Shown: positions 1 through 60,372 of the stretch, piece by piece | How positions within the stretch are numbered: position 1 is the first letter of the stretch | Layout: each line of letters opens with the position of its first letter | DNA from: Bacteriovoracaceae bacterium | GTDB lineage: Bacteria > Bdellovibrionota > Bacteriovoracia > Bacteriovoracales > Bacteriovoracaceae | Length of the DNA stretch: 60,372 nt | Direction: 5' to 3' | Assembly: GCA_049599895.1 (NCBI GenBank) | Contig: JBMYPC010000002.1 | Span: 1 to 60,372, forward strand | Program-made: the position numbers and the translations under genes | Notes under the pieces: generated by a model | Databases searched by the model: none | What the model was told of the DNA's origin: nothing | What the model saw: the letters and a program-made list of their open reading frames with translations, nothing else

Positions 1-75
1 TTGGGCCATTAATGGAGTGAGAAAGAAGATATGGAAGGCGAAAATGTAAGAAATTAGCTTTTTAGAGTTCTGCAT
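1..75 (-). CDS. N-terminal fragment (signal peptide) of a secreted protein running off the left edge
   Basis: ATG at 75 on the minus strand opens MQNSKKLISYIFAFHIFFLTPLMAQ with no stop to base 1; basic N-region, hydrophobic core, LMA cleavage-like site. Confidence 0.6.
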   Translation of the reverse strand, partial: MQNSKKLISYIFAFHIFFLTPLMAQ

Positions 76-204
76 TGCGCTAAGGTGCAACAATTTTAAA
101 TAATTCGAAATCAACCTTGTCATTTTTACAGACTATAAGTCGATGTAAGATTATGCTAAAAGCCTGAATTGAATATTCTCCTTATTTTGAAAAAAGTTAT
201 TGCC

Positions 205-615
205 ATGAATTTAGAATTATCGACCCCTGCTCTGCTCTTTCCAGCGATATCGCTATTGATCCTCGCTCATACGAATCGTTTTTTGGCCTTAGCTAAACTT
301 ATACGTGAGCTTTACGGCGAATACCAAAACAATCCTCAAGAGGGCCTGCTCGCTCAGATCAAGCGATTAAAACTAAGGCTCAGTTTAATAAGATGGATGC
401 AGGCATTAGGCATTGTGAGTCTTTTAATTTGTGTTGTTTGTATTTTTTTACTTTTAGAGGGTTCGGGCTACGCTGCACTTATAGGGTTTAAATCCAGCTT
501 GGTGCTTTTGGTTGCCTCTCTCACAATATCGGCAATTGAAATTCAAATTTCTGGTAATGCTCTTAATCTACTTTTAAGCGATCTTAGTTTTAAGTCACTT
601 AAAAAACAGAAATAA
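205..615 (+). CDS. DUF2721-family membrane protein
   Basis: TPALLFPAISLLILAHTNRFLAL N-terminus and several TM helices typical of DUF2721; ATG at 205 preferred over TTG 169. Confidence 0.8.
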   Translation: MNLELSTPALLFPAISLLILAHTNRFLALAKLIRELYGEYQNNPQEGLLAQIKRLKLRLSLIRWMQALGIVSLLICVVCIFLLLEGSGYAALIGFKSSLVLLVASLTISAIEIQISGNALNLLLSDLSFKSLKKQK

Positions 616-619
616 AAAT

Positions 620-2086
620 TTAATTTTCAGCAACATCGTTATTCTTACGACTTTCTTCGATTAATTTATCAAGAACTTTTGCCATGGGTTGTCCTTTATT
701 AGAAGCTGTTATGGAGTATTGTTTCCAACGTAAGGGTATGGAGTCTTTTATGTTCCAGTCATTATAAGATCCAAGATAGGAATCTGCGATACTTTCGGCT
801 TTTGAGTTTTTAACGTTAGTCCATAAAAAATCAGGATGCATCATCTGATACCATTCACCACCGATAATTTCTCTGTTTGCGTTCAATTCAAGATCATAAT
901 AATAGCGAACATTGGCCTCGTTATCGTTATGTTCACCATCTGTCTCTCTGTGGCTTGGTGTTGATTCTAGGGCGTAAATAACATCTGCTACAACACCGAC
1001 AACATACTTTGCTTTTTCTGATCTATAGTTTTGATAAACATCGTTTTCAAAACTATCAATTGCAACTTCTGCTATTTCAAGTTTGTCAGTCTCTTCTTGA
1101 GTTTTGGGATTGAAGTATTGGTAGGAATATTCAATGACTGGTTGATTCCAAACTTCATAGTCATAAGTGGCATCCATAATAAAACTTCTCTTTCGGATAC
1201 CTATTTCATTAACAAGGGCCATGTGAAACGAAGCTGGATTATTGTCATAACATTCATCCTCGATGACTCTGCCATTCTCTTCATCTATCTTTGGCTCTTT
1301 ACTATTACAACGGCCACCTATGAAAAGAGTTGGAGTTCTCACGTTAGCATATAAAAGAGATGCTAGGGCCTTGATATCACTTGGATAAAACTTAATGTCA
1401 GTCACACCGTCAAATGCTTTCACCGTCACGGCTTTCTTTGGCCTTTTGAGATTGTATGAAGCTATCGCCCAACCATGACAGATACCCATCCAGCTCTCTA
1501 CTTCACCATACTTATAATAATACTGAAGTCCTGACTTCCAGCTATACTCGGTGAGGGGAAAGTTTTGTGAACTGAAAAGAAGATCATACTTCTCAGAAGG
1601 CGACATCATATCAATTCTTTTTTCATCCCATAAAAGCGGCGAGGGATTTTCTTTGTAATAATCATAAAGCTCTTTAAATTCAAAGTGGTTCGTGAACTCT
1701 GGATCACTATACCTTGCTCCAAGACCACCTTTAGCGAGTGCCCAATAATCATCAGACCAAGGCCTTTCACTGACTCGTCCAGAAGCCAATTGATAACTTT
1801 CCATCTCGGTTAAGTTTTTTATGATTTCACCTTCGATAACAAAGTTGGCAATATCATCGTTTCGTTTATAACCTGCTTTAAAATTGATATTAGGGAGTTG
1901 TCTTTGGTTTTTAAATTTCGAAAAGTCTTGTTCATCTCGACCGTATTTATAGGTTTTATGAGGAGGTTCCCAACTTGCAGCTTTGGGATCATCTTGAAAT
2001 CTCTCGAGAAAGCTAGCTTTTTCAGAGAAAAGGTTTTTGGCCAAGAATCCACTAAATACGAGTATTAGAATGGCGGTAGTTCTCAT
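620..2086 (-). CDS. Secreted transglutaminase-elicitor (GP42-like) family protein
   Basis: Signal peptide; PWSDDYW, SPSEKYD, catalytic WMGICHGW, DIKAL, NPASFH, EVWNQPV, YDLEL..IIGGEW..HPDFLW motifs. Confidence 0.85.
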   Translation of the reverse strand: MRTTAILILVFSGFLAKNLFSEKASFLERFQDDPKAASWEPPHKTYKYGRDEQDFSKFKNQRQLPNINFKAGYKRNDDIANFVIEGEIIKNLTEMESYQLASGRVSERPWSDDYWALAKGGLGARYSDPEFTNHFEFKELYDYYKENPSPLLWDEKRIDMMSPSEKYDLLFSSQNFPLTEYSWKSGLQYYYKYGEVESWMGICHGWAIASYNLKRPKKAVTVKAFDGVTDIKFYPSDIKALASLLYANVRTPTLFIGGRCNSKEPKIDEENGRVIEDECYDNNPASFHMALVNEIGIRKRSFIMDATYDYEVWNQPVIEYSYQYFNPKTQEETDKLEIAEVAIDSFENDVYQNYRSEKAKYVVGVVADVIYALESTPSHRETDGEHNDNEANVRYYYDLELNANREIIGGEWYQMMHPDFLWTNVKNSKAESIADSYLGSYNDWNIKDSIPLRWKQYSITASNKGQPMAKVLDKLIEESRKNNDVAEN

Positions 2087-2283
2087 AGGATTATTCCTTA
2101 TAATGAAAGAGATAGAGAAAATCTATTCCAGAAATCATAAGTTGTTATTCGTACAAAACAGATCAAGAACTGATTATTCTCAGTAATTTTTATAAAGATT
2201 GGGTCTGCGTTGCGTTAAAACCTGTATAAGTCTAGTGAATTTGTGTTAGTATCGATTTGTTTAGATTGATCGGAGTTTTTGAA

Positions 2284-2493
2284 ATGGCAAATTGTCGCTA
2301 CTGTGGAAAAGAAATTGTTTGGGTTCTTGAAGGAAAAAAGAAAGTTCCTCTTGATATGGATGGTGGCAAACATCAATGCGAGGAATTTAAAAACGCACGA
2401 AATTCTTTTAAAAAACTCACTCCAACAGACATAGATCCAGATATTTTAAAACAATATCAAGACAGCATGAATAAGGCCGCCAACAAAAAATAA
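2284..2493 (+). CDS. Small zinc-ribbon protein
   Basis: GGAG RBS then ATG 2284; CRYCGKEIVW...HQC metal-ligand pattern. Confidence 0.7.
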   Translation: MANCRYCGKEIVWVLEGKKKVPLDMDGGKHQCEEFKNARNSFKKLTPTDIDPDILKQYQDSMNKAANKK

Positions 2494-2723
2494 GCTAAGC
2501 CGCCTTCTTGTAATCCTCTATCTCACGAGAAACATCTGATTAGCCAATTGCAACATAGACATCACGGCGAAGCGTTAACTTCACCACAAGTCGGACAAAT
2601 TTAACCGCCCCAAGCACCTAAAAACCCGTATCTTATACTCATAGCGTCTACACATAAGCTTTTGGAATTCATACCATTACCGATTACCAATTTTACAAGC
2701 TTAATGACTTAAGGATGTTGATA

Positions 2724-4202
2724 ATGACGTCAGTGGAAATACCTAACGAAAAAATGAACTGCCAAAACTTCACCAATGGAGAATTTGTAAATGGCAGCGG
2801 TGATCAATTTGATATTCACTCACCTTATAATGGCGAAGTAATCGGAACTTCAAATTCATCGACTAAAGAAGATGTGGACAAGGCCATTGAGTTTGCTGAT
2901 TTGGCCTTTCACAAATGGAAACAAACGCCTTTAAAAGAACGAACAAAAATAATGTTTGAATTTCGAAATCTTCTTTTAAGGGATATCGAGAGTCTTTCCC
3001 ATATTGTTTCTGCGGAAAATGGAAAGACTCACGCAGAATCAAAAGCAGGAATCCTTAAGGGGATTGAAGTTTTAGAGTTTGCTCTAAGCTTACAAAACTT
3101 AGATTCTGGGGCAAAAATGGAAGTGTCTCGTGGTGTTCAATGTGAATACCGAAGAGAACCCTTAGGTGTTGTTGCTAATATTACCCCTTTTAATTTCCCA
3201 GCGATGGTCCCTATGTGGACTCTTCCCATTGTGATCACACTTGGAAACTCATATGTCTGGAAACCATCTGAAAAAACACCTCTTACCTCTCACTATATGG
3301 CAAAGCTTTTTAAAGAAGCTGGTCTTCCTGATGGTGTCCTCACTGTTCTTCAGGGTGAGAAAGAATCAGTTAATGCCATTATTGAACATCCAAAAGTCAA
3401 AGCAGTGGGTTTTGTCGGTTCAACTAAAATTGCAAAACTTGTTTATTCTAAAGCCACGAGCTTAGGAAAAAGGGCCCTCGCTCTTGGTGGAGCAAAGAAC
3501 CATATCATCCTTCTTCCAGACGCTGACAATGAAATTTCTGGCCGCGGAATCAGTGATTCATTCACTGGCTGTGCAGGTCAGAGGTGTATGGCCGCAAGTG
3601 TTCTTCTTGCAGTTGGCGACACAGACACTCAAATTGAACACATTGTAAAAAGAGCAAAGTCCAATGAACTTGGAAAAAGCATGGGTGCCATTATCACTCA
3701 AAAACAAGTTCAGTTTCTCAATGATTCAATTGCTCAAGCAGAAAAAGATGGAGCTAAAATTTTACTCGATGGAAGAAAGACCCAAGTTCCCAGTGAATAT
3801 GAAAAGGGATTTTGGGTGGGGCCAACAATTCTCGACAATGTAAACCCCGAGAGTGACGCTGCCAGAGTCGAACTTTTTGGCCCAATCATAAGCATCATTC
3901 GCTGCGAGAATTTAACTCAGGCCCTCGAAATTGAAAATCAAACCCCCTACGGTAATGCCTGTTCCGTTTTTACAGATAACGGCGCTCTCGCTGAAAGAGT
4001 ATCTAAAGAAGCCAGCGCAGGAATGGTCGGAATCAACGTAGGTGTCCCTGTTCCTCGTGAACCATTTTCATTTGGTGGGATTAACGACTCTAAGTTTGGC
4101 CATGGAGATATCACAGGAGTTCATTCCCTAAACTTCTGGAGCAATGTGAAAAAAGTCACAACGAAATGGGAAATGCAAAAAGATAATAATTGGATGTCAT
4201 AA
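2724..4202 (+). CDS. mmsA: CoA-acylating (methyl)malonate-semialdehyde dehydrogenase
   Basis: ALDH fold with ITPFNFPAMVPMW, KPSE, FVGST, GGAKNH, GCAGQRCMA, GMVGINVGVPVPREPFSFGG; AAGGA RBS favours ATG 2724. Confidence 0.9.
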   Translation: MTSVEIPNEKMNCQNFTNGEFVNGSGDQFDIHSPYNGEVIGTSNSSTKEDVDKAIEFADLAFHKWKQTPLKERTKIMFEFRNLLLRDIESLSHIVSAENGKTHAESKAGILKGIEVLEFALSLQNLDSGAKMEVSRGVQCEYRREPLGVVANITPFNFPAMVPMWTLPIVITLGNSYVWKPSEKTPLTSHYMAKLFKEAGLPDGVLTVLQGEKESVNAIIEHPKVKAVGFVGSTKIAKLVYSKATSLGKRALALGGAKNHIILLPDADNEISGRGISDSFTGCAGQRCMAASVLLAVGDTDTQIEHIVKRAKSNELGKSMGAIITQKQVQFLNDSIAQAEKDGAKILLDGRKTQVPSEYEKGFWVGPTILDNVNPESDAARVELFGPIISIIRCENLTQALEIENQTPYGNACSVFTDNGALAERVSKEASAGMVGINVGVPVPREPFSFGGINDSKFGHGDITGVHSLNFWSNVKKVTTKWEMQKDNNWMS

Positions 4203-4219
4203 ATATTTGAGGAAAAATT

Positions 4220-5476
4220 ATGAGTGAGCACAAAAGAGTTTCACATGTGGTTCTCACATCACATGCAAACCAAAGTTACAAAGATACATTACCTGTTAAA
4301 TGGGGCGCAAAAGACCCTAAAGAAAGAGGACCCGTAGTCGCGACGATCTCAGACAAAGGCGATCGCAACGCCATTGGAAGTCATAGTGGAAGCTATACAG
4401 TTTATCGCGCCCTTTCGATCGCCTCTGGGGCGTTTCCAAAAGATCATAAACCTGATCTTGAAAATACTGAACCGACAAGTGAGATTCTTCCACAACCTTC
4501 ATGGTTTGATCCAACAAAAATGGTTTCAATTGATCCATGGGGAGCGCATGTTAATGTTGTCTTCAAAGATCTTATTGATAAGGGTCTTAATATTAAACCG
4601 ACAATTGCCGTAACTCAGGCACGCCTTCATATCCCAGAAGTTCAAGAGGCCATTGATAAAGGTCGATTAAAGATTGATGGTGATATTGTTTCAGAAAATA
4701 AAGATGTCAAAGTCACCAAAGTTGCTTTTGAACCTGTATGGCATCTTCCTGAGATGGCGAAAAGGTTTAACCTTGAAGAAGGTGAATTGAGAAAAGTCCT
4801 CTTTGAAGAAACGGGGGGAATGTTTCCTGAGCTCATTACAAGGCCAGATCTTAAAGTTCTGCTTCCGCCAATTGGAAGTACAACCGCCTATATTTTTGGT
4901 GATGTTAAAAACCTTTCAAATCCAGATATAGAACTGACTTGTCGTGTTCATGACGAGTGCAACGGCTCTGATGTTTTTGGATCAGATATCTGCACCTGCA
5001 GACCTTATCTTACCTACGGCGTTGAAGATGCGGCGAGAACTGCTCAACGTGGCGGTGTTGGACTCATTGTTTATTTTAGAAAAGAAGGAAGGGCTTTGGG
5101 AGAAGTGACAAAGTTTCTCGTCTATAATGCTCGAAAAAGACAAGAAGGTGGCGACAGTGCCGCTAACTACTTTCACCGCACAGAATGTGTTGCAGGGGTT
5201 CAGGATGCTCGATTTCAAGAGTTCATGCCTGATATCCTTCATTACTTTGGAGTCAAAAAGATTCATAACCTCCACTCAATGAGTAATATGAAATACGACG
5301 CAATCGTTGGTAGCGGCATTGAAGTGATTAACAGACTCTCAATTCCTAAAGAACTCATTCCTGACGATGCCCAGGTTGAAATTGAGGCGAAAAAAGCTGC
5401 AGGATATTTCACTCCAGATGATGTTAAAGACGATAATGAACTTCAAAAAGTTCAAGGTCGAAAACTAGAGGAATAA
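4220..5476 (+). CDS. urc1: URC1/Urg1-type GTP cyclohydrolase II-like protein (uracil catabolism)
   Basis: Long N-terminal extension (WGAKDPKERGPVVAT, RNAIGSHSGSY) plus RVHDECNGSDVFGSDICTC Zn site and RKEGRALGEVTKFLVYNARK, diagnostic of URC1 rather than RibA. Confidence 0.9.
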   Translation: MSEHKRVSHVVLTSHANQSYKDTLPVKWGAKDPKERGPVVATISDKGDRNAIGSHSGSYTVYRALSIASGAFPKDHKPDLENTEPTSEILPQPSWFDPTKMVSIDPWGAHVNVVFKDLIDKGLNIKPTIAVTQARLHIPEVQEAIDKGRLKIDGDIVSENKDVKVTKVAFEPVWHLPEMAKRFNLEEGELRKVLFEETGGMFPELITRPDLKVLLPPIGSTTAYIFGDVKNLSNPDIELTCRVHDECNGSDVFGSDICTCRPYLTYGVEDAARTAQRGGVGLIVYFRKEGRALGEVTKFLVYNARKRQEGGDSAANYFHRTECVAGVQDARFQEFMPDILHYFGVKKIHNLHSMSNMKYDAIVGSGIEVINRLSIPKELIPDDAQVEIEAKKAAGYFTPDDVKDDNELQKVQGRKLEE

Positions 5477-5479
5477 TTA

Positions 5480-6706
5480 ATGGAGTTAACAAAAGAACAA
5501 GTTGATTATCTTCTTTCCCCTAAAGCGATTAGAGAAAGAACGAAAGGAATCTACGAAAGAGCGCTGAATGATAAGACTCACTTTCAAATTCACGAAGAGA
5601 AATTAAAACAAGTCTCTGACTTTGTCCTTGAGACGATTAAAGAAAACTACCCAGACCTCAAGATCCCCTTTCACTCAAGATGGGGTCATTTTAAAGTTGG
5701 GGGAATTAACAGAGTCGACAACCTCGATCAATCTCTTGAAAAAACAGACTTAACTCCACTGCAAAAGGCGAAAGCAAAAATTGATCTCGTCGTCACATCG
5801 GTCTTACTAGATGCCGGTGCTGGTCCTGACTGGAGTTATCATGAAGAGTCATCTAAAAAAGAATTCAATCGCTCAGAAGGACTTGGCGTCGCAAGCTTTT
5901 ATATGTTTCTTGAAGGACGCTTCTCTGGCCTCGAGACAAACCCTCTTCAAGCAGACATGAAAGGCCTAAAAGGCCTAACGACCCAGACTTTTAAAGATTG
6001 TTTTCAAGTCAAAGAAGACAACCCGCTTGTTGGTGTCGAAGGACGTGTAAACCTCATTAATTCTCTAGGAAAATGTATTGAAAATAACAAAACGTTTTTT
6101 CCAGATGGAAGAGTTGGTGGGCTCCTTGATTACCTTCAATCAAACTTTGGTAATGAAGTTGAGGCCCAAGATCTTCTGAAATCAGTCCTTCTTTCTCTAG
6201 GATCAATTTGGCCAGGGCGAATTCAAGCAGGAGATGTTCATCTTGGAGACGTTTGGAAACATTCTCTTCTTGATGAAAAAGAAGGTTTTGATTCTCTTGT
6301 TCCTTTTCATAAGCTTTCACAATGGCTTACCTATTCCCTAGTTGAACCGATTGAAGAGGCCGGATTTAAGATTTTAAACCCACATCATCTCACCGGACTT
6401 GCTGAATACCGTAACGGTGGCCTTTTAATTGATAAGGGTCTTATTTCATTAAGAGATCCAGAACTTCTGAAAGTTTCCCATAAACCTTCAAGTGAAATTA
6501 TTATCGAATGGCGCGCCCTCACTATAACTTTACTTGATCAAATTGCTGATATTGTCAGAGAGTCATTAGGTTTTAGCGCTAAAGAGTTTCCCCTAGCAAA
6601 AGTTTTAGAAGGTGGAACTTGGTGGGCCGGACGCAAGGCCGCAAAAGAAAAAAGAAGTGATGGAACGCCTCCATTAAAGCTTGATAGCGATGGAACCGTT
6701 TTTTAA
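5480..6706 (+). CDS. urc4: URC4/Urg3 (DUF1688) family protein
   Basis: IPFHSRWGHF, SVLLDAGAG..W, RSEGL, PFHKLSQWLTYSL, LTGLAEYRNGGLL, KVLEGGTW, SDGTVF C-terminus. Confidence 0.92.
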   Translation: MELTKEQVDYLLSPKAIRERTKGIYERALNDKTHFQIHEEKLKQVSDFVLETIKENYPDLKIPFHSRWGHFKVGGINRVDNLDQSLEKTDLTPLQKAKAKIDLVVTSVLLDAGAGPDWSYHEESSKKEFNRSEGLGVASFYMFLEGRFSGLETNPLQADMKGLKGLTTQTFKDCFQVKEDNPLVGVEGRVNLINSLGKCIENNKTFFPDGRVGGLLDYLQSNFGNEVEAQDLLKSVLLSLGSIWPGRIQAGDVHLGDVWKHSLLDEKEGFDSLVPFHKLSQWLTYSLVEPIEEAGFKILNPHHLTGLAEYRNGGLLIDKGLISLRDPELLKVSHKPSSEIIIEWRALTITLLDQIADIVRESLGFSAKEFPLAKVLEGGTWWAGRKAAKEKRSDGTPPLKLDSDGTVF

Positions 6707-6731
6707 AAATAAAATTGAAACTGGAGCAAAT

Positions 6732-7355
6732 ATGAACTTTCATCAAATTTCTCATCCCGTGATTTCACATAAATTGAGTTTCCTTAGAGACAAGGAAACT
6801 AAGCCTCAAGAATTTAGAGGCATCATGAATGAACTCAGTCGAATAGTGGTCTACGAGGCCACAAAAGATCTTTCAACCACATCAATATCTGTTGAAACCC
6901 CTATCTCAAAAGCAAACTGTGAAAGAATTGAAGACAAACCCATCCTTCTTTCTATTATGAGAGCTGGCAATGGCATGCTTGAAGGGGCCCTTTCACTACT
7001 TCCTTTTGCCAGTACAGGTCATATAGGAATTTATCGGGATAAGTTCATTGGAAACACTGTTGAGTATTATTTTAAACTTCCAAAAGACTACAAAAATCAC
7101 CCTCTGATTCTTATGGATCCACTAATTGCCACAGGCGACACCATTCTTGCTTGTTTAGACAGAATTAAAAACTACGAAGTTGGAAAAATTAAAATTGTCT
7201 CAATACTCGTCTCTCCACTCGCTCTTGAAAAGATCGAAGAGTTTCACCCAGATGTGGAAGTTTATGCTGTATCCAAAGAAGAAGGTTTAAATGACAAAGG
7301 TTATCTCTTGCCAGGTATTGGCGACGCAGGAGATCGCCTTTATGGAATCCAGTAA
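6732..7355 (+). CDS. upp: Uracil phosphoribosyltransferase
   Basis: HKLSFLRD, SIMRAG, GHIGIYRD, DPLIATG, GYLLPGIGDAGDRLYG; GGAG RBS before ATG 6732. Confidence 0.93.
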   Translation: MNFHQISHPVISHKLSFLRDKETKPQEFRGIMNELSRIVVYEATKDLSTTSISVETPISKANCERIEDKPILLSIMRAGNGMLEGALSLLPFASTGHIGIYRDKFIGNTVEYYFKLPKDYKNHPLILMDPLIATGDTILACLDRIKNYEVGKIKIVSILVSPLALEKIEEFHPDVEVYAVSKEEGLNDKGYLLPGIGDAGDRLYGIQ

Positions 7356-7357
7356 GG

Positions 7358-7993
7358 ATGAAATCTCATAAACAACCCTATATTGTCGGGATCGCAGGAG
7401 GAAGTGGCTCAGGAAAAACCACCTTTGCCAGTAGATTAAAGGAGAGATTTGAAAATCAATATCCTCACCTCACCTGTAAAATCCTTCTCCAAGACAATTA
7501 CTATATCGATCAAAGTCATAAGTTTGATCACGATGGCGGATCAGTTAATTTTGATCACCCCGAAAGTTTGGACTTTGACCTTATGGCAACACATCTTAAG
7601 CAAATAAAACGAGGTCAAAGCATCGAGATACCTCAATATGACTTTAAAACCCATACAAGGCAGAAAGAGACAAATCACTTAAGCGCTCCAGACGTTCTCT
7701 TAATTGACGGCATCCTCATCCTTCATCCAGAAAATGTATCTAATGAGTTTGATCATTCAATCTTTGTCGAGGCCCCAGAAGATTTGAGATATTCAAGACG
7801 TCTCAAAAGAGACGTGGAAGAAAGAGGACGAACACCAGAAGGGGTTCAAGAGCAATTTCAAAAACAAGTCAAACCAATGCACGACCATTTTGTTGAACCG
7901 ACAAAACTTAAGTCAAATCTTAGAGTCACCGTCGAAAGCTTCGACGACGACCTTGAAATAACATTCAAGTATTTACTTGAAAAACTTAGCTAA
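7358..7993 (+). CDS. udk: Uridine kinase
   Basis: GIAGGSGSGKTT P-loop, QDNYY, NFDHP, YDFKTHTR, RRLKRDVEERGR, KPMH..FVEP. Confidence 0.93.
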   Translation: MKSHKQPYIVGIAGGSGSGKTTFASRLKERFENQYPHLTCKILLQDNYYIDQSHKFDHDGGSVNFDHPESLDFDLMATHLKQIKRGQSIEIPQYDFKTHTRQKETNHLSAPDVLLIDGILILHPENVSNEFDHSIFVEAPEDLRYSRRLKRDVEERGRTPEGVQEQFQKQVKPMHDHFVEPTKLKSNLRVTVESFDDDLEITFKYLLEKLS

Positions 7994-8005
7994 CTTTATA
8001 AGCCT

Positions 8006-9919
8006 TTACGACAAGTCTTTATGTCCCTGAATTAAACCTTCAACAACTGCAGGGTCTGCTAAAGTCGAAATATCTCCAAGCTGTTTATATTCGCCACCTG
8101 CAATCTTACGAAGAATTCTTCGCATCACTTTTCCACTTCGAGTTTTAGGAAGGCCAGTGCAGATTTGAATTTTATCTGGGCGGGCGATTTTACCAATCTC
8201 TTTTGCCACAAACTCCGTTGCTGATTGAATCACTTCATCAGTGGCCGTGGAATCTTCTTGTTTTATAATATAAGCGAATATTCCCGTCCCTTTGATTTCG
8301 TGATCGAAACCAACGACTGCCACCTCTCCCACAAGAGGACATTTCATAATCGCTGATTCAATTTCTGCTGTTCCGAGTCTATGCCCTGAAACATTGATCA
8401 CATCATCAATTCTTCCTGTGATCCAATAATCTCCTGACTCATCTCTTTTTGCTCCATCTCCGGCAAAATAAAGACCTTGATATTGAGAAAAATAGACTTG
8501 AAGATAGCGATCGTGATCACCATAAATTGTTCTCGCCTGACCAGGCCACGGGTTTCTCAAACAAAGTGCCCCTTCTTTAGCGTTACCAATAAGTTCTTCA
8601 CCAGTAGAAGCTTCAACTAAAAGGGGATCAATGCCATAAAGTGGTCGAGTTGCTGAACCAGCTTTTAAAGGAGTCACCCCAGGAATTGGAGAAATTAATA
8701 TTCCACCGGTTTCTGTTTGCCACCAAGTATCCACAATAGGAGTTTGATTTTTTCCGACCTTGTCATAATACCAATGCCAAATTTCAGGGTTGATAGGCTC
8801 ACCGACCGTTCCTAAAACTTTCAGACTCTCTCTGGAAGTTCCTTCAAGATAGCTATCTCCTTTTTGAGCTAAGGCCCTTAATGCTGTTGGTGCTGTATAA
8901 AAAACATCAATTTTTAAATCATCAATAATTTTCCAATACCTTGAAGCATCAGGGTAAACTGGAGTGGACTCAAACATAACTGTCGTTACTCCATTGGCAA
9001 GCGGTCCATAAACGATGTAGGAATGACCTGTAATCCAACCAATATCGGCAGCACAAAAATACTGCCGCTCAGAGCCTTGAGGGCAAGCAAAAACATTCTC
9101 ATGGGTAAAAGAAGCATAAGTGAGATAGCCACCACTAGTATGGAGTAGCCCCTTAGGTTTTCCAGTTGAACCAGATGTATAAAGAATAAAAAGAGGTGTT
9201 TCAGCAGCAAAGCTTTCTGGAATATGTTGGAAGGATTTCCCTTCAATTAATTCATCCCAATCAATATCGCGGGAACCTGAAGCCACTTCAGTATCAGTAT
9301 ATTTTTTAACAATCACTTTTTTTACACAATCAAGACCCTTTATCGCCTCGTTAGTAATTTCTTTAAGTGGGATTGCTTTTCCTCCTCGAAGACCTTCGTT
9401 AGAAGTAATGACGATTTCTGACTGGCAATCTTCAATTCGGTCTCTCAGGGCCTTGGATGAAAAGCCTGCAAAAACCACAGAATGAATCGCACCAATTCTC
9501 GCACAAGCAAGCATCGCAACAGGAAGCTCTGGGATCATAGGAAGGTATAAGCAGACACGGTCACCTTTTTTTACACCAAGATCAATTAAGGCATTAGTAA
9601 ACTGACAGACTCTCTCTTTGAGATCTTTAAAACTAATTCTTTCATATTCGCCAAGCTGGTCTTTGGCCCAAATAATAGCTGTTTTATCAGGAGTTGCTTT
9701 TGCATGGCGATCAACACAGTTCACACTGACATTCAGTTTGCCATCTTCAAACCAAGTGAAGCTTCCTTCTTTGTAACCACCAGTAAGACTTTTTTTAGGA
9801 AAGAGATCCCAGTCAAGTCGCTTTGCTTTATCAAGCCAAAAATCGGGACTTTTAAGTGACTCTTCATAATCGTTCAAGTAAGCTTCAAATTGAGCTGCAT
9901 CACCTTGATAAGTATCCAT
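8006..9919 (-). CDS. acs: Acetyl-CoA synthetase (AMP-forming)
   Basis: YTSGSTGKPKG, ADIGWITGHSY, DTWWQTETGG, GRIDDVINVSGHRLGTAEIE, LPKTRSGKVMRR. Confidence 0.95.
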   Translation of the reverse strand: MDTYQGDAAQFEAYLNDYEESLKSPDFWLDKAKRLDWDLFPKKSLTGGYKEGSFTWFEDGKLNVSVNCVDRHAKATPDKTAIIWAKDQLGEYERISFKDLKERVCQFTNALIDLGVKKGDRVCLYLPMIPELPVAMLACARIGAIHSVVFAGFSSKALRDRIEDCQSEIVITSNEGLRGGKAIPLKEITNEAIKGLDCVKKVIVKKYTDTEVASGSRDIDWDELIEGKSFQHIPESFAAETPLFILYTSGSTGKPKGLLHTSGGYLTYASFTHENVFACPQGSERQYFCAADIGWITGHSYIVYGPLANGVTTVMFESTPVYPDASRYWKIIDDLKIDVFYTAPTALRALAQKGDSYLEGTSRESLKVLGTVGEPINPEIWHWYYDKVGKNQTPIVDTWWQTETGGILISPIPGVTPLKAGSATRPLYGIDPLLVEASTGEELIGNAKEGALCLRNPWPGQARTIYGDHDRYLQVYFSQYQGLYFAGDGAKRDESGDYWITGRIDDVINVSGHRLGTAEIESAIMKCPLVGEVAVVGFDHEIKGTGIFAYIIKQEDSTATDEVIQSATEFVAKEIGKIARPDKIQICTGLPKTRSGKVMRRILRKIAGGEYKQLGDISTLADPAVVEGLIQGHKDLS

Positions 9920-10009
9920 AAGAACTCCTCATAAATAACCGGGTATTCCCATCCGCATTATTAAAATTTTTCTCTGCTCGTCTACTGATTTAAGCTAGAA
10001 TGATAACCA

Positions 10010-11338
10010 ATGCAGAAGAAAAAGTTAATCTTAATTGAAGACAACACGGAGTTTGGGAGTATTTATTCTCTCAACTTTGTCATCTATCTAGGTATGCCTG
10101 TCTCCTACTATCCCACTCCTGATCAAGCAATTATCGATATTAGCGCTGATCCTAATGCTGTAGGGCTTATTGTTTGTCGCTCAAAAATCTCGGGAAAACT
10201 CTGTGCTAAAATTATGCATAAATATATCACCAAAAAAGAACTTAATATTCCCGTCATCGCTTTAGGAGAAATGGGAGACACTTGCGGTGACACCACTATT
10301 ATTTCTTCTGGGTTAGGTCTTAAATCGATTATTAAAACCTCGGCACAAAAAATGGGGATAAGTGCAATGGATATGGTCAAGCTTGATGTTCCTGACTATT
10401 TTCCCATTGATACTGAATACTTTGAAAAACTGGACTATACACCGGTTAATATCTATAAACAAAACCTTCAAGGAGATTATGAACTAACGGGACTTCATGA
10501 AAGCTATGATTTAGGTTTAATTGAAAAGCTAAAAAACAAAAAAGTTAAAAGTCTTTATGTGCAAAAAAATGATCGAGTTCGATTCACTGAAGTTTTAACT
10601 GAAACCATGGTGGCAAACCTCGACTTTAAGAAACTCAATAGTGACGAGAAACTTGATCATGCCGAACAGTCAATGCATTTACTCTCTAATAAAATTTTGA
10701 AGCTTGGATTAACTGAAAATAATGTCGATATTACAAAAAACGCCTTAAAAAATACTGTCGCATTGGCAAAGAAGTCCAAAGGCCTAAAAGCCCTTTTAAA
10801 ACAACTCTTAAACAACAAACATTCTTATAGTTTTCTCCACACTCAGCTTTTAACTTTTTATGGCATCCAAATCATTCAAAAAATCGACTGGGGAACTCCA
10901 GAAATTGAAAAGGCCTTTAGTTTTGCGAGTCTCTTTCATGACATCACGATCCAAGATGACAAGCTGAGCAAAATTCACAGCAAAGAACAACTGACAAACG
11001 CCAACCTTACCCCACAGGAAAAAAGTGCTGTGGAAAAACATGCTCAGATTGCAAGTCAGCTTGTCCTTAAATTTCCCTCAGCTCCACCAAACACTGAAGT
11101 CATTATCAGACAACATCACGGAATGCTCAATGGAGTGGGTTTTTCGCCACATTGTTCTGGCAGCCTAACCGTTATTTCCTCTACTTTCATGGTCTTAGAG
11201 TACTTTCTTGAACTTCTTCTTGAAAATGAGGATTACCTAAAAAATCCCAAAATGGCCTTGCAGCTGGTCTCAGAAAGGTTTTCAACTAGCCGATTTCGTA
11301 AGATCATTGAAATAATTGACCAAATCTCAACGACATAG
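10010..11338 (+). CDS. Degenerate REC + HD-GYP-like signalling protein
   Basis: N-terminal LILIEDN receiver-like strand; FHDI, HAQIA, QHHG..NGVGF in C-terminal HD domain; paralog of 31959..33323. Confidence 0.7.
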   Translation: MQKKKLILIEDNTEFGSIYSLNFVIYLGMPVSYYPTPDQAIIDISADPNAVGLIVCRSKISGKLCAKIMHKYITKKELNIPVIALGEMGDTCGDTTIISSGLGLKSIIKTSAQKMGISAMDMVKLDVPDYFPIDTEYFEKLDYTPVNIYKQNLQGDYELTGLHESYDLGLIEKLKNKKVKSLYVQKNDRVRFTEVLTETMVANLDFKKLNSDEKLDHAEQSMHLLSNKILKLGLTENNVDITKNALKNTVALAKKSKGLKALLKQLLNNKHSYSFLHTQLLTFYGIQIIQKIDWGTPEIEKAFSFASLFHDITIQDDKLSKIHSKEQLTNANLTPQEKSAVEKHAQIASQLVLKFPSAPPNTEVIIRQHHGMLNGVGFSPHCSGSLTVISSTFMVLEYFLELLLENEDYLKNPKMALQLVSERFSTSRFRKIIEIIDQISTT

Positions 11339-11443
11339 AGAAGTTTTCCATTGATTCAAATGGGCCTTTTTGTTCTAATAAATCTATAGATTTTTGTAGC
11401 ATTTGCGCCTTCAAATATCTAAAAATTTTGGAGTAGTAATCAA

Positions 11444-12259
11444 ATGAATTATTCAGCAACTTGTTCCGTGTTAATTGTCGATGGGCTTCCTGATTCTCGA
11501 AGGTTTGTTAAATCTTGTCTTCACAAAAAAGGAATGGAAAATTTCCATATGGCCTCTACATTTGAAGATGCAAAAAAGCTTCTAAGAGATCAAAAGGACA
11601 TAGGCTTAGTCATTTGTTCTTACCTCATTGATGAACACACTGGCGTTGACATCTACACTGATCTTCCTGAAAAACTAAAATCAAACTTTCTTATGCTTTA
11701 CGGTGAAGAAGAATCTAATCTTGTTTACCATGAGGTTAAACAGTTTAATGGACTTAGAATCCTGAAAAAACCTTTTTCATTTTCAGACATTGAAAAGGCC
11801 CTTGAAAAAAGCTCTTCAAAGCAAAGCTCTGGTGGGCAAATCCAAAGTAAAAAAATCACCAAAGATAGCAAGATTCTTATTATTGATGACTTTGAAATGA
11901 TGAGAGTTATGATGAAAAATGCTTTTATGGAACTAGGTTATCTCAAGCTTGACGAGGCCGAAAATGGCGAAGAAGCATTAAAAAAGCTTAAACTTGCCAA
12001 GGACATGGGTGAACCATTTGATGTCATCTTCAGTGACTGGAATATGCCAGAAATGGATGGTCTTGAACTTTTTAGAGTCTGTAAAAGCGATGAGGCCTTC
12101 CGAAATATCCCCTTTGTGATGGTGACCGCTGAAAATGAAAAATCAAGTGTCATCATGGCCATCACTGAAGGCGTCACTAATTATATTGTGAAACCCTTAA
12201 CACCTGATACTCTTGTTGAAAAAATAAAAAAGGTTAACCAAAAACTCGTGGGGGCCTAA
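11444..12259 (+). CDS. Tandem receiver-domain response regulator (pseudo-REC + CheY-like REC)
   Basis: First REC lacks phospho-Asp (LVICSY); second canonical: ILIIDD, FSDWNMPEMDG, VTAE, YIVKP. Confidence 0.88.
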   Translation: MNYSATCSVLIVDGLPDSRRFVKSCLHKKGMENFHMASTFEDAKKLLRDQKDIGLVICSYLIDEHTGVDIYTDLPEKLKSNFLMLYGEEESNLVYHEVKQFNGLRILKKPFSFSDIEKALEKSSSKQSSGGQIQSKKITKDSKILIIDDFEMMRVMMKNAFMELGYLKLDEAENGEEALKKLKLAKDMGEPFDVIFSDWNMPEMDGLELFRVCKSDEAFRNIPFVMVTAENEKSSVIMAITEGVTNYIVKPLTPDTLVEKIKKVNQKLVGA

Positions 12260-12333
12260 GTCTGGAAGCACTGACAAAAAACTTTGATATTCGAGACTTT
12301 ACTAATGATTCATTTGAAAATGAATTATTAGTC

Positions 12334-12795
12334 ATGGCCATTAAACAAACCTTTCGAAAAGCCCTGAAAGCTGACGTTACTTACTCAAATGAACAAATGC
12401 GAGAACTGCCAGAATTTGATATCTGTGGAATCGTTGGCATGGTCCAGTCAGACCAAGAAGGTATCCTCTTTTGCCAATTTACTAAAGAAGCTGTGTTCAT
12501 GATTCTCAAAGAGAGCTATAACGTTGAAACAGACAAGATTGAAAAGGTCGCTATGGATTTTGTTGGAGAATTCACTAATCTTATCTATTCAAATATCAAA
12601 AGTAAGCTCAACGAAATCCTCGATTTCCATTTTCAAATGGCCATCCCTGCAGTGATAACAGGAGAGAACTTACAAATTCACGGACAAGAAGAATACTACC
12701 CCTTAAGTAAAAAGCTCGTTTTTCTCTATAAAAACATTCCTATTTGCCTGCATTTTAAAATGCGCGAGAAGCCTTTACTAAAGAAAGCGCAATAA
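12334..12795 (+). CDS. cheX: CheX-family phosphatase
   Basis: GIVGM, D.VGEFTNLI (E-x2-N), MAIPAVITG; frame is open from 12238 so a CTG start at 12262 is possible. Confidence 0.8.
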   Translation: MAIKQTFRKALKADVTYSNEQMRELPEFDICGIVGMVQSDQEGILFCQFTKEAVFMILKESYNVETDKIEKVAMDFVGEFTNLIYSNIKSKLNEILDFHFQMAIPAVITGENLQIHGQEEYYPLSKKLVFLYKNIPICLHFKMREKPLLKKAQ

Positions 12796-12818
12796 GTGCT
12801 TATAGACAAGGATATCAC

Positions 12819-14357
12819 TTGAAAGATCACGACGATCAAAAATTGCTCCAAGAACTTATCCTAGACCTTGAAGCCTATTCTGAGAAAAATCCTGATGATT
12901 CCATAAAAATTCTTGATGTTAACATGAGAAATGTGCTCAGTACTTTTAGCCGTTACTATCTCTTTTTTGATAAAACCGGAAGAATCCTTGATTTTTCATC
13001 TCCTCATTGCCACGAAATACTAACCGATGATTCTATTATCCATAAAAAGTTTCTTGAAATTCTCGGGCTAGCAGCAAAAGAAATAAAAAACTACAAAGGT
13101 TGGATCAAGCTTTTCTTTACTTCTGATATGAGTTTTGAAGAAATCGCAAATCTTGGCCCGAAAACAATAAAAACAAAAAAAGAAGATGAATACTTCCAAC
13201 TAAACTACAGACCAATTTATAACAATCAGACGAAAAATAAAAAGCTTCTTTCCATTTTGGTCATCATTGAAAACAAAACTTTTGAAAGAAAGGAACAATC
13301 CAAACAGTTTGAAAAAGATAAAAAAAGTGAATTTCTTCTTAAAGCATTCACTTACAAAAACCAGTTCTCCGATTTTATTCAAGAACTCAAAGATATGACA
13401 AAAAGACTTAAAGGATGGGGAAAGGATCTCGACCCTTCCAATATCCTTGAGGCGAAACGTCTTCTTCACACCCTTTCAGGTGCAGCCTCGTACTTTCATC
13501 TCACTGACATTCAAAACTCTATTCAAAGCAGGGAAACTCAATTAAAAAAGATCAGCGATGCTGAAAGCATACTAAAAGATGATCTTACGGAACTCTTTTC
13601 TGGAACAGCTAAAGAGCTTAATGATTTTTACGAAGAACTTTATCGAAATTACTCTCCACTTCTCGGTCAGTCATTATTTGAAAACCAAGTTTCTCGCGAG
13701 CTACCTTTAGATCAACTTGAAAGTTTTTATAAAGACATTCTAAAGTCTAACCATACAGAACTTGCTTCAAAGTTTCTCAATGAGTTCCTTAAGACTCCAA
13801 TTGAACAGTCATTTCGAAATTATGAAGGACATATCCAGGAACTCTCCCATAAGCTTGGAAAAAAGATTCTCCCTTTGGAAATCAAAGGCAAGGAGGTATT
13901 AGTCTATGAACCTCCCTATAAAAACTTCTTCGCTTCTCTAATTCATATTTTTAACAATATTATCGATCATGGCATCGAAGACCCCTTTAATCGAACCAAG
14001 GCCAAGAAACCTCTTGAAGGAAAGATAACCATTGAAATAATTGATCAAGCTGAACACATAGAGATTACCATTGCCGATGATGGCAAAGGAATCGACCTTG
14101 AAGATATTAGAAAAAAATTAAAAAAATCAAAAATCAATTACGCCTACTTCACCGATGAAGAGCTTTACCAGACAATCTTCCTTCCCGACTTCTCAACCAA
14201 GGACCAAGTTTCAAATGTATCAGGAAGAGGAATTGGTCTCAATGCTGTCGCCGATGAGCTTGAAAAGTTTGGTGGCAATGTCTCAGTGAATTCGATTTAC
14301 GAGAAAGGCACAATTTTTTGTATAACCCTTCCAAAATTTGAATATCAGAATAACTAA
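12819..14357 (+). CDS. CheA-like histidine kinase (PAS-like N-terminus, HPt, HATPase; no CheW domain)
   Basis: HPt LHTLSGAA; HIFNNIIDHGIE, DDGKGID, IFLPDFSTK, VSGRGIGL boxes; ends just after the ATPase domain. Confidence 0.85.
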   Translation: MKDHDDQKLLQELILDLEAYSEKNPDDSIKILDVNMRNVLSTFSRYYLFFDKTGRILDFSSPHCHEILTDDSIIHKKFLEILGLAAKEIKNYKGWIKLFFTSDMSFEEIANLGPKTIKTKKEDEYFQLNYRPIYNNQTKNKKLLSILVIIENKTFERKEQSKQFEKDKKSEFLLKAFTYKNQFSDFIQELKDMTKRLKGWGKDLDPSNILEAKRLLHTLSGAASYFHLTDIQNSIQSRETQLKKISDAESILKDDLTELFSGTAKELNDFYEELYRNYSPLLGQSLFENQVSRELPLDQLESFYKDILKSNHTELASKFLNEFLKTPIEQSFRNYEGHIQELSHKLGKKILPLEIKGKEVLVYEPPYKNFFASLIHIFNNIIDHGIEDPFNRTKAKKPLEGKITIEIIDQAEHIEITIADDGKGIDLEDIRKKLKKSKINYAYFTDEELYQTIFLPDFSTKDQVSNVSGRGIGLNAVADELEKFGGNVSVNSIYEKGTIFCITLPKFEYQNN

Positions 14358-14370
14358 ATAAAGGATCCCT

Positions 14371-14769
14371 ATGAGTCACCTTGCACTGCTAATACTAAGA
14401 ATAACATTCGGGGCAACCATGCTTTGGGCCCATGGAATGTCAAAGCTTTTAGGCTTCAGTGACAAGATGGATGTTTTTCCTGATCCGCTTGGGATTGGCA
14501 GTCAAACAAGTTTAGCATTAACTGTCTTTGCCGAAGTGCTCTGCTCACTTTTTCAAATCATTGGACTTAAAACAAGACTCGTCTCGATTCCCCTTTTCAT
14601 TTGTATGCTTGTGGCCGTCTTTATCATTCATGGCGGAGATCCTTGGAAATCAAAAGAACTTGGACTCGTTTATCTCTATGCCTATGGCGCCCTCATTGCT
14701 GGGGGTTCCGGAAAATACTCTGTGGATGCTCTTCTTGCGAAAAATAAAGGCAGACCCGAAGTGGGTTAG
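14371..14769 (+). CDS. DoxX-family membrane protein
   Basis: LLILR..FG..ML.AHG..K, FPDPLGIG, GLKTR, VAVFIIH, GSGKYSVD. Confidence 0.9.
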   Translation: MSHLALLILRITFGATMLWAHGMSKLLGFSDKMDVFPDPLGIGSQTSLALTVFAEVLCSLFQIIGLKTRLVSIPLFICMLVAVFIIHGGDPWKSKELGLVYLYAYGALIAGGSGKYSVDALLAKNKGRPEVG

Positions 14770-14858
14770 TGGCTCTTTGAAGTCTCTAACATGCTGATTT
14801 AAAAGAGTTCCCGACTTTTACACTACGGTTTAATCGCTAAATACCCGATAATTTGAGA

Positions 14859-16907
14859 GTGAAGACTTATTTTGCTCACCTCTTATTCATCGGACTTTTT
14901 CTAAAAAGTAGTCTTGCTTTTTCTATGGAAGAAGCCGACCAAAAAACCGCCGGTGGCAGTCATATTCATAATTCAGATACTCCAACTAGCGCAAGTGATT
15001 CAGACTCATCACTTCCTACAGGCTTAGCTGAAATTATGGATCATCCAAAAATTAAAGAGCATGTAGACAACTGCCAGAAGACCAAAAAATCAAGTGGCAG
15101 ATATCCCTCTGGCTCAAATTTGGGAGATTGCATCTGGAACACTCTCCCACCAGACACCAAGGCCCATGTTTCTGATTACCTTGAAATGAAAAAAGAGAAA
15201 AACCCAGGAGACAGAACTCCTGCTTCTAAGGGCAAAGCTCCAAAATATGAAGGGGTAAGTCTCTCTCCTTATCGAGATGGTGTTAATCCTTCCAAAAATT
15301 CTGATAAAGATTCTCCTGAAAAGAAAGTTGAAGACTTTTTCTACAATCATCTTATGAAAGGTCTTTATGGAGATAGCTATAGTGGTGATGATTCAAATGG
15401 CGATGCTCCAACTGGAGGAGCTCCGTCTGACACGGTAAAGGTTGTGGGACATAATAATTTTTACGATCTTTATAAAAATCAGATAGGAAAGAATTTAATC
15501 AGTGGTATCTCCTCATACTGTCTGGATACTGCATTTTCAAGTCTTACAAATACCAATACCCTTCATTTACTTTTTGATGGCACGACTGAAGCTCAAAAAG
15601 AAAACAATCGAAAAAAACATATTGGTGGGCTGAGTACTGCAACTACAACAACTGGACCAGATGGAAGTACTAAAAAATCAAGTCAAAGTGCCGTGCAATG
15701 GCAAAGCTGCTTAAGGAACTTAAAAAACCTTTGCTATGGTGAACCACACTCTCGCTACTCACAACCTGCTCAGCAAACTCAAATTAAAAATCATTGCGCC
15801 AATGATTCAAGTGTTACAAGTGCCACTACTGATAAAGCACAAAGAAAGGCCTTAGCAAAATGCCAATACTGTGCAGATATCGGATCATCTGGAATCACTA
15901 TCAAGTCTGAATGTAATGGGACAGCAGGTTTTGTTAAAAGCTATGAAGATTCAAGTAAACGGGCCTGTAATGTTGTTGACCTCATTGAAAACGCAAGACA
16001 GGCGATTATTTCAGTAGATGCTATAAAAGACCGCTACACAAAACTCTTTGGAAACGAACAAGCGCAAATGCTTAATGCTGGGAATGTTGAGTTTTATGAG
16101 TCTAAGGGAGAAACTTCAATCTCAAACCTAACGAATGTTTCTTCACATGAAATTGTTCATGAATCAGGACTTAAAGGTGTTAATGAACAAAAACAAGAAG
16201 AGTTCAAAAAATGTTTCGATAGCACAGGTAGTGGAAGAATCGTTGATGCGAAGGTCTGCGAAGAGTTCCTAAGAACAGATCGTGGTGCTCAAGAAGGACA
16301 AATAGCTGAGTACAAACTCAGACAAGAGGCCATGAATCAACGTTATGACAATATCAAGGATGAGGCCCAACTTATTGAAGTTCTCGAAGAAGAAGGTTAC
16401 GAAAAAGACCAAGCAGCAGATCTCATCAAAAAAGAAGGTTTTGCGAATCTAAAAGACAAACTCGTCAGCAGACAAAAACGTGAAGCTGACACACTTAATG
16501 AAAGCCTTCTCGACAGAATGGATGAAACAACTTCTCAAGATGATGGCCAAGTAACCAATAGCGATGTGGCCACTCTTCAAAAAATTGGAAAAGAACTTGA
16601 ATCAAACACCAAAAGACTGCAACAGCTTATCCACTTTAATAATGTTGTGAGTTCATTTCTTGATGTTCAAGACGACAAAGGGAACTCTTCAAGAAACATC
16701 GCAACATTTAACAAAGAGTTTGAAAACAACCCAGAAAGTTTAAGTGAAGTTGACGGCGAAAACACCCAAAGACAAATTCAATCTCAAGGTCTTTTAGAAG
16801 ACGCTAGAGACACCTCTGATGAAGAAGGTCCTGACGGTGACAATACAGTTCTTACCAAAGACCAAATCAACGAAGCTCTACTTAATTACTCAAATAAAGA
16901 GGATTAA
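14859..16907 (+). CDS. Large secreted Cys-rich hypothetical protein with C-terminal acidic coiled coils
   Basis: Signal peptide ending SLA/AFS; paired Cys; RTPAS motif; GTG 14859 lies 7 nt after CCCGATAA. Confidence 0.75.
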   Translation: MKTYFAHLLFIGLFLKSSLAFSMEEADQKTAGGSHIHNSDTPTSASDSDSSLPTGLAEIMDHPKIKEHVDNCQKTKKSSGRYPSGSNLGDCIWNTLPPDTKAHVSDYLEMKKEKNPGDRTPASKGKAPKYEGVSLSPYRDGVNPSKNSDKDSPEKKVEDFFYNHLMKGLYGDSYSGDDSNGDAPTGGAPSDTVKVVGHNNFYDLYKNQIGKNLISGISSYCLDTAFSSLTNTNTLHLLFDGTTEAQKENNRKKHIGGLSTATTTTGPDGSTKKSSQSAVQWQSCLRNLKNLCYGEPHSRYSQPAQQTQIKNHCANDSSVTSATTDKAQRKALAKCQYCADIGSSGITIKSECNGTAGFVKSYEDSSKRACNVVDLIENARQAIISVDAIKDRYTKLFGNEQAQMLNAGNVEFYESKGETSISNLTNVSSHEIVHESGLKGVNEQKQEEFKKCFDSTGSGRIVDAKVCEEFLRTDRGAQEGQIAEYKLRQEAMNQRYDNIKDEAQLIEVLEEEGYEKDQAADLIKKEGFANLKDKLVSRQKREADTLNESLLDRMDETTSQDDGQVTNSDVATLQKIGKELESNTKRLQQLIHFNNVVSSFLDVQDDKGNSSRNIATFNKEFENNPESLSEVDGENTQRQIQSQGLLEDARDTSDEEGPDGDNTVLTKDQINEALLNYSNKED

Positions 16908-16987
16908 TTCCTAAATCCAGACATTGTGACTTCCCTATCAAATTTGTTATAATTGCTAGCATTCACGAATAATTGATGGAGAAACTC

Positions 16988-18757
16988 ATGAGCTACAGCG
17001 AAGATCAATCTTGGAAATGGTTAATTGAAAAAGGTATTGATTGGGATAAAATCATTCCTCTTTATTACCCAAGTTTTCCAACTGAAGACGGAATTGAATC
17101 AAAAGAAGAGTTAATCCAGTTTTTTCATGAACTTCTAAGCTCAACCAGTGACTGGGCGGAAGGCCCATTAAAAGAGCGGGCTTCTTTATTGGATGAACAT
17201 GGCGCAGGGGAAGTTAAAGATGGAAAAACCTATCCCAATGAACATCTCAAAGCCTTTTATAAAGACTGTGCAGAGCTAGGAGTTTTTGGACTTCCCTTTC
17301 CAAGAAATTGTGGTGGTCTACATGCCCCAGCGTCACTCTCTCTTGTTATCATGGGTCAAATCGCGAAATATTGTGTGGCCTCGTCTACTCAGTTCGCTTT
17401 TTTCGCCTCAATTGGCGACATGGTTTATCGTTTTCTTGATGAAGAGGAAGCGAAAGAAACACTTCCTAAAATTGCCAGCGGTGAGATCTCAGGAAGTATG
17501 TGTCTCACAGAACCAGGAAGTGGTTCAGATCTCTCAAAGATAAAAACTATCGCAAGCCCTACAGAAGAAGGTCATTATCTTCTCAATGGCTCAAAGCTAT
17601 TTATTACTAATGCAGGCGGTGGCCTTCAATTTGTCCTTGCAAAAGTTAAAGGAGCTCCAGACACCCTTGAAGGGCTTTCACTCTTTTACGTAAAACAAGA
17701 TGATCCTTTAAAAGAAGGGCTCAATTATCATGTTGTAAAGGATGAAGAAAAAATGGGGATGCATGGAAGTTTTACCTGTGAAGTCCTTTATGAAAATACA
17801 GTAGGGAGACTTGTTGGAAAAGAAGGTGAAGGCTTTAAAATTATGCTTCATCTTATGAATGAAGCGAGAATTGCAGTTGGCATGCAGGGACTTGGTGGGA
17901 TTGAAGGCTCATTGGCCTTGGCTTCTCAGTACGCAAGTGAGAGATCACAATTTGATCGCAACCTCAAAGACCTTCCCCTTTTTAAAAGAAACTTCGACGA
18001 TCTTCAGTTTGAGTTTGAAGGGATTAAGGCCCTTTTAGTTGACACCATCAGTACCTACGATCAATTTCAAGTTTATGATTTGAAAAAGACAAAGACTGAT
18101 GATCTTAGTGAAGAGGAAAAACAGGAATACAAAAGAGTTAAGGCCATCGTTAGAAAAAGAACTCCCCTGGTGAAATTCTATGCCTGTGAACAATTCACCA
18201 ATATGAGTAAAATTTGTCTGCAATTGTTTGGTGGTTACGGCTTTATTAAAGAATATCCAATTGAAAGACTTCATCGAGACAGCTTTGGGCCATTACTCTA
18301 TGAGGGAACCAGCCAAATTCAAGCTCTAATGACATTAAAGGATCTCGTAAAAGAAATCCTTACTACTCCTAAGTCATTCTTTGACAATATTATTGAACAC
18401 ACATTAAGTGGCAATCCCCTAACAAGTGCTCTTAGTAGTCAATCAAAAGAAGAGAAACACTTTCATAAGCTCTCATCACAATACTATAAGAATGTTCTCC
18501 TTCTTTTATTTGGTGAATTAAAGCCCGACTGGAACCTCATTCATAAATCTGAACAATGGCAAAGACCAGAGGCCATTGACGGTCTCATGCAACACGCTGA
18601 AACCATTGCTTGGGCAAGGTCTTATCTTGAGACATTGGATGTCCTAAAAAATCATGCAGAAATTGATGAAGCGAGAAGTGAATACTATTGGAACTACGTT
18701 AAAGTTGTTGAGCCAAGACTCATGAGTATTTTCCATGACTGGAAACTCAGAAGATAA
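16988..18757 (+). CDS. Acyl-CoA dehydrogenase
   Basis: SMCLTEPGSGSDL, NGSKLFIT, EEKMGMHGS, LMNEARI, QLFGGYGF, YEGTSQIQAL; GGAG RBS before ATG 16988. Confidence 0.93.
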   Translation: MSYSEDQSWKWLIEKGIDWDKIIPLYYPSFPTEDGIESKEELIQFFHELLSSTSDWAEGPLKERASLLDEHGAGEVKDGKTYPNEHLKAFYKDCAELGVFGLPFPRNCGGLHAPASLSLVIMGQIAKYCVASSTQFAFFASIGDMVYRFLDEEEAKETLPKIASGEISGSMCLTEPGSGSDLSKIKTIASPTEEGHYLLNGSKLFITNAGGGLQFVLAKVKGAPDTLEGLSLFYVKQDDPLKEGLNYHVVKDEEKMGMHGSFTCEVLYENTVGRLVGKEGEGFKIMLHLMNEARIAVGMQGLGGIEGSLALASQYASERSQFDRNLKDLPLFKRNFDDLQFEFEGIKALLVDTISTYDQFQVYDLKKTKTDDLSEEEKQEYKRVKAIVRKRTPLVKFYACEQFTNMSKICLQLFGGYGFIKEYPIERLHRDSFGPLLYEGTSQIQALMTLKDLVKEILTTPKSFFDNIIEHTLSGNPLTSALSSQSKEEKHFHKLSSQYYKNVLLLLFGELKPDWNLIHKSEQWQRPEAIDGLMQHAETIAWARSYLETLDVLKNHAEIDEARSEYYWNYVKVVEPRLMSIFHDWKLRR

Positions 18758-18759
18758 TT

Positions 18760-19473
18760 TTAATTCGATTCTTCGAAAGTTGGATAGATCTCAGTATTCT
18801 GCTCAAGAGTATCGACTTCTGTGCTAGAAGTGCCACTATCACATGTCTTTGACTCGACAACTTTGTAAATGTGTCCATACTCAGGGAGGGTTTTATATTT
18901 ATCTTCGGTATGAACAAAATAAGAAGATCTCTCGGATACAATATATTGGCCTTCAGTGTTTTTAATAGCAGTCAGAAACATAAACTGGTCACCGCTACCT
19001 GTACTTTCGAGAAAGTTCACCTGCATACGAGTCGTCCCTAAGTCAGAGATGAGATTACTAATCTCACGACCTTTAAAAAGACTATTACAGATTGAAACGA
19101 GATCACCTTGCCGATCAGTCATAACTTCTCTTTTAAAGTCCATATCACTTTCAGAAAGATTATAAAACATAGGACTTGAAGTGAGAGTTGCTGTGAGTAT
19201 TGCTGAAATTTCTTCTTGATCTGAATTACCAGAGCAGTCTCTATTAATGACTTTAAAACCAAAAACTTTATTGAGGTAGTTTGAACGATAATAGACCCGC
19301 TTATCCCTTAAAGCATAACAAATTCTAAGAGCTACATCTCGCTGATTTCCAGATATATTAGAAGCTTCAAGAAGTTCTCCGCCTATAGCCGTTTCACTCA
19401 ACCTCGAATTATGATTCCCTTGACCACAGCCAGAGACAAAAATGAATAAAAAAAGAAAAACGAGACTTTTCAT
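18760..19473 (-). CDS. Hypothetical lipoprotein
   Basis: MKSLVFLFLFIFVSG-C lipobox. Confidence 0.75.
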   Translation of the reverse strand: MKSLVFLFLFIFVSGCGQGNHNSRLSETAIGGELLEASNISGNQRDVALRICYALRDKRVYYRSNYLNKVFGFKVINRDCSGNSDQEEISAILTATLTSSPMFYNLSESDMDFKREVMTDRQGDLVSICNSLFKGREISNLISDLGTTRMQVNFLESTGSGDQFMFLTAIKNTEGQYIVSERSSYFVHTEDKYKTLPEYGHIYKVVESKTCDSGTSSTEVDTLEQNTEIYPTFEESN

Positions 19474-19603
19474 TACCAGTCTAATCGGCTTAAGAACTTG
19501 GAAAATTTACTTTAAAATTCTTGAGAAAAGCATTTCCAACAAAGTAATTCACTCAACCTTTTTAAAGCTACAAAATCAGGATAAACTTCGCCATAATACC
19601 CCT

Positions 19604-20368
19604 ATGACAAACTTAAACAAACCAATCATTGGCCGACTCTGTGACTATGAGATCATCCAAACTGATGATGGAAGTTTCGCAATTAACTCTGATTATTTCA
19701 AAGAAATCACTCACTCTACTGCCGGAGCAAGAGAAGAAACCGTCCATAATTTCATAAATGGGTGCATGATTAAAGAAAAAGTCCAGGAATCTACGAAAAA
19801 TAATCCTTTAAATATTTTAGAAATCGGCTTTGGACTTGGAGTTGGTTTTCTTGAAACAGCCAAAACTTTAAAAGATTCTGGGCATTGCCAGTTTGTAAGT
19901 TTTGAAATTGATGATTTATTAGTGATTAATGGCATCAACGATGGGCCCTATCAAACGCAGTTTAAAGACTTTGATGTAAAGATTAATCACGAATCTGTAA
20001 GCATTGAAAATGAAGTCATAAAAGGGCTCATTCTCTTAGGAGATGCTCGCAAACTTATCCTCAAAGAGAAACTAAACGAAATCAAGTTTCATTGTGTTTT
20101 TCAAGATGCGTTTTCTCCAAAAAAGAACCCTACCCTTTGGACCAAAGAATGGTTTAAAGATATCAATTTAAGATGTCATGACCAGGCCCTCTTAACGACA
20201 TATAGTGCATCAGCAAGAGTTCGAGACGCCCTTTTATCATCTGGCTGGGAAGTCGAACAAAGACCAGGCTTTGCTCATAAAAGGGCCATGAGTAGGGCCA
20301 TAAAAAACCAAAATAAAAAACTCACAGATATTGGCAATCCTCTGTCTGACTTAGATAAGGAAACTTAA
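19604..20368 (+). CDS. mnmD: Stand-alone MnmC-type (MnmD) tRNA mnm5s2U methyltransferase domain
   Basis: T.DGS, HS..GA.EE, LEIGFGLG, GDAR, QDAFSPKKNPTLW, TYSA..VR..L, PGFAHKR; ATG 19604 avoids overlap with divergent gene. Confidence 0.82.
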   Translation: MTNLNKPIIGRLCDYEIIQTDDGSFAINSDYFKEITHSTAGAREETVHNFINGCMIKEKVQESTKNNPLNILEIGFGLGVGFLETAKTLKDSGHCQFVSFEIDDLLVINGINDGPYQTQFKDFDVKINHESVSIENEVIKGLILLGDARKLILKEKLNEIKFHCVFQDAFSPKKNPTLWTKEWFKDINLRCHDQALLTTYSASARVRDALLSSGWEVEQRPGFAHKRAMSRAIKNQNKKLTDIGNPLSDLDKET

Positions 20369-20369
20369 A

Positions 20370-21320
20370 ATGTTCCCACAAAGATCCAAAGACCTCTGTA
20401 AGCTCTTAAATATTCAATTTCCTATTATTCAAGGTGGTATGGTTTGGGTCTCAGGGGCCAAACTCGCAGCAGCTTCAAGTAACGCTGGAATCCTTGGAAC
20501 CATAGGCGCAGGATCTATGAAACCTGAACTTCTTAAAGAACACATTAAAAAATTTCAAACCCTCTCAGAAGCCCCCCTAGCGGTTAATGTTCCACTTCTC
20601 TACCACCAAGCCGAGGAGCAAATTCAAACCGCTTTAGATCTCGGAGTAAAAATCTTTATCACCTCTGCAGGCTCACCGAAAAAATACACTCGTTTTCTAA
20701 AAGACAAGGGCTGCCTTGTGGGTCACGTTACTGCTCATCCTGAGCTTGCCAAGAAAGTCGAAGCTTCTGGATGTGATTTTGTTATTGCCGAAGGTTTTGA
20801 GGCCGGGGGTCATAACGGCAGAGATGAGATCACCACATTGGCCTTAATTCCACAGGTCCTAGATGCGGTCTCTCTTCCAGTTGTGGCTGCTGGCGGATTT
20901 GCAACCGGAAAGTCATTAATGTCAGGTCTGGCCCTCGGAGCAGCGGGAATCCAAATGGGCACCAGGTTTGTCTGTGCTTTAGAATCAAGTGCCCATGAAA
21001 ACTTTAAAAATGCGATCATCGATGGAAAAGCTGGATCGACTAAGCTTTGCATGAAGGAACTTGTTCCAGTAAGACTCCTTGATAATAAGTTCTCAAAAGA
21101 AATCCAAGCTCTTGAGTCGGCCTGCGCCTCTTCAGAAAAGCTTAAAGAACATCTTGGTAAAGGTCGTGCAAGAGAGGGTATGCTCTATGGTGACATCGAA
21201 GAAGGTGAACTTGAAATAGGACAAGTTTCCGGACTTATAAATTCAACTATTCCGACTCAAAAAATTGTTGAGCAAATCATCCGTGAATACCAAGAAACCC
21301 TCACTGAATTTACCTTTTAG
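20370..21320 (+). CDS. Nitronate monooxygenase / FabK-like flavoprotein
   Basis: PIIQGGMVWVSG, AEGFEAGGHNG, PVVAAGG, GIQMGTRF, GELEIGQ. Confidence 0.88.
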   Translation: MFPQRSKDLCKLLNIQFPIIQGGMVWVSGAKLAAASSNAGILGTIGAGSMKPELLKEHIKKFQTLSEAPLAVNVPLLYHQAEEQIQTALDLGVKIFITSAGSPKKYTRFLKDKGCLVGHVTAHPELAKKVEASGCDFVIAEGFEAGGHNGRDEITTLALIPQVLDAVSLPVVAAGGFATGKSLMSGLALGAAGIQMGTRFVCALESSAHENFKNAIIDGKAGSTKLCMKELVPVRLLDNKFSKEIQALESACASSEKLKEHLGKGRAREGMLYGDIEEGELEIGQVSGLINSTIPTQKIVEQIIREYQETLTEFTF

Positions 21321-21801
21321 CTTCACATTTTAGGTGACAATGATGGGAAAATTATTGGAGACCTTCCCAAGGCCTTACAGCAAGAACTAAAAACTTATAT
21401 GAACATTAAGCTCATTCAGGGTCTTCCCGTTTTTTAATCTTTGTTCAAATAACTGTTTAAAGAAAGTCGCTAAAAATCTTGAGCAAGTTTTCTACTCTCC
21501 AGGACAACCAATTATTCAAACCGGTGAAATTGGTGAGGAAATGTTTATTATTGCTCATGGTGAAGTTGATATTATCATTGGTGATGCAAAGAGAGTCGCC
21601 TCATTAAAATCCGGTCAGCTTTTCGCAGAAGCAGCTCTTCTTCAAGAAACCACAAGAAACGCCGATGTACGGGCTTCTTCCTATTGTGACCTCTATAAAT
21701 TAAACAAAACCGACTTTCTCACCATTATTCAGAAATATCCTGAACTATTGCGCAACATGCAATCAAAGCTCGATCTTCGAAGTGTTCGAAAAGCAGCGTA
21801 A
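21321..21801 (+). pseudogene. Truncated, frameshifted C-linker + cyclic-nucleotide-binding domain (CNG channel remnant)
   Basis: One frame gives IGDLPKALQQELKTYMNIKLIQGLPVF*; +1 shift at T6 (21430-21435) continues NLCSNNCLKKVAKNLEQVFYSPGQPIIQTGEIGEEMFII...FAEAALL..TRNADVRA..YCDLYKL; no TM domain upstream. Confidence 0.72.
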
Positions 21802-21823
21802 AATTATGCTAAAATTGCAAGGT

Positions 21824-21991
21824 ATGGACTGGGAATTTCTATTCAATACCGTAGGGAACCAATTCCAAACTTTTTGGCATTGGTTTTTTAATAATACACC
21901 CTACTTTCTACTTGCAGGTCTCTATCTGCAAGCCGTAAAATTAATTTTCAAAAAGCGAAAAATCATAAGCAAACCCAAGCAAAAAGACTAA
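21824..21991 (+). CDS. Small hypothetical membrane protein
   Basis: 55 aa, aromatic amphipathic N-terminus, one hydrophobic segment, Lys-rich tail; TGcTAAAAT 8 nt upstream. Confidence 0.45.
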   Translation: MDWEFLFNTVGNQFQTFWHWFFNNTPYFLLAGLYLQAVKLIFKKRKIISKPKQKD

Positions 21992-22025
21992 TCGCCCAAA
22001 ACAACAAGCAACTTTTGGAGAATTT

Positions 22026-23417
22026 ATGCTTAACCCTGAAATTGCCAATAAGGTTATCGACCACGCTCTATCAAATGGAGCAAGCTTCTGTGATATCTTT
22101 GTTGAAAAGAATCATGCTTCAACAATCCAAATTTTAAGTTCTGAAGTGAATGAGATTCAATCTGGTATCGACTTTGGAATCGGCATCCGTCTAGTCTATG
22201 GAACTGATGTCGTTTATGGTTACACAAATAGCCTCGATCAAAATGACCTTATTGGCCTCACTCAAAATCTTGCGACTTTATACAAGGACAAAAACTCACC
22301 TCAGGCTGAGGCGATTAAATTTAAATTACAATCGCCAACAGATCTTCACCCAACAAAGCTTGATCTTGATAGTGAAGTCCCTCTTGATGATAAAGTCCGC
22401 TACTACCTTAAAGTTGATAAGTGGGCCCGAGAAGAAAGTGAAAAGATTGGCCAGGTTAACGTGAGAGGAATTCAAAGAAAACAAGAAGTGGAAATCTTCA
22501 ACTCTGAAGGTCTCGCAATTGCCGACACTCGAAACTATATCCGTGTAGGAATGATGGTTATCGCTCAAGATGGAGCAGAACAACAAAGTGCCTTCGAAGG
22601 ACCTGGAGGTTTACTCGGTTGGGAATTCACCAATAACTTTGACATTAAATCATCAGTTAAAGATGTTGCTCGCACAGCTCTTATCAAACTTGATGCTAAA
22701 GCTTGTCCAGGTGGAAAACTTCCAGTCATTATCGACAATGGTTTTGGTGGAGTTATTTTTCATGAGGCCTGTGGTCACCTTCTTGAAACGACTTCTGTTG
22801 CTAAAAAGGCGTCTGTCTTCCACGACAAAATGGGAGAAATGATCGCTTCAAATGTCCTTAGCGCCGTTGATGACGGAACCATTAAAAATGAATGGGGATC
22901 AATAAATATCGATGACGAAGGAATGGAAACCCAAAAAACTCAACTCATTAAAGACGGAAAGCTTACGGCCTTTCTCTCAGATCGAATTGGTGCCGAAAAA
23001 GTGGGTGTTCCAAGATCTGGTTCAGCAAGAAGACAAAACTATAAATTTGCCCCAGCAAGCCGAATGCGAAATACCTATATTGAATCAGGAAATGACTCAT
23101 TCGAGGACATGGTTCAAAGTATTGAGCATGGAATCTATTGTAAAAAAATGGGCGGAGGCTCAGTTCTACCAGGTACAGGAGAGTTTAACTTTGCAGCTGA
23201 TGAAAGTTATCTCATTGAAAATGGGAAAATCACTGACCCTCTGAAATCAGCAACACTTATTGGAAAAGGTTCTGAAATCTTAACTAAGATTTCAATGATC
23301 TCCGACAATCTCAAACTAACTCCGGGGATGTGCGGATCTGTTAGTGGAGCTGTTCCAACAACTGTAGGACAACCAGCAATCAAAGTTGATGAAATTCTAG
23401 TAGGAGGTCAATCATGA
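22026..23417 (+). CDS. tldD: TldD metalloprotease subunit
   Basis: GIGIR, HEACGHLLE (HExxxH), IDDEG, GSARRQ, SRMRNT, GMCG, PTTVGQP. Confidence 0.93.
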   Translation: MLNPEIANKVIDHALSNGASFCDIFVEKNHASTIQILSSEVNEIQSGIDFGIGIRLVYGTDVVYGYTNSLDQNDLIGLTQNLATLYKDKNSPQAEAIKFKLQSPTDLHPTKLDLDSEVPLDDKVRYYLKVDKWAREESEKIGQVNVRGIQRKQEVEIFNSEGLAIADTRNYIRVGMMVIAQDGAEQQSAFEGPGGLLGWEFTNNFDIKSSVKDVARTALIKLDAKACPGGKLPVIIDNGFGGVIFHEACGHLLETTSVAKKASVFHDKMGEMIASNVLSAVDDGTIKNEWGSINIDDEGMETQKTQLIKDGKLTAFLSDRIGAEKVGVPRSGSARRQNYKFAPASRMRNTYIESGNDSFEDMVQSIEHGIYCKKMGGGSVLPGTGEFNFAADESYLIENGKITDPLKSATLIGKGSEILTKISMISDNLKLTPGMCGSVSGAVPTTVGQPAIKVDEILVGGQS

Positions 23418-24775
23418 GTTTAGAAACAGCAAATCAATTTTCACTCAAGCCTTCAATGGAAAAGATTCTTCAATTGGCAAAAGATCAAGGAATCGTTCAG
23501 TGTGAAGTTCTTGCTTCAAAAGCCAAAAGTACTTCTCTTAAGGCCAATGAAGGAAAACTTGATGAATACAAAATTTCAGCTCCACAAATTTTAGGAGTAA
23601 GGCTCATCAAAGATCAAAAAGTGGGTCTCGCCTATTCAGAAAGTTCTGATGATGAATCCCTTAAGACATTAGTCAAAACAGCAATTGAAAATTCTCAATT
23701 TTCTAAAACAAATCTTTATGAAGAAATTCAAGAGAATGAGAAAAGGTCTTGCACAGAGGATTATTACAATTCAAAAGAAGATGTCTCTCTTGAAAATATG
23801 ATCCAGTTTACCCTCGATCTCGAAAAGACACCTCTTGCTATGGACAAAAGGGTTCAAAGCGCCCCTTACAATAATCTCAGCAATTCTACGTCTGAACACA
23901 TGCTCTTAAATTCAAAGGGCACAGAATGTTATGACAAGAGAAACTTTTATACCTGTTACACGTCGGCACTGATTAAAGATGGTGATCAGCAGGCCATGCA
24001 TTATTACGGCATGAGTTCACCAAATTATAATGATCTTAGTGTTGAAACTGTTTCAAAAGAAAGTGTTCTTCATGCGGCTAACTTTCTTGAAGCCAAACCT
24101 TTAAAAAGCGGAAGTTATGATGTCATCTTTGATATCGATGTTCTTGCCAGTCTTTTTGGAACATTTGCCATTGTCACAAACGGAAAACAGGCCCAAGAAG
24201 GTCTCAACCCTTGGCGAGAAAAACTTTCTCAAGAAGTAATTGATTCGCGAATAAGCCTTATTGATGATCCGACTCTTTTAAAAGGCTATGGTTATGGCCT
24301 TTTTGATGATGAAGGAACTCCAACTCAAAGACTCCCAATGATTGAAAATGGGACCTTGAAAACTTTTCTTCATAACTCATCAACCGCAAACTACTTTAAA
24401 ACAAAATCCACTGGACATGCATCAAGATCAGCAAAGTCAGGTCTCTCAATTACTCGAAGCAATCTTGTCATCACAAGTTCTTCAAGTGCAGACCAAGATG
24501 AACTTTACTCTGGAAAGCTCTTAAAAGTGATTTCAGTGCAAGGTCTAGGCTCAGGGAGTAATCCTATTAGTGGAGACTTTTCTTTTGCCGCTTCAGGATA
24601 CCTTCTCGATAACAATGAACAAACTCAGGTTGTTAAGGAAGTCACAATCAGTGGTAACTGGTACTCAATCTTAAAAGACCAAATCGGCTCTATCGGAAAT
24701 ACCCAAATGATGGACTCTGGAAGAAGAACTTTTTCTCCTGAGATTCGTTTTACAGGACTAACTGTCTCTGGTTAG
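23414..24775 (+). CDS. pmbA: TldE/PmbA subunit
   Basis: Overlaps tldD stop (ATGA); LGVR, FDDEG.PT, STGHASR, SGDFSFAASG; lacks HExxxH. Confidence 0.9.
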   Translation: MSLETANQFSLKPSMEKILQLAKDQGIVQCEVLASKAKSTSLKANEGKLDEYKISAPQILGVRLIKDQKVGLAYSESSDDESLKTLVKTAIENSQFSKTNLYEEIQENEKRSCTEDYYNSKEDVSLENMIQFTLDLEKTPLAMDKRVQSAPYNNLSNSTSEHMLLNSKGTECYDKRNFYTCYTSALIKDGDQQAMHYYGMSSPNYNDLSVETVSKESVLHAANFLEAKPLKSGSYDVIFDIDVLASLFGTFAIVTNGKQAQEGLNPWREKLSQEVIDSRISLIDDPTLLKGYGYGLFDDEGTPTQRLPMIENGTLKTFLHNSSTANYFKTKSTGHASRSAKSGLSITRSNLVITSSSSADQDELYSGKLLKVISVQGLGSGSNPISGDFSFAASGYLLDNNEQTQVVKEVTISGNWYSILKDQIGSIGNTQMMDSGRRTFSPEIRFTGLTVSG

Positions 24776-24779
24776 AGAA

Positions 24780-26108
24780 TTAGCGGTTTTCAGGATGAAA
24801 GCTTGGATCTTTCTCCCAAATGGCATAGTCTTGTCCCGAGAGAACGAACTTCCATTCTGGTCCTGGTGACCAATTTGAAGGACCAAGCTTTAAAAGAGTG
24901 TGATCATCAATCTCAGCAACATAGAGACCGACTCTTGCCTCTTTGATCACAAGCTTTGAATCATTTTTAATATTCTTGCGTTTACGGTACTGAACCAGTG
25001 CCGTAATTGGACTCTTTAAACGCCAAAAGAAAAAGTGATCATAGAAAACCACAGGAGTCCCTGGATGAGTCAGGATATAGGCATAACCCATCATCACTTG
25101 CTCACGACTACCAAACGGCCAATGACCTTGAGTTGAGCCAGTGTCATGATTATCAATAAACGTCACCGCTTTTGATGGCCACCAACCAAGAACACCAGTT
25201 GCTTTACCGTTTGAATCTTTTAATCGCCAATATTCACTAGTTCGAACTGACTCTTGAAGAATTCCCTTTGTCGTAAAATCAAAGGCCATAGAAGCCTCTT
25301 CAGGAGTAAGACCATGAGATTTCCAAGTGGAGTCAATCCAATTCACAATGGCCTTTCTATGAAAGTCTTGATCAGGACATAAAGTTGTCCCTCCACAATA
25401 GCCCATTGATGTCCAATACTCGCCAATACTAATTGTTGGCGATGAAGCTTTGTTAAGAAAACCAACAAACTCTCCCGTGTATCCCTTTACATAATCGTAG
25501 CGCCAACCATCAAAGCCAACTTCCTCTTTAAGAAGCTTTAGATACTTTTTGAAATCAGCTCTAACTACTGCATTCATAATGTCGATATCAAAAGCATAAC
25601 GATAGTCTTCACCTGAATCGCGGTTCCCATGACCGTCTTGACCAACTCCACTTGTAAAGGCCCAAAGACCCCAATCAAAGTCTGTGAAACGAGCAAAGCG
25701 GTTATCTCCGTAATGACCATTCTCATAATAAGAAACGCCTCTGTGATTTAAAACAAGATCTGCGATGGTCTTAACATTAAGAGATTTATAAATTGAAACG
25801 AGGTTTTGAAGATCTTGTCGACTCCCATAACTTGAGTTGAGATCCATATAACCAATTGGAATGTAGCCACGAGAATGAGGATACATTCCCTCACCATCAT
25901 AGGCCTTTGAAGCAGGTGGTAGCCAAACTCCAGTGAAGCCAGATCTTGAGACTTCATTCGCTGTCTGCATCAGGTCCTTATAATGATCTTCACTATAAGA
26001 TTCCCAGTTAAACCCTTGAAGAAGAATTTCATCATTTGAGAGAGTAAAAGCACTTAGGTTGAAACTAATAAAAAGAAAGAAAAAGGTTATGAGCGCTCTA
26101 ATATGCAT
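24780..26108 (-). CDS. Secreted alpha-amylase, GH13, plant-like
   Basis: EILLQGFNWES, DLVLNHR, GWRYDYVKGY, GEYW, FDFTTKGILQ, FIDNHDTGSTQGHWPF, YILTHPGTP. Confidence 0.9.
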   Translation of the reverse strand: MHIRALITFFFLFISFNLSAFTLSNDEILLQGFNWESYSEDHYKDLMQTANEVSRSGFTGVWLPPASKAYDGEGMYPHSRGYIPIGYMDLNSSYGSRQDLQNLVSIYKSLNVKTIADLVLNHRGVSYYENGHYGDNRFARFTDFDWGLWAFTSGVGQDGHGNRDSGEDYRYAFDIDIMNAVVRADFKKYLKLLKEEVGFDGWRYDYVKGYTGEFVGFLNKASSPTISIGEYWTSMGYCGGTTLCPDQDFHRKAIVNWIDSTWKSHGLTPEEASMAFDFTTKGILQESVRTSEYWRLKDSNGKATGVLGWWPSKAVTFIDNHDTGSTQGHWPFGSREQVMMGYAYILTHPGTPVVFYDHFFFWRLKSPITALVQYRKRKNIKNDSKLVIKEARVGLYVAEIDDHTLLKLGPSNWSPGPEWKFVLSGQDYAIWEKDPSFHPENR

Positions 26109-26273
26109 TGACTTGTCCCGTTATTTCAATAAGTTAGGTGTGTTTAGTTTTCAAACCTATGCATATTAATCGTAACGATTGAGATAGACAAAGCTTGGGA
26201 GCTTACTAGCTGCATTAAATAGTTGAAATAACAACAAGTGTAAGACTATGTTAGTCAGGTATATTCTTCCGCT

Positions 26274-27626
26274 TTAAAGAGCAACCTTCTTAATGGCCTC
26301 TTCTCTCATTTTCTCTCGCGTCCCAGGGTCTTTCCACCTCAGCTGGGCCTCTTTTGAGAGCTTGTGAATGGGATCGTAATAAGTAAAAACCTTACCTGGT
26401 TTCACATAAGGCGCTGACCAAACAGAAATACCATTTTCTTCATCGTAGTATTCATAAGAGGCCACATGCCTCTTACCACCACCACCAGGTAGATCAGTCA
26501 CAAAAGTTGGAGTATTGAAACCAGCAGTTGTTCCCCTAACCGCCTTTTCCAATTCTTCAGCTTCTCTTACAGTTGTTCTAAAATGTTCACATCCAGGAAC
26601 CATATCATGAACATAAACGTAATAAGGTTGGATGTTCATAAAGCCCAATTGTCTGGTCAGAAGAACCATTTCATCCACATGGTTATTAACACCTTCTTGA
26701 AGAACAGCTTGATTTCTCACAAGAATTCCAGCACTAAAAAGTCGCTCCATGGCCATTAATGACCATTTCGTAATTTCTTTTGGTGACGAAAAGTGAGTAT
26801 GGATCACAACTTGCTTACCAAAGGCACGACCAAGTTTATGAATATCAACTACCGCCTGAAACCAATCATCATCGGTGAGAATCTTCATTGGGAAAATAGC
26901 AATCCCCTTGGTGGCCAAACGAATTCTTCTAATATGAGGGATCTTGAGAAGGTTTTCTCCAATATAGCGAATCTGCTTAGCATTGAGCATATAAGAGTCA
27001 CCACCTGAGATCACAACATCCTCTACTAAAGGCGATCTTGTAAGGTAATCAAAAACATCGTCCCATTTCTTTTGGTTGGCGCCATAGGTTTCTTTTTCAA
27101 TGGAATCAGTAGAGCCACCAATTATTCGAGAACGGGTACAGTATGAACAATAAACCGGACAAATTGTTGTCGGTAAAAATAAAACTTTATCTGGATAACG
27201 ATGAGTCAGCATCGGAACTGGAGAGTCGACATCTTCACTTAAGGAGTCGGCCATATGAAAAGGATGATCTTCTAAAAATTGAGATCCTACGGGAAGAAAT
27301 TGTTTTCTAAGAGGGTCATCAAGGGGATTGTCCCAGTCAATAAGACCAAACATATAAGGAGTAATCCTTATGTTCATTGGAGTTTTCTTTTGGCCTTCCA
27401 AAAGATCGGCCATAAAATCTTTTGAAAGCCTAGGCCCTAATAATTTTTCCAACTGAGCAATCTTCGTCACACTGTTTTTAAGCTGCCATTTATGATCAGC
27501 AAAATCTCCTCGGGAAACATTTGACCAAGCTGGAATTTGCTTCCAAAAGTCATCATTTCGAAAGTTTCGATGCTGTAATTCAGGTATTTTATTATGATCA
27601 GTTTCGGCCTTTAATAAATTGGACAT
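26274..27626 (-). CDS. kamA: KamA-family radical SAM/PLP aminomutase (lysine 2,3-aminomutase-like)
   Basis: PLRKQF, HRYPDKVL, CPVYCSYC, VISGGD, NQAVL..GVN, PYYVYVHD, PGGGGK PLP lysine; substrate not determinable. Confidence 0.85.
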   Translation of the reverse strand: MSNLLKAETDHNKIPELQHRNFRNDDFWKQIPAWSNVSRGDFADHKWQLKNSVTKIAQLEKLLGPRLSKDFMADLLEGQKKTPMNIRITPYMFGLIDWDNPLDDPLRKQFLPVGSQFLEDHPFHMADSLSEDVDSPVPMLTHRYPDKVLFLPTTICPVYCSYCTRSRIIGGSTDSIEKETYGANQKKWDDVFDYLTRSPLVEDVVISGGDSYMLNAKQIRYIGENLLKIPHIRRIRLATKGIAIFPMKILTDDDWFQAVVDIHKLGRAFGKQVVIHTHFSSPKEITKWSLMAMERLFSAGILVRNQAVLQEGVNNHVDEMVLLTRQLGFMNIQPYYVYVHDMVPGCEHFRTTVREAEELEKAVRGTTAGFNTPTFVTDLPGGGGKRHVASYEYYDEENGISVWSAPYVKPGKVFTYYDPIHKLSKEAQLRWKDPGTREKMREEAIKKVAL

Positions 27627-27789
27627 AATCACTCCTTAATCTTTCCCACCACTTATAAGAATAGCATCAATTCAAAAAAGAACAAAAAAGTCGCCCTTAA
27701 CCAACCTTTTGGCTTTGTTAAAGAGTTGGAAAAACTAAGCAAATTCGGACTGTTATGGTAATTTTTTAACTCTTAAGTAAGATAAGAGT

Positions 27790-28857
27790 ATGTCTCGTTT
27801 AATTCTTCTTATTTTGTGCCTTTTTTATGCCAATAGCGCTTTTTCTATTAAAAATCTTAAAACAGATTTTAAAAGCTCCCTTAAGGCCAGCAGTCGCAAT
27901 AGTCTGACAGTCAAAAAACGAGTCTTAAGCCTCGTTCCCGAACTAAAACTACTCTACAAAATAGATGAAGACCTCCACTTTAAGGCCTACGTAGGGGCCA
28001 ACCTAGAAGCCGGCTCAAACGACTCACTTTATATTGATGAATTTGCCCCTGAAAACGAGGTTTTTATTAAAGAGGGAAAACTCAAATATTCCCCTTTTCA
28101 ATTCATCGCCCTGGATTTTGGAATCCTCAACCAGGCCCAATACCAATCACCTCTTTTTCTTTCTGATATAGGTTTTGCAGGAGTCCAAGAGAATCTCTAT
28201 TTTAAGTTTTCCAACTTCTTTTTAAAGTTTCACTTTCAACAAAGCATACCTAGTAACCAAACCCTTTCCACAAGAATTGGCGAAGTGGATGAAGGGACTC
28301 CCAGGCTTTACTCAGAGACCGTAAGCCTTGGCTTTAAAACCGACACCACTTTCCTTTCAGTATCCTATACCCATTTTGCCTTCAATAATCTCGCTGGATC
28401 TGTGGCCTATCAAAGCCGATTTATGGGGAACTCTGTATCGGGGACAGGCTTAGAGGGGGCCAATTTTCTCTATTCTTTTAAAGGTCATAGCTCTAATATT
28501 AACTTCAAGTTAAAAATGAACATCTTTAGGCTTTGGGCCTATGGACAGTACACTCATAATGACGAAGCTCCAACTTCAAGGTCAGATGGTTATTTAGGGG
28601 GACTCGTCATAGGAACGACAAGTTTTCAAGGATTGGTGGAAAGCTATCGTAATGAAACAGATGTGGTTCCCGCCTATTATAACTCCTCATTTTACGGGCA
28701 TAATAATTACGAAGGAAGAGTCTTTGGCCTAAAGATCCACAACCTGCCTAAGCTTCTTGAATTTAAGTTTCGCTACATCCAATCAAGTCTTATCGAAGAC
28801 AACCTCTATCAAGCTGATTTCGATGCTTATCGTTTAGATATTACAAAGAGCTTTTAG
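27790..28857 (+). CDS. Putative outer-membrane beta-barrel protein
   Basis: Signal peptide, alternating aromatic/hydrophobic strands, C-terminal Phe. Confidence 0.65.
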   Translation: MSRLILLILCLFYANSAFSIKNLKTDFKSSLKASSRNSLTVKKRVLSLVPELKLLYKIDEDLHFKAYVGANLEAGSNDSLYIDEFAPENEVFIKEGKLKYSPFQFIALDFGILNQAQYQSPLFLSDIGFAGVQENLYFKFSNFFLKFHFQQSIPSNQTLSTRIGEVDEGTPRLYSETVSLGFKTDTTFLSVSYTHFAFNNLAGSVAYQSRFMGNSVSGTGLEGANFLYSFKGHSSNINFKLKMNIFRLWAYGQYTHNDEAPTSRSDGYLGGLVIGTTSFQGLVESYRNETDVVPAYYNSSFYGHNNYEGRVFGLKIHNLPKLLEFKFRYIQSSLIEDNLYQADFDAYRLDITKSF

Positions 28858-28940
28858 ACCCAAGTCTTTATTGGCCTCTCTTTTTTTTACACTGACACAT
28901 ATTTCTGGTAGAGCCTTTTAAAAGATGCTACTAGTTAAAT

Positions 28941-29663
28941 ATGGGACAGTTACTTAAATATTATCGATACTTTATCTTCGCATTTCTTATGTCCATTGTC
29001 GGTGTACTTGGCATTATTATTGGAATTTTCAGACCCTTTAATAAGAATAATACCTATCCTCTAGGACTCTTTTATAGATCTCTCTCTCCGCTTTTGATGT
29101 GGGTTGATGTGGAAGTCAGAAACCGAGATATCGCCACTAAGAATCATCCCTGTGTTTTTATTGCCAACCACCAAAGCAATCTCGATGTTATGGCCGCTGC
29201 CTTTTTCTGCTTTCCAGGTATGGTGAGTTTAGGAAAAAGACAAATTCTATTCTTTCCCTTTTTTGGTCTCTTCTATTGGCTTTCAGGTCATATTCTTATT
29301 GATCGCTCTAATAGAAAAAAGGCCATCGCTTCAATGGATAAAGTCAAAAGAGCGATCCAAGAAAAAGAAACTTCTGTCATCATCATGCCTGAGGGAACTC
29401 GCTCAAAAGGAAGAGGCCTTCTGCGGTTTAAAAAAGGTGCTTTTCACACCGCACTTCACGCTGAAGTACCAATCGTTCCTATTGTCATCTCTGATCTAGA
29501 AAAAGGTTTTGATATGACCAAGTTTAAAAAAGGTAAAATCATCATTGAGTTTCTCGAGCCTATTGAAACTGGGAACTACAGTAAAGATAATGTGGGAGAA
29601 CTCTCAGATAAAGCTCGAGAAATCATGGTGAAAGAACTTGAAAGAATCAACAGCGAACTTTAA
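28941..29663 (+). CDS. plsC: 1-acyl-sn-glycerol-3-phosphate acyltransferase
   Basis: NHQSNLD, ILIDR, MPEGTRS, FKKGAF, VPIVP. Confidence 0.93.
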   Translation: MGQLLKYYRYFIFAFLMSIVGVLGIIIGIFRPFNKNNTYPLGLFYRSLSPLLMWVDVEVRNRDIATKNHPCVFIANHQSNLDVMAAAFFCFPGMVSLGKRQILFFPFFGLFYWLSGHILIDRSNRKKAIASMDKVKRAIQEKETSVIIMPEGTRSKGRGLLRFKKGAFHTALHAEVPIVPIVISDLEKGFDMTKFKKGKIIIEFLEPIETGNYSKDNVGELSDKAREIMVKELERINSEL

Positions 29664-29665
29664 AT

Positions 29666-31750
29666 CTATTTCGCTGACTTAGAACTCTTTTCAAAGATCA
29701 CCGGATAACCACTCTTAAGATAACGAACAGATATAATCTTAAAGATATTAGCATCAGTGTCGTGATTGATATCTTGATCTTCAATCACCATGGAATCATC
29801 TTGAAGACCGGTGTCTCCCTGGGCCATGGAAATATCATCACCTTCATCTTCCCCAAGATCTAATCGAAAGGTTGGACTTGTATTTAAAATACTTTCTCTT
29901 TTACCAGATTCTTTTCCCTCTTCAGCAAGCTTATCTTTATCGTTATCTTTAGCCCCATCCTTTTTATCAATTGCCGAAACAGGTGCTAAGGTAGCAAGAG
30001 CGGCTTTAGCAGTCGTTCCTTTACTCTTAAGACCTTTAAGAAGCGATGAGCGCATTTTCCCCATAAAACCTTTTTCCATTTTATTAAAAGCAACTGGCTT
30101 TTGACCGTTTTTCTTTCGAATCGAATTGATTTTCTTTTTTAAACGATCATTCATTTTCTTAACGGCATTACTTTGACCAGCAAGCCCTTCTAATGTTGAT
30201 AAAGCTCCATCGCTTAAAGTAGATTTATTGGAAGCCGAATCAATCGCTGAGGCAAGATTAAGCCCTGATGCCGTTAACCCTGAGGGAATATCGTATTCAG
30301 AAACACCACCAATTGAAGTTTCAAGAAGTTTTTTTGAAGAAGAACATTTACCGTTTTTGTCCTGAACCATACAAGGAAAAGGCTCCTCTTTCGTTCCAAT
30401 TCTTCTTGGAGTTCGAATCGCAAGACTTGTTCTATTCTCGCCATAGTTTGAAAGACCATCAGCAAGTTTTTGTTGATTTTGAAAGTTTTTATAACGATTA
30501 AGAAGATCATCGATGGCCTTAATATTCTTATCAGCAGCTTCGATAATATCATCTTGTGTTTTTGCAGTTAAAAACGCTGTTCCAGAAAGAACACCAAATG
30601 CAATCCCGCGTGTAAGAGAGCCTCCCATAAATGTATCTAGAGCCTGTCCCATCGTCATCTTTAGAACCAAAAATACACCGATACCACCACCTAAGCCACC
30701 CAAAAGAGTCATAAATGAATTAGCCTCTGCCTTTGGAAACAAAGCATCTAATGCAACCTCAAAAACTTTTGCTAAATGGCGACTTTCAAAAAAGGAAGTT
30801 TCATCCTTACATAATGGTGCTGCATCAACTTCTGTTTTAGCGAGCATCAATTGATTAAAATAATCTTCAACTGAATTTTGTTTTAAGGGACCATTCTCAG
30901 CAACACCTGGTACGCATGCAGCGTTTGCTGTGATTATTAGTGAACTAAAACCTGTACAAGCAGGACATTTTGTCAGAGATGGCAACAAACTCGCATCTTT
31001 AGAATATTTTAGATTTGAAGGTTGAGGAATTCCCTCGTCATTATAGAGAAGACTTGCAGCCGGAATAGCATCGATACATGCAGGGGCTGCAGCCGTCCCC
31101 GTGCCCAAACACGTAGCAACAGCGGTACTTTTAAGAGCATAAAACATAAGTGCCATTGCAGCAGCAATCCCATAACCAACACTTGCGGCCATTTGTAATG
31201 TCTTTTTAGTTTTAGCTGACTTTTTAACTTTTTCGTAAGCAGCTTTTTGCTCAGTTAGGGCCTGAATTTGCGACTCATCTAACTCCGGAGCTCCATACTT
31301 ATTTTCTGTATAGCGGACCTCTTGTTCTTTTAACCCATCTTTGTGGCTGAACAAGGCCATGACCTCACCCATGATATAAGCAACACCAGCAAGGGCAGCG
31401 ATGATAATATCTGGAGTCATCTTAAAACACATTACAAGACCAGCTGAAACAAAGCCGACAATGATCATCGTGAGAAGTTGCATAAAGACGCCCTTACTTT
31501 CAACGTCTTCACCCTTTAAGATTTTTTCCTCATCGGCGCTTGCCATACTATCACTGACAGCACTTTCAGCTTGAGCATCCATTTGCTGTTGTTCTTGGCC
31601 TTTAACTTCAGAACCTGAGATCGTGCCGCTATCTTCAGCATAGGAAACATTTGAAATGACCGCAACAGAGGCAACAGGAACGATCATCTGTACAAACAAA
31701 AGCTGAAAACTACAAACAATTAAAGCAATAAATCTCAAAAGGCTTTTCAT
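29666..31750 (-). CDS. Large exported hypothetical with Gly/Ala-rich hydrophobic hairpins and coiled coils
   Basis: Long signal, several hydrophobic helices, Cys-rich linker, acidic tail ending NIFKIISVRYLKSGYP. Confidence 0.75.
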   Translation of the reverse strand: MKSLLRFIALIVCSFQLLFVQMIVPVASVAVISNVSYAEDSGTISGSEVKGQEQQQMDAQAESAVSDSMASADEEKILKGEDVESKGVFMQLLTMIIVGFVSAGLVMCFKMTPDIIIAALAGVAYIMGEVMALFSHKDGLKEQEVRYTENKYGAPELDESQIQALTEQKAAYEKVKKSAKTKKTLQMAASVGYGIAAAMALMFYALKSTAVATCLGTGTAAAPACIDAIPAASLLYNDEGIPQPSNLKYSKDASLLPSLTKCPACTGFSSLIITANAACVPGVAENGPLKQNSVEDYFNQLMLAKTEVDAAPLCKDETSFFESRHLAKVFEVALDALFPKAEANSFMTLLGGLGGGIGVFLVLKMTMGQALDTFMGGSLTRGIAFGVLSGTAFLTAKTQDDIIEAADKNIKAIDDLLNRYKNFQNQQKLADGLSNYGENRTSLAIRTPRRIGTKEEPFPCMVQDKNGKCSSSKKLLETSIGGVSEYDIPSGLTASGLNLASAIDSASNKSTLSDGALSTLEGLAGQSNAVKKMNDRLKKKINSIRKKNGQKPVAFNKMEKGFMGKMRSSLLKGLKSKGTTAKAALATLAPVSAIDKKDGAKDNDKDKLAEEGKESGKRESILNTSPTFRLDLGEDEGDDISMAQGDTGLQDDSMVIEDQDINHDTDANIFKIISVRYLKSGYPVIFEKSSKSAK

Positions 31751-31923
31751 AAACTTATCCAGTTTTAAAACACTAATTCTTATCTCTATTTTGCCTTAAG
31801 ACATAAAAAATTAGTAGGTTACAAAAACTACCTCTTTTATTTTCAAGCACTTAACTTAAAACTCGTGACAATCACCTAGCCCTATATTCTTGGCAACAGA
31901 ACTTAAACATAACCCCTACAAGC

Positions 31924-31950
31924 TAAGTCTTTTATTTTACGTACCGATAA
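31924..31950 (+). promoter_or_regulatory. Sigma28 (FliA)-type promoter
   Basis: TAAG-N15-ACCGATAA, 8 nt before ATG 31959. Confidence 0.7.
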
Positions 31951-31958
31951 GAAAATAC

Positions 31959-33323
31959 ATGTCGAAAATATTAGTGATTATCGAAGACGAAACGATTCTG
32001 AAGTTGGTCTCAACGACCTTGAAAACAGAACTATCTCAAAATGTTCAAGTCGCTAATGAAGCAAGATCAGCTATCGCTCAAATCAAAAACAACAGCTACG
32101 ATCTTGTGATTTGCCAAGATGTCGTGAAAAAACAAAAGTGCGCAAGATCCCTTCAAAATTATAAAGAGACTGAAAATGAAAGTTATAAACTTCTTTCTCT
32201 TGGAAAAGAAGGAATTATTACAGGGCAAACTCATTTTCTTGAGCTTCCATTTCAACATGAAGACTTCCTTTCAAAAGTCTATAACCTCTTAAACCCTGCA
32301 AGTCCTCTACCAGAAAACCCCAATCTTCCGCCTTATATGCCTTATGAGCTTTTTTATTTTTCAAATATGGCCCTTGTCCCTTGTGACATTTATTTAAAAG
32401 TCACAAAATCTGATGGAGACCATTACGTTAAAAGACTTCTTAAAGACGATGAACTCGATCCAGAAATTATTGAAAAATACGAACAAAAAAATATTCCTCA
32501 CTTTTACATCAAATCATCAGACCGGCATTTACTTTTTAATTATGTCAGCCAAATGACTTTTCAAGCCGTTTTGAGTACGAACCCCGATGAGATTCATCTC
32601 GATCTCGAGGCCAATTCCAGTCATTTTCAAATCGTTCAGGACATCATCAATCAAGTAGGGATGAGCCAAGAAACCATTCAGCTCTGTGATAAAATGGTGG
32701 GCCAACTCAAAGACAATGTTAAAATTTATAGTGAACTTCTCACCTACCTGAGAGAAGCCTTAAGCCAACCCACAAGCTATCTTTACAAGCATAACTACTT
32801 AAACCTTTTATTTACGGCCCACGTTAGCCCCTACCTCAATTGGGCCGACAGTAAATACAATAATGTTCTCATTCAAAAAATGAGTTATGTGTGTTTTTTC
32901 CACGACATAACACTCAATGATGAAAAACTCGTGAGGGTTTCAAATAAGATTGATTTCTATCGTGCGGACTTAACAGAAGAAGAAAAAAATCAGGTCCTAA
33001 GTCATGCTCACGATGCCGCTGACCTTCTCTCGCGCTATAAAGGCATGCCAGGTGGAGTTGATAGTATTATTAAACAGCACCATGGAACAACCAACGGCAT
33101 AGGTTTTACTGACTATTACAAATCGAGCATCTCTCGAATGGCGATTCTCTTCATTGTAATCGAAGAATTCGTCGATCAAATACTCAACTACCAAGACCAC
33201 AGAATGGGATTAATTGAGATTCTCGATGCCATGGATAGAAAGTTTGAACTGCCAAGCTATCACAAAATCGTTGAGGCCTTAAAAGAATCATTTAATAAAA
33301 AGAAGAAAAAGAAAGTTGCTTAA
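31959..33323 (+). CDS. Degenerate REC + HD-GYP-like signalling protein
   Basis: KILVIIED receiver-like start; FFHDI, HAHDAA, QHHG..NGIGF; paralog of 10010..11338. Confidence 0.72.
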   Translation: MSKILVIIEDETILKLVSTTLKTELSQNVQVANEARSAIAQIKNNSYDLVICQDVVKKQKCARSLQNYKETENESYKLLSLGKEGIITGQTHFLELPFQHEDFLSKVYNLLNPASPLPENPNLPPYMPYELFYFSNMALVPCDIYLKVTKSDGDHYVKRLLKDDELDPEIIEKYEQKNIPHFYIKSSDRHLLFNYVSQMTFQAVLSTNPDEIHLDLEANSSHFQIVQDIINQVGMSQETIQLCDKMVGQLKDNVKIYSELLTYLREALSQPTSYLYKHNYLNLLFTAHVSPYLNWADSKYNNVLIQKMSYVCFFHDITLNDEKLVRVSNKIDFYRADLTEEEKNQVLSHAHDAADLLSRYKGMPGGVDSIIKQHHGTTNGIGFTDYYKSSISRMAILFIVIEEFVDQILNYQDHRMGLIEILDAMDRKFELPSYHKIVEALKESFNKKKKKKVA

Positions 33324-33326
33324 AAC

Positions 33327-34112
33327 TTAGGCAACTTTGCCCTTGACGTACTCTTCAAAGTGCTCGATACCATCACCGTCTTTCATTTCCCAACGACCGT
33401 CTTTATTGCCTTCTAAGTAATTTCCCTGAGAGCGAAGATTGCCATCAATATCAAAAAGCATCCAATGATCTTCTTTTTCACCAAGGTGATAAATTCCTTT
33501 CGCAATAAGACGCCCATTAGGATAATAGTGATACCATTTACCACTTCTGAGCTTCCCTTGAATCTCCCCTTCAAGTGCTGTCACTCCTGGCTCGTACTCA
33601 AGCTTAAATTGTCCATTAGAAGGGTAAATAAGGTGCTTTCCGTTCATCACAGTTTGTGGTGGAAGCTTCCATTCACTAGTGGGAATAATGTAAGTCTCTT
33701 GAAGTTTTCGAAAGTTTTCAAAAAGATCAATAAAGGCTTGGTTTCTCCTATGAATAGGAATCGGGGTTTCTTTATAAGCATATCTCAGATCCTCATACTC
33801 ATTATTTCGCCATTCACTGGGAAAAATATTGAGAAACTTATCTTCAAATTTAGAAGCAAAAAAAGCAAAAAAGAGTATATCTCTTGCCCCTGGGGCTTCA
33901 TCCTTAAGCTCTTTTAGGTTCTCACCGTCTCGGGCAAAAATCTCATCAAGAGTGAGAAAATTTGGTTCTAAATATTGAGTATAAACAGGGTCTTCAAGCC
34001 ATAAAGACTCAATAATGCTGAATCGCTTGCGGGGTAAGGTTCTCTCGAGCTTACAAACAAGCTTTTTAAAGCCCTCTTCCCCTAATTTTTTATAACGATA
34101 AAGAATACTCAT
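33327..34112 (-). CDS. FliG_C-like N-terminal domain fused to MORN-variant repeats
   Basis: RYKK.G..GF..LV..LE...KR..I.....EDP N-terminus; repeats G.W..YYPNG.L..KG.Y..G.K.D.W at the C-terminus. Confidence 0.6.
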   Translation of the reverse strand: MSILYRYKKLGEEGFKKLVCKLERTLPRKRFSIIESLWLEDPVYTQYLEPNFLTLDEIFARDGENLKELKDEAPGARDILFFAFFASKFEDKFLNIFPSEWRNNEYEDLRYAYKETPIPIHRRNQAFIDLFENFRKLQETYIIPTSEWKLPPQTVMNGKHLIYPSNGQFKLEYEPGVTALEGEIQGKLRSGKWYHYYPNGRLIAKGIYHLGEKEDHWMLFDIDGNLRSQGNYLEGNKDGRWEMKDGDGIEHFEEYVKGKVA

Positions 34113-34120
34113 ATAATTTC

Positions 34121-34147
34121 TTATCGGTTGAAAGTTCTCAGTATTAA
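34121..34147 (-). promoter_or_regulatory. Sigma28-type promoter
   Basis: Minus strand TTAA-N15-ACCGATAA, 8 nt before ATG 34112. Confidence 0.6.
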
Positions 34148-34253
34148 CCTTGAAAAAGTGTCAAAAGTTTAGACATCAGTCAGCTCATATCGATCAAATA
34201 TCAACTTAGAGGTTTTCACATTTCACAAATTTCAGGACTTAGATTGGCATTTC

Positions 34254-34269
34254 TGGTCTCTCTTTTGCA
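34254..34269 (+). promoter_or_regulatory. Candidate sigma54 -24/-12 promoter
   Basis: TGGTCTCTCTTTTGCA = GG-N10-GC; near-palindrome TGTC-N9-GACA at 34159-34175 upstream. Confidence 0.55.
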
Positions 34270-34301
34270 GTTAATAAATTAAGTATTTCAGGGGAGAGAT
34301 T

Positions 34302-37300
34302 TTGTCTCAATTTTCAACATTAGTGTTGTTAACACTCTTTACTATTGGTTGCTCCAATAATGTAGAGGATATTAACAGTACAATCGAGACCTCAAATATA
34401 GGGGTTGAGCTCATTACCAAGACTTCCGAGGGAGAATCCACTCCCCTTAATGAGTATTGGCCTGAAGTCAAAACTAAGCAAACCACGGGTATTAAAGTTA
34501 AGCTTAACAACCTTGCCACCACTGAAAATATAATTGATACTGAAATCTTAATCACGCCACTTGATAGTGAGGGAAAGCCCTTTACCGATAAAACAGACAT
34601 CACTGGGGCGATTTATTGGGAGATTTCAGCAGAGTACAACTGGTTTGAACAAGAAAGGTTTATCAAAAAGTCTTATCGCTTAAAATCAACAGGAAAATTT
34701 CAATTAGATAAAGTGATTCATATTGGTTTTAATCCCTGGACCAAAGAAATTCGCGACCTTTCAAAACAGGATATTGAATCCCAGGTGGTTCGCCATAACA
34801 TGGATTCAAATGAATACTTCCCGATGTCACTCGAGAATATCTCGTTTGAAAGAATTGAAGACCAGGCCCTTCAGAAAGTTTCAAAAACTCAGATTAAAGA
34901 GTCTTATTATCTTGAATTTCAAGTGGACCTTCACCGTTATAAATATGAGGGTGACTTAGCCAGTCCAATATCAGTCAAAAGAGGTCTCTTTGACTTAGAA
35001 GTTAAACTCATTGAAACTTCAATCAATACAGGTAATGCCCATGTTATTTCCGAGGGAAATATTCAAGACATCGAACTGAAAAATGGTTTCTTTAAAGGCG
35101 ATATTGAACTTATAAGAGAATTGCGATCAAGAACAATCAAAGATAACCCTGTAAAAGTCGTCTTTAAGTTAACACCGAAAAAAATCAACCTTTCTTCATT
35201 TAATCTTTATGCTGAACAACTGATGAATGGAATCAATAATATCAATTCAGCATCGGCGAAGCCGCTTGTTCATCACGAGAGCGAGAATATTGAAACCATT
35301 GCCCCTCTTAATGAGACTCTTGACACTCTCCTTTCTGACATAGGGCTTTTAGAAGAAGGTCATAATAAAACAGCAATAGCTTTTGACAGAGAGGAATCAG
35401 AGCGACTAGCAAAACAAGCGGAAACTATCCAATCTTTCATCATCTCAAAACTTGATCTTTCAGATGGAGACAATGTCACAGAATACGATGACCCTAAAAC
35501 CAGTGTTCGTGTAAGGCAAGTTAATATTAACGGTGTTCTTTTTGACAACCTTACTGAAAGCAATACAACACCTTTAAAAAGCGGTGAATTCAAAATTGAA
35601 GTCAAGCCTTTAAATGGAACTCAAAAAGACTGGTACCCTAAACAAAGACAAATCATTTATGACAGCACAAAGCCAAAGGGCGAATTCCAGACCTATATTT
35701 GGTTACCTTACAATCTGTATGCCAAAGAAAGATTCCATGAATATGAGATCAAAATTATTGGAACATCTGGGAAATGGGACGGCTGGGAAAGCACTCGTAA
35801 GATAGCTTATAACCCTCATACCAATAAAGGTTATGACCTTCACTATTATGATGGAAGTTTAAATATTAAGTCCCATGGGCATCCTAGAATATTCGTTTCT
35901 AAGTTTTCCGCAGAAAACCCAAAGATCAATTATGGTGAAGCTTATATTGATCGTAACTTCACCTTTGGTGTTAATATCGACATTGAACTTGAGATCGCTC
36001 TTGAGTTTGATCGCCTTAATCATGTTGGTGGGCAACTTGACATGACTTTTCCGATTACATTTGGTGACTATAAGTTTGAAGTTTTCACCCTCGTCCCCAT
36101 AACAATTGACTCTGATCCAAATAGTCCAAATTTAAGAGATTTCAAACTCGTTAGTGCTGCGACTTTTACTAAGGCCATCAAACCCCAAACAAATGTTGTT
36201 GAGCATACTGTGAAACTTCCCTACCTGATTACAGACATTCCTACTCAACACATACGAAACGCTTTAGTTGTCCACGTAACACCGGCAAGTCCAGATAATC
36301 CACTTGCTCCAACGACAGTTTCAATGCCAATTCGATTAAGACAGAAATCACTTCAAAGTAAATCCAATCGAGAGCATTTAAAAGACTTTTATAAAGAGCT
36401 TATTTTCAGTGGCGAGAAAGATAGCAAACAAAACCGTATTCATGACATTATGAATGGTGGTGTTCACTACATCGTTGAAGAAAGTTCAAAACGAAACTCA
36501 AGCATTGATGGAGAAGATCTTTACCAGCAGCACTTTGAGAGACATTGGAACAAGGCCAATATTGCAAAGCTTAACTATGAGACATTTTATGACAAGGTAA
36601 AATCACGAGGATCAAATCTTAAAAAAGATGAATTCAATATGCTATTAAATGGCAAAAATAGAACATTTAGCTTTAAAAATGCTGTTTGTTATTACCATTA
36701 TTATGAGACTTTAAAGTACAATGAAGTCAGAGAGCAAGATTATGACAAGTACCAAGAGCTCTACAAACAATTTCTTGACTGCAAAAACAATCCTAAAAGA
36801 CATTTTGATATTATTCCCGTTTCTCACATCGTTTCTTTATGGGACCATTATGATGCTCGATTCAAAAAAGACGGGATCGCTTCAGTGACAAAGGTTGCAG
36901 AACTTTCAAACCAAACAATACAACGTGGTAAATCTTATTTTGCAGGTACTGGAGAAAAGTACACAAAATCTGAAGGAGAGCGAGACGCAGAAAGGTTAAA
37001 CTTTGAAGGTAAGGTCGCAATGGAATCCCCTTCTCCCTTTTTCTTTAACTATGCTGTAAGCCGCTCTACAAGTTATGAGACTTACCAGGCAAAATCAAAG
37101 GCCAATTACTTTAATGATGCCCATAGAAGTTACACAACACTTGTTTCACAAGCAGAATTTGAATGGATCGAACTTGAATTCTTTGCAAAAATTAAAAACT
37201 GTGTCAAAGCAGAATCAAAAAACTATTTATACTACATTTGTGAATCAAAAAATCATAAACCTTATTATCGAACCAAAAAAGTTCGTGAAAAGTGGTATCA

Positions 37301-37601
37301 GATTAACAACAAAACTAATCTTTCTCAAAGACAAACCCTCACCAACGGTGAAGCTGAGGCCGGAGACGGAGGATCACTTTTTGGCTTTCAGTTAATTCGT
37401 GGGGCCTATAACTTTGCTCTTCAGTGGAGTCATTACATGGATGAAAACAAGCATCTTGAGGTAGAAGATGTGACAGACAAGATCAAGATCCCCAGAGATC
37501 TCCATGAAGACTTAAAGCTTATGGAAGGTGAAATTCCTCAAGAAAGCTTAATTCAAAATGCTTTTCCAGGAGTCTTTATTACACCTGTAAGGATTCAATA
37601 A
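34302..37601 (+). CDS. Very large hypothetical lipoprotein (1099 aa)
   Basis: GGGGAG RBS, TTG start, lipobox TIG-C; beta-rich; internal duplicated segment ending NPW/NPH. Confidence 0.78.
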   Translation: MSQFSTLVLLTLFTIGCSNNVEDINSTIETSNIGVELITKTSEGESTPLNEYWPEVKTKQTTGIKVKLNNLATTENIIDTEILITPLDSEGKPFTDKTDITGAIYWEISAEYNWFEQERFIKKSYRLKSTGKFQLDKVIHIGFNPWTKEIRDLSKQDIESQVVRHNMDSNEYFPMSLENISFERIEDQALQKVSKTQIKESYYLEFQVDLHRYKYEGDLASPISVKRGLFDLEVKLIETSINTGNAHVISEGNIQDIELKNGFFKGDIELIRELRSRTIKDNPVKVVFKLTPKKINLSSFNLYAEQLMNGINNINSASAKPLVHHESENIETIAPLNETLDTLLSDIGLLEEGHNKTAIAFDREESERLAKQAETIQSFIISKLDLSDGDNVTEYDDPKTSVRVRQVNINGVLFDNLTESNTTPLKSGEFKIEVKPLNGTQKDWYPKQRQIIYDSTKPKGEFQTYIWLPYNLYAKERFHEYEIKIIGTSGKWDGWESTRKIAYNPHTNKGYDLHYYDGSLNIKSHGHPRIFVSKFSAENPKINYGEAYIDRNFTFGVNIDIELEIALEFDRLNHVGGQLDMTFPITFGDYKFEVFTLVPITIDSDPNSPNLRDFKLVSAATFTKAIKPQTNVVEHTVKLPYLITDIPTQHIRNALVVHVTPASPDNPLAPTTVSMPIRLRQKSLQSKSNREHLKDFYKELIFSGEKDSKQNRIHDIMNGGVHYIVEESSKRNSSIDGEDLYQQHFERHWNKANIAKLNYETFYDKVKSRGSNLKKDEFNMLLNGKNRTFSFKNAVCYYHYYETLKYNEVREQDYDKYQELYKQFLDCKNNPKRHFDIIPVSHIVSLWDHYDARFKKDGIASVTKVAELSNQTIQRGKSYFAGTGEKYTKSEGERDAERLNFEGKVAMESPSPFFFNYAVSRSTSYETYQAKSKANYFNDAHRSYTTLVSQAEFEWIELEFFAKIKNCVKAESKNYLYYICESKNHKPYYRTKKVREKWYQINNKTNLSQRQTLTNGEAEAGDGGSLFGFQLIRGAYNFALQWSHYMDENKHLEVEDVTDKIKIPRDLHEDLKLMEGEIPQESLIQNAFPGVFITPVRIQ

Positions 37602-39142
37602 AGGTTTTTAACAGTCTGCTGAAATTGTTCAAATGAGCAGATGTCACTTGGATCAAAGGCCTCTTTACACATGAGATAAGATTCATTCGTTTCAGACATC
37701 TCTTCATCCATTCCCATTGACTCAACACAGACCATTAGCTCTCGGCATTCAGTTTGACTCATGGCCACTCTGATCTCTGCTTGCTCTTCTTCTATTTTCT
37801 GTCGAGCTTTTGCTTTTTTCACTTTTTCACCTGTGAGTTCACTCTTTTTATCGTCGTAAGCTCGGTAGGAAATCATTCCATAGGCAAAGGCTTCTCTTAA
37901 TGGTTCTTGAATTTTATAAAGTTCTTCTTGCATAAAGTCTGCAATACCAATTTGCTCAGAGATCTGTTGTTCTCTTTCTTTTTTCATTTCATCAAACTTC
38001 CACCAAAATAATAATGCCGCAACAGCTGGACCAAAACGATTAATTCTCTGACTAAGAACTTTTGCCTTATGCTTACTCACAAAAAGAGTTGAAAAACCAT
38101 ATGTATTTCCATAACGAGATCTAAGATCCTTTTCCATTGCCTCAAAATATTCTTTTTGAGTAAAATCATCACCAAGATTTCTAAGAAGACCTTTTTTCGT
38201 CAATTTGAACTTTTCACAAAAAGGAACAAAGGGAACAAAAACATCGAGATTTGAAAGCTGGTAAAGGTTTGCAGCAAAGAAAAGGTATTGAACAGCACAG
38301 CTCGTGAGTACTTTTTTGAGGCTACTAGAATCATTGGACAATACTTTAATATAGGGACTTCTCGACATCGCAAGTTGATTGGCCTGAACAAAGCCAATTC
38401 TCATTCCTGATTCAGCGAGTATTGGTTTTCTTTTGCCAAACATTTCTCTAATAGGATAATCCCAAAATGTTCTTCTTAGAAAATTATTATTTAAATCAAC
38501 ATCGGTATAACCAGAACGATCAGCAAGATCCCGTATCATCTTTTTTGACTCTTTTCCCATTAAATCCCAGCTGATACTTTCAACCAATTTTTTGAGTTTA
38601 TCCTTTGAAACCTCCCCTGACGTAAGAATCCCGTTAATTTGTTTTTTAACTCTTTTTCTTATTCCTTTTCGAAGACTTTCTAACTGCTTAGGCTCAAGCC
38701 ATTGAAGATCTCCATGATGGCCTCTATTAAAAGCGTAGAGATAAGCGATATAAGACTCCGCATTCTTTTCCATTTCAGGGAGAAAATCTTTTCCATGCCT
38801 TATGAGATATTCAAGGTCTTCCGTTCTTGGAATTTTTTTAATGTATTCAAGATAATACTCTTCGACTTTTTGGATATCGATATCAGTTTTCTTTGCAAAG
38901 ATTCTTCTGCCAATTTTTTTGAAATTAAAGCCACTGGCAAGCACACGAGTCATCTTACTTGAATTGCCTTTAATGCCATTGAGAGCTTGATATACAAGAC
39001 TTAAACAATTTTCCTTAATGGACCTACTGGCAACAGAACGAATAGATGAAGGACTTTCTTTAAGCGTAATATTTCGAACATTTAATGCTAGAAATAAAGA
39101 AAAAATGATAACGAAAAATAAATTGCTTACAGGCTTATGCAT
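37595..39142 (-). CDS. Hypothetical exported/membrane protein
   Basis: N-terminal TM/signal, RSVAS motif, internal hydrophobic segments, coiled coil and Cys cluster at C-terminus. Confidence 0.72.
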   Translation of the reverse strand: MHKPVSNLFFVIIFSLFLALNVRNITLKESPSSIRSVASRSIKENCLSLVYQALNGIKGNSSKMTRVLASGFNFKKIGRRIFAKKTDIDIQKVEEYYLEYIKKIPRTEDLEYLIRHGKDFLPEMEKNAESYIAYLYAFNRGHHGDLQWLEPKQLESLRKGIRKRVKKQINGILTSGEVSKDKLKKLVESISWDLMGKESKKMIRDLADRSGYTDVDLNNNFLRRTFWDYPIREMFGKRKPILAESGMRIGFVQANQLAMSRSPYIKVLSNDSSSLKKVLTSCAVQYLFFAANLYQLSNLDVFVPFVPFCEKFKLTKKGLLRNLGDDFTQKEYFEAMEKDLRSRYGNTYGFSTLFVSKHKAKVLSQRINRFGPAVAALLFWWKFDEMKKEREQQISEQIGIADFMQEELYKIQEPLREAFAYGMISYRAYDDKKSELTGEKVKKAKARQKIEEEQAEIRVAMSQTECRELMVCVESMGMDEEMSETNESYLMCKEAFDPSDICSFEQFQQTVKNLY

Positions 39143-39214
39143 ATCTTTCTTTTCGGTAGAATTCTTACTAATAATTAAGTTAATTATTAATCTTAAAAAC
39201 CGATAATTAACTTG

Positions 39215-39967
39215 ATGAAAAAATGTATTTTCTTGAGTTTTTTACTCTACTCCCTGCCAATTTACTCAAAGATGGACCCCAACATGTTCGTTTGTCGAAT
39301 TGTGGAAAATAGTGAAAAACAGCTTAGTTTCATTAAGGCCCGCTATGAAAGGCTTGTTAAGCTTAAGTCGGACCTCGATTTTGCTCGAAGGATTAAAGAG
39401 ATGACCCTAGAGGGAAAAGATCCCGAGAAAGAATATCATGGGATTGATGAAATCAAAGGCGCTCTTGAAAAGGCCTTGGAAGAAGAACTAGGAGATCAAT
39501 ACCATACTGTTCTTGGCGGTAATGCCCTTAAGGGGGCCACAGCATTCTTAGCAGGTCTTCTCTATCTCTCCTATCGATCAAGCCCAGAAACAGCTATGAC
39601 AAGTATTGTTTCGATGTTTCAAAAATCTTGGCAGTGGAAAAACCTTCTCATCCCAGCTGTTGTCGCCGGACTTTATTTTAACTCTGTTCACTTTAACGAT
39701 GAAATAATTGAAAGAGATCAAAAAATTCAAACTATCCGAGAGCAACTCGAACAACTCTCACAAATGGAGATAACAGATAAGGATCTTGCTAATATTGAAA
39801 GTATTATCGATGAAGACACAACCAGAAACGAAATCCGCCTTATGCAATTAACAGCGAGAAGTTGCATTGAATATTACGACTCAGAAAAAGATCCTCGGTG
39901 TAAACAAATAGCCACAGGAACCTTCAGAGAAATCACCCAAAAATGTTTCCCAAGAGACGAAGACTAA
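39215..39967 (+). CDS. Hypothetical secreted coiled-coil protein with central hydrophobic hairpin
   Basis: Signal peptide; two hydrophobic helices between coiled coils; ACCGATAA 8 nt before ATG. Confidence 0.72.
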   Translation: MKKCIFLSFLLYSLPIYSKMDPNMFVCRIVENSEKQLSFIKARYERLVKLKSDLDFARRIKEMTLEGKDPEKEYHGIDEIKGALEKALEEELGDQYHTVLGGNALKGATAFLAGLLYLSYRSSPETAMTSIVSMFQKSWQWKNLLIPAVVAGLYFNSVHFNDEIIERDQKIQTIREQLEQLSQMEITDKDLANIESIIDEDTTRNEIRLMQLTARSCIEYYDSEKDPRCKQIATGTFREITQKCFPRDED

Positions 39968-40476
39968 TTAACTGATCTAAGCCAATGCTGCCACTTCCAC
40001 ATAGGCGCACCATTATTTGATTCGTAGGCCACTTCTTCTTTTAATTGATACTGATCTTCTTCCCATTCTGGTAAATAAGCATCCGCTTCACCGTCATAAT
40101 CGATAACTGAAAGAATGATATTCTCAATAATGTTTGATGAAATCGCCAGTTGGTAAATATTTGATCCACCTGCAATAAAAAGATGGTCTTCTTTATTGGA
40201 GCGTATCTCAAGAATGGTTTTAAGAAAGTTTGACCTCACTTCAACGTCTTTATAAGCAGGATCATCTTTTAGACTTTCGTTTCTGGTTAAGACATAAGTC
40301 TTTCTTCCAGGAAGTGGCCTTCCAATTGATTCAAAAGTTTTTCTTCCCATTAAAAGAGTATGTCCCATGGTCCTTGCTTTAAACTGCTTAAAGTCATCTG
40401 GAACGTGCCAAGGTATTTTATTATCAAGACCAAGCTGTCTTGATTTTCCCATTGCCGCTATAAGTGAAATAATCAA
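39964..40476 (-). CDS. folA: Dihydrofolate reductase
   Basis: [40 protein letters not shown]. Confidence 0.95.
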
Positions 40477-41279
40477 ACGGCAACCTCTGCTTTAATGTGG
40501 GGATGAGCTTCATAACCTTCAAGAGAAAAGTCATCATAAACAAATTCAAAAAGACTTTTCACACCTGGGTTGATTTTCATTACCGGCTTAGCAAGTGGCT
40601 CTCGACTTAACTGAAGCTTCGCTTGCTCAAGATGATTTTGATAGAGATGAGCATCTCCCATAGTATGAACAAAATCACCTGGCTTCATTCCACAAACCTG
40701 AGCGAGCATCATTGTAAGAAGTGAATAAGAAGCAATATTAAAAGGAACCCCTAAAAAGATATCAGCACTTCTTTGATAGAGCTGACATGAAAGCTCTTTT
40801 CCCTCAGAAGTTTCTTCAACATAAAACTGAACAAAAGCATGACAAGGAGGAAGTGCCATTTGATCAAGTTCTCCAGGGTTCCACGCTGTTAAAATATGCC
40901 TTCGACTAAAAGGGTTTTCTCTTAGGTTTTTAATTAATGTTGCAAGCTGATCAACTTGTCCACCATCTGGTTTCTTCCAAGCACGCCATTGAACGCCGTA
41001 AACAGGACCAAGATCACCGTTTTCATCGGCCCACTCATCCCAAATTCTCACTTTATTATCTTTAAGATAACCAATATTCGACTCACCTTTAATAAACCAA
41101 AGGAGTTCGTGGATAATTGATTTAAGATGACATTTTTTTGTTGTGACTAATGGGAAGCCATCACGAAGATTGTACCTTGCTTGGGCCCCAAAAAGACTGA
41201 TCGTACCAACACCAGTTCGATCGACTCGTGCTTTTCCTTCAGTTAAAACTTTTTGCATTAGATCAAGATATTGTCTCAA
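40473..41279 (-). CDS. thyA: Thymidylate synthase
   Basis: [49 protein letters not shown]. Confidence 0.97.
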
Positions 41280-41429
41280 AGATGCCTCCCAAATTTTCTA
41301 GTGTGTGTCATTAAATTCTAGGCCCATAAATTTAGCAAATCAATCCGCAGGTGCTTCCAAAATGAAACTTTAAGGAATTTCATTGGAAAGATTTCTAAGT
41401 AAAGGCATAATAAATCTAGGAGGTTAAAT

Positions 41430-42614
41430 TTGGTTCGTACAGGTCTTGAAAATCTTTTAACTCAAAAATCCTTACAGGAGTCCTTGAAGGGCAACATTGC
41501 GCTTCTTTGCCACGCCGCTTCCATCGACTCGGAGTACACTCTTTCTGCAGTGCACTTTAAAAATCTTTTTAAAGACCGATTCATTAAACTCTTTGGACCT
41601 CAGCACGGTTTTGTCACCGATGTTCAAGACAATATGATTGAGACCGAAGACTATATTCACCCCTACTTTCAAATTCCGGTTTACTCGCTTTATTCAAAAG
41701 TTCGCTGGCCTACAGAAAAGATGCTCGAAAACGTTGATACCTTTGTCATTGACCTTCAAGACATTGGCTCACGGGTTTACACCTATATTTGGACAGTCTC
41801 CTACATTATTGAAAAATGTGAAAATCAAGATATCGAAGTTGTTATACTTGATCGACCAAACCCACTCGATGGTGTGACTCTTGAAGGAACTATTCTCGAT
41901 AAAGAATACAGCTCCTTTGTAGGAAGAGATGAAATTCTTCACCGCCATGGACTCACTATGGGCGAGTTCGCTCATTGGTATAAGAAAAAACATAATCTCA
42001 ATACCAAGCTAAGAGTTATTGAAATGACCGGCTGGAAGCGAGATCAATACTTCCATGAAACCGGTCTTCCTTGGGTTAATCCTTCTCCCAACATCCCTTT
42101 AGTTGAATCAGCTTACGTATTTCCCGCAACAGTCATGCTCGAAGGGACAAACCTTTCTGAAGGACGAGGAATTACAAGACCCCTTGAAGTTATTGGCCAT
42201 CCAAGTATTGAGCCATTCTCCTTTTTAGAAGAAATTAACAAACTTGATGAACTAAAAGACCTTAAAGGCTTTAATCTAAGGCCACTTAATTTTTATCCTA
42301 TGTTTCAAAAACATAAAGAAAGTCCTGTGGGTGGTTTTCACATTCAGATTACTAATCTTAAAGAGTTTAGGCCTTGGGGCTTAGGACAGCTTCTTATTCG
42401 TGAGTTTCGAAATAAACTTGGCAGTGATTTTAAGTGGAAAACAGATGCCTATGAATACGAATTTGATAAGCTCGCCATTGACCTTATTAACGGTCATTCA
42501 AACCTTCGTGAGATGATTGAATCTAATGCTTCACTGGATCAATTCATCCAGCTTGAAAAAAAGTCCACCCAGAATTGGAAACAAAGCTCTTTTGACTCGC
42601 GCCTCTACACTTGA
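41430..42614 (+). CDS. namZ: Exo-beta-N-acetylmuramidase NamZ (DUF1343) family
   Basis: LFGPQHG, YSLY, DLQDIGSRVYTY, LDRPNP, RHGLTMGE, PWVNPSPN, EGTNLSEGRG. Confidence 0.88.
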   Translation: MVRTGLENLLTQKSLQESLKGNIALLCHAASIDSEYTLSAVHFKNLFKDRFIKLFGPQHGFVTDVQDNMIETEDYIHPYFQIPVYSLYSKVRWPTEKMLENVDTFVIDLQDIGSRVYTYIWTVSYIIEKCENQDIEVVILDRPNPLDGVTLEGTILDKEYSSFVGRDEILHRHGLTMGEFAHWYKKKHNLNTKLRVIEMTGWKRDQYFHETGLPWVNPSPNIPLVESAYVFPATVMLEGTNLSEGRGITRPLEVIGHPSIEPFSFLEEINKLDELKDLKGFNLRPLNFYPMFQKHKESPVGGFHIQITNLKEFRPWGLGQLLIREFRNKLGSDFKWKTDAYEYEFDKLAIDLINGHSNLREMIESNASLDQFIQLEKKSTQNWKQSSFDSRLYT

Positions 42615-42739
42615 GGGTTTCACTCACACACCCATCTAAACTTTAAGATTTCATCCCTTTACAAGGTGTTACCAGTGTTTAAGAATTATTAACAATTTTA
42701 ATTCACTATTATGACACGTAAATAACGGAGGATATTATC

Positions 42740-43921
42740 TTGAAAGCGACTCTCCAGATTCTATTAACCTTAAGCCTTCTCGCTTTTGGTTGTAATAAAG
42801 AAGAGAAAAAATCTACATCAGAAACGGCCCCAGCAAAAGCTCAAGCTCCAAGCGGAGATGAGATTGTTATTGGTGCCGTTTTTCCAATGACAGGTCCCAT
42901 TGCAACTTATGGGATTGAGAGTGTTAATGGGATCAAGCTTGCTCTTGAAAAAATCAGTCAAACTCCAATTAAAGGAAAAAAGATCAGACTTATCGTTGAA
43001 GATAATAAAGGTGAGCCAGTTGATTCAGCAAACGCCGCGAGAAAGCTTATCGACATCAATAAAGTCCACGCCATTATCGGATCAGTTGCTTCTTCAAACA
43101 CTCTTGCTGAAGCCCCAATTGCTCAAAAAGCGGGAGTTCCTCTTTTAACTCCAGCTTCAACAAACGAAAAAGTCACGATGCAAGGAAACTTCATTAGTCG
43201 AACTTGTTTCACCGATGCCTTTCAAGGTGTTGTGATGGCAAAGTTTGCTAAAGAGTCTTTAGGAAAAACTAAAGCAGCAATCATTGTTGATAATGCTTCA
43301 GATTATTCAAAAGGTCTTGCTAAGGTTTTCCAAAAAGAATTTACCGCCATGGGTGGAACAATTCTTGGAAACATGAATGAGCTAACCTACACACAAAAAG
43401 ACACTGACTTTAGAAGTCTTCTTAGAAAAGTAAAAAGACTAGGACCAGATGTTATCTTTCTTCCAGGTTATTACACTGAAGTTGGAAATATGCTTAAGCA
43501 AGCTCGCCAAATGGGTATCAACACTCCATTTCTTGGTGGAGACGGATGGGACTCTCCTAAGCTTCAAGAGCTAGCTGGTCCCAATGGAATTAAAGGAAAC
43601 TATATCTCATCTCACTTCTCACCAGATGACAGTGATGAGAAAGTTCAAAGCTTTGTTAAAGAGTACGTTGCACGCTACGGACAGAAGCCAGGAGCGATGG
43701 CGGCCCTAGGCTTCGATGGAATCGGTGTTCTTGCTGACGCTTTAAATCGAGCTGCGAGTCTAGGCCATGCTGACCTTCAAGCTGCCATTGCAAGTACAAA
43801 AGACTTCATTGGCGTCACTGGAAACATCACACTCGATGAAAATAGAAACGCAAGAAAGTCAGCAGTTGTTCTTGAGACAACCGCTGCTGGAAATGTTTTC
43901 AAGCAAAAAGTAAGTCCATAA
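42740..43921 (+). CDS. livK: Branched-chain amino acid ABC transporter substrate-binding lipoprotein
   Basis: Lipobox AFG-C; PMTGPIA.YG, ASTN, DYSKGL, GGDGWDS, GVTGNI. Confidence 0.9.
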   Translation: MKATLQILLTLSLLAFGCNKEEKKSTSETAPAKAQAPSGDEIVIGAVFPMTGPIATYGIESVNGIKLALEKISQTPIKGKKIRLIVEDNKGEPVDSANAARKLIDINKVHAIIGSVASSNTLAEAPIAQKAGVPLLTPASTNEKVTMQGNFISRTCFTDAFQGVVMAKFAKESLGKTKAAIIVDNASDYSKGLAKVFQKEFTAMGGTILGNMNELTYTQKDTDFRSLLRKVKRLGPDVIFLPGYYTEVGNMLKQARQMGINTPFLGGDGWDSPKLQELAGPNGIKGNYISSHFSPDDSDEKVQSFVKEYVARYGQKPGAMAALGFDGIGVLADALNRAASLGHADLQAAIASTKDFIGVTGNITLDENRNARKSAVVLETTAAGNVFKQKVSP

Positions 43922-43925
43922 ACGA

Positions 43926-44825
43926 ATGCCCACTAATCTAGAATATTTTTTCACAGACCTTGCGCAATACCTTATTAACGGTGTTGCTCAAGGTTCAATT
44001 TACGCTCTCATCGCCCTTGGCTACACCATGGTTTATGGGATCATTAAGCTTATCAACTTTGCCCACGGTGAGTTCTATATGATTGGGGCCTTTATTGGCT
44101 TTTACTGTATTGGAAGTGGAATGCCACTTTATATCGCTTTTCCAGCGGCAATGTTTGGCGCGGGTATCATTGCCGTAGTCGTTGAAAAACTTATTTATAG
44201 ACCGATTCGTGATGTAGGAAGAATTGTTGCTCTCATTACCGCCTTAGGGGCCTCACTCTTTTTTCAATACTTAGGACAGGGTGTTTTAGGGGCTGACCCA
44301 AAAGCTTTCCCACAAGCAATTGAAGAAAAAACCTATATGTTTGGTGAAATTATTTTCACAAGAACTCAGATCATTATTATGGTTTCTACTTTTGTTCTGA
44401 TGGCGATTCTCTACTGGCTTGTGAATCACACCAAAACAGGTAAGGCCATGCGGGCCACAAGTTTTAATAAAAATGCAGCTGAACTAATGGGTATCAACAC
44501 TGATCGAATCATTTCTTTTACTTTCTTTGTAGGAGCTGCCCTCGCTGGAGCGGCGGGAGTTCTCGTTGGAATGTATTACAACACGGTTGAACCGATGATG
44601 GGACTCATCCCAGGACTCAAGGCCTTTATCGCCGCCGTCCTTGGAGGAATTGGAATTATTCCAGGTGCCGTTATTGGAGGCCTTACATTAGGCATTGCTG
44701 AAAACTTAGTTGTTGGCTTTTGGATATCAACATATCGAGATGCTATTGCCTTTGCGATTTTGATTATTATTTTACTCGTGAAACCTACTGGGATTCTCGG
44801 AAAGAATAGAAAGGAAAAAGTTTAA
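43926..44825 (+). CDS. livH: Branched-chain amino acid ABC transporter permease
   Basis: GSIYALIALGYTMVYG..LINFAHGE, GKAMRA, GLKAFIAAVLGGIG. Confidence 0.93.
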   Translation: MPTNLEYFFTDLAQYLINGVAQGSIYALIALGYTMVYGIIKLINFAHGEFYMIGAFIGFYCIGSGMPLYIAFPAAMFGAGIIAVVVEKLIYRPIRDVGRIVALITALGASLFFQYLGQGVLGADPKAFPQAIEEKTYMFGEIIFTRTQIIIMVSTFVLMAILYWLVNHTKTGKAMRATSFNKNAAELMGINTDRIISFTFFVGAALAGAAGVLVGMYYNTVEPMMGLIPGLKAFIAAVLGGIGIIPGAVIGGLTLGIAENLVVGFWISTYRDAIAFAILIIILLVKPTGILGKNRKEKV

Positions 44826-44831
44826 AAATCT

Positions 44832-45728
44832 ATGGATTACTTTGCTCACCTTGCTCTTAATTGTGGAATCTTTATCATTTTGGCCGTGAGCCTAAATCTG
44901 ATTAATGGTATCTGCGGACAACTGAACTTAGGGCATGCTGGTTTCTGGGCAATAGGGGCCTATACCGGTGCAGCTTATGGAGTTTACTTTGCTCCAGATC
45001 TTCCCGACTTTATCAATCTTCTTATTTCATGCGGAGTGGGTTTTGTTGCCGCTGCAATTGCTGGAGTCGTCATTGGCGTACCCTGTTTAAGACTTAAAGG
45101 TGATTATCTTGCTATTGCGACATTAGGATTTTCCGAAATCATACGAATTGTCATTATGAATATGGATGTAGTTGGAGGCCCTAGAGGATTCACTAATATT
45201 CCAAACTGGTCCAATCTTTTTTGGGTCTATCTTTGGGTCATTATTACTATTATTTTTTGTGCTAACCTTCTTAAAGGAACTCATGGTCGAGCAATCATTA
45301 GTATTCGCGAAGATGAAATCGCGGCTGAAAGTATGGGGATTGAAACTTTTAAATACAAAACCCTTGCTTTTGTTATAGGCGCAGGCTTTGCTGGAATAGC
45401 GGGATCACTTTTTGCCCACGCTCAACAATTCCTTCATCCCAACGGCTTTAACTTTATCTGGTCAGTGATTATTCTTCTGATGATTATCCTTGGAGGGCTT
45501 GGCTCTATTACGGGAGCTGTTGTCGGGGCCGTGATACTCACTCTCCTACCGGAGCTTTTAAGATTCTTTGGTGAAACAGTCTCCCAATGGCGAATGGTTA
45601 TTTATAGCGTTCTTCTTATTGTTCTTATGCTTTTAAAGCCTGAAGGAATCTTTGGGAAACACGAATTTAACCTCTTTAAGTTTTTGAGAAGCTTTGGCGG
45701 TAATAAAGGAGCAAGCAGTGAACCCTGA
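44832..45728 (+). CDS. livM: Branched-chain amino acid ABC transporter permease
   Basis: LGHAGF, LRLKGDYLAIATLGFSEI, REDEIAA..MGI, LGGLGS. Confidence 0.93.
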   Translation: MDYFAHLALNCGIFIILAVSLNLINGICGQLNLGHAGFWAIGAYTGAAYGVYFAPDLPDFINLLISCGVGFVAAAIAGVVIGVPCLRLKGDYLAIATLGFSEIIRIVIMNMDVVGGPRGFTNIPNWSNLFWVYLWVIITIIFCANLLKGTHGRAIISIREDEIAAESMGIETFKYKTLAFVIGAGFAGIAGSLFAHAQQFLHPNGFNFIWSVIILLMIILGGLGSITGAVVGAVILTLLPELLRFFGETVSQWRMVIYSVLLIVLMLLKPEGIFGKHEFNLFKFLRSFGGNKGASSEP

Positions 45729-46497
45729 CTCTCCTATTCTAGAAACGAAGGCCATCACTATGCGCTTTGGCGGTCTTGTGGCCGTTAATAACTTTTCTCT
45801 TAATATTGGAAAAACAGACCTCGTTGGTGTCATTGGACCCAATGGAGCCGGAAAGACAACGATCTTTAATATGATCACAGGAATCTACACCCCAACAGAA
45901 GGTGAAGTTTATCTTGAGGGAAAACCTATTACTCAGATGAAACCCGCTGCGATCACGCAATCAGGGATCTGCCGAACCTTTCAAAACATCCGACTTTTTA
46001 AAGATCTCACGGTTCTTGATAATATCCGCCTCGCTGGTCACTTCCGTATGAAGTACGGCCTTTTTGATAACATCTTAAGAAATGCCAGGTATCGAAAAGA
46101 AGAAGAAAGACTAAAAGAAGAAGCCTTTAAACTTCTCAAAATCTTCAAGCTTGAAAAGAAAGCTGATCTTCTCGCTAAAAACCTCCCTTACGGAGAACAA
46201 AGACGACTTGAGATCGCAAGAGCGCTCGCGACGAAACCAAAAATTCTTCTTTTGGATGAACCTGCAGCCGGAATGAACCCCAATGAAACTCAAGAGCTCA
46301 CTGAACTTATTCGCTGGGTTCGTAATCAGTTTCAAATTGCCATTCTTTTAATTGAACACGATATGCGTCTTGTGATGCAAGTTTGTGAGCGAATCTATGT
46401 AGTGGATTACGGCGAAATGATTGCTCACGGTGAGCCCGCTGATATTCAATCAAATCCAAAAGTGATTGAAGCTTACTTAGGGACAACAGATGAGTAA
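45718..46497 (+). CDS. livG: Branched-chain amino acid ABC transporter ATPase
   Basis: FGGLVAV, GPNGAGKT, RTFQNIRLF, LPYGEQRRLEIARAL, LDEPAAGMN; GGAG RBS before GTG 45718. Confidence 0.93.
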   Translation: MNPDSPILETKAITMRFGGLVAVNNFSLNIGKTDLVGVIGPNGAGKTTIFNMITGIYTPTEGEVYLEGKPITQMKPAAITQSGICRTFQNIRLFKDLTVLDNIRLAGHFRMKYGLFDNILRNARYRKEEERLKEEAFKLLKIFKLEKKADLLAKNLPYGEQRRLEIARALATKPKILLLDEPAAGMNPNETQELTELIRWVRNQFQIAILLIEHDMRLVMQVCERIYVVDYGEMIAHGEPADIQSNPKVIEAYLGTTDE

Positions 46498-47206
46498 CGC
46501 GATTTTATCTATCCAAGATCTTCATGTTCATTACGGAGCCATTCATGCTCTTCATGGACTTAATATCGAAGTTAACCAAGGCGAGATTGTTACAATCCTA
46601 GGTTCGAACGGAGCGGGAAAAACCACAACTCTCCATACAATTTCAGGTCTTTTAAAACCAAGTACAGGAAAAGTTGTTTTCGATGGTGCTGAAATTAATG
46701 GAATCCCTCCCCATAAGATTGTGGCCAAGGGGCTAGCGCAGTCTCCTGAAGGAAGACTTGTTTTTCCAGATCTGACCGTTAGAGAAAATCTCGAGATGGG
46801 AGCTTTCTTAAGAAAAGACAAAGCTTCAATCCTCCACGACGAAGAATATGTTTTCACTCTCTTTCCAAGATTAAAAGAAAGGGAAAAACAGTTAGCTGGA
46901 ACACTTTCAGGTGGTGAGCAACAAATGCTTGCAATCAGTCGCGCTTATATGGCCAAACCAAAACTTCTTCTTCTTGACGAACCTTCTCTTGGAATTGCGC
47001 CAATCTTGGTTCAAACGATTTTTAAAGCAATTCAAGAACTCAACGCTAAAGGCATGACCATTCTTCTGGTTGAACAAAATGCTTTTGCAGCACTTAAGAT
47101 TGCTCATCGAGCATATGTTTTAACGACTGGTGAAATCTCTATGCAAGGAGATGCCCAAGAGCTTCTTAATAATGAAGAAATCAAGAAAGCTTATTTAGGT
47201 CATTGA
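46490..47206 (+). CDS. livF: Branched-chain amino acid ABC transporter ATPase
   Basis: GSNGAGKT, PEGR, LFPRLKER, LSGGEQQMLA, LDEPSLG, LVEQN. Confidence 0.94.
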   Translation: MSNAILSIQDLHVHYGAIHALHGLNIEVNQGEIVTILGSNGAGKTTTLHTISGLLKPSTGKVVFDGAEINGIPPHKIVAKGLAQSPEGRLVFPDLTVRENLEMGAFLRKDKASILHDEEYVFTLFPRLKEREKQLAGTLSGGEQQMLAISRAYMAKPKLLLLDEPSLGIAPILVQTIFKAIQELNAKGMTILLVEQNAFAALKIAHRAYVLTTGEISMQGDAQELLNNEEIKKAYLGH

Positions 47207-47209
47207 AGC

Positions 47210-47240
47210 TCCCTGACCGAAAGAACGGCCAGGGAATTTT
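47210..47240. terminator. Hairpin between convergent livF and FKBP genes
   Basis: TCCCTG-ACCG-aaagaa-CGGC-CAGGGA followed by ATTTT. Confidence 0.6.
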
Positions 47241-47243
47241 AAA

Positions 47244-47858
47244 TTAAAGAACTTTAATCAATTCAACTTTAAACTTTAAAACCGCATTTGGACCAATTGC
47301 CCCACCTGCGCCTGCAGCACCATAGGCAATCTCACTTGGAATCACGAGCTCCCAAGTATCGCCTTCTTTCATAAGTTGAAGAGCTTCTGTCCAACCAGGA
47401 ATAACTCCACTTACAGGAAAAGAAATTGTTTCACCTCTTTGATATGATGAATCAAAAACTGTTCCATCAATAAGAGTTCCTTCATAGTGAACTTCTACTT
47501 CGTCATTAAGAGATGGTGATTTTCCCTGACCGTTTTCAAGTTTTAAATACTGAAGACCTGAAGCTGTCACTTCAACACCTTCACGTTTTTTATTTTCTTC
47601 AAGAAAAGCTTTTCCTTCTTCAATGTTCTGCTGACCCATTTCTTCTTGAATCTTCATTGCCGCTTCTTGCATTTGGGCCTGAAATGCTGTCATGATGCGA
47701 GTGGCCTCTTCTTGGCCAATTTCACTTTCTTCACCAAGATAGGCTGACTTCGCACCTTGAGCAAAAGAATCAAAACTAATATCCATTGACTGGCCTCTAA
47801 AGTCAGAACCAATCTGTCTACCAATGATGTAACTGATTTTTTCTTGATCGTTGTTCAC
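47244..47858 (-). CDS. FKBP-type peptidyl-prolyl isomerase with N-terminal dimerisation domain (FklB/Mip-like)
   Basis: SYIIG, FLEENK..EGV..TASGLQY, VHYEGTLIDGTVFDSS, VIPGWTEAL, AYG. Confidence 0.93.
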   Translation of the reverse strand: MNNDQEKISYIIGRQIGSDFRGQSMDISFDSFAQGAKSAYLGEESEIGQEEATRIMTAFQAQMQEAAMKIQEEMGQQNIEEGKAFLEENKKREGVEVTASGLQYLKLENGQGKSPSLNDEVEVHYEGTLIDGTVFDSSYQRGETISFPVSGVIPGWTEALQLMKEGDTWELVIPSEIAYGAAGAGGAIGPNAVLKFKVELIKVL

Positions 47859-47961
47859 TTAAAACCTCACTCACTTTAAATTTAGTGAACAATAGTGCAC
47901 ATAGGGCCAAATGCCAACAGCAACCAGCGATTTGGGCTTTAAAAAGAGAAATTACTGAAAC

Positions 47962-48492
47962 TTAAGCGGCGACAGGCTGATCACTATTAGTTTGTGCATC
48001 TTGAGCATCAACTAAGGCCTTCTCCACCGCATAATAATAACCGTCTGGAGATTGAAGAAGATAAGCTTCAAAATTATCAGGAGCATTAAAAGGCACTCGA
48101 ACTGGTAACCAGTGCTCCTCACTCATGGCCACACGATGGTCTTTTAAAAAAAAGATTCTTCCAAGAGACTGAAAGAGATTAGGTGCTTGAATTCTATAGA
48201 CTTCTTTACTAATCGAGAGATCTTTAAAGTTTCTCTCGAGATAAAGACGAAAGTATTTATGATAGGTCTTTTTAATAAACATCTCTGGAAATAAAAAAAG
48301 ATGACTGAGAAGAACAACCATTAAAACACTCAGGCCAATGAGCTTTAAACGCATCACTGTAAGCTGGCCATCTAGAGCAAGGTTAGCTGAATATGTCGCC
48401 ACCATCAAACCATTCACGAAAACATACTTCATCATATAGTCTTTATATTTGAACTGAGGCGTAAGGTAGGTGCCAATTCTCTTAATATCCAC
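47962..48492 (-). CDS. Hypothetical membrane protein
   Basis: GTG start with GGAG RBS; two TM helices; GCCGATGA sigma28-like box at 48561-48568. Confidence 0.65.
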   Translation of the reverse strand: MDIKRIGTYLTPQFKYKDYMMKYVFVNGLMVATYSANLALDGQLTVMRLKLIGLSVLMVVLLSHLFLFPEMFIKKTYHKYFRLYLERNFKDLSISKEVYRIQAPNLFQSLGRIFFLKDHRVAMSEEHWLPVRVPFNAPDNFEAYLLQSPDGYYYAVEKALVDAQDAQTNSDQPVAA

Positions 48493-48636
48493 AGGTGAGT
48501 CTCCCTAATTTAAAAGAATTCACCAGGAATCTGCGCAGGTGAATATTATCTTCATTAATCTCATCGGCGATATTGCCTAAAAGCCTGAGGCTGCGCTAGA
48601 ATTTCAACTAGTTATCAGATACTTAAGTGAGGAATT

Positions 48637-48840
48637 ATGAATTGGGATTATTCGAGCGCTATTGAACTACTCAAAAAGGGAGTTAATGACTCTCATCTTG
48701 ATGATCAAAAATATATCGACCTCACTCTCTTTCTTGCTGAAACGAGACCAAAAGCACAGTCTGCCCTGGCGTATGTACGATCTCTTGTTGCTCAAGGAGA
48801 AATTGATGAAGCTAAACTTAAAGAAGATCTGGGAATTTAA
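48637..48840 (+). CDS. Small hypothetical protein
   Basis: GAGG RBS, 67 aa globular composition, fills intergenic space. Confidence 0.65.
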   Translation: MNWDYSSAIELLKKGVNDSHLDDQKYIDLTLFLAETRPKAQSALAYVRSLVAQGEIDEAKLKEDLGI

Positions 48841-48887
48841 TTAAAAAATCTCACTCTTAAGCTCTCACTTAAATCATTTTAATAAGT

Positions 48888-49133
48888 TTAACTCTCTTCA
48901 TCCTCAACCACTTTGTAGTCAGCTTCAAATGTATCTTTGCTATTAGACTTATAGGATCGATGATGATTGCTTTTTGATTCAGCAGAAAACTGATCTTGAG
49001 CTTTTTTAATCTCACCTTTGAAATTAAGGTAGAACTTAGCAGCGCGCCAAATCATCATGACAAAACTCACGAGTAAATAGACCAGAAAAAATTTGAATAA
49101 TAATGACAAAATTCCCACACCCATTTCTCTCAA
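48888..49133 (-). CDS. Small single-TM protein
   Basis: N-terminal hydrophobic helix, C-terminal FEADYKVV motif. Confidence 0.65.
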   Translation of the reverse strand: MREMGVGILSLLFKFFLVYLLVSFVMMIWRAAKFYLNFKGEIKKAQDQFSAESKSNHHRSYKSNSKDTFEADYKVVEDEES

Positions 49134-49206
49134 ATTCCCTTTTCATAGTCAAAGCAAGTTCTGTATTATGCGGTCTTTATCTAGTGAATAAAACCCAGGA
49201 CAAACA

Positions 49207-50829
49207 ATGGCGGATACACCGACAAACACTGAAGTTAAACTCATTCATTGGGCCGATATGACGGCGCAAAGAATCATAAAACAAAAAGGTGATCGAGACT
49301 CTTATACTCTCGCCAGTGGGATCACACCTTCGGGAGTTGTTCACTTTGGAAATTTTCGAGAAGTCATCACCGTCGACTTTGTGGCAAGGGCCTTGAGAGC
49401 CAGAGGAAAAAATGTTCGCTTTATCTTTAGTTGGGATGATTACGACACTTTTAGAAAAATCCCTGTCAATCTTCCCAAACAAGAACTGCTTCAAGAATAT
49501 CTTTTTCACCCTATCGTCGATACCCCCGATCCTTTTGAAGAGCATGAATCATACGCTGCCCACCATGAGGCCAACTTTGAAAAGCAACTTGAGAAAGTGG
49601 GAGTTGCCGTTGAACCACTTTACCAAGCAAAGAAATACAGAAATGGTGAGTACAAAGACTTTATTTTAGTGGCCTTAAAAAACACGGATAAAATTAAGGA
49701 TATCCTTAATCAACACAGAACCAGTCCCCTTGATGAAAAATGGCATCCAGTTTCTGTCTACTGCCCACTTCATAAAACTGATAAAACTCAAGTCATCGGT
49801 TTTGATGGTGAATCAAAACTCACCTATGTCCATACAGAACAAGAACATGAAGGGACAATTGATCTTAATAACCCTGAAGAACTTAAACATGTGAAACTTC
49901 CCTGGCGTGTGGATTGGCCTATGCGCTGGAGTTTTGAAAAAGTTGATTTTGAACCAGGTGGAAAAGATCATTCAAGCCAAGGCGGAAGTTACGACACCGC
50001 GAAAGACATCGTAAAACTCTACGATTGGGAAGCTCCAATTTATCTCCAATATGACTTTGTTTCCATTAAAGGTGCTGGCGGTAAGATGTCTTCTTCTAAA
50101 GGAAACCTCATTACCGTTAACGATGTTCTTAAAGTTTATGAACCCGAAATGGTAAGATGGATCTTTGCTAGCTACAAATCAAACGTCGATTTTGCCGTCA
50201 GCTTTGATCTTGATGTCATAAAAACTTACGAAGACTTCGATCGCCAAGAACGACTGGCCTTTGGAGTTGATCAAGGTAATGAAAAGAAAGTGGCCATGGC
50301 CAAAAGAGTTTATCAACTCTCACAAATTCAAGATTGCCCAGAACTCACTCCAGAAAATGCCCCCATGCAACCAAGCTTTCGTCACCTTTGTAATGTTCTT
50401 CAAATTAATGATGGAGATATTGAAAAGGCCAAAGTGGCTTATAATGATCAAATTAAGACAGAAAGAGACCAGAGACGATTTAATGAACGATCTCTTTGTG
50501 CCCTTCACTGGCTTGAAAACTATGCGCCAGTTGACTTTAAATTTAAAATCAACCCAACAGCACCAACTCTTGAAATCAGTGAGCTAGGAAAGAATTTTAT
50601 TAAAAAACTCTCAAGTTTCTTAGAGGTTGAATGGGATAACCTTAAGACCGATAAGGAACTTCATGAAGAACTCTATAAAGTCATTCACGAAGTTGAAATC
50701 GAACCTTCAGAGGCTTTTCTCATCACCTATAATCTTCTTATCTCAAGAGACAAAGGCCCAAAGCTTGCGGGCTTTATGAGATCAATAGGCAAAGAGAGAA
50801 TCCTTAACCTCCTTAATTCAGTGGCCTAA
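49207..50829 (+). CDS. lysS: Lysine--tRNA ligase, class I
   Basis: HWAD, SGITPSGVVHFGNFRE (HIGH-like), KLPWRVDWPMRW, EPGGKDH, KMSSSKGN, GPKL. Confidence 0.95.
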   Translation: MADTPTNTEVKLIHWADMTAQRIIKQKGDRDSYTLASGITPSGVVHFGNFREVITVDFVARALRARGKNVRFIFSWDDYDTFRKIPVNLPKQELLQEYLFHPIVDTPDPFEEHESYAAHHEANFEKQLEKVGVAVEPLYQAKKYRNGEYKDFILVALKNTDKIKDILNQHRTSPLDEKWHPVSVYCPLHKTDKTQVIGFDGESKLTYVHTEQEHEGTIDLNNPEELKHVKLPWRVDWPMRWSFEKVDFEPGGKDHSSQGGSYDTAKDIVKLYDWEAPIYLQYDFVSIKGAGGKMSSSKGNLITVNDVLKVYEPEMVRWIFASYKSNVDFAVSFDLDVIKTYEDFDRQERLAFGVDQGNEKKVAMAKRVYQLSQIQDCPELTPENAPMQPSFRHLCNVLQINDGDIEKAKVAYNDQIKTERDQRRFNERSLCALHWLENYAPVDFKFKINPTAPTLEISELGKNFIKKLSSFLEVEWDNLKTDKELHEELYKVIHEVEIEPSEAFLITYNLLISRDKGPKLAGFMRSIGKERILNLLNSVA

Positions 50830-51010
50830 ATTGGGGTCACTTCTCCACCTCGATAGGAAATCTTAGGGATTTTTATCTTACAATTGATAGCAGTTTCCTT
50901 ACATTCTCCTATTTTTAGGGTTTTATGCCACCTCTCGATTTGTCATGAAGCAGAGCGATCCCTAAAACTAAATTCATAGAGAGTTGATTTCGAAAAATAC
51001 AGGAGAAAAC

Positions 51011-51430
51011 ATGAAAGCACTTTTATCATTCGCAGTACTTTTTTTAACTTTTACAATCGCAGCTGAGTCTGAAGCCGCATCTTGTGTCGCTAAGCAAAGA
51101 AACAGACATGGTGATGTTATTAGAACATTTTACGGATACGGTTGGGACAAAAGAGAAGCTTGTCGGGATGCACGGCGAAGCTGTAAAAGAGTTGTCAATA
51201 ATAACCGTCGTCCAGCTGACTACTGTACAGTAGAGAAAAGACGTGGTCACAGATACCAAACTGTTACAAGAACTTGTAGGGTAAACCTTTATGGAAAAAG
51301 AGGAAGATTCCTTAGACAATTTACAGCAAGAGCAACGGGTTACCGAGGTTATGGTGTTAAAGCACAAGCTTGTCGAAAAGCAAGAATGAGATGTCAAAGA
51401 CAAGCAGTTCGTCGTCAATACTGTCAATAA
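51011..51430 (+). CDS. Secreted Arg-rich, Cys-rich two-repeat protein
   Basis: AGGAG RBS; signal ending SEA; two repeats each with 4 Cys (C..F....AC..AR..C..YC). Confidence 0.8.
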   Translation: MKALLSFAVLFLTFTIAAESEAASCVAKQRNRHGDVIRTFYGYGWDKREACRDARRSCKRVVNNNRRPADYCTVEKRRGHRYQTVTRTCRVNLYGKRGRFLRQFTARATGYRGYGVKAQACRKARMRCQRQAVRRQYCQ

Positions 51431-51466
51431 GATCAAAATCTTAACTGATATAGACATACCTTCAAG

Positions 51467-51496
51467 AAGGGGCCAGATTCTGGCCCCCTTTTTTTT
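51467..51496 (+). terminator. Rho-independent terminator
   Basis: GGGGCCAG-att-CTGGCCCC followed by T8. Confidence 0.88.
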
Positions 51497-51534
51497 ATCT
51501 GTCCACTTCAACAGAGGCCAGTTATAATGTCTCT

Positions 51535-52869
51535 ATGGAAACAACAAATTTTAAATCACGTAGAAAAAAAGTCTTAAGCCTCATTGGCCCTTCAATCGCT
51601 ATTATCAAAGCTTCAACCTACAAAACTCGAAGTAACGACACAGCGTTTCCTTTTCGACAAGACAGCAATTTTAAATACCTTACAGGCTTTCCTGAGCCAG
51701 ATGCCCTTTTAGTGCTCTGTCAGAATAACTCTGAATGTCATGAAATTCTCTTTGTGCATGAAAAAGATCCCACAAGGGCCCTTTGGGAGGGAGACTGTCA
51801 TGGGGTTAAAGAAACTCAGGACCTTTATGATTTTGATAAAGTTTATCCTATTGAAGAATTCTCAAAGGTTTTGCCAGATCTTATTAAAGGACATGAGAAT
51901 GTTTACTTAGACCTTTATGATGAATCTTTAACCTCCCTTCGAACTCTTGTTCATAAAGAGATGACTGCACTTCATGCCAATAGAAGGCTGAAACAAAAGC
52001 CAATAAATATAAAACACATCGCTCCTATTCTTGGCCGATTAAGATTAAAAAAATCAAAAAATGAACTTGCCCTTATTAAACAGGCTTGTGAGATTTCAAA
52101 AAAGACCCATAAGCAACTTATGAGCTATTGCTCTAGTGGAAAAAACGAAGCCGATCTTTATCGTCTTCTTCTTGCTTCTTTTGCTGCCCAGGGAGCGAAA
52201 GAAGAGGCCTATACATCAATTATCGCCTCTGGAAACAATGCCAACACTCTTCATTACATTGAGAACAATTCTGAAATTCAAGAAAATGATCTCGTCCTCA
52301 TCGATGCAGGCTGCGAGTTTAATGGCTATGCTTCTGATATCACCAGAACGTTTCCTGCAAATGGAAAGTTCACAGATATTCAAGCAGATCTCTATAACGC
52401 TGTTCTCGAATCACAAAAAAATGCCATCGCCAAGGCCAAGCCAGGAAATACACTTAGTGACATTCACAATGCTTCAACAAGAACTCTTTCCATGGCCCTA
52501 AAAGACTTTGGCATTTTCACAGAATCGGTTGATGAAATTATTGAAAAGGGACTTATCAGAAAGTACTTCCCTCACGGAACTGGTCACTGGCTTGGACTCG
52601 ATGTTCATGATCCCTGCCCTTCAATCGACGAGCAGGGCGAGCCTATTATCCTCTCAGAAGGAATGGTCTTTACTATTGAACCAGGTCTATATTTTAACTC
52701 TCTTTTAAATGACACCCCTGAAAAATTTAAAGGCCTGGGAGTCAGAATCGAAGATGATATTGTTATCACCAAAGATGGTCATGAGAACCTCACATCAGGG
52801 ACTCCAAAAGAAATTAAGGAGATAGAAGAACAGTGCAACACACCTTTCGATCCTGCAGAGCTCTTTTAA
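51535..52869 (+). CDS. pepP: Xaa-Pro aminopeptidase
   Basis: FRQDSNF.YLTGF.EP, LHY, LIDAG, YASDITRTFP, HGTGHWLGLDVHD, TIEPGLY, GVRIEDD. Confidence 0.95.
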   Translation: METTNFKSRRKKVLSLIGPSIAIIKASTYKTRSNDTAFPFRQDSNFKYLTGFPEPDALLVLCQNNSECHEILFVHEKDPTRALWEGDCHGVKETQDLYDFDKVYPIEEFSKVLPDLIKGHENVYLDLYDESLTSLRTLVHKEMTALHANRRLKQKPINIKHIAPILGRLRLKKSKNELALIKQACEISKKTHKQLMSYCSSGKNEADLYRLLLASFAAQGAKEEAYTSIIASGNNANTLHYIENNSEIQENDLVLIDAGCEFNGYASDITRTFPANGKFTDIQADLYNAVLESQKNAIAKAKPGNTLSDIHNASTRTLSMALKDFGIFTESVDEIIEKGLIRKYFPHGTGHWLGLDVHDPCPSIDEQGEPIILSEGMVFTIEPGLYFNSLLNDTPEKFKGLGVRIEDDIVITKDGHENLTSGTPKEIKEIEEQCNTPFDPAELF

Positions 52870-53318
52870 TACTGAGCTCCTTTTTATTTGCGGCTAAGGT
52901 TTCAGCTCAAGCTCAGGTGCTTGATGGGGCTTTTGATTTTTCTATTACCCACCCCAGCTGCAAACTCAAAGTCCCTCAATTCAACGGTATTGAAATCCTC
53001 AAGAATCAACTTTTTAAATCTCTTAAATCAAGAGGATACATCCCAAGCATGATGAGCAACAAAAGGGATATTTTTAAGTATGACTACTATGTTCAAGTCG
53101 AATTAAAGAAAGTCCCCAATAAACTTTATAACAAGTGTAAGGTCACACTGAGACTTAAGTCTGCCAAAAATGATCGGTTTCTTTCATCGAAAGACGAAAC
53201 TCTCTATAAAAACACTGTCACAAGACAGTTCCCCAGAATTACTTTTGAAGGCAACGAAAGATGTACCAGGGCCTTAAGAGACACCTTCATTCACATTCCG
53301 AAGTGTAAAACCAAGTAA
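52833..53318 (+). CDS. Hypothetical secreted basic protein
   Basis: Signal peptide (VSA-QA), four mature Cys; GTG start overlapping pepP end. Confidence 0.6.
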   Translation: MQHTFRSCRALLILSSFLFAAKVSAQAQVLDGAFDFSITHPSCKLKVPQFNGIEILKNQLFKSLKSRGYIPSMMSNKRDIFKYDYYVQVELKKVPNKLYNKCKVTLRLKSAKNDRFLSSKDETLYKNTVTRQFPRITFEGNERCTRALRDTFIHIPKCKTK

Positions 53319-53438
53319 ATCGATCTCCTGTATCCCACAAATGATAAATCTTACCCGCACTGCGAAATGGTATTTCGTGTTATAATAATTTTGCCTCGAA
53401 CTTAGGGCATACCACTTTCTTATTTATGGAGAAATTCT

Positions 53439-53600
53439 ATGCAAAAATTAAATAAATTGTTTCTTCTTCTTCTTGGCCTTTTCGTTATTTCTTGTTCGAC
53501 AACTGCAAGAGATGTTGCAAGTCATGATTGTCAACAAACTCCAGACAACACTCACCAAAACAATTATTTTCAAAACTACGAACGCTGTAACGGCTTCTAG
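53439..53600 (+). CDS. Unannotated 53-aa lipoprotein
   Basis: GGAG RBS; MQKLNKLFLLLLGLFVIS-C lipobox, RDVAS motif, two further Cys; below ORF-track cutoff. Confidence 0.75.
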   Translation: MQKLNKLFLLLLGLFVISCSTTARDVASHDCQQTPDNTHQNNYFQNYERCNGF

Positions 53601-53606
53601 AATAAG

Positions 53607-53634
53607 GCAGTGCCTGGCTTAGGCCAAGCACTGC
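53607..53634. terminator. Hairpin downstream of small lipoprotein gene
   Basis: GCAGTGC-c-TGGC-ttag-GCCA-a-GCACTGC; no plus-strand U-tract. Confidence 0.5.
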
Positions 53635-53749
53635 AAAAATTAATTTCCTAACACTTTCAATACCTTTTTAAACCACTCTTTACTTTAATAATTCCAATTA
53701 TTTTGTTACTTAGCCTTATTGAAGAGTTCTTTTCTTAGGTGAGGTTCAC

Positions 53750-54883
53750 ATGAATAAATTAAGTGTTTTTCTTATTGTTGTTTTAAGTTTCACATCTGTT
53801 CAAACTTTTGCTTTTGACAGTAAGTTTAAAGGCTTTATTGCACTTGATCTCTTAAACGCAAAAAAAGAAAAGAATGAAGTTCAACAACTCAGCACTGGTA
53901 TTGGGACATTTGACCTTAAGTTCTATGCCAAACATGATAAAACCAGCATGAAAATCAAGCTCGATCTTGATGACTCTGATATCGGATCAAAATATAAAAT
54001 CTTCGAAGAAGCTCAAATGTCATATAACATAACAAAAGAATTAAGGCTTCTTGGTGGAAAAGGAAAAGTTCGCTTTCATCAGATGCGCTACGGAGTCATT
54101 AACTCTCATTATGTCGATGGAGGAAGTATCCTTGGAACAAATCATTCATTTAGAGATCAAGATAATAAGATTCTTGTAGGCCTGAGATTTGGTTCATATT
54201 CAAAAGGTTTTCTTAACCACTTCACACTCTACGGTGAGTCAGAAATTCCAAAACTAGACAGAGATGATAACGTTGAAGTTAGCGACAGTGGCGTTGTTGA
54301 AACTGTTAACACAAAGACTTTTAGCACTGACCAACAAAGAGGTATTGCCAATAAGCTTGAATGGTTTATGTCAAAAGAGACAAAGATGTCTTTTGCACTA
54401 CTTTATTTTTACGCTGATTACAGACCCAAGGAAACCTATGCGGCTGACTGGGCAGGAACATATAAAAAATCAGGACTTGAAGTTTTTTGGGAATACTCTT
54501 ACGCTCAAGTTTCAACCCATCCCTATGATAAATACTCAACCAAAGATCAAGACGAGCACATTGCTCAAATTGGATTTGAAAAGTACCTAACTGACAAGTG
54601 GAACCTCCTGGCTTCAATGGACTATGCCTTTGTTGACTCGCAAAGACACACTCAACAGCTTGCCAATGGAAAACCTTCAAGAAATGATGGTTACCAATAT
54701 GAAACAACAACTTATAAGTTTGGAGTTGGAACGAAATACAAGATGTCCAAATCATCATTCATCACAATTGGAACGGAATTTGAGGCCCAAGATAATGTCG
54801 CAACAGACACTGCAGGAGTTGAAGTTTCTGATGAAAATCTTCATGCCTATCTGGTTGGTGCTGACCTCGCCTTTTGGTTCTAA
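53750..54883 (+). CDS. Putative outer-membrane porin
   Basis: Signal peptide (TFA), amphipathic beta strands, C-terminal LAFWF beta-signal. Confidence 0.72.
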   Translation: MNKLSVFLIVVLSFTSVQTFAFDSKFKGFIALDLLNAKKEKNEVQQLSTGIGTFDLKFYAKHDKTSMKIKLDLDDSDIGSKYKIFEEAQMSYNITKELRLLGGKGKVRFHQMRYGVINSHYVDGGSILGTNHSFRDQDNKILVGLRFGSYSKGFLNHFTLYGESEIPKLDRDDNVEVSDSGVVETVNTKTFSTDQQRGIANKLEWFMSKETKMSFALLYFYADYRPKETYAADWAGTYKKSGLEVFWEYSYAQVSTHPYDKYSTKDQDEHIAQIGFEKYLTDKWNLLASMDYAFVDSQRHTQQLANGKPSRNDGYQYETTTYKFGVGTKYKMSKSSFITIGTEFEAQDNVATDTAGVEVSDENLHAYLVGADLAFWF

Positions 54884-54888
54884 ACTCA

Positions 54889-55947
54889 ATGATATTCGCG
54901 TTCATTCTTTTTTCCTTTTTAATAGAAAGCGCTTACACTCTTACTGAAGATCATTTTGAAGCGGATTATGAAGAGCTCGTAATCCCCCTTCAAAAAAAAC
55001 ACTTTAACCTCAGATCATTTCAATCTTTTGATAAAACCAGAATCTCTTACTTCGCTCCCAAACTTAAACGTTCTCAAAAAGCTTTAATTATTCTCACAGG
55101 AAGAACTGAGCCAGCTGTCTCTTATTTTGAGCACATCCATGATCTTCTGCCTCTTGGCCATGACATTTATATTCTCGATCATAGAGGTCAAGGCTTTTCT
55201 GATCGCCCTCATTTAAAAAAAGAATTCAAAAACAAGTACAACCATCCTGAATATCAAAAAGGACATATTAAATCTTTTAGTCATTACACAAAAGACTTCG
55301 AGTTTTTTCTAAAGAAAAACCTAAAGAGCTATAAAACAATTGATGTCATGGCCCATTCAATGGGTGCCGCAGTAACGTTAGACCTTCTTTTAAGTACAAA
55401 TATTAAAATTAATAAAATCGTTTTAACGGTGCCAATGCTAAAAATCCCTCTTCCAGGTCCTTACAGCTTTACAAAAACTCTTCTTCATTTTTTAAACTCT
55501 ATTGGTTTTAGTGAAAGTTATATCCCAGGCGAAGGGTTAAAAAACCCTAAACCTGAGTTTGAAAAGAACCGCGTTAGTAGTTCTAAAACGAGATGGACAA
55601 TGGATCGAAAAATTGACAATGAGTTCAGAGAAACATCTCTTGGGGGAGTGACTTTTGGCTGGGTAAATGAAGCGGTGAAAGTGAGTGAGAAAATCTTCAA
55701 TAACCGTGACAGTTTCAATCGTTCAATACTTCTTTTTGATGTGGACACTGAGTTAATCTCGGACAATAGCCGAACTGAATCTTTCTGTAGGGCCAATTCC
55801 AAGTGCCAATATATCAAACTTAAAGATGCAAAACATGAAGTTCTCATCGAAAGAGATGAAATTAGAAATTTAATGTTTCAAAAAATCTACGATTATTTTG
55901 AAGCTGGCCCTTTCACTCCAGGTTCACGCCATTCGCTGTCTCGGTAA
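54889..55947 (+). CDS. Secreted alpha/beta hydrolase, lysophospholipase L2 (PldB)-like
   Basis: LTGRTE, DHRGQGFSDR, nucleophile AHSMG, GGVTFGW, AKHEVLIE.D. Confidence 0.85.
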   Translation: MIFAFILFSFLIESAYTLTEDHFEADYEELVIPLQKKHFNLRSFQSFDKTRISYFAPKLKRSQKALIILTGRTEPAVSYFEHIHDLLPLGHDIYILDHRGQGFSDRPHLKKEFKNKYNHPEYQKGHIKSFSHYTKDFEFFLKKNLKSYKTIDVMAHSMGAAVTLDLLLSTNIKINKIVLTVPMLKIPLPGPYSFTKTLLHFLNSIGFSESYIPGEGLKNPKPEFEKNRVSSSKTRWTMDRKIDNEFRETSLGGVTFGWVNEAVKVSEKIFNNRDSFNRSILLFDVDTELISDNSRTESFCRANSKCQYIKLKDAKHEVLIERDEIRNLMFQKIYDYFEAGPFTPGSRHSLSR

Positions 55948-56762
55948 AGGAATCTTTTGACGATTTCTTGTTCAGTCTTTCCTTTGAGTCTCGCTAATAC
56001 AGGAATTCGAACAATAAGCTGAACCTCTTTAAAACTTGTCGCCTTAAGATGAACTCGAGGTGAAACATCTATCGTTTCAAGGTGGGCCTTTCTTTGCAGA
56101 AGGTCGATATGTTTTTGGGCTTCACCAAGATAGTCCTTACAGACCTCATCAGCAATTTCAAGAATCACATTCTCGGCTGCCTTAAAATTAATAAGTGAGC
56201 TTACCGGAATTGAAAATGGATGGAGAACATATTCTTCAAGAAAACTCTCATTAATACACGGCTCTTGAAGAAAAAGAGAGTTTGGAATGGTGACCAGTCT
56301 CCCCGTATACTGATGAGTTTTTTTATCAGGGCCAATCTCAAGGATCTTAGTTGCAAAAAAACCTCGATCAACAACATCACCTCGCATACCTGAGACTTCA
56401 ATTCGATCACCAATATGAAACATTTTTGCCGAGGTTTTAAAGAATGTTCCCGATAAACACATAATGAGTTCTTTAGTGGCAAGAACCAGGGCCACAGCAA
56501 TAGCAATAAGAGAAAGAGCAATTGATTGAAGCTCTTGAATCCAAATCACAGCAATAAGAATGACCCCTACAAACGTAAGAAAGGAATTGATATTAACACT
56601 AAGTCTTCTTTTGTTTTCTCTTAGAATTCCCTTTGTGTAGTTCACAATTCTTTGCAAAATAAGTCGTGTAACTGCAAGAACAGCAATAAGAATAAATGTA
56701 CTCAGTATTTGCTCGTAATACTGTTGCCAAAAGGCCATAGAAAACCACCCTGATAAATCCAA
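55893..56762 (-). CDS. MscS-family mechanosensitive channel
   Basis: Three TM helices, VLATKELIMCLSG, FHIGDRIEV..RGDVVD, TIPNSLF. Confidence 0.9.
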   Translation of the reverse strand: MDLSGWFSMAFWQQYYEQILSTFILIAVLAVTRLILQRIVNYTKGILRENKRRLSVNINSFLTFVGVILIAVIWIQELQSIALSLIAIAVALVLATKELIMCLSGTFFKTSAKMFHIGDRIEVSGMRGDVVDRGFFATKILEIGPDKKTHQYTGRLVTIPNSLFLQEPCINESFLEEYVLHPFSIPVSSLINFKAAENVILEIADEVCKDYLGEAQKHIDLLQRKAHLETIDVSPRVHLKATSFKEVQLIVRIPVLARLKGKTEQEIVKRFLYRDSEWREPGVKGPASK

Positions 56763-56814
56763 GGGGTTTTATAATGAAATGAAATCGAAAGATAGAATAA
56801 TGTAAAAAAAACCA

Positions 56815-56844
56815 TTGACTTACGCGAGACTTACGCATTAGTAT
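56815..56844 (+). promoter_or_regulatory. lexA-dinB sigma70 promoter with embedded 9-bp direct repeat (candidate LexA operator)
   Basis: -35 TTGACT (56815), -10 TAGTAT (56839); GACTTACGC at 56817 and 56828. Confidence 0.7.
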
Positions 56845-56850
56845 TAGACC

Positions 56851-57489
56851 ATGGCACTTACAAAAAAACAGAAAGAAGTCTTTGATTATATTCAGTCTTA
56901 CACAGCGCAAAATGGATATAGCCCTACCCAAAAAGAGATCAAAAACCACTTTGAGTTCAAGTCATTTGGCAGTGTTCAAAGATACCTTAAATACTTGAAA
57001 GAACACAACCTTTTAGAATCAGACTGGAACGCGAGACGTGGTATAAAAATCAGTGACGAGCAAACTCCCGTTAGTAACGACATTGATCAAAACTCAGACT
57101 TTGAAGCGATCCCTATGCTTGGAAGGGTCGCCGCTGGTAACCCCATTGAGGCAATTGAAAGAGCAAGTGAGAGCCTCTCTGTTCCACAAAATCTTCTTAA
57201 GGGTCGAGGTCGCTTTTTTGCCCTCGAAGTCCAAGGAGACTCCATGTGGGACGCGGGAATTCGCGAGGGAGACCATCTCATCTGTCGCCATGAACAAACT
57301 GCAAGAAACGGCCAAATCGTTGTGGCATTAGTTGACGGAGAGGCCACCGTTAAAACTTATCAGAAACAAAAGAATGAGATTCATCTCCTTCCAGAAAATG
57401 CGGACTACAATCCCATTATTGTCGATTGCCATAGCCAATTTAGTTTAGCCGGTGTTGTAATCGGACTCATTCGTAACTTTAATGTTTAA
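56851..57489 (+). CDS. lexA: LexA repressor
   Basis: LTKKQKEV wHTH, PTQKEI, RGI, GRVAAG cleavage site, GDSM Ser, EATVK Lys. Confidence 0.96.
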   Translation: MALTKKQKEVFDYIQSYTAQNGYSPTQKEIKNHFEFKSFGSVQRYLKYLKEHNLLESDWNARRGIKISDEQTPVSNDIDQNSDFEAIPMLGRVAAGNPIEAIERASESLSVPQNLLKGRGRFFALEVQGDSMWDAGIREGDHLICRHEQTARNGQIVVALVDGEATVKTYQKQKNEIHLLPENADYNPIIVDCHSQFSLAGVVIGLIRNFNV

Positions 57490-58594
57490 TGATTTTGATA
57501 AAATTATCATGCATCTTGATATGGATTGCTTTTTTGCGGCCATCGAAATGCGAGATAACCCCAAGCTTAAAAACCTCCCTATAGCAGTTGGAGGAAAGTC
57601 AAAACGATCAGTACTTTGCACAGCGAACTATGAAGCCCGAAAATATGGAGTACGTTCGGCAATGTCATCCCAGGTGGCCTTAAAGAAATGCCCGGATCTT
57701 AAAATCTTGCCTCCTCGATTTGAGGCCTATAAAGATGCATCCGATCAAGTGTTTAACATTATGAGGCGCTATTCAAAAAGCTTTCAGCCCTTAAGTCTTG
57801 ATGAAGCTTTTCTTGATCTCAGTCTTGATTGTCCTCACTTTGAATTCGCTGAAGATCTTGCAAGGGAAATCCAAAAAGAGATTTTAAGCGAAACAGGACT
57901 CACTTCCTCTATAGGAGTTTCCCATTTAAAGTTTCTCGCAAAGATTGCCAGTGATCATAACAAACCTCATGGCGTGACTATTATTCACCCTAAAGATGCT
58001 CTTTCATTTATTTCAGAGCTCCCCATTGAAAGATTCTCCGGGGTGGGACAAGTGATGCGTGAAAAACTGCACAAACATAACATCTATCGAAGTTCAGATC
58101 TTCTTGAAATCTCTCGTGAAGATCTTCACCGAAAGTTTGGAAAAATGGGCAATCTTCTTTGGCTTCGCTCTCGGGGCATTGACCATAGTCGAGTTAAAGT
58201 TTCCAGGTCCCCTAAATCCATTTCAATTGAAAGAACATTTGAGGTAGATCTTAATCTCGAGCAACTCAAAGTTGAATTGAAAAACCTTATTCCAGTTTTT
58301 CATGCGCGATACTCTCGATCTATGGAAAAATACCCAAACCTTAAAACGAAATCACTAATGATTAAATTAAAGCTTTCTGACCATCGAAAACGTGGGATCG
58401 AACGTTCACTCTCTGAGTTAAAAATCAAAAGTTTTAAAGAGCTTCAAGATGAAAGCTACTTTGAGAAATTTTCAGCTCTCTTAGAAAGTCTTTATTCTAA
58501 AAAAAATGAGCCTGTTCGGCTCTTAGGCTTAGGAGTTCGTGTCAAAGAAGAAGAGCTTGCCTATGAAAACCCTCAGCTCTCACTTTTGGCCTAG
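57482..58594 (+). CDS. dinB: DNA polymerase IV
   Basis: HLDMDCFFA, NYEARKYGVRSAM, SLDEAFLD, KFLAKIASD.NKP.G, VRLLG; overlaps lexA stop by 8 nt. Confidence 0.95.
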   Translation: MFNDFDKIIMHLDMDCFFAAIEMRDNPKLKNLPIAVGGKSKRSVLCTANYEARKYGVRSAMSSQVALKKCPDLKILPPRFEAYKDASDQVFNIMRRYSKSFQPLSLDEAFLDLSLDCPHFEFAEDLAREIQKEILSETGLTSSIGVSHLKFLAKIASDHNKPHGVTIIHPKDALSFISELPIERFSGVGQVMREKLHKHNIYRSSDLLEISREDLHRKFGKMGNLLWLRSRGIDHSRVKVSRSPKSISIERTFEVDLNLEQLKVELKNLIPVFHARYSRSMEKYPNLKTKSLMIKLKLSDHRKRGIERSLSELKIKSFKELQDESYFEKFSALLESLYSKKNEPVRLLGLGVRVKEEELAYENPQLSLLA

Positions 58595-58602
58595 AATTCA
58601 AC

Positions 58603-59403
58603 TTAGCTAGACTTTTTCTTTTTCGATTTTTTCTTCGTCTTCTTTGCAACAGATTTTTTGGATTTGAGTTTTTTCATCACGATAAAGCCAATTGCTCCAC
58701 CGACAACAAGAACAATGAGCATCATATTGTCGCCAAAGGCGCCAACGTTGCCACGTTTTTTCTTTCGCTGGCCAACACCACCAAGAAGACCTTCGGTTGG
58801 GATGTAGTTATCATCAAGATCCCCAACAATATCTTTATCTTTCTTGCCAAGGCGAAATTTGCTCACATCCTTATTCTCAACAGCAAAAACTCTCAGAGTC
58901 TGAACAATTTTATCAAAAAGCGTTTTATAAGAATCGTAATGTTCCTTAGCAACAGAGAAAGTGACGGCAACACCAAGTTCACCCTTTACTGTGGCAAGGT
59001 ATCTTGTGTAGAAACCAGGAACTTCACTGGCAAGATGAAGTGAATCAACCCAGCGGTGCTTACTGATTTCTTTATACTTTGTGTACTTTGGATCAGAGAC
59101 CTGTGTAATACCACCTGGAAGTGAAAAAGTTTTTTTAGAGCTTAAATAAGATTTGTATTGATTGAGATCATCTTGGGAGCCTCGTTTTTTTGCTGCAAGA
59201 ATAATAATCGCCTCACGTTTACGATTCTTATTAACAGACTGGCAAACCCATTCAGTTTCTTCGAGTGCACATTCCCACTGGGGAGGAAGTTCAAACTCAC
59301 AAAACTGGCTGGCAAAACGTTTGGCCTCCACCTGGGTTGAAAGTGAAACACTTAAGAATAAGATGAAAGAAATGATTCTAAATTTAGAAACATTTATGAA
59401 CAT
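58603..59403 (-). CDS. Hypothetical exported protein with C-terminal TM anchor and Lys-rich tail
   Basis: Signal ending VEA; FELPPQWEC..EWVC; C-terminal hydrophobic helix then poly-Lys; GGAG RBS before ATG 59403. Confidence 0.72.
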   Translation of the reverse strand: MFINVSKFRIISFILFLSVSLSTQVEAKRFASQFCEFELPPQWECALEETEWVCQSVNKNRKREAIIILAAKKRGSQDDLNQYKSYLSSKKTFSLPGGITQVSDPKYTKYKEISKHRWVDSLHLASEVPGFYTRYLATVKGELGVAVTFSVAKEHYDSYKTLFDKIVQTLRVFAVENKDVSKFRLGKKDKDIVGDLDDNYIPTEGLLGGVGQRKKKRGNVGAFGDNMMLIVLVVGGAIGFIVMKKLKSKKSVAKKTKKKSKKKKSS

Positions 59404-59490
59404 ACTGAGCTCCAAATATAATGTTACTCTAATATTATGCCATACTTAGCAGAGTTAAAAATATAAAAAACTTTTAACCCCTTAATTTTC

Positions 59491-60372
59491 TTAGTAACCC
59501 CGTCCTGTAAAACCGACTTGGATAGGCAACTTTCTGTAGCGCCTGATAAGCCTTATAATACTCCAGTCTGCACCGAGCTCAATGACCTCACCGCTGGCCA
59601 CAAGAATATTCCCACCAAAGTAGTCAGCTTTAAAAACATCAAACTTCATTCCCTTCTCAATGTCATGAGCAAGTCCTTTATCAAACTTCACAAACTTTCC
59701 CCGTGGGGAAATTTTAATAACTGATGCTTCCACTAAGTACTCTTTAAACTTCTCTATCTTAAGCTGATCACGGCTTTTCCCTCGAACCCTCATCTTAAGT
59801 TCGATTCCAAATTCATAACCTTCATCAGTCCAAAACCCATCGGTGACCTGTCGACCTTTAACTGCAACTCGATACCCTTTAAAGCCTTTTCCAATTTGCA
59901 AATAAGGAGAAAGATAGGAACGGTTGATTGAATTAAAAAGATTTGTAGGGCCTGTATCCTGAGCAGGTTTATTATCAACATTGTCACCATACTCATCAAG
60001 ATTTAAGGAATAGATTCCCTCTAATCCAAAAGCAAAGAACCATTTCTCATATGGGTAGTTAGATTCAATCTTATAAAAGACTTCTGGACTTAAATTATTG
60101 GCCGTTTGACGATAACCTACTTTCCCGTAGAGAAAATGATTAGTTGTGTTTTCATAGGTTAAATGACCCATGACTTCAATTTCTTGCCCAGAATCACCTA
60201 AAACAATTTCCGTATTTGGTGCCTCTCCTGGATCATATTCAGAATTTGAATATGTAGTCTGCCGGTAAAGAACTTCAGCAGCAAATAACCATCTTTTATT
60301 CGTTGGTTTAAACTTATACTTAAAACCACCCACATAAGATTCAACCCCGGAGTTTGTATTATCTCTGGTATC
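59491..60372 (-). CDS. C-terminal part of a putative outer-membrane beta-barrel protein with small C-terminal beta domain (5' end outside window)
   Basis: Frame open to the right edge; amphipathic beta strands then D.G...DIEKGMKFDVF (FlgT-C-like) domain. Confidence 0.6.
   Translation of the reverse strand, partial: DTRDNTNSGVESYVGGFKYKFKPTNKRWLFAAEVLYRQTTYSNSEYDPGEAPNTEIVLGDSGQEIEVMGHLTYENTTNHFLYGKVGYRQTANNLSPEVFYKIESNYPYEKWFFAFGLEGIYSLNLDEYGDNVDNKPAQDTGPTNLFNSINRSYLSPYLQIGKGFKGYRVAVKGRQVTDGFWTDEGYEFGIELKMRVRGKSRDQLKIEKFKEYLVEASVIKISPRGKFVKFDKGLAHDIEKGMKFDVFKADYFGGNILVASGEVIELGADWSIIRLIRRYRKLPIQVGFTGRGY

Follow-up and report, generated by a model that had tools for sequence, protein, structure and literature searches.

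The closest described systems are the URC genes of Lachancea kluyveri and the urg1-urg2-urg3 genes of S. pombe, in which URC1, URC4 and uracil phosphoribosyltransferase (UPRTase) are clustered, an arrangement also found in bacteria (PMC7530994, PMC2174524, PMC3869809). According to these papers, ribosylurea is an intermediate of the pathway and urea is released by URC4. The yeast route ends in 3-hydroxypropionate, with nitrogen obtained through urea amidolyase. A URC scheme in the supplement of PMC12507026 may bear on the novelty of the present findings. Two further sources describe Pyd pyrimidine clusters that include a malonic semialdehyde dehydrogenase (PMC7332683) and identify Qng1/QNG1 (DUF2419) as a queuosine-5'-monophosphate N-glycosylase (PMC9881137, the main text of which makes no mention of DUF1688). 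The locus analyzed here is a lineage-specific variant of this known pathway: the pathway, its urc1-urc4-upp core and the URC1 enzyme have already been published. A literature search restricted to non-subscription papers yielded no report of an mmsA-bearing URC operon, of URC/Pyd exclusivity or of a link between URC4 and Qng1.

In the window (the entire 60,372-nucleotide stretch that was analyzed, from a Bacteriovoracaceae bacterium), five co-directional open reading frames, mmsA-urc1-urc4-upp-udk, occupy positions 2724-7993 and are separated by 17, 3, 25 and 2 nt. The sequence-only reading had described five co-directional genes with gaps of 2-25 nt at this place and had recognized a URC-type operon. 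Both claims hold, given that each frame matches its family and that the URC1, DUF1688 and UPRTase matches are adjacent. The features are as follows.

2494..2723, no strand: non-coding leader with a presumed promoter and an AAGGA site resembling a ribosome-binding site; no conserved motif
2724..4202, plus strand: mmsA (MSDH), CoA-acylating (methyl)malonate-semialdehyde dehydrogenase, 492 aa; TIGR01722, GQRC motif with Cys288
4220..5476, plus strand: urc1, UTP cyclohydrolase homolog, 418 aa; GTP cyclohydrolase II fold plus an N-terminal domain
5480..6706, plus strand: urc4 (DUF1688), predicted Qng1-like nucleotide N-glycosidase, 408 aa; PF07958
6732..7355, plus strand: upp, uracil phosphoribosyltransferase, 207 aa; NF001097, TIGR01091
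7358..7993, plus strand: udk, uridine(-cytidine) kinase, 211 aa; NF004018, His99
8006..9919, minus strand: acsA, acetate-CoA ligase, convergent neighbor outside the operon; TIGR02188, 876 bits

An alternative in-frame ATG for mmsA is present at 2715, and AAGGA lies 8 nt ahead of the ATG at 2724. The arrangement of the five genes is not due to chance because their order is conserved in relatives, and their spacing suggests that they are co-transcribed. All five are also present in Bdellovibrio bacteriovorus (L065). No Rfam family was detected at the locus (one chance match, E 0.35). Comparison of 41 upstream regions revealed no 8-mer that stood out as common to the leaders and no regulator or conserved operator, and the counts of promoter-like and terminator-like sequences were at chance level (7 vs 11.1 and 7 vs 5.1, respectively). 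Inclusion of acsA as a sixth member was ruled out, with a single distant acs-like match (27%, L074) in 80 loci.

We consider it likely that this operon breaks down uridine and uracil for carbon and energy, along the following route. Udk and Upp are predicted to form UMP from uridine and uracil, respectively, and the housekeeping kinases PyrH and Ndk would convert it to UTP. The ring would then be opened by URC1 at the UTP level, malonate semialdehyde being the putative C3 product, and the phosphoribosyl-urea left by this step is the predicted substrate of URC4, which would cleave it to yield ribose-5-phosphate and urea. MmsA would oxidize malonate semialdehyde to acetyl-CoA, CO2 and NADH, the urea would be discarded, and prey RNA would provide the feed.

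URC1 scores 728 bits against NF005536 (cut-off 403), matches PF12471 and PF00925, and aligns over its full length with PDB entries 7EEV/7EJ3, titled 'UTP cyclohydrolase' (64% identity, TM 0.88), compared to 16-19% identity with true GTP cyclohydrolases II. NCBIfam names its family GTP cyclohydrolase II; URC1 falls below the RibA cut-offs (TIGR00505, 48 vs 206 bits; NF001591, 55 vs 148 bits). Cys247/258/260, Arg291, Lys298, Tyr302, Asp329, Arg331 and Lys358 are invariant in 48 aligned homologs; these residues are assigned the roles of their RibA counterparts. Because of the 64% identity to these entries, the substrate is likely to be UTP rather than UMP, and UMP is probably converted to UTP first. 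The two PDB structures reportedly come from a study of a bacterial UTP cyclohydrolase by Zhang et al. 2021 (ACS Catal 11:8895). Thus, UMP, which had been named as the substrate of ring opening, is the less likely choice, and the description of URC chemistry as poorly resolved was an overstatement, given a solved bacterial URC1 this similar.

URC4 scores 495 bits against PF07958 (DUF1688; cut-off 25), and its predicted structure (pLDDT 96.9) superimposes on Qng1 with Z 27.0 and an rmsd of 3.1 A across 322 residues, the next fold reaching Z 10. A weak sequence alignment (E 0.04) places Lys278 and Glu309-Tyr310 opposite Lys199 and Asp231-Tyr232 of Qng1, whose catalytic groups are Lys199, Asp231 and the C-terminal carboxylate; Lys278, Glu309 and Tyr310 are conserved in 143, 142 and 145 of 147 homologs, respectively. 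The chain ends in Phe408, and phenylalanine is terminal in 144 of the 147. PF07958 is the only Pfam match of URC4, which does not match PF10343, the Qng1 family proper; a secondary PF10343 match was found in 2/120 close homologs. A single-sequence search of the PDB gave no matches, and an Atlas feature search no usable one. URC4 is therefore predicted to be a Qng1-like nucleotide N-glycosidase. Natural URC1-URC4 fusions account for 118/120 of the longer homologs listed.

Upp scores 229 bits against NF001097 (cut-off 114) and 221 against TIGR01091 (208), and is the sole upp-like match in the genome. Udk scores 222 bits against NF004018 (cut-off 180) and 192 against TIGR00235, under its cut-off of 220; a second udk-like gene, 38% identical, resides on another contig (C164). 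At the base-specificity position, Udk carries His99, as in 3W8R (His) and unlike 3ASY (Tyr), with histidine in 43/43 aligned sequences; we take this residue to permit uridine. Among relatives, urc4 follows urc1 in 76/76 loci with sufficient flanking sequence and upp comes next in 67/67, followed by udk in only 39/62. Among GC-rich URC loci, mmsA and udk were found in 0/80 (0/47 for loci of at least 8 kb). Annotation of both genes is also absent from 3/3 plasmid URC loci, so that neither belongs to the core. The genome encodes pyrH, ndk and nupC, as well as pyrF, and makes pyrimidines de novo, so that draining UTP risks a futile cycle.

The final step would depend on mmsA. The product scores 472 bits against TIGR01722 (MMSDH; cut-off 448.5), its best 10 PDB matches are all MMSDH, and the catalytic Cys288 lies within the GQRC motif, which makes the conversion of malonate semialdehyde to acetyl-CoA, CO2 and NADH a likely activity. 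In a phylum sample of 301 Bdellovibrionota genomes, 110 of which encode URC1, mmsA is immediately upstream of urc1 in 83/110, and some MMSDH is encoded in 108/110 URC1 genomes vs 43/191 others. Among the 90 MMSDH matches listed at 400-499 bits, 32 of which exceed the TIGR01722 cut-off with the others slightly below, 88 were found in URC1 genomes. Some of the 27 genomes in which urc1 has no adjacent mmsA reflect contig ends, and 16 belong to a single family whose valine-type copy lies at another place in the genome. In 7/7 Cellvibrionaceae loci, urc1 has beside it an MMSDH from a distinct lineage (37-41% identity); one of these loci reads nupC-urc1-urc4-upp-udk-mmsA, with urea-transporter genes alongside. 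Hence, in the neighborhood survey, mmsA emerges as a conserved partner linked to the pathway.

In a tree of 20 rows, built without an outgroup under LG+G4, the URC-linked mmsA clade is supported 100/100, the nearest MSDHs are two Pyd-linked copies, and valine-linked copies group in another clade. A single clade for the Bdellovibrionota and Cellvibrionaceae URC-linked genes was rejected (p-AU 3e-38, for a clade chosen after an earlier tree had been seen). Five mmsA genes of the same clade as the window copy are detached from urc1 in URC1 genomes, and one occurs in a genome that lacks URC1. Assignment of mmsA to a valine or reductive pyrimidine route was discarded: the partner genes were not found in this genome, which yielded neither HIBADH nor Pyd genes and, for beta-alanine aminotransferase, no closer match than 27%.

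The reductive (Pyd) clusters of the phylum also carry mmsA, and reductive clusters with MSDH are said to have been described by Yin et al. 2019. Dihydropyrimidinase is encoded in 46/301 genomes and URC1 in 110/301, and the two coincide in 1 genome vs 16.8 expected; within four mixed families, 1 coincidence was observed vs 9.1 expected, and URC/Pyd swaps occur within three genera (g5, g55 and g151). These statistics overstate the exclusivity because of relatedness among the genomes, many of which are fragmentary. We infer that the URC operon and the Pyd cluster are interchangeable modules, both ending in MSDH.

Urease and urea amidolyase were detected neither among the 46 open reading frames scanned in the window, as had been claimed, nor by a family search of the genome (97.45% complete); in the phylum sample, urease was found in 0/301 genomes and urea carboxylase in 0/176. 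This result fits the use of pyrimidines for carbon and energy rather than nitrogen. No reductase to 3-hydroxypropionate is encoded within the operon; the reductive end in yeast is presumably due to a URC8-type reductase.

The same chemistry could serve another purpose, namely, draining surplus uridine nucleotides or recovering ribose-5-phosphate, with MmsA mainly removing a reactive aldehyde and acetyl-CoA being incidental. Such a role would fit the cost of a UTP-level route, which by arithmetic on the proposed steps amounts to 2-4 phosphoanhydride bonds per base, and the frequency of udk, the phosphopentomutase that adjoins Microvirga URC loci and the lack of mmsA near most GC-rich URC loci. 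We nevertheless regard it as unlikely: the operon opens with mmsA, an acylating dehydrogenase is retained instead of a reductase, and exclusivity with Pyd, a route involving neither ribose nor UTP, suggests that it is the base that is used.

Less probable still is a second role for URC1 in riboflavin synthesis, where it would act as GTP cyclohydrolase II. The genome has ribD-ribE-ribB-ribH, on contig C71 with a stand-alone ribB, and no ribA; URC1 is its sole PF00925 match, bears the NCBIfam label noted above and is encoded in 40/80 ribH-positive, ribA-negative genomes vs 61/184 with both genes. However, the other 40/80 ribA-negative genomes lack URC1, so that URC1 does not explain the missing ribA and was rejected as a general RibA substitute. 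Moreover, six genomes of the same family, three of them in 5-9 contigs, have the same ribD-E-B-H layout with neither urc1 nor ribA, 61 genomes keep both ribA and URC1, the solved structure nearest to URC1 bears the title UTP cyclohydrolase, and contig C105 has at its end a ribB fragment of 43 codons, so that a ribBA may have escaped assembly. That mmsA is an unrelated passenger from valine, inositol or beta-alanine catabolism, with upp and udk serving ordinary salvage, seems highly improbable: MMSDHs act on several semialdehydes, the only upp copy sits in the operon and some same-clade mmsA genes are detached from urc1, but the missing HIBADH and aminotransferase, the separate clade of valine-linked copies and the two separate recruitments of mmsA beside urc1 all argue against it.

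Returning to pyrimidine breakdown for carbon and energy, we give slightly better than even credence to a broader scheme. Under this scheme, Bdellovibrionota swap the unrelated URC and Pyd routes around a retained MSDH, taking UTP to acetyl-CoA and excreting urea, and URC4, the last enzyme of the URC module without an assigned reaction, belongs to the Qng1/DNA-glycosylase superfamily and acts as a 5'-phosphoribosyl-urea N-glycosidase, employing Glu309, Lys278 and the free C-terminal carboxylate of the terminal phenylalanine. If this is correct, the URC4 activity would complete URC chemistry in both bacteria and fungi, DUF1688 would gain a precise reaction and mechanism, and in predatory-type bacteria the URC pathway would end oxidatively and discard its nitrogen. 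The five-enzyme set should then be reconstitutable in vitro with an NADH read-out, and a C-terminal tag should inactivate URC4, as reported for Qng1.

As in yeast URC, URC1 (a GTP cyclohydrolase II family member), URC4 (DUF1688) and UPRTase are clustered, whereas the operon in the window also encodes a uridine kinase together with a dehydrogenase of the acylating type, and a urea-using enzyme was not found. URC1 shares its full length and its motif residues with the UTP cyclohydrolase of 7EEV/7EJ3, its own activity being a prediction from sequence and fold. URC4 resembles Qng1 in fold, in a catalytic lysine and acid that align weakly by sequence, and in a conserved aromatic chain end at matching positions (407 in the URC4 model, 341 in 7UGK); it differs in sequence (13-18% identity), in having Glu in place of Asp, in belonging to Pfam DUF1688 instead of Q_salvage, and in its predicted substrate, a ring-opened ureido nucleotide as opposed to queuosine. 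In the Pyd clusters, pyrimidine catabolism is likewise closed by MSDH, but these clusters act on the free base through PydA/B/C/D, free ammonia, share no enzyme with URC before MSDH and, in the Bdellovibrionota sample, are nearly exclusive with URC1.

The sequence-only reading had proposed a five-gene URC operon for uracil and uridine breakdown, and this operon proved to be real and correctly named: its reading frames are co-directional, tightly spaced (gaps of 17, 3, 25 and 2 nt) and pass their family cut-offs, with one exception marked below.

2724-4202, + strand: mmsA, passing the cut-off of the CoA-acylating (methyl)malonate-semialdehyde dehydrogenase (MMSDH) family
4220-5476, + strand: urc1, passing the PRK07198 cyclohydrolase family cut-off
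5480-6706, + strand: urc4, passing the DUF1688 cut-off
6732-7355, + strand: upp, passing the UPRTase family cut-off
7358-7993, + strand: udk, uridine kinase, below the cut-off of one of two family models

Directly 3' of the operon lies a convergent acsA gene, whose presence there is not conserved. On the other side are a gene (620-2086, - strand) whose 488-aa product has a transglutaminase-elicitor domain (PF16683) and an apparent signal peptide and, just 5' of the operon leader, a small ORF (2257-2493, + strand) that encodes a CxxC motif followed by a His/Cys pair and for which no family match was found. The window also carries a class I lysyl-tRNA synthetase gene (49207-50829) and a dinB-type polymerase gene overlapped by a lexA-like gene (56851-58594, + strand). 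The host assembly, in which the window is contig C2, comprises 3.27 Mb in 266 contigs and is 97.45% complete. Because the nearest named relatives of URC1 belong to Bacteriovoracaceae and Oligoflexia (78-80%), we infer a predatory lifestyle from kinship.

Across 301 genomes of the phylum, URC1 was detected in 110 and MMSDH in 151; the score bands refer to the 150 MMSDH matches listed, with five more outside them. Among these, 90 scored 400-499 bits, 88 of them in URC1 genomes and 83 directly upstream of urc1. The 36 listed at 500-649 bits come from URC1 genomes in three cases and from dihydropyrimidinase genomes in 33, and all eight annotated loci lie among reductive-pathway genes; that MSDH closes such Pyd clusters is already reported in excerpts of a published account (PMC7332683). 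At 650 bits or more, 21 were listed, 17 of them from genomes with a URC1 operon that itself lacks mmsA, and five of the six inspected adjoin acyl-CoA dehydrogenase, hydratase or HIBADH genes (valine-type). In the tree, the URC-, Pyd- and valine-type contexts form separate, fully supported clades, with two Pyd-linked copies grouping with the URC-linked clade. HIBADH and Pyd genes were not found in the host genome.

Outside the phylum, a different MMSDH (37-41% identity) lies beside urc1 in all seven Cellvibrionaceae loci among the 80 named loci, six times divergently and once in the order nupC-urc1-urc4-upp-udk-mmsA, with genes for a urea ABC transporter close by. A single clade of the urc1-linked MMSDH of Bdellovibrionota and Cellvibrionaceae was rejected (p-AU 3e-38, for a clade named after the first tree and with 20 of 45 rows used). 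However, neither mmsA nor udk was nearby in any of 80 GC-rich URC loci or three annotated plasmid loci, and this absence counts against generality. The single nupC-containing locus (L060:92-13288) also carries a LacI regulator, and this version of the cluster may keep nitrogen. Three loci titled Flavobacteriaceae, Sericytochromatia and Pseudomonadota (L045, L061, L102) have the Bdellovibrionota-type operon, through transfer, mis-binning or loose titles.

Dihydropyrimidinase is present in 46 of the 301 genomes, and it coincides with URC1 in 1 genome versus 16.8 expected; within the four families having both traits, the count is 1 versus 9.1. The p-values of these comparisons are inflated in significance by kinship and fragmentary assemblies. 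Three genera (g5, g55, g151) are mixed, with one state in some of their genomes and the other state in others. This exclusivity is consistent with a pair of interchangeable routes that yield a common aldehyde. The genome G185 has a four-gene URC core, and its MSDH gene lies elsewhere, next to that of an aminotransferase sharing 60% identity with its Pyd-cluster counterpart, an arrangement suggestive of an ongoing replacement.

The best solved relatives of URC1 are the PDB entries 7EEV and 7EJ3 (E 5e-174), which are titled 'UTP cyclohydrolase' and reportedly stem from Zhang et al. 2021. Since the AlphaFold model (pLDDT 79) matches them with 64% identity and TM 0.88, against 16-19% identity for true RibA structures, the ring-opening substrate is most likely UTP; pyrH and ndk, leading from UMP to UTP, are present in the genome. 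The products would be phosphoribosyl-urea and malonate semialdehyde, judging from the neighbouring genes and the yeast pathway, as far as excerpts of its descriptions go (PMC7530994, PMC3869809). In two genomes (G178:C8, G300:C14) urc1 is in two pieces, by frameshift or sequencing error.

URC1 might, as the sequence-only reading had considered, stand in for RibA in riboflavin synthesis, given that it is the only PF00925 match in a genome that has ribD-ribE-ribB-ribH (G000:C71:12209-15005) and no ribA match. However, 80 of the 264 ribH genomes of the sample have no ribA match, among them, in other families, genomes with a ribBA gene in which the cysteines of the RibA domain are gone; 40 of these 80 also lack URC1, which is thus not the general substitute. 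The 40 include six genomes of the same family with the same rib layout (L251-L254, L265, L266). A side activity of URC1 remains conceivable. Candidate sources of the first riboflavin intermediate in the ribA-less family genomes are a novel cyclohydrolase or uptake from prey. At seven loci of other families (L255-L257, L259, L261-L263), ribBA has a RibA domain devoid of zinc cysteines, with no ribD within the 8 kb fetched. A 43-codon ribB-like fragment at a contig end of the host assembly (G000:C105:2-130), 60% identical to the C71 copy and abutting an unrelated gene, is either a duplicate of ribB or a product of joining during assembly.

The natural reading of URC4, from profile and model comparisons, is a predicted glycosidase freeing urea from phosphoribosyl-urea. 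Structures of the queuosine-5'-monophosphate N-glycosylase Qng1 ranked first in the PDB, weakly (E 0.04), against a profile of 147 URC4 sequences, and this weak alignment places Lys278 opposite Lys199 and Glu309-Tyr310 opposite Asp231-Tyr232. In Qng1, according to excerpts of its description (PMC9881137), Asp231 is the likely nucleophile, Lys199 orients the ribose and the C-terminal carboxylate lies in the active site. The URC4 model (pLDDT 96.9) matches human QNG1 with E 4e-10 (Z 27.0, with an rmsd of 3.1 A across 322 residues), DNA glycosylases coming next at Z 7-10, and an Atlas search was consistent with Qng1 (TM 0.69). Lys278, Glu309 and Tyr310 are kept in 143, 142 and 145 of the 147 homologs, and 144 have a terminal Phe. 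Among the 120 longer homologs listed, URC4 is last in all 118 URC1-URC4 fusions, 117 of which end at the native URC4 terminus, an order that gene order could suffice to explain. Such fusions (P0271-P0390) are frequent; their carriers include Hoyosella as well as several protists and algae.

The upp gene is the sole copy in the genome, so that Upp may also be used for salvage. Of the two Thermus structures, 3W8R has His and 3ASY has Tyr at the site that His99 occupies in Udk. His is also found there in 43 of 43 aligned relatives, a residue that we take to be linked to uridine use; a second udk-like gene on contig C164 has Asn at this site. Six loci (L080, L083, L084, L086, L087, L097) have two upp genes tail to tail at the URC cluster end.

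The earlier suggestion that urea is discarded is borne out as probable. With positive controls matched, no urease was detected in any of the 301 genomes of the phylum sample, nor any urea carboxylase in the 176 searched for it, and the host genome has no amidase-family (PF01425) match; urea is therefore probably a waste product. Since that match is missing from the whole genome, GatA is apparently missing too.

New here are the exclusivity of the URC and reductive routes, a second, separate recruitment of mmsA and the argument for URC4 drawn from individual residues. As predicted from its genes, the operon is a lineage-specific, oxidative, nitrogen-discarding variant of the published pathway.
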